Assembly (NCBI GenBank): GCA_963826785.1
Contig: CAWGYD010000004.1
Span: forward strand, 288,001 to 352,000
Direction: 5' to 3'
Length of the DNA stretch: 64,000 bases
From: an uncultured delta proteobacterium
Lineage (GTDB): Bacteria > Desulfobacterota > Desulfobacteria > Desulfobacterales > Desulfosalsimonadaceae
Shown one piece after another: positions 1 through 64,000 of this stretch. Below the pieces are notes generated by a model. It saw only the letters and a list, made by a program, of their open reading frames with translations. It made no database searches and was not told the origin of the DNA. Made by a program: the position numbers and the translations under genes. How positions within the stretch are numbered: the first letter of the stretch is position 1; each line of letters begins with the position of its first letter.

Positions 1-192
1 ATCATCATGGCCAATTCCATGATGGGGGAGTTGACGCCGGCCATGGCCCAGGCGGTGGCGTCGAGCCCGGCGCGAAAGTACCTGCTGCCGCTGTTTCAGG
101 AAAACGCGGAGATCGTCGGCGCAAAAGGGGTGCCGCTGCCTCATCTGATCGATGAACTGATACAAGCGCATCTGGGCAGGCTGCGGCCGTAA
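1..192 (+). CDS. DUF3842-family protein, 3' part (5' end outside window)
   Basis: IIMANSMMGELTPAMAQAVASSPARKYLLPL resembles the DUF3842 C-terminus; it lies directly upstream of a CooT gene, a common pairing. Confidence 0.7.
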   Translation: MIMANSMMGELTPAMAQAVASSPARKYLLPLFQENAEIVGAKGVPLPHLIDELIQAHLGRLRP

Positions 193-216
193 ACTCTTTA
201 TCAACAGGATAGAAAT

Positions 217-405
217 ATGTGTGAAGCAAATGCATACGTGATCGAAAAGGATGGGGAAGAACTGATCATGGAGGCCGTGGATACGGTTGAACCCGAAGCG
301 GCCGGATACAAGCTGATGAACATCTTCGGCGAGCAGAAATTCGTCAAAGGGGTCATCCATTCCCTGTCCCTGGTGGATCATAAGATTTATTTCAAAAAAG
401 AATAA
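217..405 (+). CDS. cooT: CooT-family nickel-binding protein
   Basis: 62 aa; MCEANAY start, IFGEQK and LVDHKI motifs. Confidence 0.85.
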   Translation: MCEANAYVIEKDGEELIMEAVDTVEPEAAGYKLMNIFGEQKFVKGVIHSLSLVDHKIYFKKE

Positions 406-563
406 TTCCATTTCCGATTCCCGCAGTGTCACTGTGTGAAGAAAATCATCGCTCACAGAGCGATTCTGCACGTGGTTATTCTCCAGCCCGATGATTCCAG
501 ACCGGAGTTTCAGATCAAATAAAATCGTGAATGGCCAATCATTCATTTTAAGATAGTTGCATT

Positions 564-2294
564 ATGAAAATCACGGTCGCCAGATCAGCGGGGTTTTGCA
601 TGGGGGTGCGCCGGGCGGTGGAAATCGCCCTGGATGCATCGAACCGCAGCACGGATCCCATTTACACCTACGGGCCCCTGATCCATAACCCCCAGGTGCT
701 GGAGCTTTTGGAAAACAAAGTCATTTCGGTGATCCATACGATTCCGGAGAAGGGTTCCGGCACCGTGCTCATCCGTGCACACGGCATCCCCCCCCGGGAC
801 CGTGAGCTTCTGGAGCGGGCCGGCTTCAACGTGATCGATGCCACCTGTCCCCGGGTCATCAAGGTTCAGTCCATCATTGCCAAGCACGCCCGCCAGGGGT
901 ATGCGATCATCATCATCGGGGACCGGGATCATCCCGAAGTCAAAGGGCTGATGGGCTATGCGGGCGACATGGGGCATGTGGCCGAAACCCGCGAAGAGCT
1001 GGAAGGCCTGGCCGAATTCGAATCGGCCATCATCGTGGCCCAGACCACCCAGAATTCCGCTTTTTTCAAAGGGGTCAAGGAATGGGTGCGGGCCCGCCAT
1101 CCCCATTACCGGGTGTTTGACACGATTTGCGATTCAACGGAAAACCGCCAGGCGGATGTGACCCAACTGGCCCGGGAAGTGGATGCCATGGTGGTGGTGG
1201 GCGGCCGGGAGAGCGGAAACACCCGGCGTCTGTACGAAATCGCCCGGCAGACGGGAAAACCGGCGGTGCATATCGAAACAGAAGATGAACTGGACCTGCA
1301 CCAGCTGGGCGGAGCCCGCCGGATCGGCATCACCGCGGGTGCATCCACCCCCAACTGGATCATCAAACGGGTGCACCGGAAACTTGAAGACCTGATGGTC
1401 ATCCGGGGACAGCGATGCAAACGCTGGCTGTATCTGTTTCAGCGCTACCTGCTGCTGAGCAATATCTACATCGCCATGGGGGCAGGCGGCCTCACCTATG
1501 CCGCCACCCGACTCCAGGGGCTATCCCCGTCTTTGCTTCCCGTGTGCCTGGCCGTATTCTATCTACTGTCCATGCATACCTTCAACAACCTGGTGGATAT
1601 CTCATCGAATCGATACAATGACCCGGACAAGGCCCAGTTTTATCAGCAGAACCGGGGATGGCTGGCGGCAAACATGGTGCTTGCCGGGACGGCGGGGGTG
1701 ATTACCGCTTTTCTGATGGGGCCGCTGTTCGCCATGCTGGGGGTCTGCATGACCTTCATGGGATTTATTTACATCATCAACCTGGTTCCCCGGCGGCCGG
1801 GGCAGGTGTTTCATCCCAAGGTCCGGGATATCCCCGGCTCCAAAACCGTTCTGGCGGCACTGGCATGGGGGATCGTCACCTCAATTGTACCGGCCATCCA
1901 CGGTTTCGGGCAGGTTCAATGGGTCACCGTGCTGGTGTTTTTATGGACGGCCTGTTTCGTATTCGCGCGCACGGCCTTTTTCGATATCCTGGACATGCAG
2001 GGCAGCCGCATCGTGGGCCGGGAAACCATTCCCATCCTGCTGGGGGAGAAAAAGACCCTGCGCCTCATTAAAATACTGCTGTGGATGATGGCGGCGATGA
2101 TGGCGGCCGCCTCCGCAGCCGGTGTGGTATCCTCCCTGGGGCTTGTGTTGACCCTGTGCCCCCTCTCCATGATCCTGTTTCTGTCCACCAGTGAGCGGGG
2201 GCTGTTTTCCCCCGGCCTGCGCCAGGCTTTTCTCATGGAAAGCCACTTCGTCCTGGCCGGCGCGCTGGCCCTGATCTGGTCCCTGATCCGGTAA
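564..2294 (+). CDS. ispH: 4-hydroxy-3-methylbut-2-enyl diphosphate reductase fused to a C-terminal UbiA-like prenyltransferase membrane domain
   Basis: AGFCMGVRRA, LIHNP, RAHG, DATCP, HPEV, QTT, DTICDST and SGNT motifs in the first ~280 aa; C-terminal ~290 aa is multi-TM with FNNLVD and FDILDMQG. Confidence 0.92.
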   Translation: MKITVARSAGFCMGVRRAVEIALDASNRSTDPIYTYGPLIHNPQVLELLENKVISVIHTIPEKGSGTVLIRAHGIPPRDRELLERAGFNVIDATCPRVIKVQSIIAKHARQGYAIIIIGDRDHPEVKGLMGYAGDMGHVAETREELEGLAEFESAIIVAQTTQNSAFFKGVKEWVRARHPHYRVFDTICDSTENRQADVTQLAREVDAMVVVGGRESGNTRRLYEIARQTGKPAVHIETEDELDLHQLGGARRIGITAGASTPNWIIKRVHRKLEDLMVIRGQRCKRWLYLFQRYLLLSNIYIAMGAGGLTYAATRLQGLSPSLLPVCLAVFYLLSMHTFNNLVDISSNRYNDPDKAQFYQQNRGWLAANMVLAGTAGVITAFLMGPLFAMLGVCMTFMGFIYIINLVPRRPGQVFHPKVRDIPGSKTVLAALAWGIVTSIVPAIHGFGQVQWVTVLVFLWTACFVFARTAFFDILDMQGSRIVGRETIPILLGEKKTLRLIKILLWMMAAMMAAASAAGVVSSLGLVLTLCPLSMILFLSTSERGLFSPGLRQAFLMESHFVLAGALALIWSLIR

Positions 2295-2408
2295 AACAGT
2301 TTCAATTTTTAATGGATAAAAAAAACAGTTGCCTCGGTAAGGCACTGATATATTTTTTATTTTTGCGCCTTGGAAATATTTTTTGTTGAGGGATGGAAAG
2401 ATCGGATT

Positions 2409-3035
2409 TTAATGTTTTCCCCAAATGGGGGGCTCGGTTCCGGCGATCAGCCGGGAAATATTGGCCCGGTGGCGAAAAATAATCAGCGCGGAAACCGCCA
2501 GGGCGCACCCGGTAAATACGAGCGAATGTAAAATGCCGAACACCCCCGCCGGCAGAAAAAGCGCGGCTGAAAGCGATCCAGCGGATACCCGCCGGGACAG
2601 AAGGGTCACCCCGAGAAAAACCGCCAGGGTTGCCAAAAGGGTCGCAGGGGAAATCACCGCAAAGCATCCGGCAGCGGTGGCCACGCCTTTTCCGCCGGTT
2701 TTGAATTTCAGGTACACGGGATAAAGGTGGCCGAGAAATGCGGCCAGGGCGCAGATCGACATCCCGACTTCCCGAACCCGGGGACCGTCGCCGGAAAAAA
2801 GAGCTGCCGCCAGCATCACCGGGACCGCCCCCTTGAGCAGGTCGCCGGCAAGGGTGGCCAGCCCGGGCTTTAATCCCCCGGTCCGCAGCGCGTTGGTGGC
2901 GCCGATGTTGCCGCTGCCCGCAGACCGCAGGTCGGCCGTCTTGAACAGCCGGGCGGACACCAGCCCGAAGGGGATCGATCCTATCAGGTAGGCGAAAAGA
3001 AACAGCCCGGCGATGGTGAAAAGGTGTGGAAACAT
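2409..3035 (-). CDS. plsY: Glycerol-3-phosphate acyltransferase PlsY
   Basis: YLIGSIPFG, GSGNIGATNALR, GHLYP, GGKGVAT and RHRANI motifs. Confidence 0.95.
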   Translation of the reverse strand: MFPHLFTIAGLFLFAYLIGSIPFGLVSARLFKTADLRSAGSGNIGATNALRTGGLKPGLATLAGDLLKGAVPVMLAAALFSGDGPRVREVGMSICALAAFLGHLYPVYLKFKTGGKGVATAAGCFAVISPATLLATLAVFLGVTLLSRRVSAGSLSAALFLPAGVFGILHSLVFTGCALAVSALIIFRHRANISRLIAGTEPPIWGKH

Positions 3036-3143
3036 TATGCCGCCTTGGAAATTCAGGTTCAAAAGACACAGTTTAAAGCAGATACCCTTCTGGAATCAAG
3101 GTCTTCTTCCGGGAAAGGACCGACACCCCGTGGAGCGATGCGC

Positions 3144-3425
3144 ATGACAGAAGAAATCGATCCTGTTGAAATCCCCATTGACGGACTGCTGGATCTTCAC
3201 ACGTTTCATCCCCGTGAGGCACGGGATCTGGTCAATGAATACCTCCGGGCCTGCCGGGAGAAGCAAATCCTGAATGTCCGCATCATCCACGGCAAAGGGC
3301 GGGGAATCCTGAAGCAGGCCGTCCATTCCGCGCTGTCAAAAAATCCCATGGTGGCCTCGTTTTCCGATGCCCCGGCAAACGCGGGCGGATGGGGCGCCAC
3401 CATCGTCAGGCTGAAAGCTGATTGA
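3144..3425 (+). CDS. Stand-alone Smr/MutS2 domain protein
   Basis: LDLHTF, IIHGKGRG and GGWGAT motifs; GGAG RBS precedes ATG 3144. Confidence 0.9.
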   Translation: MTEEIDPVEIPIDGLLDLHTFHPREARDLVNEYLRACREKQILNVRIIHGKGRGILKQAVHSALSKNPMVASFSDAPANAGGWGATIVRLKAD

Positions 3426-3497
3426 AATTTCATGGGTTCACCTTTGCAGTCTTTCCACCTTTTGAATCTGCGATTTTGATGCTATGAGATACGGCTG

Positions 3498-4691
3498 ATG
3501 AACAGAATCGATAAAAAAATCTTCTCAGCCCTGTTTTTTTCCATCTTTACGGCGGTGACAGGGGTGGGAATCGTGGTGCCCCTTCTTCCGGTGTACGCCC
3601 ACAACCTGGGCGCTTCGGGAATTTACATCGCCCTGGTCTTCGGCGGGTTTTCCCTGACCCGCACGGTTTTTCTCCCCTGGTTCGGCCGGCTCTCGGATAA
3701 AAAAGGCCGGAAACCCTTCCTCACCATCGGGCTGTTTGCCTATGCGGTGATCGCAATCGCGTTTATTTTTTCGGAAACCATCGAATCTCTGATCATCATC
3801 CGTATGGTTCAGGGGGTGGCCTCTGCCATGATCATGCCGGTGGCCCAGGCCTATATCGGCGACATCACCCCGCCCGGGAGGGAAGGAATTGTCATGGGCA
3901 TGTTCAACATGTCCATCTTCCTGGGGCTCTCCATCGGGCCGCTGCTGGGCGGCGGAATCAAGGACCTGTTCGGCCTCCAGACGGCATTTGGATGTATGGG
4001 CGTCCTGGCTTTGGGATCATTTATGATGAGTTATGCCTTCCTGCCGCCGGCCCGGGAGGAGCAGGGGGTGATCAGCGGATACAAGCCGGTTTTCTGGCGG
4101 GTGCTGGTTTTCGACCGGACCATTTTCAGCCTGTTTGTCTTCCGCTGGGTCTATGCCACCTGCATCGGCATCATCTGGGGGTTTCTGCCGGTGTACGGGG
4201 ATGTCCGGTTTTCGTTGTCCTCGGCGGCCATCGGCGTACTGGTGGTGCTGGGGGTCTCCATCAGCGGCATCCTGCATGTGCCCATGGGTATTATAGCCGA
4301 CCGGATGGACAAGCGCATCCTGGTGGTTTCCGGGGGGCTGGTCAGCGCCGTGGCCATCCTGATGATCGGGTGGTCTGACGGATTCTGGGACTTGTTTGCC
4401 GCCAACGTGGTATTCGGCATCGGCGGCGGGATGGCCATGCCTGCCATGATGGCGCTGGCAGTGATCAGCGGGAGCGAAAAGAAGGCCATGGGCACCGTCA
4501 TGTCGCTGATCACCATCGCCCACAGCCTGGGAATGCTCTGCGGATCACTCTTCGGCGGCATCATCATGGATCTTATGGCACTGCATTACGCGTTTTCCTT
4601 CGGATCGCTGATCATGCTCTTCGGGGTGGTGGTTTTTTTCATCGGCATGATAAAAATCCCGGGACTAAAAGGGTTGGAAGCAGAAACATGA
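3498..4691 (+). CDS. MFS transporter (DHA1-like)
   Basis: About 12 hydrophobic segments; motif A GRLSDKKGRK. Confidence 0.9.
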   Translation: MNRIDKKIFSALFFSIFTAVTGVGIVVPLLPVYAHNLGASGIYIALVFGGFSLTRTVFLPWFGRLSDKKGRKPFLTIGLFAYAVIAIAFIFSETIESLIIIRMVQGVASAMIMPVAQAYIGDITPPGREGIVMGMFNMSIFLGLSIGPLLGGGIKDLFGLQTAFGCMGVLALGSFMMSYAFLPPAREEQGVISGYKPVFWRVLVFDRTIFSLFVFRWVYATCIGIIWGFLPVYGDVRFSLSSAAIGVLVVLGVSISGILHVPMGIIADRMDKRILVVSGGLVSAVAILMIGWSDGFWDLFAANVVFGIGGGMAMPAMMALAVISGSEKKAMGTVMSLITIAHSLGMLCGSLFGGIIMDLMALHYAFSFGSLIMLFGVVVFFIGMIKIPGLKGLEAET

Positions 4692-4713
4692 GACATTTCG
4701 CAAGAAGAGGTGA

Positions 4714-5388
4714 TTGATGCCACGGGTGGATTCGTCCAGGCCGTATGCGGTGTTGACCGGCGATTTCATCGGCTTTTCCGGCCTGCCGGCCGACCTGCGG
4801 CAGAACATGTATTTCGTGCTTAAGGACGGAGGCGCCGGGATCAGCCGTGCCTGGCCGGATCTTATGCCCTGGCCGGTGGACGTGTTCAGGGGAGACGGCT
4901 GGCAGATCCTGCTGACCGACCCGGCATTGTCGCTGCGAACCGGGCTTTTTTTGCGGGCGCATATCCGGTCCTCTGCCGGAAAGGATGTGGACACCCGCCT
5001 GGCCATTGCCATCGGTGCAGTCGATTATGTGCCGGAAGGCCGGGTTTCCGCCGGAGACGGCGAGGCGTTCCGCATGTCCGGCAGGCTGCTTGAAAAGATG
5101 ACTGCTCCCGGCGCCGGGTCCATCCGCTTCCGCATGGATCGCCACCCGTCATCCGGCTGCCTGGACGCGCTCGCCCGGATGACCGGAGACATGGCCCGGC
5201 AGTGGACCCCGCCCCAGGCCCGGGCCGTTGCCGGTGCGCTGCAGGGAATGCCCCATCCGCAGATCAGCCGTCTCTGGAAAAAACCCATCTCCCCCCAGGC
5301 GGTGAGCAAACACCTGGCACGCGCCGGCTGGCCGGGTCTCCGCCACGCCCTGGAGGCTTTTGAACAGGCCCTGGGGCATATAAAATAA
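4714..5388 (+). CDS. SatD-family-like protein with C-terminal HTH
   Basis: YAVLTGDFIG, FRGDGWQ, RLAIAIG, DGEAFRMSG and ISPQAVSKHL. Confidence 0.65.
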   Translation: MMPRVDSSRPYAVLTGDFIGFSGLPADLRQNMYFVLKDGGAGISRAWPDLMPWPVDVFRGDGWQILLTDPALSLRTGLFLRAHIRSSAGKDVDTRLAIAIGAVDYVPEGRVSAGDGEAFRMSGRLLEKMTAPGAGSIRFRMDRHPSSGCLDALARMTGDMARQWTPPQARAVAGALQGMPHPQISRLWKKPISPQAVSKHLARAGWPGLRHALEAFEQALGHIK

Positions 5389-5401
5389 CTGACAGCAGAA
5401 C

Positions 5402-7165
5402 TCAGTCCGCGCTCTTCTTCCGGCTCACCGGGGTCATCACCAGTCTGAAGCCGATGTAGTTTCCCTTGAAGTCGGGATAGACGCCGGCGCGGTAGGCGCA
5501 GCGGACTTCGTGGGGCGAATTGCACCAGCTGCCGCCCCGGATCACTTTGCGGGCCCCTTTGCCGGACACCACCGGGTTGCTTTGCGCATGTTTTTTGTAC
5601 CCGCTTTCGAGATAGGTGTCCTGGCACCATTCGTAGACGTTTCCGCTCATATCGTACAGGCCGATGCCGTTGGGCCGCTTCTGCCCCACCGGCCGGGTGG
5701 AAATGGCGCTGTTGGCGGAATACCAGGCCAGGTCCTCCAGTTTTTTCCCGCCGGCGTATTTCTCGGGTTTTCCGCAGCTTCGGGCCGCATACTCCCATTC
5801 GGCTTCCGTGGGCAGCCGGAAGTGGTACTTGTTTTTATTCAAAACGGTGAGCTTTACAATGAAATCCTGGGCGTCCTGCCAGGAAACCTGCTCCACGGGA
5901 TGATCCGCACCCTTCTTGAACCCCGAGGGATTGTGGGGCCGTACCTTTTTCCAGAAGGCGCCGGACATCACTTTTTTCCATTGGGCCTGGGTGACCGGGT
6001 ATTTTCCCATCCAGAATCCGTCGATGAATACCTCGTGGACCGGAAATTCGTCCTTGTTTCCTTCCCCGTCCCAGTTGCCGCCCCCCATCCGGAAACTGCC
6101 CGTGGGAACCCATAAAAATTCGGTCCCGGTCACCGGCTCGATCCACGTATCCCCCAGCTGGTGAATTTCGGCAGGCAGCTTGTGAAAAAAGGGCTCCGGT
6201 TCAGGCTTGGGTGCGGCGGCCGCTCCATCCTTTTGATATTGCCCCGCGGGGGGCGGATTCTTCAGGGATTCATCGGCAAACAGGGATTGACTGCAGGTGA
6301 GGCGATGGTCGCCATTTAAGACCGCGATGATTTCCGTGAGACTGCCGGGGCGTTCGGACGGTTGATATTTCAGACATTTTTCGATCAGCCCCTGGATGTT
6401 GTACGGCATGTCGGACCGGTTAAACCGGAGCCCGGATTCGCGAATCAGACGGGTTCGGGTGGTGAAGTCCTCCTTTTCATAGGGGAGGCATCCGAGCCAG
6501 ATAAAGTAGGCGACAAACCCATAAGCGTAAATCAGGCTGGCCGGCCCGGGGCGTTCATTGCGGATGACCAGTTCGGGGGCGGACCAGTTGGGGGTAAACT
6601 GGGCATTGGCCGTGGTGGATACGCTGCTCAACCGCTGCAGGCCGCCCAGATCCCCGATCACCAGCCGGCCGCTCTGATTGATCAGCAAATTGGAGGGCTT
6701 TAGATCCTTTACGATAAAGGAATCGCCCGCCTTGCTGATCAATCGGTTCAGCACCTCGGCGAGTTCCCACATCAGCTGGCGGGCCAGCCGGGGGGAGAGC
6801 GGATAATGATCGATGACGAAATTGAGCAGGCTGGCCGGGCAGTATTCCATGAGGACAATCAGCCAGGCCTTGGCCTCCTGTTTGGAAACCCGCTTGTCCA
6901 CCAGGTGGAAATCATGAATCTCGACCACGCCGTCCCCCTTGATTTTGCTGTAATATTCCTGGACGGCATAGAAGTCATGGGAGATCTTGGAATCGAGGGC
7001 TTTTGCGGACCGGTAGGAAAATGAGCGCTCCACCATGATGGGCAGAACCTTCACTGCCCGCTCTTTCAGGTTGTCCTTTACCAGGTAGACGGTTCCATAA
7101 ACCCCTTCCCCGATATTTTTGATCACATCATAGGTGGGAAGACATCGCTTGATGATTTCTTCCAT
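5402..7165 (-). CDS. Ser/Thr protein kinase fused to an FGE-sulfatase (SUMF1-like) domain
   Basis: IGEGVYGTVY, AVK, DLKPSN and APE kinase motifs; C-terminal FRLPTEAEWEYAAR, GLYDMSGNVYEW, RGGSW and GFRL. Start uncertain (7165 or 7225). Confidence 0.9.
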   Translation of the reverse strand: MEEIIKRCLPTYDVIKNIGEGVYGTVYLVKDNLKERAVKVLPIMVERSFSYRSAKALDSKISHDFYAVQEYYSKIKGDGVVEIHDFHLVDKRVSKQEAKAWLIVLMEYCPASLLNFVIDHYPLSPRLARQLMWELAEVLNRLISKAGDSFIVKDLKPSNLLINQSGRLVIGDLGGLQRLSSVSTTANAQFTPNWSAPELVIRNERPGPASLIYAYGFVAYFIWLGCLPYEKEDFTTRTRLIRESGLRFNRSDMPYNIQGLIEKCLKYQPSERPGSLTEIIAVLNGDHRLTCSQSLFADESLKNPPPAGQYQKDGAAAAPKPEPEPFFHKLPAEIHQLGDTWIEPVTGTEFLWVPTGSFRMGGGNWDGEGNKDEFPVHEVFIDGFWMGKYPVTQAQWKKVMSGAFWKKVRPHNPSGFKKGADHPVEQVSWQDAQDFIVKLTVLNKNKYHFRLPTEAEWEYAARSCGKPEKYAGGKKLEDLAWYSANSAISTRPVGQKRPNGIGLYDMSGNVYEWCQDTYLESGYKKHAQSNPVVSGKGARKVIRGGSWCNSPHEVRCAYRAGVYPDFKGNYIGFRLVMTPVSRKKSAD

Positions 7166-7205
7166 CAGGAAGCTTTCCGCATGCGAATTCTCGATTCTGT
7201 ATAAA

Positions 7206-7958
7206 TCACGGCCGGATCTCGGCAATGATGAAACTGGTGTTGTCCTTCAACCCTTTCCGGGAGACTTCCTTTAACAGCTTTTTTCCATTTTTGACGGGTG
7301 AGGGCATCAGGATGTCAAAAATTTCCTCATCCTGAAGAACATCATTGAGCCCGTCGGAGCAGATGAGATAACAGGCGCTCTCCTGCAGCGGCTCCTGATG
7401 GACGTGGATTCTGTCGCCATCCCAGTTGTCTTTGAAAACGGGGCCGATGCCGAATTCGATCAGATGCCTGTAGGGATGCCCGAATACCGTGGCTTCCGGG
7501 ATCAGGGAGTTGTCCACCCATTCCTGGACCAGTGAGTGGTCGTGGGAAATGTATCGAAGGCCGCTTTCGCCAAAACCGTAAACCCGGCTGTCCCCCGCAT
7601 TGAAAGCAAAGGCCAGTTGATCGGATATCCACACGCCGGCCACCGTGGTCCCGGAATCGGCGGGGAGATTTTCTTCAGACAGGCGTTGAATCCTGGCGAT
7701 CTCTTCATGGATGGACCCGCCATTTATGATCTGGTCCGTATTTCTCTGGGCCAGCTGCTCACAGACAAACCGGCTGGCCGTTTCCCCGGCACGGTGACCG
7801 CCCATGCCGTCGCATACGGCCAGCAGCAGCTGGTGAACCGAAAAGGCGTTTTTGCACTCGGCACTGTCCTCCTGGCGCACCTTCCCGCCATCGATGATGC
7901 AGTCCTCCTGCCGGTCCCGCGGCCCCCGTCGCATGGCCGCATACATGTCGCATTTCAT
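7206..7958 (-). CDS. PP2C-family Ser/Thr protein phosphatase
   Basis: RQED, VCDGMGGH, SGTT, NAGDSR, DHS, CSDGL and DN motifs. Confidence 0.92.
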   Translation of the reverse strand: MKCDMYAAMRRGPRDRQEDCIIDGGKVRQEDSAECKNAFSVHQLLLAVCDGMGGHRAGETASRFVCEQLAQRNTDQIINGGSIHEEIARIQRLSEENLPADSGTTVAGVWISDQLAFAFNAGDSRVYGFGESGLRYISHDHSLVQEWVDNSLIPEATVFGHPYRHLIEFGIGPVFKDNWDGDRIHVHQEPLQESACYLICSDGLNDVLQDEEIFDILMPSPVKNGKKLLKEVSRKGLKDNTSFIIAEIRP

Positions 7959-8065
7959 CGCAAGCCTCGCAGATTAAGAATATAGACCAACTCCCCGCCA
8001 TTGTTCAACCCGGTTTTTCAAAGGCTCTTCCTGCTTTGGTGTGCGCTATGCATGTTTTAATGATG

Positions 8066-8151
8066 TCGTAAAAAACTCGAAAAAGCTTGGTTGTCGTCAT
8101 TACTGGATGCCTGCCTTCGCAGGCATGACGTGAAAACTGATTTTTTACGAG
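8066..8151. repeat. REP-like intergenic element, family C copy 1
   Basis: TCGTAAAAAA...TTTTTTACGA inverted ends; core GGATGCCTGCCTTCGCAGGCATGACGTGAAAA shared with 21925-21970. Confidence 0.7.
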
Positions 8152-8154
8152 GCC

Positions 8155-11100
8155 TCATGTTTTGCCGGTTCCCGAAAACAGGGTCATCTGCACCGGGCCC
8201 TTTTTTCTGGGGGGATGCTCCCGGCGTTTTTGCTTGAGCAGCTGCTTTTCAATATCGTCCAGAAAAGGAGAGCGGGTCCGGGTCCCGGTCCTGCCGTGGA
8301 TCATCCGTGTATTGGACCAGCACAGGTAGAGGGCTTCTTTTGCCCGGGTCATGCCCACGTAGAAAAGCCGCCTTTCTTCTTCCGCATCCGTATATGAGGC
8401 CTTGCCGGCCCGCAGGAAGGGGATGAGGCCGTCCTCGCAGCCGGTGATGAAGACCACGGGAAATTCCAGCCCCTTTGCCGCGTGAAGGGTCATCAGGCAC
8501 ACTTTTTCGGCACCCGTTTCGATCACATCCGGGTCATTTTCCAGTGTGATGGTCTCGATAAAATCCCGGGTGTTTTGCCCGAACGGTTCGGCCATTGCGA
8601 TGACCCGTTTGAATGCTTCGGAAATTTGGCTGTCATTTGCAAACAGCGGGCGAATCTCGGGCTGCTCCGCCATAAACGCCAGCTTGCGCGAAGCGGTCAG
8701 GGATGCGGTTTTTCGGCGAAGATCCGCCATCCGATGGGTCAAGCCGGCCAGGAGTGAATTCCCGGCGGGCGTCAACGCCGGGTGTGCGATCGGTTCATCC
8801 CGGGATAAAAGCGTATGGGCGGGGAGTTGATCCCGGTATCCCCGGTTTCTGATGACTTCCATTTCCCCGGGGCTGAAAGGAGAGGCCAGGCAGGCATTGA
8901 TCCGGTCCAGGTCGGTCCAGGCGGCGCATCTTTCCATCATCTTCAGCCATGCCAGCGCCTCGGCCACCCCCTTGCGCTCAAACAGGTTCTGCCGGCTGGC
9001 CAGCTGGAAGGGGATGCCCGCCTTTTCAAACATTTCCCCGAAGATTTCCCCCTGGGCCCGGGTGCGGTAAAGGACCGTAAAATCCGAAAACGCCCGGTTT
9101 CCTTCCCAGCCGGTGCCGGACGATTTTCCGAAATCCGTAAAATCAAAACCGGTGCCGCCGATCATCTGCTCGATCATTTTCCCCACGGCCACCGCTTCCG
9201 CTTTTTCGGTCTGGGCCGTCAGGATGGTAATATGGGGCAGACCGGAAATGCCGGAATATACCCGGGCGTGGGCGCTATTTAGACTGTGGTTTTCCATGAT
9301 CTGGCCGGAGGCCTCCAGGATGGTGTCCGTAGACCGGTAGTTGCGGGTCAGCCGGACCCGTCGGGCCGCGGGAAAGTCTAACAGAAAACGCTGGAAAAAC
9401 GCCACATCCGAGCCCCTGAACCCGTAAATGGACTGGTCCGGGTCGCCGATCACGCACAAGTCGGCGCTATGATTCACCAGGGCCTGGATGATCCGGTACT
9501 GGGGCAGATTCAGATCCTGGTATTCATCCACGAACACATAGGGGAACCGGTTTTGCCACTCGGCGCGCACCGTTTGGTCGGTTTGAAGGATCTCCACCGT
9601 GCGGGCGATCAGGTCGTCAAAATCACAGGCTTTCTGTGCATCCATCATCTCCCGGTAGATTTGGTATACCGCGGAAATAGATGATGCCGGCATATCTTTG
9701 GAAATGGGCGCAAGCTCATCCCCGGGCAGGAGCAGCTGCTGCCGGGCCGCGGAAATCAGCGCGCCCGCGGCTTCCGCGGACCCCCTGACGGTGATGCCGT
9801 TTTTTTTAGCCCGGGCCATGGCTGCCCCCATTACGGAGAGCCGCGTGTTTTCGTCGATGAGCGTAAAGCTTTCGGGGGCCTGTTCTTTTAAAAACCGGAG
9901 GCAGAAGGCGTGAAACGTGGCGGTCAGGGGCAGCACCGGGTCTTTTCCCAGCAGATCCGAGAGCCGCTGCGCCATTTCCCGGGCGGCCCGGTTGGTGAAG
10001 GTGATCGCAAGGATGGATTCGGCAGCGATCTTTTTTTCCCGGATCAGCCAGGCGATGCGGTGGGTCAGCGTCCGGGTTTTGCCCGTGCCCGGTCCGGCGA
10101 CGATCAGAAGCGGCCCCTGCTCATGGGTGACCGCCCGGGCCTGATCCGGGTTCAAACCGGCCAGCAGGTCCCGGGCGGGCACCGGGTGAATTTGTGCCGT
10201 TTGCGCAGCCGCTGCGGGTTTAACAGGTTTGCGGGGGCTTTTGGGAGAGGGATTGGCGCTTGCGGCGCAGGCCTCAGCGGAAAGGGCCTTTTGCGGCATC
10301 TGAAACAGCGATTTCTGCCCGGCCAGGGCATCGATCTCCTGCGGTGAAAACACCCGTATGCGGCCGTATTCCCCGTCATAGCCGGCGTTGATGTGAACCC
10401 TGCCCGCGCGCATGCGCTCGATGGCCTCGGCCAGAAGACCCATGCCCGCTTCACGCACGGCGGCGGTGGGAAGGGCGTAGAGCAGCGGCAGTTCAGGGCC
10501 GAGCCGCTCGAGGACGCGTTCATATGCGGCGGCCACTTTTTTGCTTTTGCATCCCACCCCCTCGATTTCGGACAGGATTTCGGAAAGCGGGATGAGGCTG
10601 TAAAAGGGATGCCGATTTTCGGGTCCGTCCCCGTCCTTTCGGGTGGCCAGTTCCTCCACCCGGTGGAGCACCCCCATGGTCAAGGGCTTATTGCAGACCG
10701 GGCACAGGTTTCCGTGGTCGATGGATTCTCTGGGATTTAAGCTGACATCGCATTTGCGGTGCCCGTCCTGGTGATATTTTCCTTCTTCGGGGAAAAATTC
10801 CAGGGTGCCGATAAATTTTTCCGGGTCCCCGGTTTTGATGGCGTGCTTTACGGCCGGATAGGACAGGTCCGTGTTGAGCAGGTTGGCTTCCCGGCCCAGG
10901 TTGGCCGGCGAGTGGGCGTCTGAATTGGACACCAGGGTCAGCCCGTCGATGCCTTTAACCCGCCAGTTCATGGGCGGGTCCGACGAAAGCCCGGTTTCAA
11001 CGGCGAAGATGTGGGGCGTCAGGTCCGCAAAGCATTCTTCCATGGCATCAAAGCCGGACTTGGCGCCAAACAGCGAAAACCACGGGGTCCAGATGTGGGC

Positions 11101-11586
11101 GGGAATCAAAAATCCCTCGTCCGAGCACTCCAGCAGGATTTCCAGCAGGTCCCGGGCATCCAGTCCCAGAATGGGCCGGCCGTCCGACACGATGTTTCCG
11201 ATCCGGTCCAGACGGGCAGCAAAGCGTGCGGTGGACTCCAGGTCCGGCAGAAAAACCAGGTTGTGGATTTTCCGGGTGGCGCCGGACTTCTTGTAGATGC
11301 TGCTGATCTCGCCGTTTAACATGAAGCGGACGGGAAATTGATTCTTGAACGGAATCTGGGCTTCGCATTTTTTCTCGATGGCGTCGTTCAGTTTAAACAG
11401 CCCGGGTTCTGCCGGAACCAGCTTTTCACGGATTTCGGCAAACCAGGCAGGGTGGGTGAAATCGCCCGTCCCCAGCAGGGTGATTCCTTTCCGCCGGGCG
11501 GCGATGTAGAGGTTTTCAAAATCCAGGTTTTTGGCGGTGGCCCGGGAAAACCGGGAATGGATGTGAAGATCTGCGATAAATGTCAT
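8155..11586 (-). CDS. PHP-domain endonuclease Q fused to a UvrD/PcrA SF1 helicase
   Basis: N-terminal ADLHIHSRFS, GTGDFTHP, PAHIWTP, ETGLSSD, NSDAHS and CPVC; C-terminal AGPGTGKT, VDEYQD, GDPDQSIY, NYRS, HAAKGLEF and EERRLFYVGMTRA. Confidence 0.93.
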   Translation of the reverse strand: MTFIADLHIHSRFSRATAKNLDFENLYIAARRKGITLLGTGDFTHPAWFAEIREKLVPAEPGLFKLNDAIEKKCEAQIPFKNQFPVRFMLNGEISSIYKKSGATRKIHNLVFLPDLESTARFAARLDRIGNIVSDGRPILGLDARDLLEILLECSDEGFLIPAHIWTPWFSLFGAKSGFDAMEECFADLTPHIFAVETGLSSDPPMNWRVKGIDGLTLVSNSDAHSPANLGREANLLNTDLSYPAVKHAIKTGDPEKFIGTLEFFPEEGKYHQDGHRKCDVSLNPRESIDHGNLCPVCNKPLTMGVLHRVEELATRKDGDGPENRHPFYSLIPLSEILSEIEGVGCKSKKVAAAYERVLERLGPELPLLYALPTAAVREAGMGLLAEAIERMRAGRVHINAGYDGEYGRIRVFSPQEIDALAGQKSLFQMPQKALSAEACAASANPSPKSPRKPVKPAAAAQTAQIHPVPARDLLAGLNPDQARAVTHEQGPLLIVAGPGTGKTRTLTHRIAWLIREKKIAAESILAITFTNRAAREMAQRLSDLLGKDPVLPLTATFHAFCLRFLKEQAPESFTLIDENTRLSVMGAAMARAKKNGITVRGSAEAAGALISAARQQLLLPGDELAPISKDMPASSISAVYQIYREMMDAQKACDFDDLIARTVEILQTDQTVRAEWQNRFPYVFVDEYQDLNLPQYRIIQALVNHSADLCVIGDPDQSIYGFRGSDVAFFQRFLLDFPAARRVRLTRNYRSTDTILEASGQIMENHSLNSAHARVYSGISGLPHITILTAQTEKAEAVAVGKMIEQMIGGTGFDFTDFGKSSGTGWEGNRAFSDFTVLYRTRAQGEIFGEMFEKAGIPFQLASRQNLFERKGVAEALAWLKMMERCAAWTDLDRINACLASPFSPGEMEVIRNRGYRDQLPAHTLLSRDEPIAHPALTPAGNSLLAGLTHRMADLRRKTASLTASRKLAFMAEQPEIRPLFANDSQISEAFKRVIAMAEPFGQNTRDFIETITLENDPDVIETGAEKVCLMTLHAAKGLEFPVVFITGCEDGLIPFLRAGKASYTDAEEERRLFYVGMTRAKEALYLCWSNTRMIHGRTGTRTRSPFLDDIEKQLLKQKRREHPPRKKGPVQMTLFSGTGKT

Positions 11587-11919
11587 GTGATGTTCCGGTC
11601 GGGGTTGCTGTGGGGCATCTTAAAAACGTCTGTGATACGCCGGCGCGGATCGGAAAAAGCCCGATAACGTCCTGTCGAACCAAAGATGCGATTTTCCGAT
11701 CAGGCAACACATATCAATTCCTCATGAGTTTGCACAGGAAAAAGTCCTTGCCCATTGAAGCCATAATCAGTATTGAAATGACTTTGTTCTTATGGGGCCC
11801 CAAGCCTCGCGTAAATTCCGCATAATGGCTCAGGAAAAATGATTATCCGGGTCCTTGCGGGAAATGGGAACAAATGCACGCAAGATCATCACATCCATTT
11901 CGTCATAGGAGTTAACTGC

Positions 11920-12546
11920 ATGGGTATCTTATCGTCGTCCACTTCCATCACCCGGTACCGGGTGAACGGCCAGATCGCCGAGCCGTTCATGGAAAATGTC
12001 ATAACGGGTCTGAAGAATCACATGATTCATGAGATCGACAATGATCCCGCCGAAAAAAGCGCAGGGTTTACCTGTTTTGAGACCCCGTTCAAGCCGGACT
12101 TTGACAACGCGAATCTCGTCTTCGGCACCCATCTGATCTTTTCCCTGCGGGTGGACAAGAAGACCATTCCTTCCAGCATCATCAAAAAGCAGGTCAACGC
12201 GGCCATTGCCAAGCGCCTGGCCGATTCCGACCGCCAGGCCCTGTCCAACAACGAAAAGCGCGAGATCAGGGATGACGTCACCCGAAGGCTCTACACCCGG
12301 ATTCCGGCGGCGCCCAGCGTCTACGACCTGATCTGGAATTATGAAGGGGGCGAACTGTGGTTTCTGACCAACCTGAAGGCCGCCAACGAAGAGCTGGAAA
12401 ACCTGTTTTCCAAGGCTTTCAAGCTGTCTCTTATCCGGCTGTTCCCCTACACCGCCGCCGAGATCGCCTGCGGGCTGTCCGATGCCGAGAAGGACCGGCT
12501 GAGCAAACTTTCACCCACCCAATTTTTCAGGGGGCAACATGCTTGA
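11920..12546 (+). CDS. rdgC: RdgC-like recombination-associated protein
   Basis: MGILSSSTSITRY start; FSLRVDKKTIP, KREIRDDV and DLIWN pattern; AGGAG RBS. Confidence 0.7.
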   Translation: MGILSSSTSITRYRVNGQIAEPFMENVITGLKNHMIHEIDNDPAEKSAGFTCFETPFKPDFDNANLVFGTHLIFSLRVDKKTIPSSIIKKQVNAAIAKRLADSDRQALSNNEKREIRDDVTRRLYTRIPAAPSVYDLIWNYEGGELWFLTNLKAANEELENLFSKAFKLSLIRLFPYTAAEIACGLSDAEKDRLSKLSPTQFFRGQHA

Positions 12547-13066
12547 TGTATCTGTGGCCTACAACCGCTACAAGTTCCTGGGCCATGAATTTCTGACCTG
12601 GATGTGGTTCATGATTGACAATGAGAAGGATTCGCTGCTGGAACTGGACAAAGATCTGGCGGATATTTACATCGGCAACCGGGTGGTGCTGGAAAACAGT
12701 TCCCTCAACCGGGAGGAAACCATCACCATCAAGGGAGACGGCGCCGGCCTGGAAGAAGGATTGATCGCCCTTTCCAAGGGCGGCAAGGTCGCCGAGATCA
12801 ACCTGGCCGTCCGGGCGGGGGAGTTTGAATGGCGGTTTAATCTCAAGGGGGAAAGCCTGAATATCGGCGGCCTCAAGCCCCCGGAGACCGGAAAGATCGA
12901 ATCCAAGGAGGATGTGGAAGGTGCGGTGCTGGAGAAAATTTATCTGTACGAAAAAATAATCAATTTCTCCCACCTGGCCTACCAGGCGTTTTTAAAGCAG
13001 CGGATTTCGGAAAGCTGGGAGAACAAGGAAGTAAACCGCATTGCGGAGTGGATCGGCCGGGCCTGA
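12539..13066 (+). CDS. Second RdgC-like or conserved hypothetical protein
   Basis: FLGHEFLTWMWF motif; overlaps the upstream gene by 8 nt. Confidence 0.55.
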   Translation: MLDVSVAYNRYKFLGHEFLTWMWFMIDNEKDSLLELDKDLADIYIGNRVVLENSSLNREETITIKGDGAGLEEGLIALSKGGKVAEINLAVRAGEFEWRFNLKGESLNIGGLKPPETGKIESKEDVEGAVLEKIYLYEKIINFSHLAYQAFLKQRISESWENKEVNRIAEWIGRA

Positions 13067-13117
13067 TCGGGGGCTGTGACCCGTAAATCACTCATAAATC
13101 GGTTTTGACCGGGCGCT

Positions 13118-13678
13118 TCAGACGGTCAGGTGAGCGATCAGTATCCGCAGGCCGATGCCGATTAAGATGATGCCGCCGATGAATTCCATGCCGGAGCCGA
13201 ACTTCTTTCCCACGAATTTGCCGGCCCGGATGCCGATGACCGACAGGCCGGCGGTGATGATGCCGATCAGGGCGCTGGGATACCAGATATTGATGTTGAT
13301 CATGGCCAGGCTCAGGCCCACGGCCAGTGCGTCGATGCTGGTGGCCACCGACAGGATCACCAGGCTCATCCCCTTTGAGGGGTCCCTGCGGAAGGTTTCC
13401 GTGTCGGTCTGAAATGCGGATATGATCATCCGGGTGCCGACAAAGGCCAGCAGGGAAAAGGCGATCCAGTGGTCCACGGCTGAAATCAGGTGGGCCACGG
13501 TAATACCCGCGGCCCAGCCGATCACCGGCATCATGGCCTGAAACAGGCCGAAATGAAAAGAAAGCCTGAAATAGGCGCGCTTTCCGGAAATCAGCCCGGA
13601 GGTGCCGGCGGCCACGGATACGGCAAAGGCATCCATGGCCAGGCCCACGGCAATCAGCAGGATTTCGGGGGTTTGCAT
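13118..13678 (-). CDS. mntP: Manganese efflux pump MntP
   Basis: GLAMDAFAVS, FGLFQAMMP, DHWIAF and ATSIDALAVG motifs. Confidence 0.93.
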   Translation of the reverse strand: MQTPEILLIAVGLAMDAFAVSVAAGTSGLISGKRAYFRLSFHFGLFQAMMPVIGWAAGITVAHLISAVDHWIAFSLLAFVGTRMIISAFQTDTETFRRDPSKGMSLVILSVATSIDALAVGLSLAMININIWYPSALIGIITAGLSVIGIRAGKFVGKKFGSGMEFIGGIILIGIGLRILIAHLTV

Positions 13679-13873
13679 GAAAAATAAACCGCGTATGGTC
13701 TTTTAAGTTGCAAACGTGTTTGCGAATGTTCCCATAAACGACCCAGTTTATATAACAGAATATGCCGGGTACGCATAGCGTCAAAATGTGGTGAACTATT
13801 GTGAATACGTGCCCGTACACATTTACGGGCGCGTGCACGGAAAAATCAACGGAAAACAGGAGGAGGACTGAAC

Positions 13874-15124
13874 ATGAAAGAAGTGGTTATCGTATCCGCA
13901 TGCCGGACGGCCATCGGCGCGTTCGGGGGCACTTTGAAGGACATGATCGGCGCACAGCTGGCCGCCGTGGTCATGAAGGAAGCGGTCGAGCGTGCGGGGA
14001 TCGATCCGGCCATCATCGATGATGTCCGGTTCGGATGCTGCATGGACCCCACGGACACCTTGAATGTCACCCGGGTGGGCGCCCTGATGGCGGGTATCCC
14101 GGACACCGTTCCGGCAGTCACCATCAACCGTGTCTGCATCTCCGGCATGGAGGCCACCCTGTCGGGGATGGCCATGATCCAGGCGGACATGGCCGATGTG
14201 GTCCTGGTGGGCGGGGTCGAGCACATGTCCAGCGCACCCTATGAAGTCCCGGCCGCCCGGTGGGGATGCCGCCTGCAGGACCAGGTGTTTGTCGATTCGC
14301 TGATCCGGAAGCTTCACTGCGGATCCTATGTGATGCCGTTTTCGGCCGATGCGCCGGTGGACACCACCCAGGCCCCGGCCTCCATGTTCCTGGGGAAACC
14401 CTACATCATGGGGCATACCGCGGAATTCATCGCCCAGAAGCACAACATCTCCCGGGAGGAAATGGACGAAGTCGCCTTGAGAAGCCACAACAACGCGGAA
14501 AGGGCCAACAAGGAAGGCGATTTTGCAGAAGAGATCGTTCCCGTTTCCGTCCCCCGGCGCAAAAAAGACCCGCTGGTGTTCGACAAGGACGAACATTTCC
14601 GCCCGGGGCTGACCATGGCCGACCTGGTGAAGCTGCCCGCAGCATTTGTCCCCAAGATCGGCAAGGTCACCGCCGGAAACTCCAGCGGCTTAAATGACGG
14701 GGCCACCGCCATGATCATCATGTCCGCGGACAAGGCCAAAGAACTGGGGCTCACCCCCCTGGCCCGCATCAAGGCCTCGGGCAAGGGCGCCTGTCATCCG
14801 GCCCTCATGGGCCTCTCCCCGGTTCCCGCGGTGAACAACCTGCTGGACAGAAGCGGCCTGAAAATCAAGGATTTCGATCTCGTCGAGGTCAACGAGGCCT
14901 TTGCCGCACAGTACCTGGGCTGCGAAAAGGAACTGGGCTTGAACCGCGAGATCACCAATGTCAACGGATCCGGCATCGGCCTGGGGCACCCGGTGGGGAG
15001 CACCGGCGCCCGGGTGATCGTCACCCTGCTCTACGCCCTGCGCAAGAGAGGCAAACATCTGGGCATGGCCACCCTTTGCGGCGGCGGCGGTGTATCCATG
15101 GCCACGGTGATCGAAACCCTGTAG
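13874..15124 (+). CDS. Acetyl-CoA C-acyltransferase (thiolase)
   Basis: NRVCISG, NDGA, NEAF, GHPVGSTG and CGGGG catalytic motifs; AGGAGG RBS. Confidence 0.95.
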   Translation: MKEVVIVSACRTAIGAFGGTLKDMIGAQLAAVVMKEAVERAGIDPAIIDDVRFGCCMDPTDTLNVTRVGALMAGIPDTVPAVTINRVCISGMEATLSGMAMIQADMADVVLVGGVEHMSSAPYEVPAARWGCRLQDQVFVDSLIRKLHCGSYVMPFSADAPVDTTQAPASMFLGKPYIMGHTAEFIAQKHNISREEMDEVALRSHNNAERANKEGDFAEEIVPVSVPRRKKDPLVFDKDEHFRPGLTMADLVKLPAAFVPKIGKVTAGNSSGLNDGATAMIIMSADKAKELGLTPLARIKASGKGACHPALMGLSPVPAVNNLLDRSGLKIKDFDLVEVNEAFAAQYLGCEKELGLNREITNVNGSGIGLGHPVGSTGARVIVTLLYALRKRGKHLGMATLCGGGGVSMATVIETL

Positions 15125-15192
15125 GGCGGACCCGTTGCCGGCGGGCCTGCGCGACAGTAAGCTATGTAAACGAAGGACTTAACCGGAATGCC

Positions 15193-15230
15193 GACGGGCG
15201 GAAGAAATTTTTTTTCCGCCCGTTTTCTTT
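15193..15230 (+). terminator. Probable intrinsic terminator after the thiolase
   Basis: ACGGGCGGAA...TTCCGCCCGT hairpin followed by a T-rich tract. Confidence 0.6.
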
Positions 15231-15316
15231 CGAAATCCTTCCTTTTTTTGCGCCATGGATCATTCTTCATTACTATTTGCAAAGGTGCTTTGCCTTTTAA
15301 CCGCCGGAGGTGATCC

Positions 15317-15712
15317 ATGCCGTATCGTATCAGCCGCGTGATGTTTTTGATGATTTTTGCCGCCCTGATGGCCATTTCGGTTCCGTCGACGTCCATATCC
15401 CAGGATGAAAATCCCCAGGCCCGGAAAATGATGGAGGGCGAACTTCAAGCCCTGAAGACAGCCGATTACCAGCAATTTATTCAAAACGGCAACAGCGCCT
15501 TCAAAGAATTGTCCAAAACGGTATTCGACGTACTGGAGATGAGCTGGTCGGAAGAACTGGCCAAAGGATACCAGCTGGATTATCTCGGGGCCATCGAGCG
15601 GGTGGGGATGACGGAATATCTCTGGCGGGTGACCTTCACCGGCAGCAATTCACAACACCTGGGCAGGCTGACCCTGGCGGATGGGAAGATCGCCGGGTTC
15701 AATCTGGATTAG
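15317..15712 (+). CDS. Exported hypothetical protein
   Basis: GGAGG RBS, signal-peptide-like N-terminus, 131 aa. Confidence 0.7.
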   Translation: MPYRISRVMFLMIFAALMAISVPSTSISQDENPQARKMMEGELQALKTADYQQFIQNGNSAFKELSKTVFDVLEMSWSEELAKGYQLDYLGAIERVGMTEYLWRVTFTGSNSQHLGRLTLADGKIAGFNLD

Positions 15713-15739
15713 ACGTGGATCGCGTTTAAAGCGCCCCCC

Positions 15740-15910
15740 CTGCTTTGCGGTGTTTTTGCAGGAATGAACTTTTCAGCGGCAGCCGAAGGGACACCCCCCT
15801 GACCCCCCTATGGGGGATTAGGCCTTGAAATTACGTTCAACTTCCTCAATCGAGGGGGGCTCCTTTTTTTATTCCCCCCTGCGAGGGGGGACCAGGGGGG
15901 GTGTTGGACC
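15740..15910. repeat. REP/MITE-like element, family B copy 1
   Basis: Inverted homolog of 47246-47435; shared GATTAGGCCTTGAAATTACG, GGGGGGTGTTGGACC and TTTTGCAGGAA segments. Confidence 0.7.
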
Positions 15911-15969
15911 TGCGCAGCGACACAAGATGCGCGGCAAAGATCATCGGATCGAGCGGGCATTGAAAAAAC

Positions 15970-16806
15970 ATGGGGAATATGCTTTCCAGACACGTCAAAT
16001 CGGCCGCATGGATTGCCGTCATCGTTTTTACGGGGGTTTTCGCATCGTTAATGCCAGCCGCTGCGGAACCAGAAACCCCGGAATGGACCACGCGGATCGA
16101 ACTGGGGCCATCCGTCCAGTACTTTAACTGGGAGGAATTTTCCGATGCCGGGCTCAAACTGGTGGAGGAAAACGGGCTTCGCTACGCGCTGTGTGTCGAT
16201 GCGGATTCCCGAAAAGGTCATTACGGTTGGCGGGGAGGGCTGCAGGTATTTGCAGGGGAGGTCAATTACAAGGGCTACACCTGGTCCCTGGTCCCGGTGA
16301 GGACCGATGTCTTTTACGCCGGCACCCGGCTATATCTGGATGCCGTCCCCGCACACCGATTCGATTCCGGATTGCTGCTGTCCGCCTTTGCGGGTCTGGG
16401 CGGACAGGGATGGCTGCGGGACCTGGATGACACCCGCACGCCGGCGGGCGAGCCCGTGGGCGGGGGGGAGGAATGGTGGGGGTGCCTCTATGGCCGGCTG
16501 GGGATGGGAGCGGAGTACCCAGTCCGGCCCCGGACGGTCCTGTTTGCCGAGGCCGGCGTGAAGCTGCCCATATATGCCCGCAACGAGGCGGAATTTTTCG
16601 TGACCGGCAGCCCCTCTGCCGGCCTGGAACCGGAGATGACCGTTTCCATATTTTCCGCAATGGGTGTGCGCTGGCGGCAAATCGCGGTCAAGCTGACCTA
16701 TGACACCCTTCGATTCGACCGGTCCAATACAGTGGAAAACTTGTATCAGCCCAGATCGGAATCCGACACCATCAGCCTGAGTGCCGCCTGGATATATTCG
16801 TTTTGA
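15970..16806 (+). CDS. Putative outer-membrane beta-barrel protein
   Basis: Signal peptide, alternating amphipathic strands, C-terminal WIYSF. Confidence 0.65.
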   Translation: MGNMLSRHVKSAAWIAVIVFTGVFASLMPAAAEPETPEWTTRIELGPSVQYFNWEEFSDAGLKLVEENGLRYALCVDADSRKGHYGWRGGLQVFAGEVNYKGYTWSLVPVRTDVFYAGTRLYLDAVPAHRFDSGLLLSAFAGLGGQGWLRDLDDTRTPAGEPVGGGEEWWGCLYGRLGMGAEYPVRPRTVLFAEAGVKLPIYARNEAEFFVTGSPSAGLEPEMTVSIFSAMGVRWRQIAVKLTYDTLRFDRSNTVENLYQPRSESDTISLSAAWIYSF

Positions 16807-16847
16807 ATGCAATCTTGATGAAGCCGCAAAAAAGTTCTATTCAGCCT

Positions 16848-18592
16848 TCACCCTTTTTCCTTGAAAATCCGAAGCGTTCGCATCCGGTTCATGGCCGCGG
16901 CCAGATCCAGGCCCCTGAACTGGGCGAGTTCGCCCATGATATAGGGGGCGATCACGTCCAGACCCTGTTCGCAGATGTCGGAGGACACGGCATTGACCAC
17001 TTCCGCCAGTGTCCGGCCCCCGTCCATGTAGCGGACTGCATACCATAGGGCATACCCGATGGCGCCGGTCTGGCAGGAATCCACGATCTGCTCCACATCC
17101 GAAAGATCGATGACACTGTTTCCGAATACGATCTCATGTCTGCCCCTGTCTGAAATCCTGATTTTGCCGGGGATTGCATATGGATTAATGCCGTCTGCCG
17201 CCGGGATCCGTTTCCGGATGCCGCCGAAACGGCCGCGCCCTTCCCGCATCCTGGGTGCTGAATCGGATGCGGCGATTTCATGGGCCCGGGCCGTCACGTC
17301 TTCCGGCTGGTAGGCATTCATGGCGATCACCTGGTCGGCCACGCTGAAGTAATCGCCGGAACCGCCCATTACCAGAATGGTGGAGATATTTTTGGCTTCG
17401 TGGATCTGTTTGACCGTATCGATAAATGGGGTGATGGGTTCCAGATCCTTTGCGATCAGCTGCTGCATCCGGCGGTCCCGGATCATGAAATTGGTGGCGG
17501 ACGTGTCTTCATCCAGCAGCAGGACCGTGGCCCCGGCTTCGACAGCCTCGGCGATACCGGCGGCCTGGGAAGTGCTTCCGCTGGCATTGGCGGTGGAAAA
17601 GGCGGTCGTGTCCTGTTGGAAGGGCAGATGGTTGATGAAGGCGGATATGTCGGTTTTTTCGATGTTTCTGCCGTCGCAGGCGCGGATTTTCATGGTGGCT
17701 GCCGGGCAGACCACCATCTCCCTACCGTCTCCCGGAATGTGGTTGTAGATGCCCAGTTCCAGGGCGGAAAGCAGGGTGGATTTTCCGTGAAACCCCCCCC
17801 GGTGATCAGGGTCACGCCGCACGGGATGCCCATACCGGCAATTTGCCCCCGATTCGGCAGATCCAGCGTGACTTTAAACTTTTCGGGTGAAATAAAGGGG
17901 ACCACGTTGTCATCCGGCAGCGGTCTCGGATCGATGCCGCTGGCCCGGGGCAGGCGGCTGCCGTCGGCCACAAACCCGGCAAGTCCCGTTTCTTCAAGCA
18001 GGGCGCGCGCGGCTTCGGCATCTTCGGCGGTTTCGATATGGCGGTAAAGGGTTTTTTCGTCTTCCGGGGCGAAATAGAGCGCGTGGTCGACAATTGCGGG
18101 CAGTTCGTCGAAGAACATGGCCATGGCATCGGTCCCGGAAATTTTCCGGAACAGGGCGGGCAGGGCCATGCGGAACCGGGCCTCCACCCGGTCTTCGTCG
18201 ATGATCATGGCGCTGCGGGCAAGGATTTCCTGGCCGGGCGCGGCGATGGTGATCAGGCCGCTCTTGCCGGTCCCCCGGCGCCCGGGTGAACACCATTTCC
18301 GGCAGCCGTGGTAAAACCGGCGGGTCAGATAGTCGCACAGGGCGGTGCGGCGGCTGATGGACCGGGTCATATCGGATGTGAAACCGGATCGTTTCCGGTC
18401 CACCCGGACCCGCATCCGGCTGGGCCGGGCATAGGGGTCGCCCTGGACGTGGTCGATGTGGAGAAAAAAACGGGCAAACCGGTATGCCCCGGCAATATCC
18501 GCGTACGCCTTATACTGTCTGCCGTCGATCCGGGCGAGGATATCTCGAAGATCCTCATGTGAATCCAAATTGTTATCGGGTTTGACGGGCAA
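16848..18592 (-). pseudogene. Predicted ABC-class P-loop ATPase (ABC_ATPase family), frameshifted within Walker A
   Basis: ORF 17690-18592 (HVQGDPYA, LPRASG) and ORF 16848-17822 (FHGKSTLL, ASGSTSQAA, LDEDTSATNFMIRD) join if the C8 run at 17793-17800 were C9, giving ITGGGFHGKST; probably an assembly error. Confidence 0.85.
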
Positions 18593-18704
18593 GGGGGATG
18601 ACCTCCTGAAGTCTGCATCAACAGTTCATCCGCATTTTCGGCCTGTCAAATTGAAAAGGGCGGTGCGCAAAAATACTGGCAGCGGACTGCTGAAGCGGGT
18701 GCCT

Positions 18705-19196
18705 TCAGTTGACGTCGGATTTCACCTGGGTGATATAGGTTTTCATCAGCTCTTTGCAGCGGGGATTTTCATTGATCAGGGGAAACAGCTCGGTCAATTC
18801 CCGGCGGGCATGGTCTTTTAAATCATCGAAGAAAAGGCTTAATTTTTTCAACATGGGGGAGTCGAGACCGGATACGGCTCTGGCGTCCGTGGCCGCGATG
18901 ATCCGCTTCAGCCGGATCTCCAGGGCGCCATGGTCTTTTTGGAGGGACATGACCATCAAAAGGGTGTCATAATCGGGTGCGCCGACGGCGGCGGCGGGAA
19001 AAAAAATGAGCTCCTCCATCTGAAAATGGCGGATCAGGTCTTTTTTAAGGAAAGACAGGAAATCATGCAGCTCTTCGACAAAGCGTTCATCCCGTTCATT
19101 GATCTTTTTGTTGAATTTTACCACATAATCCGTGATGATGTGATGCTCCTGGGCGAGCCTGGCCACTACATTGTTGATGTCGTGCAGTTCAGTCAT
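18705..19196 (-). CDS. Hemerythrin-like domain protein
   Basis: EH, HFQMEELIFFP, DH and HARRELTELFP pattern. Confidence 0.8.
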   Translation of the reverse strand: MTELHDINNVVARLAQEHHIITDYVVKFNKKINERDERFVEELHDFLSFLKKDLIRHFQMEELIFFPAAAVGAPDYDTLLMVMSLQKDHGALEIRLKRIIAATDARAVSGLDSPMLKKLSLFFDDLKDHARRELTELFPLINENPRCKELMKTYITQVKSDVN

Positions 19197-19312
19197 GTGT
19201 CACCTTGATGATGCTGTGGGAAAAAGTTCAACGGCTCCGTTGAGGTAAACGGGCAGAGCATAACATAGATGCGGAGGGATGAAAAGATGTAAACGGGGCC
19301 GGCGAAATCGGC

Positions 19313-19744
19313 TCAGGCCACCTGGCGGGCCATCATCTCCTTGATGGTGTCGATCATCACCGGTTTGAGCTGGCGCCATTTGGGATTAATGGCTTTTCCC
19401 TTGAACCAGGTGAAGTCGACGGAAACAAACTGTTCGGGGATAACGTGCTCTGAAAGCGATCCGTATGTGATCAGCGGATAATATTCCACCCAGAGCATCC
19501 GGTTGGGATCGATGGCAAAATCCTGGATCACCTTGGACGCGATATGCCCTGCGCAGCTTCGCACGGACATTTTGCTTTCGGCAACATCTGATACAATGGC
19601 CACATAGGGGCGCAGGAAAAAAACGGAATTTTTCGCGTCCCCGGACCGGTCAAAAAGAAGAAGCCGGCATTTTCCGGCCGCCAGGCGCAGCTTTCCGCCC
19701 CATCCCTCCCAGGAATATATGGAGTCATAAATCACGCGCATCAT
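19313..19744 (-). CDS. Conserved hypothetical protein
   Basis: 143-aa ORF with protein-like composition, co-oriented with neighbours. Confidence 0.65.
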   Translation of the reverse strand: MMRVIYDSIYSWEGWGGKLRLAAGKCRLLLFDRSGDAKNSVFFLRPYVAIVSDVAESKMSVRSCAGHIASKVIQDFAIDPNRMLWVEYYPLITYGSLSEHVIPEQFVSVDFTWFKGKAINPKWRQLKPVMIDTIKEMMARQVA

Positions 19745-19936
19745 TCGATTCCGTCGAAATTGATCCTTAAGATTATATCCATTAATCTAATGATAATTGT
19801 CCGGCCGGTCAAGATGTAACCGGTGCGGATCTTGGGTTTTGGATGATGTGCTGCGCGGCACAGGCGCTGCGGTGAAAATAAATAGACAGGAAAACCGCCC
19901 GGGGCGGATATCCTGAAAAAAAGGAAATTATCAGCC

Positions 19937-21112
19937 ATGAACCAGGAAAATTCATCGGAGTCGGTGCGCTTCATCGACATCGATGACAAGAAGATCATTC
20001 TCGTCGGAACCGCCCATGTCTCCCGGCAGAGCGCGGATCTGGTCAAATCGGTCATAGAAGAACAGCAGCCGGAGACCGTCTGCGTGGAACTGTGCGCCTC
20101 CCGGTACCAGTCCATCCGGAACAAGGACCAGTGGCAGAATATGGACATCATCAAGGTCATCAAGGAGAAAAAATCGTTTCTGCTGCTGGCCAACCTCATG
20201 CTCTCCTCATTTCAGAAGCGCATCGGCGAAAAATTCGACATCAAGCCGGGGGCGGAGATGATCCAGGCCATGGATGCCGCGGAGGCGGCCGGCGCCGAAC
20301 TGTGCCTGGCGGACCGGGACATCACCGTCACCCTGTCGAGGACCTGGCGCAGCACCGGGTTTTTTGCGAAGATGAAGCTCCTGTTCCAGCTGGTGCTCTC
20401 CATGGGGCAGGTGGATGAGATCGAGGAAAAGGACATCGAACAGATGAAGCAGGAGGATATCCTCGAGTCCATCCTGTCGGAAGTGGAAAAAACCCATCCC
20501 TCGCTTCGTAAAATCCTGATCGACGAGCGGGACCAGTACCTGGCCCACAAGATCCGCACCGCCCCGGGAAAGAAGATCGTGGCGGTGGTGGGGGCAGGGC
20601 ACGTCCCGGGAATATTGAAGTATATAGATAAAGATATCGACATTAAACCCCTTGAGCAACTGCCGCCTAAAGGCCGGGCCGCCGGGCTGCTCAAATGGAT
20701 CATTCCGGCAGCCATCGTGGCGCTTTTGGGAGCGGGATTTTATTACGGCGGAGCGAAGGCCGGCAAGGACATGATCGTGTGGTGGATCGCCGCCAACGGG
20801 ATTTTCGCCGGGATCGGGGCCGTCATCGCCTGGGGCCATCCCCTGACCATCCTGACGGCGGTGTTTGCCGCGCCGATCACCTCCTTAAACCCCATGATCG
20901 CCGCCGGATGGGTTTCCGGGCTGGTGGAGGCGTTCGCCCGCAAGCCCAAGGTGAGGGACCTGGAGCACCTGCCCGAGGATATCCTGTCCGTTCGAGGCTT
21001 CTGGAGCAACAAGGTGACCCGGATTCTGCTGGTGGTGGTCTTCACCAACCTGGGCAGCTCGGTGGGCACCTTTGTGGCGGTGCCGCTGATGGTGAAGGTG
21101 CTGGGCACATAA
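19937..21112 (+). CDS. TraB/PrgY/GumN-family protein
   Basis: LVGTAHVS, VCVEL, PGAEM, ADR, IDERD and VVGAGH motifs with C-terminal TM helices. Confidence 0.92.
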   Translation: MNQENSSESVRFIDIDDKKIILVGTAHVSRQSADLVKSVIEEQQPETVCVELCASRYQSIRNKDQWQNMDIIKVIKEKKSFLLLANLMLSSFQKRIGEKFDIKPGAEMIQAMDAAEAAGAELCLADRDITVTLSRTWRSTGFFAKMKLLFQLVLSMGQVDEIEEKDIEQMKQEDILESILSEVEKTHPSLRKILIDERDQYLAHKIRTAPGKKIVAVVGAGHVPGILKYIDKDIDIKPLEQLPPKGRAAGLLKWIIPAAIVALLGAGFYYGGAKAGKDMIVWWIAANGIFAGIGAVIAWGHPLTILTAVFAAPITSLNPMIAAGWVSGLVEAFARKPKVRDLEHLPEDILSVRGFWSNKVTRILLVVVFTNLGSSVGTFVAVPLMVKVLGT

Positions 21113-21165
21113 TGCTGCGGAACAAAGGATGATGCGTGCGGCGGCTGGCAGGAGAAAAATCTTGT

Positions 21166-21801
21166 TCAAGCGCTCTCATCAAACCACCTGCGGGCTATTT
21201 TTCGCTGGCGGAAAGAATCCATTTGATCTGTATTCATTATTTCCGGATGAACCGCGGTCCTGCCGCCGTCTCGTCGTATTATAAAACCACGGCGGGCAGC
21301 CACCGGCTTGGATTCTGCACCGGAAAAAAAGATCACCCTGATTTCGAGCCGGGTAATCTTCTCTTCGGTTTGTTCGGTGCCTTCATCGGCCTGAACTGAC
21401 TGCGCTGCCTTTGAAACCAGGTCTTTGAATGTCCCCAGAAGGGTGAAGGCACCGGATTCCAACGGCCCCTGTTTCAGCAGATATTTGAGCTTCTGCCCTG
21501 CATAATCATCGGAGGAAAAGCGACGATAATCTGTTATCCTGAATTGTACTTTATTTTGGGGCGTTTCAGCAATTACATAGATGCTGGAAATATTGATGAT
21601 GTGCTGGCTCATGTTGATGACCAGGCAGACCGAATCCAAGTCATTATCGGGGGACTGCTGGATCATGATCCTCGGGTAATGCCTGCTTTTAAAATCCCGG
21701 TAAAATATATGCGCATAAAAAACCCACACAAACACCAGGATCAGGCTCCCTGCCGCATAAAGCTGAGCCCCGTTTTTCCATACCCATCCGATGATATCCA
21801 T
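21166..21801 (-). CDS. Hypothetical membrane-anchored protein
   Basis: N-terminal TM (LILVFVWVFYAHIFY); start uncertain. Confidence 0.65.
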   Translation of the reverse strand: MDIIGWVWKNGAQLYAAGSLILVFVWVFYAHIFYRDFKSRHYPRIMIQQSPDNDLDSVCLVINMSQHIINISSIYVIAETPQNKVQFRITDYRRFSSDDYAGQKLKYLLKQGPLESGAFTLLGTFKDLVSKAAQSVQADEGTEQTEEKITRLEIRVIFFSGAESKPVAARRGFIIRRDGGRTAVHPEIMNTDQMDSFRQRKIARRWFDESA

Positions 21802-21924
21802 TTTCTCACTGATCTGCCCTGTGCAGGAATCGTTGAAAAGCCCGGCCAATCCAACCTGAAAAATAAAGAGCCCCTTCGCCAGCGTCAGAAACGAGGGCGT
21901 TAAAGTCCCGGCAAGGGCATTTCC

Positions 21925-21970
21925 GGATGCATGCCTTCGCAGGCATGACGTGAAAATGGCTTTTTACGAG
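21925..21970. repeat. REP-like element, family C copy 2
   Basis: GGATGCATGCCTTCGCAGGCATGACGTGAAAA..TTTTTACGAG, near-identical to 8105-8151. Confidence 0.7.
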
Positions 21971-22289
21971 ACCGCCACAATACCGGGTTACGATCAACGC
22001 ATCTTAGCATGTGGCCCCGAGTGCCGGTATAGAATGCGCACTTTATTTAAATGCTTGATGATCGGTATTCTGCGTTTCAACTGAAAGTAGACGTGCCGGG
22101 AATCCGGACTTCAAAGATTTTGAAAATCCAGGGGCAGATACGGGTAATTGTTCAATCAACGAGGATTCTTATCCGGCGGCGGCGATACATTAATGCAGAC
22201 CTTTCCCCCATTTTGCTGATCTGCTTTGCTGTGAATAAATTGGAATTACACTTGGGCATGGTTAAATTGCTGATGTCGGGAATACGCAT

Positions 22290-22451
22290 ATCTGGTTATC
22301 CCGAAAAATCCAGTAATCGTTTTTCTTCCCCCTTTTGAAAAGGCGGGCGGGGGGGATTTCTCCTAGGAGGCGCCAAATCCCCCTAAATCCCCCTTTTTCA
22401 AAGGGGGACTTTGAATCCGGAAATCTAACTGGAGTATTCCGGATACCCAGA
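22290..22451. repeat. MITE/REP-like element, family A copy 1 (~162 bp)
   Basis: Near-identical to 26304-26467; inverted ends ATCTGGTTATCC...GGATACCCAGA; internal CCCCCTTT..AAAGGGGG hairpins. Confidence 0.85.
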
Positions 22452-22478
22452 AACGCAGATGTTTTGAAACGCCAATAA

Positions 22479-23888
22479 ATGAGCCCGAGAGTGGAAAGAC
22501 TCTACGCAGAACAAATCAAACAGCTTTACAAGCAAATACCCATCGGATTAACCGCCACGGTGGTCAATTCCCTTGTTCTGGTTATCCTTTTATGGAACGT
22601 CATTTCCTCCACAGTCCTGTCCGTCTGGTTTGCTGCAAGCGTTATTCTGGCGGCTTTAAGATACCTGTCTTTTCTGAAATTTACGCGCCTGGTGCGGTCG
22701 GCACAACAACCAGCCGAATTTCGGAAATATGAAATCGGGTTCAACCTCGGGATCGCTTTATCCGGCATCATATGGGGTTCGGCCGGTATTTTTCTGTTTC
22801 CGGCAAACAGCTTGCCCCACCAGGTCCTCATTGCATTCGTAACGGGCGGAATGGTTGCCGGGGCAGCGGGGACCTTTTCAATCATAATGAACGCTTTTCT
22901 GGCGTTCAGTCTGCCGGCGCTGTTGCCTGTGATCATACGGTTTTTTCTGGTAGGAGACCCTGTCCGGATTGGCATGGGGTGCATGACCCTGCTGTTTGGC
23001 GGCCTGATGTATTTGACCGCCAAACGGGTGCACCAGGCGGTCGTACTCGCATTAACACTGCAATTTGAAAACAGCGATCTCATCGAAAGACTGGAAGACC
23101 GTGTAAAACAGCGGACTGCGGAATTGGCAGCCGCCAACGAAGCCACGCAACGGTTGAATGAGAACCTGGAACTGCGGGTGATCGAGCGCACCCAGCTGGC
23201 GGAGCAACGGGCAAAGCAGCTTCGGGGCCTGATGGCGGAGCTGACGCTTGCCGAGCATCAAGAGCGGCGGCGTTTGGCGGGGATTCTTCACGATCACCTG
23301 CAGCAGTTTCTGGTTGCAGCAAAAATGAAGGGTGAAATCCTGTGCGGGCAAATCAGGGCGGACCAGAAACCGCCGGTTGAAAATATTCTTAATCTCATCA
23401 CCCAGTCACTCTCGGTTTCGCGGTCGTTGACCGCTGAACTCTCTCCCCCGGTTCTGCAAAACGGCAGCCTTTCCGCTGCACTGGAATGGCTTGCCGAATG
23501 GATGCGGGAAAATCATGAGCTTGCGGTTGAACTGCAGACAGATCCCGATGTCGATCCGAAACGAAAAGACATCACGATTCTATTGTTTCAATCCGCCCGT
23601 GAACTGCTCTTCAATGTGGTCAAACATGCGGGCGTGCGATCCGCTCGGGTTGCCATGAACAGCCATGAAGGCGGCCTGTTCAGCTTGACAGTCAGTGATC
23701 GGGGAATGGGATTTAATCCGGAAACCCTTTGGGAAAAACCGGGCAGCGGACTCGGGCTCTTAAGCATCCGTGAGCGGCTGACACTGCTGGGCGGAAGCAT
23801 CAGGATAGAAAGTTCGCCGGGAAAAGGCGCCACTTTCACGCTGATGGTTCCAAGGAAAATGCAGGAAGAAGAACCAGGGGAGACTTAG
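22479..23888 (+). CDS. Membrane sensor histidine kinase (HisKA_3/NarX-like)
   Basis: Multi-TM N-terminus; ERRRLAGILHD H-box, ELLFNVVKHA, DRGMGF and GLGLLSIRER. Confidence 0.9.
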   Translation: MSPRVERLYAEQIKQLYKQIPIGLTATVVNSLVLVILLWNVISSTVLSVWFAASVILAALRYLSFLKFTRLVRSAQQPAEFRKYEIGFNLGIALSGIIWGSAGIFLFPANSLPHQVLIAFVTGGMVAGAAGTFSIIMNAFLAFSLPALLPVIIRFFLVGDPVRIGMGCMTLLFGGLMYLTAKRVHQAVVLALTLQFENSDLIERLEDRVKQRTAELAAANEATQRLNENLELRVIERTQLAEQRAKQLRGLMAELTLAEHQERRRLAGILHDHLQQFLVAAKMKGEILCGQIRADQKPPVENILNLITQSLSVSRSLTAELSPPVLQNGSLSAALEWLAEWMRENHELAVELQTDPDVDPKRKDITILLFQSARELLFNVVKHAGVRSARVAMNSHEGGLFSLTVSDRGMGFNPETLWEKPGSGLGLLSIRERLTLLGGSIRIESSPGKGATFTLMVPRKMQEEEPGET

Positions 23889-23994
23889 GGGGATCACTTC
23901 ATCATTTAGGCTATGAAAGCAAGCCCCGGCCATTGCCACGTGAATCGATCCGATTCAGGTAAAATCTCCTCTCCGGCCGCAACTTACCGCAAAT

Positions 23995-24795
23995 TTACCC
24001 ACCCGGCTGTCCGATTTTCACCACCGTTCGTTCCATAATCTTTCCTGAATCCGTGGTGAAGGTCATCTTCACCGTGTGGAGCCGGCCTTCGGCAAACAGG
24101 CGGACGCATTCGGGATAGAGTTCCCATTCCAGGGCGAGGCCTTTTTTCCGGATGGTGTCGATGGTGTCGTCTTCTTCGATGGAAAAGCATTTCTGTCCGA
24201 TGATGGGGCCCGAATCCTCTCCGTAGTCGATGAAATGGACCGTGCACCCCCCCACCTTGCACCCGTATCGAAAAGTGTCGCCGTAGCCGTCGACCCCGGG
24301 AAAGGCCGGAAGCAGGGCCGGATGGATGTTCATGATCCTGGGCCGATTGGGCGCGGTATTGACCCGGTCGATGAAATAGGGGGTGAGGTTGCGCATGAAC
24401 CCGGCCAGGACCAGCAGGTCAAACGGAAACGGGGCCATTTCTTTCAGGAGCGCGGCCTCGGCAATGGCCCGGGAGCACAAAAAGGCATCCACCTTTTCCC
24501 GGTTTGCATCGGGTGCGAAAAAAGACTGCTTGGAGCGGATATCGGCAAGATCAAAATCGTCAGGCAGTTTCGCCTTGTCCGGACTGCTCTTGAAATCGGC
24601 GATCATCCCGGCATAATTTACCACGAATGCCGGGATTTTCTTCTCCCTTGCCTTTAAAAGCCCCCTGGCGCCGGGATTGTCCGATCCCACGAACACCACG
24701 TCCGCTTCGATCTTTCCTTCTTCACACGCCCGGGCGATGGCCTCGAAATTGGTGCCCGTGCCGCTGATCAGTGCGCCGATGCGGATGCGTCCCAT
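23995..24795 (-). CDS. purN: Phosphoribosylglycinamide formyltransferase
   Basis: ISGTGTNF, LAGFMR, NIHPALLP, GCTVHF and DSGPII motifs. Confidence 0.93.
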   Translation of the reverse strand: MGRIRIGALISGTGTNFEAIARACEEGKIEADVVFVGSDNPGARGLLKAREKKIPAFVVNYAGMIADFKSSPDKAKLPDDFDLADIRSKQSFFAPDANREKVDAFLCSRAIAEAALLKEMAPFPFDLLVLAGFMRNLTPYFIDRVNTAPNRPRIMNIHPALLPAFPGVDGYGDTFRYGCKVGGCTVHFIDYGEDSGPIIGQKCFSIEEDDTIDTIRKKGLALEWELYPECVRLFAEGRLHTVKMTFTTDSGKIMERTVVKIGQPGG

Positions 24796-24812
24796 GGAAA
24801 AGAATCTCCGCC

Positions 24813-26196
24813 TCAGTTGGTCCTGGATTGATAGGGATATACCTTCCCCGGATCGTTGAAATACTCCCGGGTGGTCCGGATCACGACGGGGCTTAAGAGT
24901 ATCAGCCCCACCAGGTTGGGCCAGGCCATCAATGCGTTGAAGATATCGGAGATGACCCATACCCGTTTTAAGGTGATGGATGCGCCCACCGGCAGCAGCA
25001 GGCAGTACAGGATCCGGTAGGGGAGGACCAGCTTCTGGCCGAACAGGTAGTCGATGCAGCGGTCCCCGTAATAGGACCAGCTGATGGCGGTGGAAAAGGC
25101 GAAGATGATCAGGCCGAAGGAGACGATGTAGTCCCCGGGGCCGGGAAGGCCCATGTTGAAGGCCCTGGCCGTGAGCACCGCGCCCGTCAATGCTTTTCCC
25201 GCCTCGTCGATCTGCAGGTGGGCGTTGGTGGTGAGGATGACCAGCGCGGTCATGGTGCAGACCACGATGGTGTCGATGAAGGGGCCAAGCATGGCCACCA
25301 GCCCTTCCCGCACCGGCTCTTCGGTCTGGGCCGCGCCGTGGGCGATGGGGGCGCTCCCCAGCCCCGCCTCATTGGAGAACAGGCCCCGGGCCACACCGGA
25401 CTGGATGACGAAGGCCAGGGTCGCGCCGGTAAACCCGCCGGCGGCCGCGCTGCCGGTGAAGGCATCGTGAAAGATCTGGGCAAATGCCGCCGGAATCCCG
25501 TGGAAATTGGCCAGGATCACCCACAGCGCCCCCAGCACGTAGAAGACGCACATGAACGGCACCAGCCGGCTGGCCACCTGGCCGATCCGCTTGATGCCGC
25601 CCTACGATGACGGCAAACACCAGCACCCCGATGACTATGCCCGTGACCAGTTTGGGGATGCCGAAGGAGTGCAGCACCGGCTCGGCCACGGAATTGGCCT
25701 GCACCATGTTGCCGATCCCGAAAGAGGCGATGGCGGCAAATACCGCAAACAGAACCCCCAGCCATTTCTGGCCCAGCCCCTTTTCCAGGTAGTACATGGG
25801 ACCGGCGCCCACGGTGCCGTCTTCATGGATGGTGCGGTAGTGCAGGGAGAGCAGGCATTCGGCATATTTGAGTCCCATGCCGAAGATGGCGGTCACCCAC
25901 ATCCAGAATACCGCGCCGGGGCCGCCCATGGCGATGGCCACCCCGACCCCGGCGATGTTTCCCGTGCCGATGGTGGCGGACAGGGCCGCGCTCAGGGCTT
26001 GGAAATGGGTGATTTCCCCTTTGTCATCGGGATTGTCGAATTTCCCGGAGATGATCAGCCAGGCGTACCCGAACTTGCGGATCTGCACCGCCCGGAACAG
26101 TATGGCCATGAGAATGCCGGTTCCCACCAGGAGCACGATGGTGACCGGGCCCCACACGAATCCGTTGATGCTGCTTAAAATCTGGTCAATCGGCAT
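24813..26196 (-). pseudogene. agcS: Alanine/glycine:cation symporter (AGCS), frameshifted near 25602
   Basis: TIGTGNIAGV, GGPGAVFWMW and RGLFSNEAGLGSAP motifs; removing one base in GTAGGGCGGCATC restores VGGIKRIG. Confidence 0.88.
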
Positions 26197-26303
26197 ACAC
26201 TCTCCTTCATCAAGGGGTGATCATTTTCTGCTCATGCGTTCCATTTCTGCCGTGAAAGGCCAAGACCCGCGCAAAAACACGGTTGGGATGCCACTATATT
26301 TCA

Positions 26304-26467
26304 ATCTGGTTATCCCGAAAAATCCAGTAATCGTTTTTCTCCCCCCTTTTGAAAAGGGGGGCTGGGGGGGATTTCTCCCGGGAGGCGCCAAATCCCCCTA
26401 AATCCCCCTTTTTCAAAGGGGGACTTTGAATCCGGAATTCTAACTGGAGTATTCCGGATAACCAGAT
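26304..26467. repeat. MITE/REP-like element, family A copy 2
   Basis: Perfect 12-bp inverted ends ATCTGGTTATCC/GGATAACCAGAT; near-identical to 22290-22451. Confidence 0.85.
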
Positions 26468-26491
26468 ATTTCAATTGCATTGCGGATCGGG

Positions 26492-28063
26492 TCACCGTCC
26501 GCCGAAAGTGACCTTCATGTCATCGGGGTAGGTGATGGAAAACCCGTACTGGATTTTCGTTTTTCCCCGGGGGGCGACGTCAAAGGTCCACTTGAGCAGG
26601 TGGTCCTCTTTTTTGGGCTGTATGTTTTTAAATTCGGTTTCCAGTTTGATCCGCTCATCCCGGATCTGGGGGTAGGCCGCTTCCATGAGAATATCCGCCG
26701 GATGCGCGGTGTGGTTTTCCACCGTCACCGCCCAGGTCCATTTAAAGCTTTTCTTGCCGGCAAACAGCCCCTTTTCCCCGGATTCCTTTTCCAGAAGATC
26801 CAGTTTTACGGAAATGCCGGGATCGGTCCCGAAAAAGAGATCCTGCTGCGCATCCGGCATGGCAAACATGCGGTCGGCAATAAAGGCCCCATCCACGAAA
26901 AACTCGGCATTTCCTTCCGGCAGGGGGAGGAAGGCTTCCGGAGCCATGTTGACATTGGCCGTCAAAAAGGCTTCGGCGGCTTCGTGGGGCCGGATCATGT
27001 ACTTGAAATCCGCCTTCCAGTTCTGCTGACGAATGGCCACCCTTCGATTCTGGCCCGCCGGAATGAAGTGGCGGCCCAGGTCATAGGTGTCGTACAGGTA
27101 CTGGGTCTGCCGCCGGGGCGCCTCGCCTGCCGCAAACATCTGTGCCTCGGCATTCGCCTGGGGGGCCATGGCATCGCGCGCCATTTTCCGCATGGGCACG
27201 GCTTCAGGCGCCGGCCGGATAATCCAGTCGCCGGTTTCCGGCGGTTCGGGCTGGGTATAGGCCTGGGCGGTGGCCACGGTGACGGCCACATTCTGCCAGT
27301 CCGTGCCGGTATTCTGGTAGATATCGGCAAACCAGGAAAAATCGATTGAGGATGCATCCGGTCGGGCGTTCAAGGTGTATGAGGGGGTCCAGGAGCAGCT
27401 GGGGGTGCGGTAGCTGTAATCCAGACCGATTTTTTCCGCCCCTGCAGAAGCGCGGTCCGCACCTTTAAGATATACGGTAACCCGCCAGCGCTTTTCCGCC
27501 CTGCCGGTGAGATCGTTGATCTCCTCCTGGAGTTTTTTGACCTGATCATTTACCTCCTTGAGGGTCTGCTCATGCTGGTAGATCTCGTCATAGGCGGCAG
27601 TCAGGCCGGTTTTCATGGATTGGGCCACCTGATCGACGGACTCGGTCTTCTCCGGCATGTTTTTGCCCATGTTTTCCCAGAAGGCGATATAGGTGCGGTT
27701 GGATTTGATCCGGCTCTCAAGCCCCGCCTTTTTTGCCGAAAGCACTTCCAGGCGGTCTTTCAAGGCGGTCAGTTCCTTTGATTCCGGCATGTCTTCCATA
27801 TCGACCTGAACAGACGAGATGGCATATCTTCCTTTTTCCGGCACCTCGATGGTGAGCGAATCCGTATCCGCGCTCAACGGCAGGAAAAGATCGGCCCGGA
27901 GGCGGTCGTTTTCCTTTGCGAGATCAACGGTCTGGTGTTCGGTAATCCGGGCGCCGCTGGGGTAGATGATGACGGATACCGGTTCGGCGAATGCGGCGGC
28001 GGGCAGCAGCCATGCGGTCATGGCCAGGCCAAGGGCGGCAAGAACAGTAAGGGCTTTTTTCAT
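26492..28063 (-). CDS. DUF4140/DUF4139 (MuiA-like) exported protein
   Basis: Signal peptide, VIIYPSGARIT, coiled coil, SWTPSY, QNTGTDWQNV and FGTDP. Confidence 0.82.
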   Translation of the reverse strand: MKKALTVLAALGLAMTAWLLPAAAFAEPVSVIIYPSGARITEHQTVDLAKENDRLRADLFLPLSADTDSLTIEVPEKGRYAISSVQVDMEDMPESKELTALKDRLEVLSAKKAGLESRIKSNRTYIAFWENMGKNMPEKTESVDQVAQSMKTGLTAAYDEIYQHEQTLKEVNDQVKKLQEEINDLTGRAEKRWRVTVYLKGADRASAGAEKIGLDYSYRTPSCSWTPSYTLNARPDASSIDFSWFADIYQNTGTDWQNVAVTVATAQAYTQPEPPETGDWIIRPAPEAVPMRKMARDAMAPQANAEAQMFAAGEAPRRQTQYLYDTYDLGRHFIPAGQNRRVAIRQQNWKADFKYMIRPHEAAEAFLTANVNMAPEAFLPLPEGNAEFFVDGAFIADRMFAMPDAQQDLFFGTDPGISVKLDLLEKESGEKGLFAGKKSFKWTWAVTVENHTAHPADILMEAAYPQIRDERIKLETEFKNIQPKKEDHLLKWTFDVAPRGKTKIQYGFSITYPDDMKVTFGGR

Positions 28064-28066
28064 GTG

Positions 28067-29065
28067 TTACTCTTTCGGTTGGGTTTCGGGCGTAAGCGGG
28101 GCCATGATGGCATCGGCTTTTCCGGAAGACAGCAGAAACGGGTAGTCGCTTCCTGAAGAAACAGCCGGATAGCCGACGGCATCCTCACCCTGCTTGGCAA
28201 AGATGGACAGCGAAACCACCTTATCTTCTCCGGCCTGAAGTTTCAAGGTATAGATGGGATCGGTCAGATCCGCTTTGGTCTTGCCATCGATGAATTCCCG
28301 GCATTTCAGGAGGGCTGCCTCATCCAGCAGCTTTTTGACGGCGCCCTCATCCGCAGCGGCTCCGGTTTCATCCTGCCAGGCCATTTTGTCGTCGCGGGCG
28401 GGCGCTTGCATCTGCCCTTCGGCTTTTGGCGTCTTCTCACCCGGCGCTGCGGCATCGGGTGCAGCCGGCGCCGCCTTGAGATCCAATTTTCGGGTCTGGC
28501 TTCCCCGGGTGATTTCGATCTGGTTGACCGCCCCGGATTCAAACGCCAGCACGGTCTTGTCCCGCAGTTCGTCCACCGGGGTTTCAAAGGGGCTTCTGAA
28601 ATTTCCCCGGGCATGATAGACGTTTGCGTCGTCTTTGAGTTTGACGAAGGTGTGGCGGCTGGAGGGCGCGGTTTTTCCGATATCAAAGGCGCGCAGGGTC
28701 TTTCCCCCGGAACCCGCCGCAACGCTGATGCCCTTTTCCGGCCCCAGGTCATAGCGCTGGTAGCTGTTTTCGGAATCCGATACCAGCGCGGTCACCTTCA
28801 GATCCTTGACCGCATCGATCATGGGCTCTACCTTGCTGCTGTCCGCCGGGTATTTTTCGGGATAAATGAGCCATTTGCCGGATTCTTTTTTAAGCTCTAT
28901 GGAATGGTCCGCCCCCTTGATGGAAATGGAGGTGATATCGGCGGAATCGAGCGGTTTGAGATCGGGAAGTTCATAGTGGGTCCGGTCCGTGGTGCGCAGG
29001 GAAAGATACAGCGCCAGGGCGACGATCACCCCGGCCAGCAGGAAATATTCTTTTTTCAGTTTCAT
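28067..29065 (-). CDS. DUF4340-domain protein
   Basis: N-terminal anchor, YPAD and LRDKTV motifs; usual position after a GldG-like gene. Confidence 0.75.
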   Translation of the reverse strand: MKLKKEYFLLAGVIVALALYLSLRTTDRTHYELPDLKPLDSADITSISIKGADHSIELKKESGKWLIYPEKYPADSSKVEPMIDAVKDLKVTALVSDSENSYQRYDLGPEKGISVAAGSGGKTLRAFDIGKTAPSSRHTFVKLKDDANVYHARGNFRSPFETPVDELRDKTVLAFESGAVNQIEITRGSQTRKLDLKAAPAAPDAAAPGEKTPKAEGQMQAPARDDKMAWQDETGAAADEGAVKKLLDEAALLKCREFIDGKTKADLTDPIYTLKLQAGEDKVVSLSIFAKQGEDAVGYPAVSSGSDYPFLLSSGKADAIMAPLTPETQPKE

Positions 29066-29126
29066 CGTCGATCCTCTGTTGGGTATTTCGGCTGAAGGGC
29101 GTTTAGTGCCCTTCAGCCTTTATTTT

Positions 29127-31328
29127 TCAGTTTGCCTGTCGGGTGTGAAACATCATCTGGATCTGTTTTCTGCGGTGTCTGCGGCGCCACAGCATGAACA
29201 GCCCGAACAGGGCCACCAGCACGGGAAGGCCCGCGATATTGAAAACCTTCACCGCGTTTTTGGTCTGGGCCCGGGTTTCTTCCAGCGGGTTGAACCGCTG
29301 GGTCTTGCTCCGGAGCACCGTGGTGGCGGTGCGGCCGTTCAGGGCGTCGATGGCGTTTAATACGAAAGTGGCATTGGGGCTCCGGCCTTCCGCATCCAGC
29401 AGGTTGTCCTTGAGCAGGGCCGATGACCCCACCACCAGCAGCCTGGCCGGTTTCCCCGTTTCAATGGTGGCCGGCCGGCTTTCAACCTTCGCGGCTTGCG
29501 CTTCGGGCGCATTCGCTTCCGGGGTATCCGGTTTGATATCCTCGGACGGGTCTTTGGCTTCCGCCGGCTTTTCCGGGATCTCTTTTCCCGCAAAGTAGCT
29601 GGGGAACCGCCCTTCGACGAGATAGGCCAGGGTCTGGCTGCCGTACTTTTCCTTTTCCGGGGGCGGCTGGATGAACATGGGGTTCAAGCTGATCTGGCCC
29701 TTCATTTCCCAGGATTCGTCCGAGGAGGAAAAGAGCGGCTGCGCGGTGAGTTGATGCGCATTTAGGGTTTCCTTGTCCACCGTGACCGGGGACTGGTTGA
29801 GCGTGATCAGCCCCTTGATGTTTTTCATGAAGGTCAGTTCATGATTGATGTGCTCATTTTTGATCATGGGCGCAAAATAGATGGGCTGATCGCCGCCTCC
29901 GGCCCGTTCGGGCATTTCCTGGTGGAAGCAGTTCTTGTCCAGCACAAACGATTGGCCGATGTTGACGCCGTAGTGCTTCAGCAGCTTCTCCAGCCCGGTG
30001 TCAAGGGGCTGGTAGCTCGGCCCCATGTTGAAGGCGAACTGCTGCCGGGGCGGATTGACCTCCTTGAAGGCGTCCGAGAAAATGGCGATATTGCTTCCCC
30101 GCATCAGGGCCTGGTCGATCTGGTAGAGGGCATAATCGGAGAATTTTTCTTCCGGGTGGGCGATGATCAGGGTGTTTAAGCTTTCCGGGATCCGCTCCTT
30201 GTCAATCGGGATCTGCTTGAAGGAGTAGTTCTGGGAGACCAGGGTCTGAAAATTGCGCAGCTCGTCGGCGCCGCCCTGCTGCATCATGGCCATGGGGCCG
30301 GGAAGTGGAAGCGTTTGGTGATCGGACAGATACCCGATGGTTTCATTGATCCCGATCAAAGATTCGATGTTTTCATTGATGATGTCCTCCAGGCTGTCCA
30401 TGTCCACCAGCTCGTAGCGGGTGCCGATGATGGGGATGCGCACCACGTTTAACAGATGGATCGTGTCCCTGTTGTCCTGATACGACATCACCAGTCCGAT
30501 CACGCCGCGGCCGGACGTGATGTTTTCCCGGGGAATGTCCGGCCATTTGAGGCTCATGAGATTGCTGTCGGCCACCAGGGAATCGATCCGGTCTTCCGGC
30601 GGGTCGATATACTGGTAGGAAAGCTGTCCGTAGTTCATCGAGTTCAGGTGGTCCACCGCTTTTTCCACCGCTCCGGGAAGATTGCGGAGGTTTTCCACAC
30701 CCATGTAGCCGGCCACCTGACCGATGGACGAAGACATGTACATCTTGATGTCGACTTTTTCGGGCAGGTTCGCCAGGGTGCTGATCTTGTTGTTGAGCTT
30801 GGTAATGGCCGTGGTCAGCCGGTATTCCAGCCCTTCGGTGGAGGTGATGGCCGGGATTTTCTCGATGAGATCGCCATGGATAATCACCAGCCCCATGTAA
30901 GCCTTCTTGAACTTGATCTCGTCTTTTTCCAGCATCCGGATTTCCACCGGGTAGATGCCGTAGTTTTCCGCCAGTTTACGGTTTTCTGCAGTCTTTGTGT
31001 TTTCACCCCCCTCGTCGGCGGAAACGTCATAGAACCGGAAGTTGAAATTTTTATTTGAGCGGATGGCGTATTCCTGCAGCAGGTCGTTCAGATACTGCCG
31101 GGTGTTGTTGTGGGGGGCCGGCAGGTTCTCGGTGAAGAACACATCGATGGTCAGGGGTTCGGAAAGGGAGGACACCGCCTTTTCGCTCGCCTCCGACAGG
31201 GAGTACAGGTCGTTTCCGGTCAGGTCCACCCGGAAAAACAGGGTGAGCCCTGCAAGGTTGACCAGCACGACCACCACCATGTAGATGAGAAATTTGATAT
31301 ATGCGTCTGTTTTGAATTTTGCCTTCAT
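29127..31328 (-). CDS. GldG-like ABC transporter auxiliary component
   Basis: RVDLTGNDLYSLS, FFTENLP and LEYRLT motifs; N- and C-terminal TMs. Confidence 0.85.
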   Translation of the reverse strand: MKAKFKTDAYIKFLIYMVVVVLVNLAGLTLFFRVDLTGNDLYSLSEASEKAVSSLSEPLTIDVFFTENLPAPHNNTRQYLNDLLQEYAIRSNKNFNFRFYDVSADEGGENTKTAENRKLAENYGIYPVEIRMLEKDEIKFKKAYMGLVIIHGDLIEKIPAITSTEGLEYRLTTAITKLNNKISTLANLPEKVDIKMYMSSSIGQVAGYMGVENLRNLPGAVEKAVDHLNSMNYGQLSYQYIDPPEDRIDSLVADSNLMSLKWPDIPRENITSGRGVIGLVMSYQDNRDTIHLLNVVRIPIIGTRYELVDMDSLEDIINENIESLIGINETIGYLSDHQTLPLPGPMAMMQQGGADELRNFQTLVSQNYSFKQIPIDKERIPESLNTLIIAHPEEKFSDYALYQIDQALMRGSNIAIFSDAFKEVNPPRQQFAFNMGPSYQPLDTGLEKLLKHYGVNIGQSFVLDKNCFHQEMPERAGGGDQPIYFAPMIKNEHINHELTFMKNIKGLITLNQSPVTVDKETLNAHQLTAQPLFSSSDESWEMKGQISLNPMFIQPPPEKEKYGSQTLAYLVEGRFPSYFAGKEIPEKPAEAKDPSEDIKPDTPEANAPEAQAAKVESRPATIETGKPARLLVVGSSALLKDNLLDAEGRSPNATFVLNAIDALNGRTATTVLRSKTQRFNPLEETRAQTKNAVKVFNIAGLPVLVALFGLFMLWRRRHRRKQIQMMFHTRQAN

Positions 31329-31338
31329 CAGGATCTCC

Positions 31339-32043
31339 TTATTCCGTTTTCAGCAGCGACAAATAGGTGGCATACAGACCGACAAACACCACGCTGAGAA
31401 AGTACAGCAGGTCCCGCGAATCGATTATGCCCTTGGAGATGTTGGTAAAATGAGTGTCCGCGCCCAGGTATGCGGCGATCTGGAGAATCGAATCGGGAAA
31501 GAAAAACAGAAGCTTGTCGATCAGCGTGAGCGCAAAGCAGATGGCCGCCCCCACGATGAACGCGATGATCTGGTTGCGGGTCAGCGACGAGGCGAAAATG
31601 CCCACCGCCGTAAACGCCGATCCCAGCAGCAGGGCGCCGATATAGCCGCCGATGACCGGCCCCCAGTCCAGGTCTCCGATCAGGGAGATGGTGATCGGAT
31701 AGGCCAGGGTGGGGATAAGAAGCGCCGCCACGATGGCCACGCCGGCGACGAATTTGCCGAGAATGATCTCATTGTAGGTCACCGGCATGGTGAGCAGCAG
31801 CTCATAGGAGCCCGCGTAAAGTTCCTCGGAAAACAGCCGCATGGACACGGCCGGGATCACGAACGAAAAGACCAGGGGCAGCAGGGAAAAGAAGTTGCGC
31901 ATGCTGGCCTGGTCATAGAGGAAAAAGGTGGAAAAGAAAAACCAGCCGGTAATCACCAGGAATATCGAGATGACGATGTAGGCGATGGGCGAGATGAAAT
32001 AATGTTTGAGTTCTTTTTGGGCGATATGGGTAAACTGCCGCAT
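31339..32043 (-). CDS. GldF-like ABC-2 permease
   Basis: KELKHYFISPIAY, MRLFSEE, ELLLTMP, LGKF and TRNQIIAF motifs. Confidence 0.9.
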   Translation of the reverse strand: MRQFTHIAQKELKHYFISPIAYIVISIFLVITGWFFFSTFFLYDQASMRNFFSLLPLVFSFVIPAVSMRLFSEELYAGSYELLLTMPVTYNEIILGKFVAGVAIVAALLIPTLAYPITISLIGDLDWGPVIGGYIGALLLGSAFTAVGIFASSLTRNQIIAFIVGAAICFALTLIDKLLFFFPDSILQIAAYLGADTHFTNISKGIIDSRDLLYFLSVVFVGLYATYLSLLKTE

Positions 32044-32044
32044 G

Positions 32045-32995
32045 TCAGTTCTCCTTGTTGATCTGGCGCGTAAGATCGCGGAAAATGGTTTCAAGCGTCT
32101 TGGTTTCCTGGACAAATTCCAGAAGGACCCAGTCGGTCTCCTTGACGGACTTGTAAATCGGCTCCCTCAGGTCCGCATCGGAGCGGCACAGGATGTTTAC
32201 GTTTAAGCGGCCGTCGTCTTCCGCGCCGCCGGGTTCGATCCGCCGGACGCCGTCGATGCCGGACAGCCGCTGCCGCACCGCATCGAATTCGGCGCCGGCT
32301 AAAGACATCCGGATGGTGGTCTCCCGGCCCGCCGCCGCCCTCAGGTGATGGGTGTCGCCGTCCGCCACGATCCGCCCCCGGTTGATGATCACGACCCGGT
32401 CGCAGGTGGCCTCGGCTTCGCTCAGGATGTGGGTGGAAAAGATAATGGTCTTTTCCCTGCCGATTTTCTTGATGATGTTGCGGATCTCCACGATCTGGTT
32501 GGGGTCGAGGCCCTGGGTGGGTTCATCCAGGATCAGGATGTCCGGATCGTTCATCATGGCATGGGCCAGGCCCACCCGCTGGTTGAGCCCCTTGGACAGC
32601 TCGCCGATGGCCTTGTGCATGATGTTGTTCAATCCGCACAGGTCCGCGAGATACCGCAATCGGGGATGGCGGTCGCTCTTTTTGATGCCCCGGATTTTGG
32701 CCATGTAATCCAGGTAATCATAGACCAGCATGTCCTTATAAAAAGGCGAGGATTCCGGCAGGTAGCCGATCATCTGCTTGATTTGCAGCGGATGATCCGC
32801 CATGGTATAGTCCTTGACGCGGATGGCGCCCGCGCTGGGGCTGAAATACCCCGTAAGCATCTTGAGCGTGGTGGTCTTGCCGGCGCCGTTCGGGCCCAGA
32901 AGGCCGACGATCTCACCCTTGCGGATGTCGAAGGTGATCCGGTCAACCGCGCAGAAGCCGTTGTAGTATTTGGTCAGGTCTTTGACATGAATCAT
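32045..32995 (-). CDS. GldA-like ABC ATP-binding protein
   Basis: GPNGAGKTT, LSKG, ILDEPT and STH motifs. Confidence 0.93.
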   Translation of the reverse strand: MIHVKDLTKYYNGFCAVDRITFDIRKGEIVGLLGPNGAGKTTTLKMLTGYFSPSAGAIRVKDYTMADHPLQIKQMIGYLPESSPFYKDMLVYDYLDYMAKIRGIKKSDRHPRLRYLADLCGLNNIMHKAIGELSKGLNQRVGLAHAMMNDPDILILDEPTQGLDPNQIVEIRNIIKKIGREKTIIFSTHILSEAEATCDRVVIINRGRIVADGDTHHLRAAAGRETTIRMSLAGAEFDAVRQRLSGIDGVRRIEPGGAEDDGRLNVNILCRSDADLREPIYKSVKETDWVLLEFVQETKTLETIFRDLTRQINKEN

Positions 32996-33302
32996 GCCCT
33001 TCTCCTTGAAAAGATGTTTTCCTCATATATGGGGTGGATTTATTATGGGTGCTACGGAATTTTTTGGAGGCTGCTCATGGTTTATTCATCCCTGAAATTC
33101 TGCAGGGTGAAAAATTGAATTCCCCCTGGGTTAGAGGGGGAATTCAGGGGGAGTTTTCAGAAATCCACCGATATAATGAGAAATCACAAATGGACCTCCA
33201 AATAGGGGGAACCATAGAGATTTGATTTTTTTTTGTCAACAGGAAATTAAACGGGACCGGGTTCATCCACGGTTACCCGGAATCCGGCATTGGAGCACAG
33301 AA

Positions 33303-34079
33303 ATGAAAGCATTTGACCGTCTGGTAAGCATCATGGAAACCCTGCGAAGTCCCGGGGGCTGCCCCTGGGACGCGGAGCAGGACCACCGCAGCCTGATCAA
33401 CGGGCTCATCGAGGAAGTCTACGAACTGGCACAGGCCGTGGACGAAAATGATCCGGCGGGCATGCGGGAGGAACTCGGCGACGTCTTGCTCCACGTGGTG
33501 TTTCATGCCGTCATTGCAAAAGAAAAGAATGAATTTGATGTCGAACAAGTGGTCTCCGGCCTCTGTGACAAGCTGATCTATCGGCACCCCCACGTGTTCG
33601 GGGAGGCTACGGTAAACGATTCAGCCGAAGTGGTCGAAAACTGGGACCGGCTGAAGCAGGCGGAAAAAGAGAAAACAGCGCGGGATTCCATATTTTCCGG
33701 AATCCCGCCAAAACTGCCGGCGCTGCTGTATGCGAAAAAGATCCAGAAAGCAGCCGGCAAGGTGAATTTCGACTGGGACGATGCGGCCGGGGTGATGGAG
33801 AAGATCACCGAAGAAACCGCGGAGCTTTCCGAGGCGATGGGGACGGGGGATAAAGCCCGGATGGCCGATGAAGTCGGGGACCTGCTCTTTTCGGTGATCA
33901 ACCTGGCCCGCAAGCTCGACATCGATCCCGAAGCCGCCCTGCGCGGGGTCAACCGCAAATTCGTGTCCCGGTTCTCACATATCGAAAAGGCGGCCAAAGC
34001 CCAGGGGGTTCCCCTGGCGGAGATGCCCATGGCAGAAAAGGACCGGATCTGGGAGGTGGCCAAAAAGTCTGATGGTTGA
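33303..34079 (+). CDS. mazG: Nucleoside triphosphate pyrophosphohydrolase MazG
   Basis: GCPWDAEQ, EEVYE, EELGDVL, RHPHVF and DEVGDLLF motifs. Confidence 0.95.
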   Translation: MKAFDRLVSIMETLRSPGGCPWDAEQDHRSLINGLIEEVYELAQAVDENDPAGMREELGDVLLHVVFHAVIAKEKNEFDVEQVVSGLCDKLIYRHPHVFGEATVNDSAEVVENWDRLKQAEKEKTARDSIFSGIPPKLPALLYAKKIQKAAGKVNFDWDDAAGVMEKITEETAELSEAMGTGDKARMADEVGDLLFSVINLARKLDIDPEAALRGVNRKFVSRFSHIEKAAKAQGVPLAEMPMAEKDRIWEVAKKSDG

Positions 34080-34218
34080 AGGGATGGTGCGTAAACGAGA
34101 CCACCGTCCCGGATGGATATGCCGCACACCTGTAAATCGCTTTGAACTATATCCTTTTCTCGACTTGACATCACTGCTGCACCCTGTGTATCTTTTCCAT
34201 CATCGTTCTGGATAGTTA

Positions 34219-34359
34219 GTGCCCATCCACAGATGAGATAATTTGTTCAAGTTCAAGGAAGGCGAAAATTTTAACCGCAGGAATACTCAACGTATTTTGA
34301 GGATTAAAATTTGAGCCTGACGCAGAAATTGGGCAAATTAGCCAATTGTGGATGGGCAC
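34219..34359. mobile_element. 141-bp MITE, family D copy 1, with 13-bp TIR and 6-bp TAGTTA direct flanks
   Basis: GTGCCCATCCACA...TGTGGATGGGCAC; TAGTTA at 34213-34218 and 34360-34365; inverted copy at 50072-50212. Confidence 0.88.
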
Positions 34360-34441
34360 TAGTTAAATCCTGGCTTTACCAAAACAATTGCTTCATTTTC
34401 GGATAATTTGACCGATTGGAAATATCGAGGGCCGCCCTCCT

Positions 34442-34611
34442 GTGCGGAAAGCGGGGCGAAAAAGCGCAGCCTGTCACACGTCCAGGCATTCATTTGCCAC
34501 CCGTCTGATTGGAAAGGGATATGAATCCGCACCGTCCAGGCAATTTTGGGGCATAGTGATGTGAGGACGACCATAGGGAGTCTTGGCGTAAGAAGTCCTG
34601 TGGATACTTTA
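34442..34611 (+). pseudogene. intI: Integron integrase (IntI) C-terminal remnant
   Basis: Translates VRKAGRKSAACHTSRHSFATRLIGKGY, then after a 1-nt shift IRTVQAILGHSDVRTTIGSLGVRSPVDTL; matches the IntI-type HxxRHSFATH..GYDIRTVQELLGH.DV.TT..GV.SPLD tail, with the catalytic Tyr segment deleted. Confidence 0.8.
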
Positions 34612-34615
34612 GGAA

Positions 34616-35639
34616 TTCTTGTCGGACCAAATTAACACTTTGAAAATTTATATAATAATAGTTATAATTAGTCCATTTTTTGTCCTATGGTGATCTTTTT
34701 GAGGACAAAAATCCGATTTTAAGAGTGGTCGACCGGCCCGACGATACTTCGCTATTCATGGGGATTAATAGGACGATGGCCCGCGCAAATCGGCATCACA
34801 TTACCGGGTACGTATGGCACATTACGCATCGATGCCATAAGAAAGAATTTCTTCTGAAATTCGAAAAAGACAAAAGGCGGTGGCTGAACTGGTTGTTCGA
34901 AGCCAAAAAGCGCTTCGGGCTTTGCGTTTTAGATTACACCATCACCTCAAATCATATCCATTTGCTCGTATATGATCGAAAAGAAGGTGTTATTCCGAAA
35001 TCGATCCAGTTGATAGCCGGCCGAACAGGAAGGGAATATAATATCCGTAAAAACCGGAAAGGCGCCTTCTGGGAAGACCGGTATCATGCCACGGCAGTGA
35101 AAACGGATGGCCATTTTGTTAAATGTCTTGCATATATTGATTTGAATATGGTGCGGGCCGGAGTTGTTCAGCACCCCTCAGAATGGGGCTTCGGAGGATA
35201 TGCGGAAATTCAGAATCCGAAGCAGCGATATTCCATTATAAATCGTCGAGAATTGGTGAATTTGCTCGGGATCAAGGATGATATCCAATTGATGGAATCC
35301 CACCGGAGATGGGTTGATGAGATATTGGAAAAAGGATTGAACCACCGGGATGCCAGATGGACGGAAAGCATTGCGGTCGGAGATAAGGAATTCGTGACAG
35401 AAACCAGATCAAAACTGGGTGTAAAAGCCGTGGGCCGGAAAATATCAGAAAACAATGGAATCTATGAACTGAGAGAATTCCAGACTCCTTACAATCCTCT
35501 TTTTAGTCCTGAAAAGTGCGGGCTAAGCCTTGAAAACGCCTATTTTTGGGGGTAAATTTCAATAATAATCAAGAAGATAATTTGGTCCGACAAGAAACAG
35601 AGAAACAGAAAACAAGAAGATAATTTGGTCCGACAAGAA
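34616..35639 (+). mobile_element. RAYT/Y1 transposase unit bounded by a 19-bp inverted repeat
   Basis: TTCTTGTCGGACCAAATTA (34616-34634) and its exact reverse complement at 35578-35596 and 35621-35639. Confidence 0.75.
34776..35555 (+). CDS. REP-associated tyrosine transposase (RAYT, Y1 HUH family)
   Basis: MARANR, WHITHRCH, SNHIHLL (HUH), FWEDRY and YIDLNMVRAG; lower GC than host genes. Confidence 0.88.
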   Translation: MARANRHHITGYVWHITHRCHKKEFLLKFEKDKRRWLNWLFEAKKRFGLCVLDYTITSNHIHLLVYDRKEGVIPKSIQLIAGRTGREYNIRKNRKGAFWEDRYHATAVKTDGHFVKCLAYIDLNMVRAGVVQHPSEWGFGGYAEIQNPKQRYSIINRRELVNLLGIKDDIQLMESHRRWVDEILEKGLNHRDARWTESIAVGDKEFVTETRSKLGVKAVGRKISENNGIYELREFQTPYNPLFSPEKCGLSLENAYFWG

Positions 35640-35671
35640 ACAGAAGACAGAAGAAACAGGATGAAGAACGA

Positions 35672-35734
35672 ACATAACCATCCGCTGAACCGGGCGCTCC
35701 TGACATCGCGCCGGTTACCGGCACATTATATTAG
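35672..35734 (+). other. Degenerate integron attC-like site
   Basis: ACATAAC (R'') - CCGCTGAACCGGGCGC - loop - GCGCCGGTTACCGG - degenerate R' (ATTATAT/ATTAG in place of GTTRRRY). Confidence 0.6.
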
Positions 35735-35967
35735 ACATAATGGTTGACAGATAGCAGAGCAATTTGTGTCGGCAAGTACAAGCCGCGAAATTCATCATGG
35801 CCTCCGACGAGCTTTTGAGGGCCCATTCTCGGCCATGATGAATTTCGCTGACCTCACACCCGGCACACCCATTGATAATTAAAAGACCTGCCATCCTTGC
35901 AAACGTGGGTTATGTTGGAAGTCATTTTAAACCACCCAACACAGAGCCAAAACCAAGGAGGCAGGTC

Positions 35968-37083
35968 ATGACAGAGAATAGCACATTTATTGGTATGGAC
36001 GTCCATAAAAATTCCATCGATATCGCCATTGCGCAAACCGGCCGTGACGGAGAGATCCTGCACTACGGCCAAATAGACGGCACCCTTGCAGCAATAGACA
36101 AGGTGGTTCGAAAATTGGTCAGCAAAGGCAACCGGCTGCATTTTGTGTATGAGGCCGGCCCCTGCGGATACCAGATCTACCGCCACCTCACCTCCCGGGG
36201 CTTCGATTGCTCGGTAGTGGCTCCTTCCAGGATCCCCAAACCCAGTGGCAAGCAGATCAAAAACGATCGCCGGGATGCCCTGATGCTTGCCCGCTTGCAT
36301 CGCGCCGGCGAACTGACCGCTGTTCACGTTCCCCTGGCTGAGGACGAGGCCGTCAGAGATCTGACCCGAGCCCGGGAGGATGCCAAGGGCGATGAGAAAA
36401 AAAGCAAACAGCGTCTGCTGGCCTTTTTGCTTCGCAGCGGCATCCGCTATACGGGCCGGGCATCGTGGAGCCAGGCCCATATGCGCTGGCTGTCCGACAT
36501 TAAGATGCCCCACCGGTCACAGCAGGTTGTCCTGCAGGAATATATCGGCACCCTGAACCAGTGCAAAGATCGGGTACAGCGGTTAACCGATCAGATCCGG
36601 CAGCTGTTGCCCGAATGGCAACTGTTCCCGGTCGTTCAAGCGCTTCAGAGCATGCGCGGTGTTTCAATGATCGTGGCGGCCACGACGATGGCCGAAATCG
36701 GCGACTTGAAACGATTTGAAAATCCTGCCGAGCTGATGGGCTACCTGGGCCTGGTGCCGTCGGAAACTTCCAGCGGCCAAAAGATCAGGCGCGGCTCGAT
36801 CACCAAGACCGGCAATGGCCATGTGCGGCGTGTATTGGTTGAGGCTGCCTGGGCCTACCGGCTGCCGGCCAGAGTGAGCCGAGTATTGCTCAAACGGCAA
36901 GAGGATTTGCCACAATCTATTTGCGACATTGCATGGAAAGCCCAACTCCGACTATGTGCGCGCTACCGGCACCTATGGGCCAAAGGCAAAGTGAAACAAG
37001 TCATCGTAACTGCAATCGCAAGAGAACTTTGTGCTTTTATGTGGGCGATCGCCAATGAAACAAAATTTCCAGTAGCGGCATAA
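35968..37083 (+). CDS. IS110-family DEDD transposase/recombinase
   Basis: FIGMDVHK, VYEAGPCG, KNDRRDA, GLVPSETSSG and ITKTGN motifs; AAGGAGG RBS. Confidence 0.95.
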   Translation: MTENSTFIGMDVHKNSIDIAIAQTGRDGEILHYGQIDGTLAAIDKVVRKLVSKGNRLHFVYEAGPCGYQIYRHLTSRGFDCSVVAPSRIPKPSGKQIKNDRRDALMLARLHRAGELTAVHVPLAEDEAVRDLTRAREDAKGDEKKSKQRLLAFLLRSGIRYTGRASWSQAHMRWLSDIKMPHRSQQVVLQEYIGTLNQCKDRVQRLTDQIRQLLPEWQLFPVVQALQSMRGVSMIVAATTMAEIGDLKRFENPAELMGYLGLVPSETSSGQKIRRGSITKTGNGHVRRVLVEAAWAYRLPARVSRVLLKRQEDLPQSICDIAWKAQLRLCARYRHLWAKGKVKQVIVTAIARELCAFMWAIANETKFPVAA

Positions 37084-37149
37084 CAAAGAACCCATTACAA
37101 CGGACAGCATTTACAAATAAAGGATATTTAAAACGAAAAAAAACATCAT

Positions 37150-37330
37150 TATTCCAAGGCAGCCATAGGGGCGCAACCACGGCCAGGAGAACCCTCGAGG
37201 ACACTATTGGATAAGCCTTAGGGCCGAACTCCCGAAATTAGACCGAGGCAGCTCCGCGACGAAGCTAAGTCATGCGGTAACCAACCCGCGAATATCAGAG
37301 TGATCAACCGTCGCAACACGGTTCCGCCCC
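37150..37330 (+). ncRNA. Candidate seekRNA/bridge RNA of the IS1111-type element (ends approximate)
   Basis: Two stem-flanked internal loops containing GACACTA and ATTAG (target matches) and ATATCAGA (circle-junction match). Confidence 0.6.
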
Positions 37331-37428
37331 TGTGGGTGCCTTGGAACATAAACCAGAACAAGGACTGTTGAAAAACAGTTGGCAGGAAGTGCTTTTTTCT
37401 CTTGACAACTGTCAACCATATCAGTGTC

Positions 37429-37947
37429 ATGTTTGAAACTTACAGAAAGATATTTTGGTGTATTGCAATTCTAAACCTCAGTTTTTCATTTCCTGAGCAT
37501 GCTTATGCTCACATGATAGCAGATTCAGAAGCATTCTTGATTGCAGGTCCATTGATAATTCCATTCGCTAACATAATAAAGCTTATTATTATAGCCCTAA
37601 TAAAGCCATATAAAGAAATCAGGCCTCTTGGAAGAACTTTTCTATGCGTTGTTTTAGTTGAAATCTTCTTAGTCTTTTTTTCCTCTTCAATAATAATCGC
37701 TTTCATAAAAAATGGTATATTTTATCCAGGTTCAGCTTTAAATAGTGGATTAACAGAAATGCAGTGGGGTTTTTCAGTCATCATCTTTTATGGCGTACTT
37801 TCGATTTTACCGAATTTTTCTCTTGTCAAAGAGAAAAACCAAAAATTAAAAGAAATAGCTGCTAATCCTATAAAAATATCATATGCAACAATACTCGCGT
37901 TTATTACGCCAGCGATAGTAATCTTTTTGGCAGCCATGGCAAAATAA
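37429..37947 (+). CDS. AT-rich multi-TM hypothetical protein, probable integron gene cassette
   Basis: Very low GC, about 5 hydrophobic segments; starts 4 nt after the IS end; stop codon abuts an attC R''-like ATATAAC. Confidence 0.7.
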   Translation: MFETYRKIFWCIAILNLSFSFPEHAYAHMIADSEAFLIAGPLIIPFANIIKLIIIALIKPYKEIRPLGRTFLCVVLVEIFLVFFSSSIIIAFIKNGIFYPGSALNSGLTEMQWGFSVIIFYGVLSILPNFSLVKEKNQKLKEIAANPIKISYATILAFITPAIVIFLAAMAK

Positions 37948-37981
37948 TATAACAAAGCAAATGAAGCTGACGCGAAGAAGC
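37947..37981 (+). other. Truncated attC-like half site
   Basis: ATATAACAAAGCAAATGAAGCTGACGCG resembles an attC left arm; no complementary right arm follows. Confidence 0.45.
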
Positions 37982-38140
37982 CAAGGGCGGAATTACCCGA
38001 CAGATTGCAAGCAGGGGCATATACGTCTAAACCGCTTGCAAAATTATAAATTCTTCGGATCACCAGGATGCGGGCTCAGGCTGAAGGCCCGATGGAATGC
38101 ATTTTTTTCAGCCTTCAGCCTGTGACCCTTCAGCCCAAAC

Positions 38141-39367
38141 CTACCTGACCTCTTCCACCCCCAGCGGATACTTTGACAGCGGTTCGCAGCCGTCTGCGTG
38201 GATGACGATGGGGTTTTCGTAGCGGAAGCCGATGCTGTCGTCCGGGCAGGCGTACTGCATGGCGCAGATGAGCAGCTCGTTTTCCTGATACACATGGTCC
38301 GGGTTGGTCCAGTAGGGGAAGGGGCCGTCGTTTAAGCCGATGCGCCATTCGTCCCCCATCATGCCGATGCCGTGCTCGAAGCCCGGCACCATGTAGTCGG
38401 CAAATCCCCGTTCTTCCGCAAACCCCATCATCTGCTCGGCCAGAAGCGACGGGGTGATCCCGGCACGGTAGGTTTCCAGGGTTTTGGTGACGATGTCCAC
38501 GAAATTGGCCGCATGCCATCTCTGCCGGTCCGTGGCCGGCCCGATCAGGTAGTTGTGGGAATGGTCGCCCAGGCCCAGCATGAACATGGAGTGGATGTCC
38601 ACCATGAGCGGCTCCCCGGCCTTAAGCTCCCGGCGGGATGCCGGGGTGCAGGCGCCGCCGGCCAGCCCGGTGCGGTACCCGGAAGCAATCTCGTTGCCGC
38701 CGGTAAAGGACCATTCCCATTCCGATCCCGCCTTCCGCATGGCCAGGGCCGCGATGCCGGCGATCTCGGTTTCGGTCATCCCTTTCCAGCCGCCGTCCCG
38801 GATGGCGTCATAGAGGGCCTGGTGCCCGATATCCACGATGCGGGAGGCTTCCCGGAACCGGTTGATGGTCCCCCGGTCCTTGATCAGGGCCAGCCGGTCG
38901 ATGATGGTATGGCTGTTGACCAGTTCGCACCCGTCAAGGGCCGCTGAAAACTGCTGGTATTCATAGTGGGTCAGCCACCCTTCGGGCAGGTAGTTGGACA
39001 TGCCCGATTCGATGCCCACCCGGCCTTTGCCGTTGTTCAGCAACTCGGCGATGAAATCGGAGATCTGTTCGATCTGGTCCTGGCCGCCCATGGGCGCAAA
39101 CCCGTAGACGTGGTCTTCCCCCAGCCAGGAGTCGTCGGCCACCCGGGCGGCATCGATGACGAAGGTGAACACGGTGGGCAGCCCCTCTGCCGGGATAACG
39201 ATGAAGCTGCGCCAGGGGCAGAAGGCGTCGGCGATCCAGGACAGGGTCCGCAGCCGGGAACCCAGGTAGACATCGATGTTCTGCTTTGCCATTTCCGCCT
39301 GGATGTCCTTGATGCGTTGGGGGAAATCGATAAAATAGGGATGATCCGGATTGAGCAGTCGGGCCAT
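38141..39367 (-). CDS. M24 (Xaa-Pro aminopeptidase/creatinase-fold) family protein
   Basis: GMTETEIA, LMVD, GD, HGIG and GFRYENPIVI motifs. Confidence 0.8.
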   Translation of the reverse strand: MARLLNPDHPYFIDFPQRIKDIQAEMAKQNIDVYLGSRLRTLSWIADAFCPWRSFIVIPAEGLPTVFTFVIDAARVADDSWLGEDHVYGFAPMGGQDQIEQISDFIAELLNNGKGRVGIESGMSNYLPEGWLTHYEYQQFSAALDGCELVNSHTIIDRLALIKDRGTINRFREASRIVDIGHQALYDAIRDGGWKGMTETEIAGIAALAMRKAGSEWEWSFTGGNEIASGYRTGLAGGACTPASRRELKAGEPLMVDIHSMFMLGLGDHSHNYLIGPATDRQRWHAANFVDIVTKTLETYRAGITPSLLAEQMMGFAEERGFADYMVPGFEHGIGMMGDEWRIGLNDGPFPYWTNPDHVYQENELLICAMQYACPDDSIGFRYENPIVIHADGCEPLSKYPLGVEEVR

Positions 39368-39378
39368 GTTGATCCTCC

Positions 39379-39780
39379 TTAATATTGGGTGGGGATGGTG
39401 GCCAGCACCTTGTTGAGCCGGTCGGCCAGGGAAGCGAGTTTCAACGCCTTGACCATGTTCCCTTTGAGTTTGAGCTTCATGGTCATCAGCGCTTTCTGGG
39501 CGCCGAGTTCCCCCCGGGTGATTTTGGCGAAGGTGTCGTAGTCGCCGGCGATGGCAAACTCCGCCTTGGGCGGTTCGCCTTCACCCACCTGCATGTCGGC
39601 GAATTTTCCCTCCTCGAATTTGAAAAAGAGAAACTTCTCCCCCCCGCCGGGACAGTTCTTGTAGATGTTGCTCATGGAAGAGGTGGCATAATTCATTTTT
39701 TCGGGGGGAAGTTCGGTCTTGAGCCGTTTTTCCGCCTCGTCGCGCCACTGCGGGCTCAGGTAAGTGAATTTTTCGCTCAT
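39379..39780 (-). CDS. SCP2 sterol/lipid-carrier domain protein
   Basis: YLSPQW, AEFAIAGDY and ALMTMKLKLKGNM; AGGAGG RBS. Confidence 0.82.
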   Translation of the reverse strand: MSEKFTYLSPQWRDEAEKRLKTELPPEKMNYATSSMSNIYKNCPGGGEKFLFFKFEEGKFADMQVGEGEPPKAEFAIAGDYDTFAKITRGELGAQKALMTMKLKLKGNMVKALKLASLADRLNKVLATIPTQY

Positions 39781-39796
39781 GGGATTCCTCCTTGGA

Positions 39797-40402
39797 TCAG
39801 ATGATGGACGGGTCCGTGCTGTCATCGACAAACAAGCCGTGGGTGATGAGTTCCACGGTGTCTTCAAACATCTTTTGAATCCGTACGTCTTCGGTCTTGA
39901 TATACATCCGGATGATAAACATCTTGTAGACCATGAAAATCACTTCCGCCACCCGGTCCGGATCGACCGGACGGAAAATCTTTTCGGCGATCCCCTGCTG
40001 CAGGATGGATCGGATCAGGGCCACGGAATTGCGGTTGATCTCCTCATAGGGGTCCTTTGCCGGAAACATGGGAAAAATCTCCGGGTCGTGGATGAGCAGA
40101 TCCCGCAAATCCGTATCCAGTGAAAGATACTGGACGGCCTTTTCGCACATGGTCACAAATTTTTGCTTGAGGTCCCCTTCGGCTTCCACCGCTTCGAGCA
40201 CCTTGCCCTGCCATTTCATGAGCGCATGGGAGACGGTTTTGCGGTACAGGTCTTTTTTGTTCTTCACGTAGACATACAGGTTGCCCTGGGTCATGTTCAT
40301 CCGGTTGGCGATATCGGCCATGGTGGTCTTCTGATAGCCGAAACGGGAAAAGACCGGCAGGGCGGCCTGGTAGATGATCTCGATGTCTTCTCTGGGTTTC
40401 AT
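39797..40402 (-). CDS. TetR/AcrR-family regulator
   Basis: FSRFGYQKTTMADIANRMNMTQGNLYVYVKNKKDL HTH. Confidence 0.92.
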   Translation of the reverse strand: MKPREDIEIIYQAALPVFSRFGYQKTTMADIANRMNMTQGNLYVYVKNKKDLYRKTVSHALMKWQGKVLEAVEAEGDLKQKFVTMCEKAVQYLSLDTDLRDLLIHDPEIFPMFPAKDPYEEINRNSVALIRSILQQGIAEKIFRPVDPDRVAEVIFMVYKMFIIRMYIKTEDVRIQKMFEDTVELITHGLFVDDSTDPSII

Positions 40403-40410
40403 TTTTTTCT

Positions 40411-40441
40411 TAACTGAATAAATGAATTTAATGTTTAGTTA
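40411..40441. promoter_or_regulatory. Candidate TetR operator
   Basis: AT-rich imperfect palindrome TAACTGAAT...GTTTAGTTA just upstream of the tetR start; TGTCAA (minus-strand TTGACA) nearby. Confidence 0.4.
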
Positions 40442-40608
40442 TTCAATAATGTCGCCGGGCCAGAATGTCAAGGGGATTTAATTCCATTTTGCATTCAAGA
40501 TGATTCAAAGGCGGCACGGAGGAGGCGATCAATGTACCGGAAATTACATTGGCCGACGACGCAGCCACGGAAGGAAGCGCTTGAATGCGAAAGGCAATAA
40601 GGGGAAAA

Positions 40609-42761
40609 TCAGAACAGTTTGAATCCGGTCATCACATCGACGGCCAGAAGCGTCTGGGAATCTGAATAGGTATCGTCGGATTCAAAGGAGTAGAGATAAA
40701 ACCATTTGTGCTTGAGGGTAAGGGCCAGAAAGGAATTGAGCTGGTAGGAGAGCGCATTGGTGATCTCGGACCGGATCTGCCGGTTGCCGAAATCGATCCG
40801 CTCGACGGAAAAGAAGGTATCGAGATGCAGGGAGTAGGCCAGGTCTCCCCAGAGCAGATAGTTTACGTCCATGATGGTTTCAAGACCGGTATAGAGCGCC
40901 GTTTCCGGTATCCTGGGTCTGTTTTTCGACACCTAAGCCCACTTTGCCGCTGAAGTGCGGTGTCTCAAACAGCGCCCCCAAAGTATCCCGGATCAGGATC
41001 GGCCTGAGATCGTCTGTTTTCACCACCACCGTGTCGACCTGGGTTTTGTGATAGGGGTTCACATAAGATTCGAGGTTATAGGCATACAGCAGCGTTCCAC
41101 GCAGCAGGTTCTGCAGGTAATCGTCTTCCTGTTTGATCAGGTAGATGTAGGGGGTGAAGACAAATTTGTGATACCGGTTGTACACGGTAAGATCGATGCG
41201 GTCTTCCATGCCCCATTTCCGGTAGGTCTCGGCCGGCTTTCCGGGCGGGATATCGATGTCTTCTCCCCGGCTGACACTGGTCTGATTGTAGAAATTAGAC
41301 AAAAAGACATCGGTGAGCACACGATACCGGCGATCCAGGTAATTAAAATCCGTGCGCAGAAAGACCCGGTCCGCAGAAAGATCGGCCCGGATGATATCCG
41401 AGATGGATTCCCAGGTGTTCTTGTATTTGATGTCCCGGCCAAACTGGGCGGCCAATTGGTCATAAACCGACTGGGGGGAGCAGACCCGGTAAAACCGGGC
41501 GTCGCTGATGGGGTATCCCTGAACCGATGACCCCGTCGGTCCCGGTGATGACCAGGCGCTTCCGGGCGGCCGCCTGCCGGAGTTCGGCTCCGGAAAGCGT
41601 GTACACGTAGACGGGATACCCGTTGTTGACCATGCCCAGAATGTCCGAATAGGTGACGCGCCCCGAAAGGGCGCGCGGCGATACGGCATAGTCTTCGATG
41701 ATGGCAATTTCCGCCCTGAAGCGGTCCCGCAGCAGCTGGGCGACCTGTTCGGTATCCAGTTGAACCGCGTCGGGGATATTTTCGGCAATGATCTGCTCCC
41801 CCTCGCTGGCAAACCGCTTTTTCCACAGGGTGAGCCGCTGGACAAATTCATCATAGGCGGTGGACAGGATCGGCCGGGGCGCGGCCGGTGTAAACTCAAG
41901 CCGGTTGACGGACAGGGGCCCGTCTGACGTAAGAGAAAGGGTGTAGAACCCCGCCGGGTCGGTCAGGGTGATCAGGGACCGCCCCGACTCGATGTCCACC
42001 CGGTTTGCCCTGGCCGCATACAGTTCGCCGGAGGCGTCTCCGCCGCTGATCACGAGTGAAATCGCCGGCTGCTGCGCCAGCAGGGCCAGATTGTCCGCCT
42101 GGGACAGGCCGGAAAGGACGATGATGTGATCCGGTTTTTCGGCCAGAACCTGTCCAAGCGTCTCCTGCATGGCCGCATCGATGTCCTGAAAGGTCACCTC
42201 CATCAGCTGTTTTTCGGCAATATCGATCAGCCCCCGCCGGGAGGTCAGCCCGATGAAGGCCAGTTTTTTGCCCTGGATGCTCCGGATAAACCAGGGGGTG
42301 AACACGGGGGCATCGTTGTTCCGGATATTGGCGGAAAGGAGCAGGGCCTTTCGGTCCCGGGCCAGAAAGGTCAGGTTGCTCACCCCGATGTTCAAATCCT
42401 GGGAAGACACCAGGGTGGCGGCACAGGCCGTGTAATTGAGATAGTCCATCATCAGGGAACCGCAGGAGAACCGCGACAGGATGCCGGGGTAAAAGGCGTT
42501 TCCCAGGTCCAGGTACAGGTCCGCAGAGTGATGGTTGCGCCAGTACTGAAGCGACTGGGCCATGATCAGCAGGGGGTCCTTTGAATGCTGGTCTTCGATG
42601 GCGGTGTCAAACCGGCCGTTGAGATTGGCCGTGAGCAAAAAGGTGATGTCGTCCGAAGACGGCGCCGCCGCGGCTGCCGGGGAAAAGTACACCAGGGCCG
42701 CCAGTATGGGCAAAAACAGCCGTCTGACGAAAAAGAAAAAACCGGGGGGGAACTTGAACAT
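40609..42761 (-). pseudogene. Large exported protein: 5'-nucleotidase/metallophosphoesterase-like N-terminus plus beta-barrel-like C-terminus; two +1 frameshifts
   Basis: Three overlapping ORFs join by removing one base at the C4 run 41531-41534 (GTDGSSVQGYP) and one near 40909 (EKQTQDPETALY); signal peptide; C-terminal GFKLF. Confidence 0.7.
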
Positions 42762-42768
42762 GGGGGCC

Positions 42769-43569
42769 TTATTTGTTCCGGATGCATTCCAGCAGGGACT
42801 GGTAATTCTTGTTCATCTCTTCAATCCGGGCCGTTTTATCATCCAGCATCTTCTGCAGTTGGGTGTGGGATTCAAGCAGCGTCTGGTAAGTCTGGTTCAG
42901 GGTATCCAGCTGGGCCTTTTTTTCATCACAGGCGTCCTGTGCCTGTTGAAGCTGCGCCTGCAGGTCTTTGGCGGCCGCCTCTGCATTTGTCAATTCCGTC
43001 TTTTTTTCGGATAACTGGCGGTCCAGTTCAGCAATTTTTCCCTCAAGTTCTAATTTCTGGTTTTCGAAATCGGCCTTGAGCGTTTTTTGCGTTTCGTCGA
43101 GAAAACCTGCCTGTTCATTCAATTTTTCGGTCAGACGGGATGCGTCCTCATCCCAGGCGCTCTGGATTTCTTCCATGCGGATCATCATTTCGGCCATCTG
43201 TTCGCGGTCAGTGCTTTCCAGTTCAGCATACTGCCGGGCCAGATCCTGGTACCACCCGGCCATCTGGTCCATGTCCTGTTCATAGCGGGAGTTCAGATCG
43301 GCGACTTCTTCAGTCAGGGCGGCCACACGGTTTTTGATTCGGGCGGATTCGGATTTATATTGCCGGTTTTCTTCTTTGAGCACCTCGTTTTCACGCAGGG
43401 CAAGCTTCAGATTGTTTCTCATCAGCCGGTTTTCCGCCTGAAGTTGCTCCGGGGCGGAAAGGGGTCTGCCGCCTTGTATGCCGGCGCATGCGGATATACT
43501 CAATACCGCAGCCAAAGCCAGAAGCGTCAGTTTCAGGGGAAATGTCATGATGAAGCGGATCTGATTCAC
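42769..43569 (-). CDS. Coiled-coil lipoprotein
   Basis: Lipobox-like ISAC followed by long heptad repeats. Confidence 0.75.
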   Translation of the reverse strand: MNQIRFIMTFPLKLTLLALAAVLSISACAGIQGGRPLSAPEQLQAENRLMRNNLKLALRENEVLKEENRQYKSESARIKNRVAALTEEVADLNSRYEQDMDQMAGWYQDLARQYAELESTDREQMAEMMIRMEEIQSAWDEDASRLTEKLNEQAGFLDETQKTLKADFENQKLELEGKIAELDRQLSEKKTELTNAEAAAKDLQAQLQQAQDACDEKKAQLDTLNQTYQTLLESHTQLQKMLDDKTARIEEMNKNYQSLLECIRNK

Positions 43570-43811
43570 AACCCGCTAGTTATTTCAAAACCGGTGCTGA
43601 TGTCAAGATTGCGGATATCGTTTGCTGAAATATTTCCATGAACCGCGGCACTCCGGCAGGAGATTTTGGTGAATGGATGAAAAACGGCCTATACATTTCA
43701 TGAGGGTTTTATTTTCGGGTTTCACCCCATTGTGGCCTCATCTGAAAGTCATAAAATGGGATTGTTATGGTTTAATCCATCAATAATACCTGTCCATAAA
43801 GGAGAATGCGC

Positions 43812-43991
43812 ATGTGTTACAATTGCGGATGCGGCAAAGCCGCAGATGACCACGGGAAAGGTCATGCCGGTGTGGATTCCGACGGCAAGGCCATTACGGA
43901 CAAAACCTTTGAAGCGGCGGCCAAGGCGTTTGGGATGAGCAAGGAAGAGTCCAAGGAAAATACCCATTCGCTGCTCAAAGGAAAAAGCTGA
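43812..43991 (+). CDS. Small Cys/His-rich protein (59 aa)
   Basis: AAAGGAGA RBS; MCYNCGCG start; followed by a terminator. Confidence 0.75.
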   Translation: MCYNCGCGKAADDHGKGHAGVDSDGKAITDKTFEAAAKAFGMSKEESKENTHSLLKGKS

Positions 43992-43994
43992 CGG

Positions 43995-44041
43995 AAAATG
44001 GACAGCCGTCCGGGTTCTGCCGGGCCGGCTGTCCATTTTTC
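43995..44041 (+). terminator. Intrinsic terminator-like hairpin
   Basis: AAAATGGACAGCCG...CGGCTGTCCATTTT. Confidence 0.7.
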
Positions 44042-44243
44042 ACGACTCGCGCCATGGCCGAAAAAGGCGCCCCGACAAAATCCCCGAGACAAGCTGTCCT
44101 TATTTGCTCCCCTTCGCGCTTATCCCCCGTCATTTATTCCGCCCCGTCAAGCCGGGAACAAACATGCCGGATTCAGGTGGTATTGATTTACACTCGGTGA
44201 TACGATAGGTAATTATCATTTCTGCAGCAGGCGAGGAAATGAC

Positions 44244-44720
44244 ATGTCGGCGATTATCGAAAAAATCATATCCGGGGGGCAGACAGGAGCGGATCGGGCC
44301 GCACTGGATTTTGCCATTGAAAACAAAATTCCCCATGGCGGATGGGTTCCCCGCGGCCGCCGGTCCGAGGACGGCAAGATTCCGGAAAAGTACGGGCTGA
44401 AAGAGGCGCCCACGCCGGAATACGACCGCCGGACGGAATTAAACGCCTGCCATTCGGACGGCACCCTCATCATCAGCCATGGAAAACTTCAGGGCGGGTC
44501 GGCCCTGACCCGAAGAATGGCTGAAAAATACAGTCGGCCCCTGCTGCATATTGATTTATCCGCCACAATCGAATCCGAGGCCGCTTTGTCGGTTGTGCGC
44601 TGGATGCGGCAAAACCGGGTGAAAATTTTAAACGTTGCCGGCGCAAGGGCCAGCAGGGACCCGGACATTTATGGCGCAACCCGGAGCCTCCTTTCCGCCG
44701 TGCTCCAGATCGATCCTTAA
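44244..44720 (+). CDS. Putative molybdenum carrier (SLOG-fold) protein
   Basis: KIISGGQTGADRAALD, GGWVPRGR, RTELN, SDGTL and LNVAG motifs. Confidence 0.85.
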   Translation: MSAIIEKIISGGQTGADRAALDFAIENKIPHGGWVPRGRRSEDGKIPEKYGLKEAPTPEYDRRTELNACHSDGTLIISHGKLQGGSALTRRMAEKYSRPLLHIDLSATIESEAALSVVRWMRQNRVKILNVAGARASRDPDIYGATRSLLSAVLQIDP

Positions 44721-44784
44721 AAGAATCGCACCGCTCCGGGTGATTCAAAGCCATAAAGCCCCGATGAGCCGGAGATAAGAGGCC

Positions 44785-45510
44785 ATGATTTCGAGATCCT
44801 GGATGGTGGCGGATTTAGGCATTCTTTCCTTTCAAGAGGCCCATCAGCTGCAGTTCGACCTGGTTGAGGCGCGGCATTCCGGCCATTTTGACCGGGATCA
44901 GCTGCTGCTTCTGGAGCACCCGGCCGTGTTTACCCTGGGCCGCCGGGGCGGCCGCGAGAACCTGATGATTTCCGAAACCGAGCTGAAGCGCCTGGGCATC
45001 GACCTTGTCCCCACCGAGCGGGGAGGGGACATCACCTATCATGGGCCGGGGCAGCTGGTGGGATACCTGCTGGCGGTCCTTGACAGGGATAAAATGGATA
45101 TCCCGCATCTGGTCAGCAATGTGGAGGAGGTGATGATCCGAACGGCCATGGATTTTGACCTGCATGCAGGCCGTGATCCGCGCAATCACGGCGTCTGGGT
45201 GGATGGCCGGAAGCTGGGCAGCATCGGTATCGCCATCCGCCATGGCATCACCTTCCACGGCTTTGCCTTAAACGTCAATAATGACCTGACCCCCTTTAAA
45301 TGGATCAACGCCTGCGGACTGGCCGGGGTGGAGGTGACATCGATGTCGGCGCTTGCGGGCCGGCGCTTTCGGATGACGGAAGTGAAACAGCGGATTGTAA
45401 GAAATTTTGAGGATATCTTTGATGTCCGCCTTGAACCGGTCGGCGGAGACGATTTGAAAATCCGGCTGGGGGAAAAGGTTGAGTGCAAAAACGGTGCGAA
45501 GCTGAAATGA
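44785..45510 (+). CDS. lipB: Octanoyltransferase LipB
   Basis: LEHPAVFTLG, RGGDITYHGPGQLVGY, KLGSIGI and HGFALNV motifs. Confidence 0.95.
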   Translation: MISRSWMVADLGILSFQEAHQLQFDLVEARHSGHFDRDQLLLLEHPAVFTLGRRGGRENLMISETELKRLGIDLVPTERGGDITYHGPGQLVGYLLAVLDRDKMDIPHLVSNVEEVMIRTAMDFDLHAGRDPRNHGVWVDGRKLGSIGIAIRHGITFHGFALNVNNDLTPFKWINACGLAGVEVTSMSALAGRRFRMTEVKQRIVRNFEDIFDVRLEPVGGDDLKIRLGEKVECKNGAKLK

Positions 45511-46370
45511 TCAGACCCGACTGGCTCAAAAAGCGGCTGCCCCCTATGGCAAACAGCAGCGAGATCCGTGCGCTGGTAAGCAACCGGCAGCTGCATACCG
45601 TCTGCCAGGAGGCCAAATGTCCCAATATCTGGGAATGCTTTTCCCGAAAAACAGCGACATTTCTGATCATGGGAAATCGGTGCACCCGGGACTGCCGGTT
45701 CTGCGGGGTTGAACAGGGACCTTCCGGCCCGCCCGATCCGGGTGAACCCGCCCGCCTGGCCCGGACCGCAAGCCAGATGAATCTCAAGTATGTGGTGGTC
45801 ACCTCGGTGACCCGCGATGATCTGCCCATGGGCGGAGCCGCCTTTTTTGCAGAAACCATCTATGCCTTGCGGAAATCCATCGCCGGTGTCCGCATAGAGG
45901 TCCTGATTCCTGATTTTTGCGGCGATGTCGATGCCCTTGAACTTGTGATCCGGGCCGGTCCCGATGTTTTGAACCATAATATTGAAACGGTTCCCCGGCT
46001 CTATTCCCGGGCGCGTCCCCAGGCAAATTACCGGCAAAGCCTGGATCTGCTGAATCGGGCAAGATCTTTCAATGCGGCCATTCCCACCAAATCGGGGCTG
46101 ATGCTGGGCCTGGGGGAAAGCGATGATGAAGCCCGGCAGACCCTTGACGATCTCCGGAAGGCCGGCTGCCGTATCCTGACCATCGGGCAGTACCTGCCGC
46201 CTTCCAAACATCACCTGCCGGTGGACCGATTTGTCACACCGGAAGCGTTTAACCGGTGGCGGATCATGGGAAAGGAGATGGGGTTTCTGGAAGTCGCTGC
46301 CGGGCCTTTTGTCAGAAGCTCTTATCATGCACAGAAAATATACCTTGCGGCCACTGGCCGACCGGCCTGA
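45507..46370 (+). CDS. lipA: Lipoyl synthase LipA
   Basis: CQEAKCPNIWEC, CTRDCRFC, NHNIETV and RSSY motifs; ATGA overlap with lipB. Confidence 0.96.
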   Translation: MIRPDWLKKRLPPMANSSEIRALVSNRQLHTVCQEAKCPNIWECFSRKTATFLIMGNRCTRDCRFCGVEQGPSGPPDPGEPARLARTASQMNLKYVVVTSVTRDDLPMGGAAFFAETIYALRKSIAGVRIEVLIPDFCGDVDALELVIRAGPDVLNHNIETVPRLYSRARPQANYRQSLDLLNRARSFNAAIPTKSGLMLGLGESDDEARQTLDDLRKAGCRILTIGQYLPPSKHHLPVDRFVTPEAFNRWRIMGKEMGFLEVAAGPFVRSSYHAQKIYLAATGRPA

Positions 46371-46479
46371 TATCGCCCCTGGCGCCCCTTCTTCCGGCCA
46401 TGGCCCCTTGACAAATCCGCCGCTGCTTTCATTCTTTAGACAGTTGCTTTTAATTTTCACCTTAAGAAACAGGTAACGA

Positions 46480-47196
46480 ATGAAAGCGCGATATTCAATC
46501 CTGATAATGATTTTTGCCGCAGCCGTGCTGATGGCCTCCCGCTTCGTACCTTACAAGAATGATTTCGATCAATCCTATGAAAACAACTATGATTACGGGT
46601 ATGGGTTCGATCGCAATGTCTACCGGGGTTACAATGAGGACGACCTGGTTCACATCCAGATTACCGACGACGAAATCATCGGCATCCGAAACGGCCGGCG
46701 GGTATCGGCCGTCGACCTGCATCTGGACGAATCGGTGCGCTGGTATGGAGAAATGGGGCGTGTAGGCGTGGTGCTCACCACCGAGCGGCTGATGGGGCTA
46801 TCCACCCGCACCAACTGGAAGATTCTGGATCTCGGGCTGAGTGAAAATCTGACATCGGATATCATGCTGTCGCCGCACCTGGCACTGGCGGTAAGTTCCA
46901 AGCGGATCATGGTTTTTGATTCATGGATGGGCCGCTGGGCCACCACGCCTTTCCCCATTCACGACGAATTCAAACAGGAGGCAATCGGTCTGAACGTGGC
47001 CGTGGTGCTGACATCCAGGCGGGCTTTCGGGTATGCCCTGGGAAAAACCTTTTTCAAACAGGTGGACATCCGCACCGGTGAAAATGTCAAATCGCTTGAA
47101 GTCACTGCAAAGAGTGCCACCCTCCGGACCGACCGCCGGTTGCTGATCTTCACGGCCGGCGATGCATCCTGGTCCAGGGTGGACCTGGATGAATGA
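46480..47196 (+). CDS. Exported hypothetical protein (beta-rich repeats)
   Basis: N-terminal hydrophobic segment; repeated V-V-L-T-x-x-R-(L/I/A) units. Confidence 0.65.
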   Translation: MKARYSILIMIFAAAVLMASRFVPYKNDFDQSYENNYDYGYGFDRNVYRGYNEDDLVHIQITDDEIIGIRNGRRVSAVDLHLDESVRWYGEMGRVGVVLTTERLMGLSTRTNWKILDLGLSENLTSDIMLSPHLALAVSSKRIMVFDSWMGRWATTPFPIHDEFKQEAIGLNVAVVLTSRRAFGYALGKTFFKQVDIRTGENVKSLEVTAKSATLRTDRRLLIFTAGDASWSRVDLDE

Positions 47197-47245
47197 AAAC
47201 ATTTGAAATAGCGTTTTTCACCCGTTTATCTTTTGATTTCTCACC

Positions 47246-47435
47246 GGTCCAACACCCCCCTGGCCCCCCTCGAGGGGGGAATCTGATCGTAATTTCAAGA
47301 CCTAATCCCCCTTGATGGGGGAATTTAATCGTAATTTCAAGGCCTAATCCCCCCTTGAGGGGGGAATTAAAGGGGGGTGTGCCGTCGGCGGCCGTTAGGA
47401 TTCAAACGTTTTTTCCTGCAAAAGCACCGCGCAGG
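47246..47435. repeat. REP/MITE-like element, family B copy 2
   Basis: Inverted homolog of 15740-15910; two internal tandem ATCGTAATTTCAAG(A/G)CCTAATCCCCC units. Confidence 0.72.
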
Positions 47436-47450
47436 CGGGATTTATACCGG

Positions 47451-49119
47451 TCAGAATTCCGATAGGTTCTGGTAGAACATCACCGTTGCCGGGCTGGTGG
47501 CTTCCGGGTCGGTGACCACGTTGATGCAGGCCGGTTTGCCCGATTCGGCAGCCCGCTTCAGCGCCGGGACGATCTCCTCATCTTTGGTGACCAGTTCGCC
47601 ATAGCCGCCGAGCCCCTCCACCATTTTCTCATATTGCCGCATCCCCAGCTCAGAGCAGGTGCACCGGTCTTTTCCAATGCTCATTTCCTGGGAATGCTTG
47701 ATCATCCCCCAGGCGCAGTCGTTGTTCACCACGCAGATGATGGGAATGTTGTGCCGAACCGCCGTGTCGAATTCCATGCTGTTGAACCCGAAGGAGCCGT
47801 CTCCGTTTAACACGACGACCGGCTTGTCCGGGTGGACCAGCTTGGCGGTGATGGCAAAGGGGATCCCCGTGCCCAGGCATCCCAGCAGGGCGCCGGCAGG
47901 GATCATCACGCCGGCCCGGTTGGCCGAGGAAAATCCCGCCAATCCGTAATAGCTGGTGTCTCCCCCGTCGGCGATGTAGAATGCATCTTCACCGAACACC
48001 TCCATGATTCTGGCCACCAGCCGGTTGGGATGGATGGGATCGGAGGGGTTTTTTCGCTGCTCCAGTTCGGTGGTCATGAACGCATGGTAGGCATTTTTCA
48101 GTTTCTTCAGCCAGTCGCCGTGATCTTTTTTGTCCAGCAAGGGATTGAGCTGCTCCAGAACATACCCGCAATCCCCGATCAGCCCGACATCGGCCGGCCG
48201 GTTCCGGTCGATTTCATGGGGATCGATGTCGATGCGCACCACCTTGGCATTGGGGAACAGCTGGCCCGACTGGAGCACCCAGTTGAAGCGGATGCCCGCG
48301 GCCACCACCACGTCGGCCTGGGGAAGCCCGGTCATGATGCCGGTGAACCCGCCTTCGTTGATGCACTGGGGGTGGCTATCGGGAAGGATGCCCCGGCCGT
48401 TGTTGATCAGGGCAAAGGGCATGCCGGTTTTATCCACGAAGTTTTTCACCGCGTCCCCGCAGCAGCTCATGCCGATGCCGCTGCCGCCCAGAAACATCGG
48501 TCTTTCGGCGTTGTTGATGATTTTTACGGCCTCGGCCAGTTCAGACACCTCCGGGTGGGTGGCGGATCTGTGCGTTTTTTTCCTGGGGGATCTGCACGTC
48601 CTTGAGTTCGGTCTGGATAAACAGGATGTCGGGCGGCAGTTCCAGAAACACCGGCCCGGGCCGTCCCATGGTGGCGTGACGGAAAGCAAGGGAGAGATAT
48701 TCGGGGATGCGCTTGATATCATAGCAGGTGGCGCTCCATTTGGTCACCGGCTTGATCATGTCGATCTGGTTCATCTCCTGGAGGGCGCCCTTGAGGTCGT
48801 CTCTGAGGGGATGGCGGCCGCAGAGCACCACCAGGGGCGCATTGTCCAGATGGGCGTTCACCACGCCGGTCAGCGCGTTGGTGAATCCGGGGCCCGCCGT
48901 CACCAGGCACACGCCGGGTTCCCCCGTGTAAATGGACCAGGCATGGGCCATCATGGCTGCTGCCTGTTCGTGGCGGACATCGATGGTGCGGATGCGGTAT
49001 TCCGTAAACCCGTCTAGAATATTTTCGATGTGGCCCCCGGAAATCGTAAATACCGTGCTGACGTTTTCCACTTCCTTCATGTATTTGGCCGCCAGATGCC
49101 CGCCGTAGATTTTACCCAT
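47451..49119 (-). pseudogene. TPP-dependent enzyme (2-hydroxyacyl-CoA lyase/oxalyl-CoA decarboxylase/ALS-like), +1 frameshift near 48575-48590
   Basis: RHEQAAAMMA, TAGPG, GRPGPVFLELP and GDGSFGF..NNDCAWG motifs; removing one base in the G5/T7 runs restores the frame. Confidence 0.88.
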
Positions 49120-49258
49120 ATTGATCCCTCCTTTAATTAGCGATTTGCCCAAACATGAAATACTTTGCGGCGATCGAAATGAACTTGCATGATCCCGGGC
49201 ATGCCCATGGCATGTAAACCCGGTTCCCCCAGGCTTTTGAAATTTGCCGCTCTTTTTT

Positions 49259-49621
49259 TCATCCGGTGATGAGTTTCATGGCGCCTTCAAACCACTGGGC
49301 ATATACGCCCATTCCCAGTACCTTGAGCTTGCCCTCTGCCGCGGCATTGAACGAGGCATCGGGGGCCTTGCTGGTCATCACGGAAAAAGCCGTATCCGCA
49401 TCCTGCCATACCAGGGCCACGTCAAAATCCGTATGGTTCCCGCCGGATCGGGAGGACACCGTCCCCTTGTCAAAGATAAGCAGCCGGCCGTATTGGCCGT
49501 CCTGGGTCCTGATCAGGATTCGGGCCTGGGCCTTGCTGATGTATTTCTTGAATCTGGTGTTGGTGAACGAGGCGACTTTGAGGACCTGGGACAGGATGAA
49601 CAGCAGTGTTTGAAGCTTCAT
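49259..49621 (-). CDS. Small SCP2-like-fold hypothetical protein
   Basis: AAGGAGA RBS; DVALVWQDA and AAAEGKLKVLG SCP2-like pattern. Confidence 0.6.
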   Translation of the reverse strand: MKLQTLLFILSQVLKVASFTNTRFKKYISKAQARILIRTQDGQYGRLLIFDKGTVSSRSGGNHTDFDVALVWQDADTAFSVMTSKAPDASFNAAAEGKLKVLGMGVYAQWFEGAMKLITG

Positions 49622-49918
49622 GAATCTCTCCTTGCCGGGGTAATGTTATTTGGATAATTCGGGACGGGGCCGCCACCGGAACGCAAACAGCGCCGAAAGT
49701 TTTCCGGGACCCGCCGGCGCAGCGATCCGAGCGGGTCAAAGGGCGTTTCGATCCGTTCGCCGAGACGGATCTGCGGGCCGTTATCCAATCCCCTGCAGCC
49801 GGGGACCTTGCCCATGCCGATCATCGCACCCGGACCGGTTTTCGAAATCCTTTGAGGGTTCATGCCTGTGCCAGAACGACAGAACGGAAATTTTTCCCCA
49901 TTGGGTAGAATTGTTCTA

Positions 49919-49947
49919 AAACTACGCAGGTGTGATTCAAATGTCAA
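49919..49947 (-). promoter_or_regulatory. Candidate sigma70 promoter
   Basis: TTGACA-17 nt-TAGTTT on the minus strand, ~300 nt upstream of ATG 49621. Confidence 0.45.
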
Positions 49948-50071
49948 GAAGGACGAAACGATCCGGTAGGGCGGGCGGGTGCAATGATTACCGAAGGCGG
50001 ATTTCCGAAGAGCGTGCAGTCACAGGCCGGACGGCCGGGTGATGTCCCGCGGCCGTCCGGATGTTTAGTTA

Positions 50072-50212
50072 ATGTCCATCCACAAATGGCTAATTTGCCC
50101 AATTTCTGCGTCAGGCTCAAATTTTAATCCTCAAAATACCTTGAGTATTCCTGCGGTTAAAATTTTCGCCTTCCTTGAACTTGAACAAATTATCTCATTC
50201 GTGGATGGACAC
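50072..50212. mobile_element. 141-bp MITE, family D copy 2 (inverted relative to 34219-34359)
   Basis: Near-identical reverse complement; left flank TAGTTA, right flank TGTTAA. Confidence 0.85.
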
Positions 50213-50214
50213 TG

Positions 50215-50433
50215 TTAACGGGCATCCTGGGTGCCGCCGGATGCTTCCAGGCTGCACTTGGTGAAATCGATCTGCTTGCCGCATTTATCGCATTTATGCG
50301 GACGGTTGAATTCATCGGAAAAGATTTCATTCTCTTCGCCGCATTCCGGACATTTGCAGGTAAATGCGCTCAAATTTTTGAAGTGCTGAAATCCCGGGCA
50401 GTGCTGGGGGGTTGAACCGATTTGAGGTGCCAT
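50215..50433 (-). CDS. Small zinc-ribbon protein
   Basis: HCPG, CPECG..EIFSDE..CDKCG; AGGAGG RBS. Confidence 0.8.
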   Translation of the reverse strand: MAPQIGSTPQHCPGFQHFKNLSAFTCKCPECGEENEIFSDEFNRPHKCDKCGKQIDFTKCSLEASGGTQDAR

Positions 50434-50552
50434 GGTTTTCCTCCTTTCGTAGGGGGTTAAAATCTGCCTTTATCACGTGTAAGTCAAAGATAATGACGAT
50501 TCGGCCATTTCTCAAATTTTTTCACCATATGAATTCCCCAAAAAGCCCGCTT

Positions 50553-51179
50553 TCAATCTGTTGGTGAAGTAGCCGGTAAAGCGGCTGGCAGGCCTTTATC
50601 GAAAAATGAATAAATGGAAACAAAGGGGAGCGCCCGGACCAGGCTGTGCATGAAAAAGAGCAGGTAGAGGGCTGTCAGCTGGCCGGGGGTGAAGAGGGCC
50701 TCGTTGAAGGCATTATAGATCAGCAGCGACCACACCGTGTAATTGAGGATGACCCCGAAGAGGATCCAGGGTTTGTTATAGGTGAGCGCAAAATAGAGGG
50801 GCAGCTCTTTTTTCACCCGGGCCTTGTCCCCGAGGCGGCCTTCCACATAGAAGGCGGGAAGCTCAAAAAACTGATTTTTAAATCCCAGGTGAAAGGCGGT
50901 CAGGAACCAGGGGAAGACCCCCATGTACGACAGCATGCACATGACGGCGGTTTTGAGCAGCCGGTCGCCGGCCGCGTCGAAGAATTTTCCCGAGGCCGTG
51001 ACTTCTCCCCGCCACCGGGCCAGATTTCCGTCCACCGTGTCCATGAAATTGTTGAAAACGGCCATGAACAAAAAAATCAGAATCTTGTGCGAAGGGGCCG
51101 CCAGGTAGAACCAGAGCAGCAGGAGAAGACTTGCCGCCAGCCGAAACAGGGTGATCAGGTTGGGGATGCCCCAGGTCAT
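50553..51179 (-). CDS. CDP-alcohol phosphatidyltransferase family protein
   Basis: PNLITLFR and DTVDGNLARWRGEVTASGKFFDAAGDR motif. Confidence 0.88.
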   Translation of the reverse strand: MTWGIPNLITLFRLAASLLLLLWFYLAAPSHKILIFLFMAVFNNFMDTVDGNLARWRGEVTASGKFFDAAGDRLLKTAVMCMLSYMGVFPWFLTAFHLGFKNQFFELPAFYVEGRLGDKARVKKELPLYFALTYNKPWILFGVILNYTVWSLLIYNAFNEALFTPGQLTALYLLFFMHSLVRALPFVSIYSFFDKGLPAALPATSPTD

Positions 51180-51253
51180 TTTCACCTCCCGAAATAACCG
51201 TTGGCCACCGCATCCCAAGACCGTAAGTGAATGGCGCCGTTGTGCCAGATGGA

Positions 51254-51520
51254 CTACTGCGTGGACTGGTTTCGGATAGACCGGACCTCACCGGTGCTGC
51301 TGTCGATCTTTAAAACCTTGTAATTGCGGTTTGCGGCAAAGACGGACTCGCCGACCCTCCCGGCGGCGTTTGGCCGTTTGAAGCTCAGCGTGATGAACCA
51401 GAACGTGTTGTCATCCGTCAGTTCCGCTTCTTCCAGGAGAACCTGTCCGAGATCCTGTTCCGAGTAGAGCGTCGTGAGATGTTCGATGGCGATTTCAGAT
51501 GCCTCTTTTATGCTAATCAT
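51254..51520 (-). CDS. Hypothetical protein
   Basis: Compact ORF (LLEEAE..WFITLSF..YKVLKID..GEVRSI). Confidence 0.65.
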   Translation of the reverse strand: MISIKEASEIAIEHLTTLYSEQDLGQVLLEEAELTDDNTFWFITLSFKRPNAAGRVGESVFAANRNYKVLKIDSSTGEVRSIRNQSTQ

Positions 51521-51545
51521 GAGGGGATCCGCCGACAAAGGGATT

Positions 51546-52499
51546 TTATTTCAATGTAAAGAAAGCGTACTTGATTTTCTTTCGTTTCCGGGTCTTCCAG
51601 TTGCCGTAAATATTGACTTTTTTCCGGTCCCAGGTGCCGTCTCTATGCTGGATCACCCCCCGAACCAGTGTGTGGCTCAGCACCGTGGTAATCTTGTAGA
51701 TGTTTCCCCGTTCATCCTGGATAAGAGACCCCCGGCGCACGTAGCGCTGAATCTGACTGGTTTCACAATCTTTGCAGAACCAGGCGTGGACGGGGATCAT
51801 CACTTTCAATGCGGAAAGAACCGGCTCCACCTTGTGGCAGCCGTTGCATTTGCGCGTACGGGAAACGCGGGGGGCGGCATCCGGTTCATGCCGGGAGGAT
51901 AATTGGTTTTCATCCGGGTCGTAAACTTCAACCACAAAGATCTGGGGTTCTTTAATTCCAGGGGGCGCATCCGGTATGGTGATGGCCGTTTCCGCCGTTT
52001 CGCAAATGCCTTGCCCGCTTGCCGGCAGTTGCGGCTCAGGTTCTAAAATAAGCCCTTGTACTTCTGACAGGATATCCGCAGCGGATGTCTGCTCCGGTTC
52101 AGGGTCTTTTTCGGCGTCGGTTTCCCGGGCGGGCAAGCCTGTTGCCGCGGGTTCGGGCAGGATAAGTGCGGCAGTAGAAAATTCGGCCGCTGGTGGGGGC
52201 GAAGCGGGAGCGGCCGCTTCGAATTGGGACCGGCAATCTTCGCACCACAGGTCGGTGCTGTCCGTGCTCTGGGCATGAGCGGTCAGCGCCTGGAACGGTT
52301 TTTCAAGGTGGCAGCGGGCGCACCGGCTCGGCTGCGGCAGCTGTGCGGCGGCGGTCTGCTGCGGGGGGGATGCATTCACATCAAAACAGATCTTGCAGAA
52401 CGAGTATCGGCCGTCCGGGCTGAACTTGTTTTCGTAAAAATCGTCTATCTTTTTGATTTCCAGACAATTTTTACACTGCTTATGCGTCTTTCGCTTCAT
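51546..52499 (-). CDS. Hypothetical protein with three CxxC...CxxC zinc-binding motifs
   Basis: CKNC..CKIC, CARC..CEDC and CNGC..CKDC, with Pro/Ala/Glu-rich linkers. Confidence 0.6.
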   Translation of the reverse strand: MKRKTHKQCKNCLEIKKIDDFYENKFSPDGRYSFCKICFDVNASPPQQTAAAQLPQPSRCARCHLEKPFQALTAHAQSTDSTDLWCEDCRSQFEAAAPASPPPAAEFSTAALILPEPAATGLPARETDAEKDPEPEQTSAADILSEVQGLILEPEPQLPASGQGICETAETAITIPDAPPGIKEPQIFVVEVYDPDENQLSSRHEPDAAPRVSRTRKCNGCHKVEPVLSALKVMIPVHAWFCKDCETSQIQRYVRRGSLIQDERGNIYKITTVLSHTLVRGVIQHRDGTWDRKKVNIYGNWKTRKRKKIKYAFFTLK

Positions 52500-52674
52500 G
52501 AAAGATACTATAGCAGCCAATTCGATTTCAGGCCACCGATATCGACCGGGCAGGTCAAATTTTTTCGTTTGTCCGTTTACCAGCGCCGGCAATTCTAAAT
52601 CCCCCCTGCCACCCTTTGCGAAAGGGGAGGAAATAACGCAAAAAACCACTACCGGAGTCGCGCGGCCGATGCTT

Positions 52675-53106
52675 TTAAAGCGACCAGAGGGGTAGGCCGG
52701 TGATTTCGTCAAACCTTCTGGCAAAATCCGATTCCCCGTAGACGTCGATGATAAACTCACAGGCAAATACGACATTGCCCGGGGCCAAATGGCCGCCGAA
52801 CGCATGTCCGTTTTCATCGGCCAGGGTGATGTGGGCGTGGACGACGGGGTTTTGATCCTTCAGGGAAATGTTGCCCGATAAAGCCGTTATTTCGAGCGGC
52901 TGGTCAAAATCATTGTAACGGTACTGTTTTTCCGTTTGATCATAATACCCCAGCCGGGCCTTTTTTACCGCGCCGATGGCCGAAATCCGTCCTGAGCGGA
53001 TATTTCGGGAATGACACAGCTTTTCGAGTGCTTCCAGGAGGTCTGCGCCATGGGCGATCCGGCCCATGAAAGATTCCCTGGCGGTGACGGAGAGGGCTTT
53101 GGTCAT
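52675..53106 (-). CDS. PPC/DUF296 domain protein
   Basis: GADLL, AIGAV, LEITALSGNIS, HAHITL and GGHL motifs. Confidence 0.9.
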   Translation of the reverse strand: MTKALSVTARESFMGRIAHGADLLEALEKLCHSRNIRSGRISAIGAVKKARLGYYDQTEKQYRYNDFDQPLEITALSGNISLKDQNPVVHAHITLADENGHAFGGHLAPGNVVFACEFIIDVYGESDFARRFDEITGLPLWSL

Positions 53107-53163
53107 TTGAGGTTTTCCTTTCATCGGATGGTGTTTGTCTTTGCATGGGGTGAATACGAGGGG

Positions 53164-53463
53164 TCAGGTCAGTTCTTTTGCCTGACGGAAGTCCATTTCA
53201 AGTGCATCGGCCACCCGGGGGTGGGTCACCTGTCCGGCATGGGTGTTGACGCTTAGTTCGCAGCCGCCCCACATTTCGCCCGCCTCCGGCCGCACATCCG
53301 CGCCGGCCGCACGGTAGCGATCATCGGCAAATCCGCTGCCCGCACCCGCCCCGGCTTCCACCAGCACCTCGTGGCCGTGGCTGACCATTTCAGATACAGA
53401 GGCCGGCGTTGCCGAAACCCGGCTTTCATTTTCCTTGATTTCCTTTAAAATGCCGATGCGCAT
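53164..53463 (-). pseudogene. ald: Alanine dehydrogenase remnant (in-frame internal deletion)
   Basis: MRIGILKEIKENESRV...VEAGAGAGSGF (AlaDH N-terminus) joined directly to VNTHAGQVTHPRVADAL (AlaDH C-terminus); only 99 aa. Confidence 0.8.
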
Positions 53464-53692
53464 GGATCATCTCCGCGATTGTCTGCCTGCAATAAAGATA
53501 ATCGGCAAATTGCATATCCGCCAGCAGGCGGCGGCGATGAACATCGACAATTCCGGTTCAGTCAACGGGCCCCTTAAAATTCCTTTTATGCGCTATCATC
53601 CATGTTTATTTTTATAAAAATGCCAGGATATGATATTGTCAACTGAAGGTTTTTGGGGACGACGGAGAATTAAAGTCAGCGGGTAAAGGGGG

Positions 53693-54385
53693 TTGAAAAT
53701 GACAGGGATAAAAGATCAGGGATATCGCAATTCGGGGATACGGTCCATCGTGGGGCTCGGTCTGATGTTTTGGGTGTTTTTGGCCGTACACCCGTGTCTT
53801 GCCCAGGAACCCGTCACCGAAAAATTGGCCGTCATGCCATTTATCAAGGGCCATGATCCGCAGAATCTGGGCCAGACGTTGAGCTGCCCGTTTGCCCGAT
53901 TCTGCTACGAAGAGATGGGGTTGGCGGAAGGGGCGGATGAAACCATGACCCGCCTGCTTCAGGCCCTGCTTAAAGAGAAGCAGACGGCGCCGGTGATTCC
54001 GGAAGAAGATGTCCGGCGCGTTTACGAGGCACTGCTCTTTGACCGGGCCAGCGATACCCCGCTTCATGTGGCCACAATTCTGGGCCGCAGGTTAAATGCC
54101 AGTCATGTGATGGTGGGCAATGTCTGGCGCTACCGGGAGCGCGAGGGGACCTCGTTCAGCGTTCAAACCCCTGCCTCCATCGCCTTTTCCCTCTATCTGG
54201 TGGATGTGCGGAGCGGGACGCCCGTGTGGGAGGCCAGCTATGATGAAACGCAGAAATCGCTGTCCGAAAATCTCCTGGACGCCCCGGAATTTTTCCGCAG
54301 GGGGGCCAAATGGCTGACGGTCGAAGAACTGGCCCGTTCAGGATTGGGCAAAGCACTGGAAGATTATCCCAAATATCCCGAATAG
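53693..54385 (+). CDS. Exported CsgG/TolB-N-like fold hypothetical protein
   Basis: Signal peptide, KLAVMPF, GNVWRYRER and YDETQKSLSENL. Confidence 0.65.
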   Translation: MKMTGIKDQGYRNSGIRSIVGLGLMFWVFLAVHPCLAQEPVTEKLAVMPFIKGHDPQNLGQTLSCPFARFCYEEMGLAEGADETMTRLLQALLKEKQTAPVIPEEDVRRVYEALLFDRASDTPLHVATILGRRLNASHVMVGNVWRYREREGTSFSVQTPASIAFSLYLVDVRSGTPVWEASYDETQKSLSENLLDAPEFFRRGAKWLTVEELARSGLGKALEDYPKYPE

Positions 54386-54400
54386 CGCCTCGGGTCTGTT

Positions 54401-55453
54401 TCAGCCGCCTTTGAGTTCGGGTGCGGTTTCCGTCTCCAGGAATTCAAGGTTTTCCCGCCAGAAAGCCAGTGTCTGCCGGCTCAAACCCAGCAGGTGAAAG
54501 GCATGCCCTTCATTTGGAAAATAGCGCACCGTGTGCCGGATTTGCCTGTTTTTCAATGCCTGTTCCAGCCGCCGGGTATCGCTGAGCAGGATGTCGCGGG
54601 TGCCGGACATGGCATAAACGGCGGGGAAGGGGCGGATTTCCGGATCATTTGACTCCAGCACCAGCAGCGGGTCCGCCAGTTGGGAGTCCGGGTGGGGTGA
54701 TTTGTAGGCCTGGCCCAGGTAGGCCCGGGAAACGTCCCGGGCCACTGAATAGCTCAGCTGCCGGAAGTAGGGGTTCATGGGCGGGCTGAGCCGTTTGAGC
54801 CGGAACGGATCACTGACCTGCAGATACCCGCAGATGACCATGATGGCCCGGGGGGCGACGCCCGCATCAAAAATGGCCTGGGCAAACGGCTCCGGGCGCC
54901 GGAAACAGGCGCAGGCCGCCAGGGCCAGGGTCAGGTTGCCGCCCGCCGACTCCCCGGCGATCACGATCCGGTTCGGATCTCCCCCGAAATTTTCGATATT
55001 TTCCACCACCCATTTCCAGGCCCGGCCCGCATCTTCCAGGGCGGCGGGGAATGGATGCCGGGGCGCCAGGCGATAATCGATATTGACCGCCACATATCCC
55101 CGGTCGGCATAGGCCAGGGTGATGCCCCGGTGGGTCTGTTTGGAGCAGATGGTAAACCCCCCGCCGTGAATGTACAGGACCACCGGCAGAGGGGAGTCGA
55201 TGGACCGGGGCCGGTAGAGATCAAGCCTGTGGGAAGGATTTCCGCCGGTATGATAGGCGATATCGGATATGGTCTCGCAGCGCTTTTCCGCTGACCGCTG
55301 GTATGTGGAAAACGACCGCATGAAGGACAGGGCCCGCAGCGCCCGGTCAAAGGCTTTTCGCCGAATACGCGTCTTTTGAGATACCGCCGGTGGGCTCTTC
55401 ATTTCAAATCTATTATCGTTTTTTGTGATCAGTTGGATTGTTTGCATCCGCAT
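54401..55453 (-). CDS. Alpha/beta hydrolase (HSL-family esterase/lipase)
   Basis: HGGGF, DYRLAP, GESAGG, D and GHAF motifs; start uncertain. Confidence 0.9.
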   Translation of the reverse strand: MRMQTIQLITKNDNRFEMKSPPAVSQKTRIRRKAFDRALRALSFMRSFSTYQRSAEKRCETISDIAYHTGGNPSHRLDLYRPRSIDSPLPVVLYIHGGGFTICSKQTHRGITLAYADRGYVAVNIDYRLAPRHPFPAALEDAGRAWKWVVENIENFGGDPNRIVIAGESAGGNLTLALAACACFRRPEPFAQAIFDAGVAPRAIMVICGYLQVSDPFRLKRLSPPMNPYFRQLSYSVARDVSRAYLGQAYKSPHPDSQLADPLLVLESNDPEIRPFPAVYAMSGTRDILLSDTRRLEQALKNRQIRHTVRYFPNEGHAFHLLGLSRQTLAFWRENLEFLETETAPELKGG

Positions 55454-55665
55454 GCGCCTTGTCTCCAGGCAGCCAGGGTTTGTAAGTAATCAAAAGCAGT
55501 CGCTTTGCGCAAGCATATTTTTCAGGTCCGGCATGGCCGCCTGTTGCGTTTTCCGCAGTTCCCGGGGTTGGCCAATATGAAAATCCTGCGCGAAGCATTT
55601 TCAGGCGCACTGTTTTTCCATGTTCCCGTCTTTACTTTTAAAAACGGCCGGGGTATGGTGCCGCC

Positions 55666-56070
55666 ATGATCGACGTGACCGCTGCCATTATCTGCAGGGA
55701 TGGAAAATGTCTGATCGCCCGGCGGGCGCCCGGCGATCGGCATGCCGGAAAATGGGAGTTTCCCGGCGGCAAGGTCAATCCTGCAGAAACGCCTCAAAAC
55801 GGGCTTGTCCGTGAAATACGGGAGGAGTTTGCCATCGATGTGGTTGTCCATGAACTGGTCGCAAAAAGCATCCATGTCTACGATCATGGCAAAATCCGGC
55901 TGCTGGCCTATCGGGTCACCTGGACCTCGGGCGAGTTGATCCTGATGGTGCACGACCAGATCGCCTGGGTGCCGCCGGACCGACTCCTGGAATATGATCT
56001 GCTGCCGGCGGATATTCCCATTGCCAAGAAGTGCCAGGCGCTGAAATGTCGATTCGATCTTGTGTCTTGA
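55666..56070 (+). CDS. MutT/NudG-like NUDIX hydrolase
   Basis: WEFPGGKVNPAETPQNGLVREIREE Nudix box; PAD motif. Confidence 0.9.
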   Translation: MIDVTAAIICRDGKCLIARRAPGDRHAGKWEFPGGKVNPAETPQNGLVREIREEFAIDVVVHELVAKSIHVYDHGKIRLLAYRVTWTSGELILMVHDQIAWVPPDRLLEYDLLPADIPIAKKCQALKCRFDLVS

Positions 56071-56180
56071 TCCGGAAAACGGACCCGTTTTGACAATCTG
56101 TCCGCTGAGCATCCATAATAGAGACGGGTGGATACACATATTATCCCTGTTCAGGAGTGATCTTTTAAAGGAGGTGGCCG

Positions 56181-57101
56181 ATGGAATTGAATCGCCTGGC
56201 GAATATTCCCCCCTGGGAATGGCCGGAAGATGCAGCGGGGTCGCTGCTTGGAGTGATTGACAACCCCCGTGCGGACGTGGCTGACCGGAAATTGGCCGCG
56301 CAGCTGGCCGGAGACATTTCCGTGATCAACGACACGCTGGCCGATGCGCTGCTGGCGGTGGCGGGGCGCGCCGGGGAACCTGATGAACTCCGGGAATCTG
56401 CGGCGATTTCACTCGGGGCGGTCCTTGAATACGCCGATACCATGGAGTTCGAGGACGTCGATGACATCCTGATTTCAGAGCACGCTTTCCGGCGGATACA
56501 GGATGGGCTTCACCGTTTGTTCAAGGACAAGGGGCTTCCCGTCGATGTGCGGCGGCGCATATTGGAAGCCTCGGTTCGGGCCCCCAGGGACTGGCATCCG
56601 GAGGCGGTGCGCGAAGCTTATGAAAGCAAGGACCCGGCCTGGCAGCTCACCGCCGTGTTCTGCATGGGCTATGTGCATGGTTTTAAAAAGCAGATACTGG
56701 AATCTTTAAACAGCAAAATCCGAAATATCCGTTACCACGCCATCTGTGCGGCGGGCAACTGGGAAATCGCCGAAGCCTGGCCGAAGGTGGTCGGCATCAT
56801 TGAAAACGAAAAGAAGGACAAGGAGATGCTGCTGGCCGCCATAGATGCGGTGGTGGGTATCCGGCCGCAGGATGCCGCAGCGGTATTGGGCCCTCTGCTT
56901 CATTCCAGCGATGAGGACATCGTCGAAGCCGTTCATGAATCCCTTTCCATGGCAGAAGTGATCATGGAAAATGATGAATCCGGCGAAGACGGCGATCAAT
57001 TTGATTATGATGATGATGCCTTCGGTGACGATGAATATGACGATTATGATGATTACGGGGATGAGGCGGATGATGACGGCGGCGGTGATGTATTCCGATA
57101 G
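56181..57101 (+). CDS. HEAT-repeat protein with acidic tail
   Basis: Repeated R..A...LG helices; D/E/Y/G-rich C-terminus; AGGAGG RBS. Confidence 0.75.
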   Translation: MELNRLANIPPWEWPEDAAGSLLGVIDNPRADVADRKLAAQLAGDISVINDTLADALLAVAGRAGEPDELRESAAISLGAVLEYADTMEFEDVDDILISEHAFRRIQDGLHRLFKDKGLPVDVRRRILEASVRAPRDWHPEAVREAYESKDPAWQLTAVFCMGYVHGFKKQILESLNSKIRNIRYHAICAAGNWEIAEAWPKVVGIIENEKKDKEMLLAAIDAVVGIRPQDAAAVLGPLLHSSDEDIVEAVHESLSMAEVIMENDESGEDGDQFDYDDDAFGDDEYDDYDDYGDEADDDGGGDVFR

Positions 57102-57107
57102 ACCCCC

Positions 57108-58001
57108 CTATTTTACTTGGGACCCCGTTCGGGAAAGGGGCCTGGTCGATCCCAGCAGGATATTGAGCGCCGCCTGCCGGATTTTATTGAGCGGCGCGGG
57201 TTTCTGCAGGTGGGCAATCTGGTGGGTGTTGAAAAACGATATCCGGGCAAGGGAAGCATCCCCGGTAAAAAACAGGTAGCGTGAAGCAATCGCCGGGAAA
57301 AGCCGGCGCGCTTCGCTGAAGCACTCCAGTCCATCCATGACCGGCATGTCGATATCGGAAAGAATCAGCCGGTACCAGGTCGATTTGATTTTTTCCAGCC
57401 CTTCGCGACCGTTTTCGGCCATCTCGATGATCCCCTCATCGATCAGAATCGCCTTTAGCAGCTCTGCAATGGCCTCATCGTCCTCGATGATCAGGATTTT
57501 CTCCTGCCAGACCGGGTCAAGCTGCATGATCTGGTCGATTTTCGTCCGTTTTTCACCCGACTGCTCAATGAAATACTCGACGGCCCGTTTGTGGGTCTGC
57601 AGACCGGCGGCCACCCACTTGAATTCGGAAACGCTCTTTTTGAGCGTATTCACCACGAAGAGGAAGATGTCGTTCCATTCGGAAAATTCCGTGTTGATGA
57701 TAAAATCCAGCAGGCGGTCCCGGGTGAGGGTGCTTCCGGAAAGGTGGGCCAGCGCCTTGTCAAAATGGGCTTCGATTTTCAACCGGGTCTCCGGGTCCAG
57801 AAGGATGGCGGAAGCTTCCCCGTGGGCCACCAGGTGGCTGGCGGCGCTGGCCATGGCATGATAGTGCCAGGCTTCATCTTCCGCAAACCGCCTGATCCGG
57901 CCGGCAAAGGCCGGTTCGTCTTTAAACACTTCAGCCGCTCCATTGTAGAATATCCCGGCCTTATGTTCGATTTTGAGCAGCCATTTTACGATATCTTTCA
58001 T
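57108..58001 (-). CDS. Ferritin/rubrerythrin-like domain fused to a C-terminal response-regulator receiver
   Basis: IEHKAGIFY and EDEAWH; then ILIIEDD, SDIDMPVMDG and QKP. Confidence 0.8.
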   Translation of the reverse strand: MKDIVKWLLKIEHKAGIFYNGAAEVFKDEPAFAGRIRRFAEDEAWHYHAMASAASHLVAHGEASAILLDPETRLKIEAHFDKALAHLSGSTLTRDRLLDFIINTEFSEWNDIFLFVVNTLKKSVSEFKWVAAGLQTHKRAVEYFIEQSGEKRTKIDQIMQLDPVWQEKILIIEDDEAIAELLKAILIDEGIIEMAENGREGLEKIKSTWYRLILSDIDMPVMDGLECFSEARRLFPAIASRYLFFTGDASLARISFFNTHQIAHLQKPAPLNKIRQAALNILLGSTRPLSRTGSQVK

Positions 58002-58238
58002 TGCATACGCCCCTGTGCCCTGTGTATAGGTTGCATCAATTGTGACGAATATCTCCTAAAGTAAAACGCGGCATTTAGGTTTCAAGTGCGTCTGCTTTTC
58101 AATCGCACACGATAAAATCTGTTCCGCATCCCCTTTATCGCCCGGCTCGCCCATATCGCCGCCCTGTTCGCCAAGTTCTGGATTTTACTTCCCATAGAGA
58201 ATCTGTATAAAAAAACCGCTTTGGATTGAATTTTTCCG

Positions 58239-58310
58239 TTGACAATTCTTTGCACAATGTTCATTACTGATAACGGGGTTTACTTTGCACACATTGCACA
58301 GTTGGCACAT
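58239..58310 (+). promoter_or_regulatory. Candidate promoter with a direct-repeat operator for the hdr operon
   Basis: TTGACA at 58239; TTTGCACAA at 58249 and tandem TTTGCACAC-ATTGCACAG-TTGGCACAT at 58284-58310. Confidence 0.55.
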
Positions 58311-58337
58311 GCCAAATTGCCCCGGAATGGAGCGCCA

Positions 58338-58865
58338 ATGAATGATGCGCCTGTAAAATCATGTCTCATATTCGGCTGCGGCAACCCGCTCTTCGGTGAT
58401 GACGGGTTCGGCCCGGGCGTGATCGAAACCCTGGAATCCAGCTGCGATCTTCCGCCTCATGTCACCTGCGCGGATGCCGGAACCGCCATCCGCGATCTCC
58501 TGTTCGATATTCTGTTGACCCCCGACAAACCCGACCGCATTATCGTCGTCGATGCCGCGGACCGCCCCGGCCGGCTGCCCGGCGAAATCTTTGAAATCGA
58601 TGTGGATGAAATCGACGTAAAAAAAACATCCGATTTTTCTCTGCATCAGTTTCCCACCACCAACATGCTCAAGGAATTAAAAGATCACACCCAGGTGGAC
58701 ATCCGTGTGTTAGTCGTCCAGATCGAACACATTCCCGAAGAAATTTGCCCCGGCATGTCGGATGCGGTCAAAAGCGCCATTCCCGGCATGTGTGACCGGA
58801 TTCTGGAAGCAGCCGGTGCGGCGGGAACTTCGAAGCGCCAACCCAATGGAGATGTCATTATATGA
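58338..58865 (+). CDS. Hydrogenase maturation protease (HycI/FrhD-like)
   Basis: [20 protein letters not shown] and SLHQFPT motifs. Confidence 0.9.
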
Positions 58866-61800
58866 TTGAAATCAAGGTGGGAAAACTTGCCGAGATCTTC
58901 GGCGTCCATCGAAATACGGTCAGCAACTGGATCAAGACCGGCGCGCTCCCGGCAGAACCCAGGATGGGAAAGAAATATGCCATCAGACGGGAAAAATTCA
59001 TCCGCTTTTTAGATGAAAAGGGAATTTCCCGGGATATGGCAACCGCCCTGATGGGCGATATCGATGTACGGACCATTCCGGAAGCACCGGAAAAAATTCA
59101 AACCTCCATTATACCAAAAGAGGTGCCCATGTTCGATAAACCAGTCGGATCGGTAATGGTTGTCGGCGGCGGAATCGCGGGTATACAGGCGTCCCTGGAT
59201 CTGGCGGATTCGGGGTATTTTGTCTACCTGCTGGAAAAAAGCCCCGGCATCGGCGGCGGCATGGCCAAACTGGACAAGACATTTCCCACCAATGATTGTG
59301 CCATGTGAATCATCTCGCCAAAATTGGTCGAGTGCGGTCGGCACTTAAACATTGAAATACTGACATTATCCGAAATTTTAGACGTTACCGGGCAGTCCGG
59401 TGCATTTTCCGTCACGGTAAGAAAGAATCCCCGCTACGTCGACATGGACAAATGCATCGCCTGCGGCATCTGCTCCCAGAAATGCCCCAAGAAAGTCGAC
59501 GATGAATTCAACATGGGGATTTCCAAGCGCAAGGCCGCCTACATCCAGTATGGCCAGACCGTTCCCCTGAAATACGTGATCGATCCGGACAACTGCCTCT
59601 ATGTGACCAAGGGGAAATGCCGGGCCTGCGAGAAATTCTGCCCCACCGGCGCCATCAACTTCGACGACCGGGAAAAGATTGAAACCATCAATGTGGGATC
59701 ATTGATCCTCTCCCCCGGTTACACCCCCTTCGACCCGTCCGGTTTGGACTACTACGGGTACGGCAAGATTGCCGACGTGGTCACCAGCCTGGAATACGAG
59801 CGGATGCTGTCCGCCGGCGGGCCCTTCCAGGGGCACCTTGAAAAGCCCTCCGACGGCAGAACGCCGGAAAATATTGCCTGGATCCAGTGCGTGGGATCGA
59901 GAAACACCAACCGGTGCGACAACGGATACTGCTCCAGCGTCTGCTGCATGTATGCCATGAAGCAGGCCCTGATCACCGCCGCCCACCTGCCGGAAGGCGG
60001 AAAACAGAGCATCTTTTTCATGGACATCCGCAGCCACGGCAAGGAGTTCGAACTCTATTACGATTATGCGAAACAAAGCGACGTCCGCTTCATTCGCGCC
60101 CGGCCGCACACCATCGAACCCGGACCGAACAATTCGGGTGTGGTCATGACGTATTTCACCGAAGACGGCCAACAGCTGCGGGAACATTTCGACATGGCCG
60201 TGCTGTCCATCGGCATGGAGGCTTCCAAGGATGCCGGGTCCCTGGCGAAGAAGACCGGAATCGCCCTGACACCCTACAATTTTGCGAAAATGGGCAGCTT
60301 CAACCCCTGTGCCAGCACCCGGGACGGGATTTTCATCGGCGGTGCTTTTGCCGGGCCCATGAATATCCCCACTGCCGTGGCCCAGGCCTCTTCTGCGGCG
60401 GCCGAAGCCTCAAAAGCGCTGGTTCTGGCCAAGAACAGTTTGACGCGGGAGAAGAAATATCCGCCTGAAAAACTGATCGCCGGACAGGAACCCCGCATCG
60501 GGGTGTTTGTCTGCTCCTGCGGAGTTAACATCGCAAGCGTCATCGACGTGGCCTCGGTTGTGGAATTTGCCAAATCGCTGCCCAATGTGGTCTTTGCCCA
60601 GAACAACATGTTCTCCTGTTCGACGGATACCCAGAACATGATGGCCAAAACCATCGAGGAACAGAAACTCAACCGGATCGTGATCGCCGCCTGTTCCCCC
60701 CGGACCCATGAACCCCTTTTCCAGGACACGTTGCGGGAGGTTGGCTTGAACGGCTACCTGGTGGAAATGGCCAACATCCGGAATCAGAATGCCTGGGTGC
60801 ATCACAATGATCCCGAAAAGGCCACGCAGAAGGCCAGAGATCAGGTGCGGATGGCGGTATCCAAGGTGCGCATGGCCTACCCCCTGGAAAGACTCTCGGT
60901 GGACGTCGTACAGAAGGCGCTGGTCATCGGCGGCGGGATGGCGGGCATCAATGCAGCCCTCGGGTTTGCCGGCCAGGGATATGAAACCGTTCTGCTGGAA
61001 AAATCGGATACGCTGGGCGGCAATGCATTAAACATCCATAAGACCGTCAAGGGGGAAGAGGTGCTTCCGGCGCTGCAGGATTTGATTCAACAGGTGGAAA
61101 ACCACGAGAAGATCAAGGTCCTGAAAAATGCCCGGTTGAAGTCCGCGAGCGGCATCGTGGGCAGCTTTTCCAGCGAGGTGGAAAGCAACGGCGACACCCA
61201 CCACATCGATTATGGTGTGGCGATCCTGGCCACGGGCGGCAAAGAATCGGTGCCCACGGAATACCTCTACGGAGAAGACGACCGGGTGATGACCCATCTG
61301 CAGTTCGACAGCGAACTGGCCCACCACGCCGATCGGATCAAAAAGGCCGAAAGTGCCGTTTTTATCCAGTGCGTGGGCTCCCGGGATGAACAGCGCAACT
61401 ACTGCAGCCGGATCTGCTGCACCCACACGGCCAAATCGGCCATCATGCTAAAAGAGCTCAATCCGGACATGAACGTCTATGTCCTGTACCGGGATATGCG
61501 CACCTACGGCACCAAAGAGGATTTCTATACAAAGGCCCGGGAACTGGGGGTGATGTTTATCCGCTATGATCTGGACAACAAGCCGGAGGTCTTCCGGGAG
61601 GGAGATGATCTGCTCCTGCGGGTGACGGACCCCATCGTCCGGCAGCCGGTGCTCATCGATACCGACTACCTGGTGCTGGCGGCGGCGGTGGTGCCCAACG
61701 ATGTCTCCGACCTGGTCGGCCTCTTCAGGTGCGCCACCAACCAGGACGGCTTCCTCAACGAAGCCCATCCCAAGCTGCGGCCCGTGGACATGGCGGTGGA

Positions 61801-62176
61801 CGGACTTTTCGTCGCCGGCCTGGCCACCTATCCCAAAATGATCGAAGGTTCGATCTCCCAGGCCAAGGCCGCGGTTTCCCGGGCCAGTGTGATCCTGTCC
61901 AAAAGCCGGATGTCTCTGGATGCGGTCAAAAGTTTTGTCACCGAGGCATGCGACGGGTGCGCCATATGCCTGGATGTCTGTCCCTATGATGCCATTTCGC
62001 TCAAGGAAGAGTCGGTGAACGGGCATGTGGTAAAGAAGGTCAGCACCGAAGTGGCCCTGTGTAAAGGGTGCGGCATGTGCGAGGCCTCCTGTGCCAAGCA
62101 GGGCATCCAGGTGCACAGCTTTACCGACCAGCAGTTAAGGGCCCAGGTGTATGCCGCTCTGGATCTACCCAATTAA
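58862..62176 (+). CDS. hdrA: Selenocysteine-containing heterodisulfide reductase subunit A-like protein with N-terminal excisionase-type HTH (1104 aa)
   Basis: ORF 58862-59308 and ORF 59324-62176 are in frame across TGA 59306-59308 ([16 protein letters not shown]); GGGIAG FAD site, ferredoxin motifs, two QCVGSR/YCS..CC modules; SECIS-like hairpin 59330-59346. Confidence 0.9.
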
Positions 62177-62201
62177 ACAAGCGCAATAGGAGAAACAAGC
62201 C

Positions 62202-62633
62202 ATGTCCGACAGCTTTGAACCGAAAATCATCGGTTTTCTCTGCAACTGGTGCGCCTATGCCGGCGGCGATCTGGCCGGGATCATGCGCCTCCAGTATCCA
62301 TCCAATCTCCGTGCCATCCGGGTGATGTGCTCCGGCATGGTCCACCCGAACATCGTGGTCGAAGCCCTGTCCAAGGGGGCCGACGGCGTCATGGTCATGG
62401 GGTGACATCTGGGGGAATGCCATTACCTGGAAGGTAATGAAAAAGCCCTGGCCCGCTCCGAGGTCATTAAAATCGTGCTGGAGGATTCGGGCATCGACCC
62501 GCAGCGGTTTGCCATCGAGTGGGTCTCCTCGGCCGAAGCCCCCCGCTTTGCCGAGGTGGTCACCCGGTTTACGGAGAAGATAAAGGCGCTGGGCCCCGCC
62601 ATGGCGCAGCCGGCGCAAGCCGCGGCCAACTGA
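62202..62633 (+). CDS. mvhD: Selenocysteine-containing MvhD/FlpD hydrogenase iron-sulfur subunit (143 aa)
   Basis: FLCNWCAY, RVMCSG and GADGVMVMG-U-HLGECHY (TGA 62403-62405); frame continues through WVSSAE to TGA 62631; hairpin 62421-62439. Confidence 0.92.
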
Positions 62634-62652
62634 TCACATTAAACGATAAGGA

Positions 62653-64000
62653 ATGGGGTCAATGAAACTCGATGAAATCAGACTGGGGAAAACCCGTCAA
62701 AGCATATTCAAGGACAAGGTCAGGTCGCTTCTTCCCGACGGCGGAAATCTCAACCTATGCCTGACCTGCGGCGCCTGTTCGTCGGGGTGCCCGGCATCGG
62801 GGCTTTCCGGGATGGATCCGCGCAAATTTTTGCGCATGGCCGCCATGGGGATGGACGAGCAGATTCTGAGCACGGACTGGGCCTGGCACTGCACCATGTG
62901 CCAGCGCTGCATCTATGTGTGTCCCATGAAGATCGATATCCCCCAGCTGGTCTTTCACGTGCGCAATCACTGGCCGCGGGAGAAACGGCCCAAGGGGATC
63001 ATCGCCTCCTGCGATGCGGCCCTGCGGCACGACACCTGCAGCGCAATGGGGGCCTCCGAGGAGGACTGGCAGTTCGTGGTGGAAGACGTGGCCGACGAGG
63101 TCCGGGACAACCAGAAGGGGTTCGAGGATCTGCAGGCGCCCATGGACAAGAAGGGGGCCGAGTTCTTCCTGAACCAGAATTCGAGGGAGCCGGTCACCGA
63201 GCCCGATGAAATGGTCCCCCTGTGGAAGATCCTGAACATGGCCGGGGCGGACTGGACCTACGGCACCAAGGGGTGGGCCGCTGAAAATTACTGCATGTTC
63301 ATGGCCGACACGGAGAACTGGGAAAAAATTGTCCGCACCAAGGCGAAAGCCGTGGACGACCTGGAGTGTAAGGTCTGGCTCAACACGGAGTGAGGGCACG
63401 AATTCTTCGCAGTCCGGGCCGGACTGAAAAAATTCGACATCCCCCACAAGTTTGAAATCAAGAGCATCATCGAATATTACGCCCGGTGGATCCGGGAGGG
63501 CCGGCTCAAGGTCAGCGCCGACTGGAACAAGGACCTGAAGGTGAAATTCACCGTCCAGGACCCCTGCCAGCTGGTGCGCAAAAGCCTGGGCGACCCCATC
63601 GCCGAAGACCTGCGGTTCGTGGTGAAATCGGTGGTGGGCGAGGAAAATTTCATCGACATGACCCCCAACCGCTCAAACAATTACTGCTGCGGCGGCGGCG
63701 GCGGATTCCTCCAGGCCGGATACCCCGAGGCCCGGCGGCAGTTCGGACGGTACAAGTTCGACCAGATCAAGTCCACCGGCGCCGACTACTGCATCACCCC
63801 GTGCCACAACTGCCACGCCCAGATCCATGATTTGAGCGAACATTTCGCGGGCGGCTATTTCACCGTCCATCTCTGGACCCTGATCTGCCTGTCCATGGGT
63901 GTCCTGGGGGAAAACGAACGGGCCTATCTGGGGCCGGATCTGGCCGGAATCGGCTTATCGGCGATAGGAGGAAGGTTATGGAAACTTTTTTCGACCTGGT
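62653..64000 (+). CDS. Selenocysteine-containing HdrD/GlpC-like Fe-S oxidoreductase (2x[4Fe-4S] plus CCG domains); no in-frame stop before window end
   Basis: CLTCGACSSGCP, CTMCQRCIYVCP and NTE-U-GH (TGA 63391-63393); frame continues through QDPCQ, YCCGGGGG and PCHNC; hairpin 63410-63426. Confidence 0.88.

Follow-up and report, generated by a model that had tools for sequence, protein, structure and literature searches.

The noncoding region 3' of the recombinase gene in this insertion sequence most probably encodes the two-loop bridge RNA of an IS110-family element, which would move through a circle with a junction promoter and by exchange at an AG core. Among sequenced relatives, the guides of both loops change with the DNA that they are predicted to read. 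An earlier note, made from the letters of the window alone (the window is the whole 64,000-nucleotide stretch analyzed), had proposed an RNA-guided recombinase and named covariation of the loops with their targets as the check; that test was run, and the covariation of guides with targets and of the donor loop with the junction in relatives supports the proposal. It is well supported that the element belongs to the known class of RNA-guided recombinases and is not a new kind of system. Its features are as follows, with the evidence for each in parentheses.

35730-35732, plus strand: ATT, the left target flank, which the 3' target guide reads (sequence and guide matches)
35733-37422, plus strand: whole insertion sequence, 1,690 bp (boundaries common to the C6 copy)
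35733-35739, plus strand: 7-nt left extension AGACATA, in which AG is the donor core (end comparison)
35736-35741, plus strand: predicted -10 box CATAAT of the circle-junction promoter (by eye)
35740-35750, plus strand: left sub-terminal inverted repeat, 11 bp (repeat search)
35968-37083, plus strand: IS110-family recombinase, 371 aa, with D11, E62, D100, D103, and S269 (Pfam, NCBIfam, and conserved residues)
37152-37346, plus strand: predicted RNA with a long outer stem, 37152-37178/37320-37346 (fold and two-sided changes)
37186-37255, plus strand: target-binding module with GGAG/CTCC and CCTCG/CGAGG stems, two guides, and an inner hairpin (fold and alignment)
37199-37206, plus strand: 5' target guide, pairing with the top strand from -1 through the core AG to +5 (covariation)
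37237-37241, plus strand: 3' target guide, equal to top strand -3 to -1 plus the core and so pairing with the bottom strand (covariation)
37242-37243, plus strand: putative target-loop handshake bases AC, identical to the first two bases past the donor core (analogy to IS621, PMC11208158)
37256-37314, plus strand: donor-binding module with stem GCGACG/CGTCGC and inner hairpin GCGG/CCGC at 37274-37289 (fold and alignment)
37266-37271, plus strand: 5' donor guide TAAGTC, complementary at 5 of 6 positions to the core plus left extension (sequence and by-eye comparison)
37292-37298, plus strand: 3' donor guide ATATCAG, with the same letters as the right end followed by the core in the circle junction (covariation in distant relatives)
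37299-37300, plus strand: donor-loop handshake bases AG (relatives)
37402-37407, plus strand: predicted -35 box TTGACA, 18 nt from the -10 box after joining of the ends (by eye)
37409-37422, plus strand: right sub-terminal inverted repeat (37409-37419) plus 3-nt extension ATC (repeat and copy comparison)
37423-37429, plus strand: target core AG plus right flank TGTCA, for which the guide predicts TGTCC (sequence and guide matches)

By analogy with IS621 and ISEc11, the element would form a circle in which the joined ends build a sigma-70-type promoter driving the recombinase gene and the RNA, as is reported for the junction promoter of ISEc11 (PMC11187229). The recombinase would then bind both loops, open the target and the junction, and exchange strands at the AG core, with an effective target that is probably short, about (A)TT-AG-TGTCC, and with mismatches tolerated.

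The element, its copies, and its recombinase

The sub-terminal inverted repeats are perfect over 11 bp (35740-35750 versus 37409-37419; mostly 10 to 14 bp in relatives), and the extensions beyond them, 7 nt on the left and 3 nt on the right, occur without target duplication both here and in the genome's second full copy (C6). These repeats and extensions bear out the element ends from which the earlier note had derived the target TAGTGTC and the circle junction. The data set comprised 160 related loci from two scans plus the genome's own three copies (163 in total); the end pattern is the same in relatives, with both ends found at 110 of the 163 loci and the right end only at 16. The first alignment took in 88 loci with at least 64% protein identity and a noncoding region of less than 420 nt, and the remaining 38 were read later, for a pooled total of 126.

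The recombinase has a DEDD RuvC-like N-terminal domain (PF01548; E, 1e-16) and a C-terminal Tnp domain (PF02371; E, 2e-23) and scores 262 bits against NF033542, the NCBIfam model of IS110 RNA-guided transposases (cut-off, 140). Its catalytic positions are conserved in related loci (D11 in 157/157, E62 in 157/158, D100 in 159/161, and D103 in 161/161), and at the position of S269, 147 of 159 loci have S and the other 12 have T. The frame is open and the catalytic residues are all present, so the recombinase is intact, as had been supposed.

A genome profile search returned only three copies of the element and no solo copies of the RNA: the window copy, C10, which is without its left end (98%), and C6, which has a frameshift (95.5%). 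The C10 copy (C10:259149-260791) has an open transposase frame and guides identical to those in the window, lacks its first ~75 bases, and carries AA plus one extra base ahead of TGTCC in its right flank. By eye, the C6 copy (C6:715152-716828) has about 11 differences from the window within 37196-37240, against 4.5% overall, and both of its target guides appear to have changed as a block, perhaps through exchange with another element. No empty insertion site was found among the 41 genomes searched. The left end of the element also contains a perfect 18-bp inverted repeat (35785-35848), and stretches like it are found outside elements at C2:46893 and C6:731912. With one of the three copies frameshifted and another without its left end, the anatomy could be correct and the window copy nevertheless no longer active in its host; we regard this as unlikely, since the window copy retains an open frame, the five catalytic residues, both ends, and both predicted promoter halves.

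The predicted RNA and its donor loop

The segment from 37150 to 37350 folds at -83.3 kcal/mol (z, -5.58), a value that none of 200 shuffles equaled, and both stems described in the earlier note (CCTCG/CGAGG and GCGACG/CGTCGC) are present in this fold. A structural alignment was made of 62 sequences out of the 88 closer relatives. The proposed 49-pair structure is 93.7% paired across these sequences, and two-sided changes were found in 20 of the 49 pairs, compared to 10.9 after shuffling (0 of 500 shuffles reached the observed number). The outer stem, which consists of 25 pairs, accounts for 15 of the 20 compensated pairs, and the inner donor hairpin never varies, so that covariation is silent on that hairpin. 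When applied to the aligned relatives, RNAalifold returned the outer stem, GGAG/CTCC, and both stems of the donor module but missed CCTCG/CGAGG; the innermost pair of the latter stem is broken in 29 of the 62 aligned sequences. No Rfam family matched at the gathering score within the window. Twelve RNA runs were found, each with 5 to 7% of the words. No circle junction was seen in four of the 12, whose contigs came only from relatives; the contigs from these four runs were mostly less than 95% alike and spread over the whole element and are therefore uninformative on expression.

At 37292 to 37299 lies ATATCAGA, which would be expected by chance 0.008 times at the locus and which had been equated with the predicted circle junction. 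This identity holds for the first seven bases, whereas the eighth is a handshake position. Of 126 close relatives, 123 retain ATATCAG, and since donor loop and junction are both invariant among them, distant plasmid copies were used for covariation. The test set consisted of 19 distant loci with 45 to 57% identity (17 plasmid copies plus L041 and L042), two of them truncated. Among the 17 scorable loci, donor loop and junction agreed at 7 of 7 positions in 14 and at 6 of 7 in 3, covering five junction types (ATATCAG, ATGAGAG, ATCAGAG, ATAAGAG, and ATCGGAG). The search pattern fixed AT and AG, so that three positions were free to vary; the junction ends of L183, L187, L041, and L042 were set by eye, and that of L189 is the second of two candidate ends. 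The 5' donor guide (37266-37271), which is absent from the earlier note, follows changes of the left end in L178, L179, and L189 by eye. The donor loop accordingly covaries with the junction, which is the donor-loop criterion of Durrant et al., with the 5' donor guide compared by eye only.

These data bear on whether the first loop might work alone as a target-only seekRNA, with the protein recognizing the ends by their inverted repeats and no need for the donor match. ISEc11, which has the same kind of ends, is reported to have moved with an 82-nt RNA (PMC11187229), and the 5' donor guide of the present element is an imperfect match and differs between relatives that share a left end. However, the donor 7-mer is nearly constant in close relatives and tracks five distant junction types, a pattern for which selection on pairing would be needed, and we therefore consider a target-only RNA quite improbable and favor the two-loop bridge RNA.

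The handshake bases, which the earlier note had not described, give one pair before exchange and three after when the element is read on the opposite strand, a balance that would favor insertion; the same count is reported for IS621 (PMC13626964). In 86 relatives the balance favors insertion in 64, is tied in 14, and is against it in 8, and the handshake covariation comprises just two to three independent changes.

Target guides and insertion sites

All five motifs of the earlier note lie where it had placed them (CCTCG, 37193-37197; CGAGG, 37244-37248; GACACTA, 37200-37206; ATTAG, 37237-37241; and the donor match at 37292-37299). GACACTA is confirmed as guide sequence, but the 5' guide is one base longer, with G37199 reading target position +5. 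In 20,000 random draws of AG sites, equally long two-sided matches in the region occurred in 2.1% (5.2% for the 5' guide alone and 38% for ATTAG alone). Since target matches at a single locus thus arise about 2% of the time by chance, a comparison of relatives was needed; the caution about chance that the earlier note had voiced was right for the locus alone and was removed by the comparative tests.

When the 5' guide was compared with its own right flank at 79 distinct sites, positions +1 to +5 matched in 72, 74, 75, 72, and 64 sites, and position +6 matched in 13, which is chance level. With 30 distinct guides and one site for each, 145 matches were observed, whereas 10,000 permutations gave 70 on average and never more than 96. 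Among 101 distinct elements, the corresponding counts from +1 to +6 were 94, 96, 96, 90, 81, and 29. The 3' guide matched at positions -1 to -5 in 29, 24, 20, 14, and 12 of 31 distinct guides, a total of 99 compared to a permutation mean of 49.6 and a maximum of 74; these alignments indicate that it covaries with the flank at -1 to -3. Its register was set from the spacing to the stem, with manual shifts in six loci, and is wrong in L054. Across 53 elements, a blind scan of 13,944 pairs of RNA column and DNA position placed 37200 to 37203 at ranks 1 to 4 (kappa, 0.89 to 0.91), and 37199, 37206, 37239, and 37238 were also in its top ten. The high score of RNA position 37264 with left-end position +2 was treated as a clade effect and set aside. 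The guides for both strands thus covary with their targets, which is the target-loop criterion of Durrant et al.

Among 30 path-disjoint pairs with differing guides, drawn from a tree of 80 elements, the own flank was the better fit in 27, the worse in 1, and equal in 2; this test used 80 rows, with 28 of the 126 loci left out (22 unparsed and 6 with short flanks). The C6 copy likewise has a changed 5' guide and a flank changed to match. Chance, or the shared ancestry of elements and flanks, is hardly credible as the source of the matches, given that, although kin share guides and ~2% of random sites match, it is ruled out by the permutations, the blind scan, and the tree-independent pairs, that a single guide at eight sites in one genome (L005-L011 and L034) matches positions +1 to +4 at five of them, and that the signal ends at +6.

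Matches to the guides are not perfect throughout. The window insertion itself mismatches its own 5' guide at +5, the left flank of C6 agrees at 3 of 5 positions with its own 3' guide and at 3 of 5 with the window's guide, the right flank of C10 is offset by one base, and the flanks of L004 and L122 are unlike their own guides. Imperfect and half matches have been reported for IS621 (10.64898/2026.08.31.748434). The specificity of its own that the earlier note had ascribed to the element is not confined to it; the same 5-nt guide is found in 18 of 53 distinct relatives. In the guide region of L033, the 5' guide and stem are duplicated (13 nt) and the flank is offset by one base. The right flanks of L115, L128, and L127 lie in short palindromes starting with GTAG, which are presumably of the REP type, and the guides there are changed to match.

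The core dinucleotide varies as well. A guide with TT goes with a right flank of AA in 15 of 16 elements, and in all 11 AA-core elements that have both ends, the left end is still AG; the left AG therefore belongs to the element. The core change is in effect confined to one clade (two changes). In the clade made up of L072-L080 and L107-L117, the target core is AA and the 5' guide has TT, but AG is retained in the 3' guide and the donor loop, so that insertion would proceed with a core mismatch.

A palindromic, MITE-like repeat of 146 bp with TA-type ends lies at 34217 to 34362; about a dozen related copies with variable termini occur in the genome, and many relatives have inserted at its ends. 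Elements with the guide TGTCC occupy 27 sites, 21 of which have TGTCC as the flank, and 16 of those 21 continue with RTCC, the end of the 146-bp repeat. In five host genomes, which were picked for having repeat-end insertions and not blind, repeat ends made up 3/45, 68/103, 5/25, 3/28, and 0/33 of the guide-matching sites; much of the excess could reflect the loss of insertions that fell within genes. With hosts chosen in this way and with such a survival bias possible, a determinant beyond the guide that steers insertion to repeat ends is only a lead. The REP-targeting IS110 elements ISPa11 and ISPpu10 resemble the present group in that the end of an intergenic palindromic repeat is where many relatives are found; here, however, the repeat is a 146-bp element of these genomes, and the window copy lies outside it. 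For ISPpu10, a structure requirement, or a determinant beyond the guide, has been reported.

Several other features surround the insertion. A hairpin directly left of the element (35670-35730) is one that we take to be attC-like; targeting of attC sites was considered and rejected, as the C6 site and relatives lie outside such sites and a pattern scan found no attC. An AT-rich, cassette-like frame (37429-37947), which starts 6 nt right of the element, has no Pfam or NCBIfam match. At 34773 to 35555 is a gene for a Y1 transposase of the REP-associated type, scoring below the NCBIfam cut-off and flanked by a 19-nt inverted repeat at 34616-34634 (left, by eye) and 35567-35644 (right, doubled).

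Relation to known systems

The transposase places the element in the ISSfr2/ISCARN28/ISEc45/ISMtsp6 lineage of the IS110 family. The nearest named element, an ISSfr2-family copy, has 53.6% protein identity, the same RNA scaffold (E, 2.5e-23), 7- and 3-nt extensions, core AG, and guides matching its own flanks, and it differs in its inverted repeats, junction (GAG, compared to ATC here), and target. In ISCARN28, the YEAGP, DRRD, and GLVPSE motifs are also present by eye, and Durrant et al. included this element among the six for which they predicted a bridge RNA with target and donor guides (PMC11208160); from the order of the legend, we infer that it falls within their IS1111 group. The figures and supplement 2 of the same paper may already show the guides and orientation of this lineage. 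A literature search found no paper devoted to the element's subgroup, and absence from print is not claimed.

In the IS621 template, the first guide of each loop equals the top strand up to the CT core, and the second is complementary to the top strand and is followed by two handshake bases (PMC11208160). The present RNA is alike in having two loops, in each of which a pair of guides flanks an inner hairpin, and an unpaired A after the first donor guide, and when the element is read on the opposite strand, its core is CT and its guide order is the same. It differs in that the RNA lies 3' of the gene and not 5', the inverted repeats are long, the protein match is weak (E, 2e-5), the guides are shorter (5+2 and 2-3+2 nt), and the long donor match is the 3' guide.

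The seekRNA elements of the IS1111 group described in PMC11187229 (ISEc11, ISKpn4, and ISPa11) have likewise 11-bp sub-terminal repeats, 7- and 3-nt extensions, a 3' noncoding region, a top-strand match that precedes the bottom-strand match, a junction promoter (predicted in the present element), and natural reprogramming. They differ in transposase length (330 to 350 aa, compared to 371 aa here), and the donor-matching loop covaries in the present lineage. The reversed guide order reported for IS1111 elements (PMC11187229) would be simply accounted for by reading on the opposite strand. By the definition of Siddiquee et al., the ends (repeats of 11 to 13 bp and extensions of 7 and 3 nt) and the ~340-nt noncoding region 3' of tnp, with the top-strand match first, are those of the IS1111 group, whereas the transposase is outside its length range. 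The element, which the earlier note had compared with IS1111 elements, thus has IS1111-type ends, but its transposase is not close to canonical members (26% identity to IS4321/IS5075). Given this length, we do not file it as canonical IS1111; it is a member of the IS110 family that would work like IS621 and has IS1111-type ends.

Taking these comparisons together, we tentatively suggest that the lineage may be a naturally reprogrammed library (30 distinct 5' guides among 79 sites) in which an IS1111-type 3' RNA is a full IS621-like bridge RNA on the opposite strand, and in which short guides and a second, nonguide determinant would lead to the ends of the 146-bp repeat, with the guides TGTCC, TGCCC, and TGCCT tracking repeat-end variants as a mobile element follows a mobile repeat. 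A target this short points to limited precision if the element were used as a tool, unless such a second determinant exists. Natural variation has mapped four guides and the handshake bases of a compact recombinase from a lineage far from IS621, and with its guides mapped, the element is directly testable and reprogrammable. Moreover, the covariation of its donor loop is relevant to the choice between a target-only seekRNA and a two-loop bridge RNA for elements whose ends are of the IS1111 type.

What the first reader, a model, noticed from the sequence alone, without database searches (positions are those of the whole stretch)
58862..62176. DNA-binding HTH fused in frame to a selenocysteine HdrA: candidate self-regulating electron-bifurcating enzyme
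Seen: the first ~60 aa ([41 protein letters not shown]) look like a MerR-like/excisionase (HTH_17) winged HTH. They continue with no stop, via a ~25-aa linker, into the HdrA FAD-binding start ([10 protein letters not shown]). The HTH start overlaps the protease stop (ATGA at 58862-58865). A second RBS and ATG (AAAGAGGTGCCCATG, ATG 59129) sit exactly at the HdrA boundary. Known: HdrA is the flavin-bifurcating subunit of Hdr complexes, and I do not recognise DNA-binding domains on characterised HdrA proteins. Inference: two isoforms may be made, one with and one without the HTH. The long one could be a trigger enzyme coupling FAD/Fe-S redox state and, through the UGA, selenium supply to transcription. 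Without Sec readthrough a 148-aa HTH-containing peptide would be made instead, a potential selenium-responsive switch.
Basis: partly seen in the sequence, partly recalled or inferred. Interest (0 to 1): 0.88.

Follow-up and report, generated by a model that had tools for sequence, protein, structure and literature searches.

The report
DNA-binding head on bifurcating enzyme HdrA
In many sulfate-reducer-type bacteria a small DNA-binding domain is joined to the front of a hydrogen-linked, electron-splitting enzyme subunit, and it most likely binds a row of 9-base repeats at the operon's own promoter, so that the enzyme helps switch its own genes off.

Summary
Confirmed and extended. 58862-62176 is one frame (only stop: the Sec UGA, codon 149): a BldC/Xis-like HTH_17, a disordered linker, then a tandem (BamE-type) HdrA. 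It is no lost stop: 118 of 121 distinct HTH loci are in frame with the first Hdr gene of an hycI-hdr-mvh hydrogenase operon, 76 with HdrA and 42 with HdrCB, the partner having switched at least three times. They occur in 61 of 81 upstream regions (shuffles 0.7) and 21 of 22 fresh loci, but in 0 of 21 hycI loci from genomes lacking the HTH. BldC binds 9-bp repeats head to tail. The internal RBS/ATG is under selection, so two isoforms are likely. Best reading: a tethered autorepressor. Selenium switching is not general, because ten obligate cysteine-type fusions keep the operator. Redox gating is untested. The operon is known; ten literature searches found no description of the fusion or operator. 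This scan noted the same system on other DNA (four earlier notes).

The parts
58239..58267 (+). putative sigma-70 promoter: -35 TTGACA (58239-58244), 17-bp spacer, weak -10 CATTAC (58262-58267)
   Evidence: sequence; close relatives have a better -10 at the same place, e.g. L010; not listed by the consensus scan, which needs a better -10
58250..58258 (+). single operator-like unit TTGCACAAT in the promoter spacer
   Evidence: sequence; 35 bp upstream of the first tandem unit, about four periods
58285..58309 (+). candidate operator: three TGCACA-type direct repeats at 9-bp period, about +10 to +35 of the inferred transcription start
   Evidence: only two matches of the tandem pattern in the 64-kb window, both here; top two PWM hits in the 4.4-Mb genome, 21.5 and 20.5 bits, next 17.2; conserved and co-occurring with the HTH
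58338..58865 (+). hycI/FrhD-like hydrogenase maturation protease, first gene of the operon; its stop overlaps the HTH start (ATGA)
   Evidence: Pfam HycI E 8e-22; TIGR00072 above cut-off
58862..59038 (+). BldC/Xis-like winged HTH (HTH_17), aa 1-59; invariant H16 R17 N18 T19 N22 W23 Y39
   Evidence: Pfam; conservation in 120 of 120; model pLDDT 83-88; best structural match BldC 6amk, Z 5.5, rmsd 2.3 A over 51 residues
59039..59128 (+). helix plus variable, predicted-disordered linker ending in K-E-V-P, which encodes the internal RBS GAGGTG (59120-59125)
   Evidence: pLDDT below 50 at aa 68-85; distance from HTH to HdrA 68-101 codons, always in frame; GAG codon bias
59129..62176 (+). tandem (pseudo-dimeric, BamE-type) HdrA from internal ATG M90: two FAD/TrxR-like units, ferredoxin inserts, conserved E313 and K367 of the bifurcating site
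   Evidence: three matched stretches to HdrA 5ODC, E 6.8e-182; HdrA NCBIfam models below whole-protein cut-offs; BamE description
59297..59341 (+). C146-x-x-U149 pair, Sec codon TGA 59306-59308, and a SECIS-like hairpin at +19 to +36
   Evidence: TGA in 67 and Cys in 10 distinct hdrA sites; consensus hairpin paired in 61-67 of 67 per pair, though protein constraints also shape it; tRNA-Sec in the genome
62202..62633 (+). mvhD with Sec UGA at 62403-62405
   Evidence: Pfam FlpD; translation with TGA=U
62653..64000 (+). HdrCB/HdrD-like (TmcB/HmcF-like, 'GlpC') Fe-S protein with Sec UGA at 63391-63393, running to the window edge; frhB-like, mvhG, mvhA (Sec), hypC, hypD, hypE follow beyond the window
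   Evidence: Pfam Fer4_8 and CCG; operon map; translations

Best explanation
The HTH is a dedicated BldC-like autorepressor of an Mvh-hydrogenase/Hdr operon, made as a flexibly tethered N-terminal head of whichever Hdr subunit comes first. Shown: the frame, the fold, the conservation, and an operator that tracks the HTH. Inferred: several heads line up head to tail on 2-4 TGCACA repeats at 9-bp period around and just after the transcription start and block sigma-70 or sigma-54 polymerase. Because each head is part of an enzyme subunit, repression reports how much of that subunit is present and free to reach DNA, a feedback that holds the level of the bifurcating complex steady. Here the internal RBS makes a head-less HdrA and so sets what fraction carries a head. 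Termination at UGA149 would also release a 148-aa head-bearing peptide, an optional add-on in Sec lineages. The core (HTH binds these repeats and controls this operon) I put at about 0.85-0.9; the 0.55 is for this particular reason for the tether.
For: Operator: tandem at period 9 in 61 of 81 upstream regions, shuffles mean 0.68 and max 5 of 100, spacing peaks only at 9 and 18; own-genome background 17 of 3678 upstream windows; 21 of 22 loci not used to define it. HycI-selected set: PWM score of 15 or more in 31 of 34 loci with the HTH in cis, 0 of 21 from genomes where no HTH was found (max 3.1), 2 of 9 where the HTH lies elsewhere in the genome. Within-genus contrasts: g46 (24.2 against -3.1, -6.5, -4.7) and g64 (24.0, 24.2 against -9.4). 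L205 has lost R17 and the wing lysine and has no GCACA/GCATA in its promoter region. Repeats lie 21-73 bp after TTGACA in most loci. BldC is the top fold match and binds 9-bp direct repeats head to tail (PMC5859096). Tether kept: 118 of 121 in frame, at least 3 partner changes forced by well-supported branches, and obligate fusions without an internal start.
Against: No binding, expression or protein data. The motif was defined on part of the loci, so positive counts are partly circular, and kin are not independent. 20 of 81 regions lack the strict tandem (several have near matches or an operator elsewhere). In four Desulfobacula loci the perfect tandem precedes a different gene, not the HTH-hdrA promoter, so autoregulation is not universal. 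The tether is not absolutely needed: one genome has the HTH on HycI and 38 short forms exist, a few perhaps truly free. The BldC likeness is weak in numbers (Foldseek E 0.07-0.09, Z 5.5; NF033787 15.5 bits against cut-off 77).
Confidence: 0.55

Rival explanations
1. True trigger enzyme: the HTH binds the repeats, but binding is gated by the redox, cofactor or assembly state of the Mvh-Hdr complex (for example apo, oxidised or orphan subunit represses and the loaded complex does not).
For: The HTH nearly always sits on an Fe-S subunit of one complex. In obligate fusions every enzyme molecule carries a head, which would over-repress unless binding is conditional or weak (inference). The C146-x-x-U149 pair lies at the position of BamE's conformation-linked C59-C62 disulfide (inferred from a constant offset of two residues).
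Against: Linker length and sequence are unconstrained and predicted disordered; the partner changed at least three times; one genome carries the HTH on the cofactor-free protease and keeps the operator.
Confidence: 0.2
2. The HTH is an ordinary small repressor and the tether is functionally neutral or only a stabilising or translation-coupling carrier, left by loss of a stop codon.
For: HycI-fused, triple-fused (L126, L130) and a few short forms exist; BldC works alone as a 68-residue protein (PMC5859096).
Against: Stops or frameshifts in only 3 of 121 loci although about 60-65% of unconstrained linkers would hold a stop; the frame was restored after each partner change.
Confidence: 0.12
3. 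Selenium switch: the active repressor is the 148-aa peptide ending at UGA149, so selenium shortage shuts an operon of four or more selenoproteins.
For: 42 of 52 HdrA fusions are Sec-type and 30 of these keep an internal start; only 30-40% of ribosomes recode UGA on E. coli fdhF and recoding needs selenium (PMC4513850 abstract); HdrA, MvhD, HdrCB and MvhA here all carry Sec.
Against: 10 cysteine-type HdrCB fusions and 8 cysteine-type HdrA fusions exist; all 10 HdrCB ones keep the operator and lack an internal start. The total number of heads made does not depend on selenium, so a switch needs the two forms to differ in activity, which is untested.
Confidence: 0.08
4. The winged helix is a structural connector in the complex, like the wHTH of BamF, and another factor binds the repeats.
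For: BamF carries a wHTH that contacts BamI (10.64898/2026.04.10.717634, section 7).
Against: The invariant residues are on the recognition helix and wing; repeats come and go with the HTH, within genera too; the partner varies.
Confidence: 0.04
5. Assembly artefact or a private lost stop codon.
For: One relative (L036) is off by one base in an A-run, showing that such errors occur.
Against: 119 homologous clusters, named isolates among them, and an identical contig across the linker.
Confidence: 0.01

Closest known systems
BldC of Streptomyces (PDB 6amk, 6ama; PMC5859096) and Xis-type wHTH proteins
   Same: Same small wHTH fold (Z 5.5, rmsd 2.3 A, 51 residues). Candidate sites are 9-bp direct repeats with an AT-rich part, in variable number, as for BldC. 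Interface positions F21, V23, W31, T42, L43 and G44 align to hydrophobic 13, V/I15, W23, mostly T34, mostly V/I/L35 and G36.
   Different: Fused to a 430-1015-aa redox enzyme subunit; one local target rather than a large regulon; base-reading K26 and R30 are replaced by N18 and N22; the R22-E16 salt bridge and I40 are not kept; far below the HTH_BldC cut-off.
MvhAGD-HdrABC (PDB 5ODC), the glpC-hdrA-frhD-frhG-frhA selenoprotein operon of Deltaproteobacteria (PMC1794560), and BamDEF of class II benzoyl-CoA reductase
   Same: Same subunit set, tandem hdrA-hdrA gene, Sec in HdrA, MvhD, HdrCB and MvhA, bifurcating-site Glu and Lys kept.
   Different: None of the six solved relatives matches residues 1-81 in its best stretch; the operon paper has no occurrence of 'DNA-binding' or 'helix-turn-helix' in its main text. 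BamF's wHTH sits on the MvhD-like subunit and is a protein contact.
Trigger enzymes with a fused DNA-binding domain (PutA, BirA, NadR recalled; RbkR and BirA seen only as search listings)
   Same: Enzyme and DNA-binding domain in one chain, controlling genes of its own pathway.
   Different: Those have a fixed architecture and a known ligand switch. Here the head moves between subunits of one multi-subunit bifurcating complex, is often optional through a second start, and no ligand switch is shown.

Membership tests
HTH_17 / excisionase-like wHTH | Pfam PF12728 above the gathering score | tested here: met
   40.1 bits against 27; TIGR01764 26.4 against 28.8, just under
BldC family | NCBIfam NF033787 score | tested here: not met
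   15.5 bits against 77
BldC family | small stand-alone protein | tested here: not met
   118 of 121 loci fused in frame
BldC family | MerR-like wHTH fold without a coiled coil | tested here: met
   BldC is the top row, Z 5.5, rmsd 2.3 A, 51 aligned, tied within 1 Z unit with Xis and others
BldC family | hydrophobic head-to-tail interface residues | tested here: inconclusive
   six of eight hydrophobic positions kept in type by a weak alignment (E 0.047); I40, L11 and the salt bridge are not
BldC family | cooperative binding to 9-bp direct repeats | not testable with these tools
   co-occurring 9-bp repeats are indirect support only
HdrA (flavin-bifurcating) | TrxR-like FAD domain with the conserved Glu and Lys, CxxC/U pair and 4Fe-4S inserts | tested here: met
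   aligned to 5ODC: E313 to E356, K367 to K409 (the role of these residues is recalled, BamE Lys280)
HdrA (flavin-bifurcating) | whole-protein NCBIfam HdrA equivalog score | tested here: not met
   932 against 1100, 714 against 1400, 671 against 1300; the tandem permuted architecture differs
HdrA (flavin-bifurcating) | electron bifurcation activity | not testable with these tools
   none
Bacterial selenoprotein | in-frame UGA at a Cys-homologous site, SECIS, Sec machinery | tested here: met
   67 TGA and 10 Cys sites, consensus hairpin (the window hairpin alone is not significant, z -0.55); tRNA-Sec; selA, selB and selD not searched
Trigger enzyme | DNA binding modulated by substrate or cofactor state | not testable with these tools
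   architecture only

The most novel reading that the evidence does not exclude
The electron-bifurcating Mvh-Hdr complex, or its unassembled subunit, is itself the transcription factor of its operon: BldC-like heads tethered to it polymerise on the promoter repeats only in a given redox or assembly state, with a second start codon and Sec read-through tuning how many heads, free or tethered, are made.
Probability: 0.25. Interest if true: 0.9.

Novelty: new variant of a known kind. Interest (0 to 1): 0.72.

Why it matters
How H2-driven electron-bifurcating Mvh-Hdr complexes are regulated in sulfate reducers and syntrophs is, to my knowledge and in the searches run, not described. This gives a named regulator, a precise operator and culturable carriers (Desulfosarcina variabilis and D. 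widdelii, Desulfatibacillum alkenivorans, Desulfogranum marinum and D. mediterraneum, Desulfocicer vacuolatum), so the question can be tested directly. It would extend enzyme-borne transcription control to a core energy-conserving complex. It also corrects annotation: gene callers cut the Sec forms into a 148-aa 'excisionase family DNA binding protein' and a headless HdrA.

Tried and rejected
A full-length region search for cysteine-type fusions found nothing (20 candidates, none scored), yet such fusions exist (P0157; L035, L041 and others), so that blank was a sensitivity limit. Sequencing runs: no RNA holder listed; no contig spans the whole stretch. A prediction of HTH self-association was never queued because the service was full, so head-to-tail assembly stays untested. 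No Rfam family at 57500-64000. The sigma-70 consensus scan does not list the 58239 promoter. A hairpin hiding the internal RBS (z -1.99) is not special: median accessibility 0.52 in 35 fused loci against 0.48 in 15 HTH-less hdrA genes. A sigma-54 reading of the repeats was rejected: separate TGGCAC-N5-TTG motifs occur upstream of the repeats in up to 10 loci and TTGACA promoters in 35, while 16 had neither. The palindrome at 58302-58315 was not seen as a conserved feature on inspection (not counted). A strict operator pattern in five HTH-less near-closed genomes gave 4 hits in 2 genomes, all inside long ORFs; in five genus-g54 genomes with the HTH it gave 4 hits in 3 genomes, 2 at promoters and 2 inside ORFs. 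A Fisher test on 31/34 against 2/30 gave p 2e-12 but overstates, since kin are not independent. Literature searches listed no paper on this fusion or operator (82 was for UGA recoding); most subscription papers are not in the library and no supplements were read.
Full report
Observation. Reading 58862-62176 with TGA as Sec gives 1104 residues; the only internal stop is codon 149. Residues 6-53 are Pfam HTH_17 above its cut-off, and HdrA domains start after M90. The upstream gene is a HycI-type hydrogenase protease whose stop overlaps the HTH start; downstream lie mvhD, an HdrCB/HdrD-like gene, a frhB-like gene, mvhG, mvhA and hypCDE, with in-frame TGA in HdrA, MvhD, HdrCB and MvhA. The genome has tRNA-Sec and a single copy of this HTH; the six other hdrA-like N-termini inspected have none. 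The HdrA is a tandem, permuted form matching 5ODC in three stretches with the bifurcating-site Glu and Lys kept. This resembles BamE, described as a fused HdrA dimer (10.64898/2026.04.10.717634, section 7 read). That C146/U149 equals BamE C59/C62 is my inference from a constant two-residue offset, not an alignment.

The fusion is conserved. All 119 other proteins among the best 120 listed (of 2244 hits) carry HTH_17 plus the FAD start. H16, R17, N18, T19, N22, W23 and Y39 are invariant in 120 of 120, the linker is variable, and M90 is kept in 112. A GTDB scan found 428 relatives, of which the best 80 were fetched; those named to order or family are mostly Desulfobacterales, Desulfobulbales, Syntrophobacterales and Desulfohalobiaceae. 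In an even sample of the phylum 35 of 401 genomes matched, each once; three or four weak matches are other HTH proteins. Over all loci held, 118 of 121 distinct HTH genes are open and in frame to an Hdr subunit: 76 HdrA and 42 HdrCB. The exceptions are one HycI-HTH fusion with stops before hdrA and two frameshifts. Unconstrained linkers would mostly hold a stop. Only 38 short forms of 28-112 aa were found, mostly singletons and some marked partial; a few may be truly free.

The head follows operon position, not one enzyme. In all 81 mapped loci the HTH lies at the front of the first hdr gene, usually right after hycI. On an HTH tree (113 rows, 60 columns, many forks unresolved) well-supported branches force at least three changes between HdrA and HdrCB partners. 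Two loci join HycI, HTH and HdrA in one frame. The model shows a confident wHTH (pLDDT 83-88) and a disordered linker.

Two starts. Of 42 Sec-type HdrA fusions 30 keep an internal ATG with an RBS; so do 4 of 11 Sec-type HdrCB fusions, 0 of 10 cysteine-type HdrCB fusions, and 1 of 8 cysteine-type HdrA fusions (far from the boundary). Where a Glu codon sits three codons before the internal ATG it is GAG in 30 of 30, against 258 of 500 in the HdrA body, and the RBS is as strong as that of 15 HTH-less hdrA genes (-7.1 against -7.2 kcal/mol). So the second start is maintained, while other lineages can make only the fused protein.

The operator. The window has three TGCACA-type repeats at 9-bp period at 58285-58309, after a TTGACA at 58239. 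A tandem with at most one mismatch occurs in 61 of 81 upstream regions, against 0.68 in shuffles, with spacing peaks only at 9 (61) and 18 (23). The motif was chosen from these data, so I tested it outside them. Of 30 phylum-sample loci I dropped the own locus, six duplicates and one unparsed; 21 of the remaining 22 have it. The unparsed one (L205) has R17S and a changed wing and no repeat unit in its promoter region, and another (L203) has a TGCCCA variant at the same period. In a set chosen by HycI, not by the HTH, the PWM reaches 15 bits in 31 of 34 loci with the HTH in cis (some overlap the training set), 0 of 21 from genomes where the HTH was not found (85-100% complete; 18 are hycI-hdrA loci), and 2 of 9 where it lies elsewhere in the genome. 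The contrast holds inside genera g46 and g64. In the own genome the two best hits are this site. Most repeats fall 21-73 bp after TTGACA, over the -10, the start and the early transcript, which suggests repression. Against a simple picture: 20 of the 81 lack the strict tandem, and in Desulfobacula-type loci it has moved to the promoter of a 214-aa protein of no family (L041, L043, L047, L066) or of hysB (L050).

Likeness to BldC. BldC is the best structural match, though modestly, and the HMM for the family is far from met. PMC5859096 (passages and sections 9 and 13 read) reports that apo BldC is monomeric and that each protomer binds one 9-bp direct repeat head to tail, with consensus AATTXXXX(C), which the repeats here fit in many loci. 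Most hydrophobic interface positions align to conserved hydrophobic residues, but the base-reading Lys and Arg are replaced by Asn. It works like BldC; I do not file it as a member.

Mechanism. Shown: frame, fold, conservation, second RBS, operator co-occurrence. Inferred: binding, repression, and that the tether makes repression report the pool of the Hdr subunit. A redox or assembly gate is possible but has no direct support. Selenium cannot be the general signal because ten cysteine-type obligate fusions keep the operator, though in Sec lineages UGA termination should yield a free 148-aa head (30-40% recoding on E. coli fdhF; PMC4513850, abstract only).

Prior knowledge. The operon type is in print (PMC1794560, passages found through an earlier scan note; PMC2702500, passages). 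The first never uses 'DNA-binding' or 'helix-turn-helix'; in the second the single 'DNA-binding domain' occurrence was not among the passages shown. Searches listed no description of the fusion or operator. Four earlier notes of this scan reach the same reading on other genomes; I saw them after finding the operator and do not count them as support.

Verdict: real, widespread, apparently undescribed in print; a new variant of enzyme-borne transcription control. Interest 0.72.

Noticed in passing
L090:5925-7095 (just beyond the window): The frhB-like gene of this operon drifts into non-homologous-looking sequence after about 290 aa, suggesting a frameshift or assembly error in this genome.
   Followed up: no
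L047:6328-6969 (-), also L041, L043, L066: 214-aa, probably secreted protein with an HExxH motif and no Pfam or NCBIfam family, carrying the perfect tandem operator at its promoter; not found in the own genome.
   Followed up: partly
L048:16028-16324 (+) and 22 other loci: Small conserved ORF after mvhA or mvhD in HdrCB-first operons, with no Pfam or NCBIfam family.
   Followed up: no
upstream regions of L010-L089: Repeat offsets from TTGACA cluster at 21, 30, 39, 48, 57 and 66, a 9-bp lattice fixed to the -35 box in many but not all loci; the Desulfurivibrio-like group is off phase.
   Followed up: partly
window 58302-58315: Perfect inverted repeat TTGGCA-CA-TGCCAA overlapping the third operator unit.
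   Followed up: partly
window 57108-58001 (-): Divergent 297-aa gene with a receiver domain sharing the intergenic region with the operon.
   Followed up: no
L007, L204; L008, L009: More distant HTH_17 relatives fused to what looks like a receiver domain, or to a Cys-rich segment plus a PAS-like region (domain names by eye).
   Followed up: no
L011, L014, L020, L029, L030, L032, L038-L040 and others: A sigma-54 activator gene lies just upstream of hycI, with a sigma-54-type promoter before the repeats in several, so the operon may have an activator and this repressor.
   Followed up: partly
G000:C1:62287-66696 (-): A Sec-type hdrA paralogue is interrupted by about 1.4 kb after residue 170.
   Followed up: no
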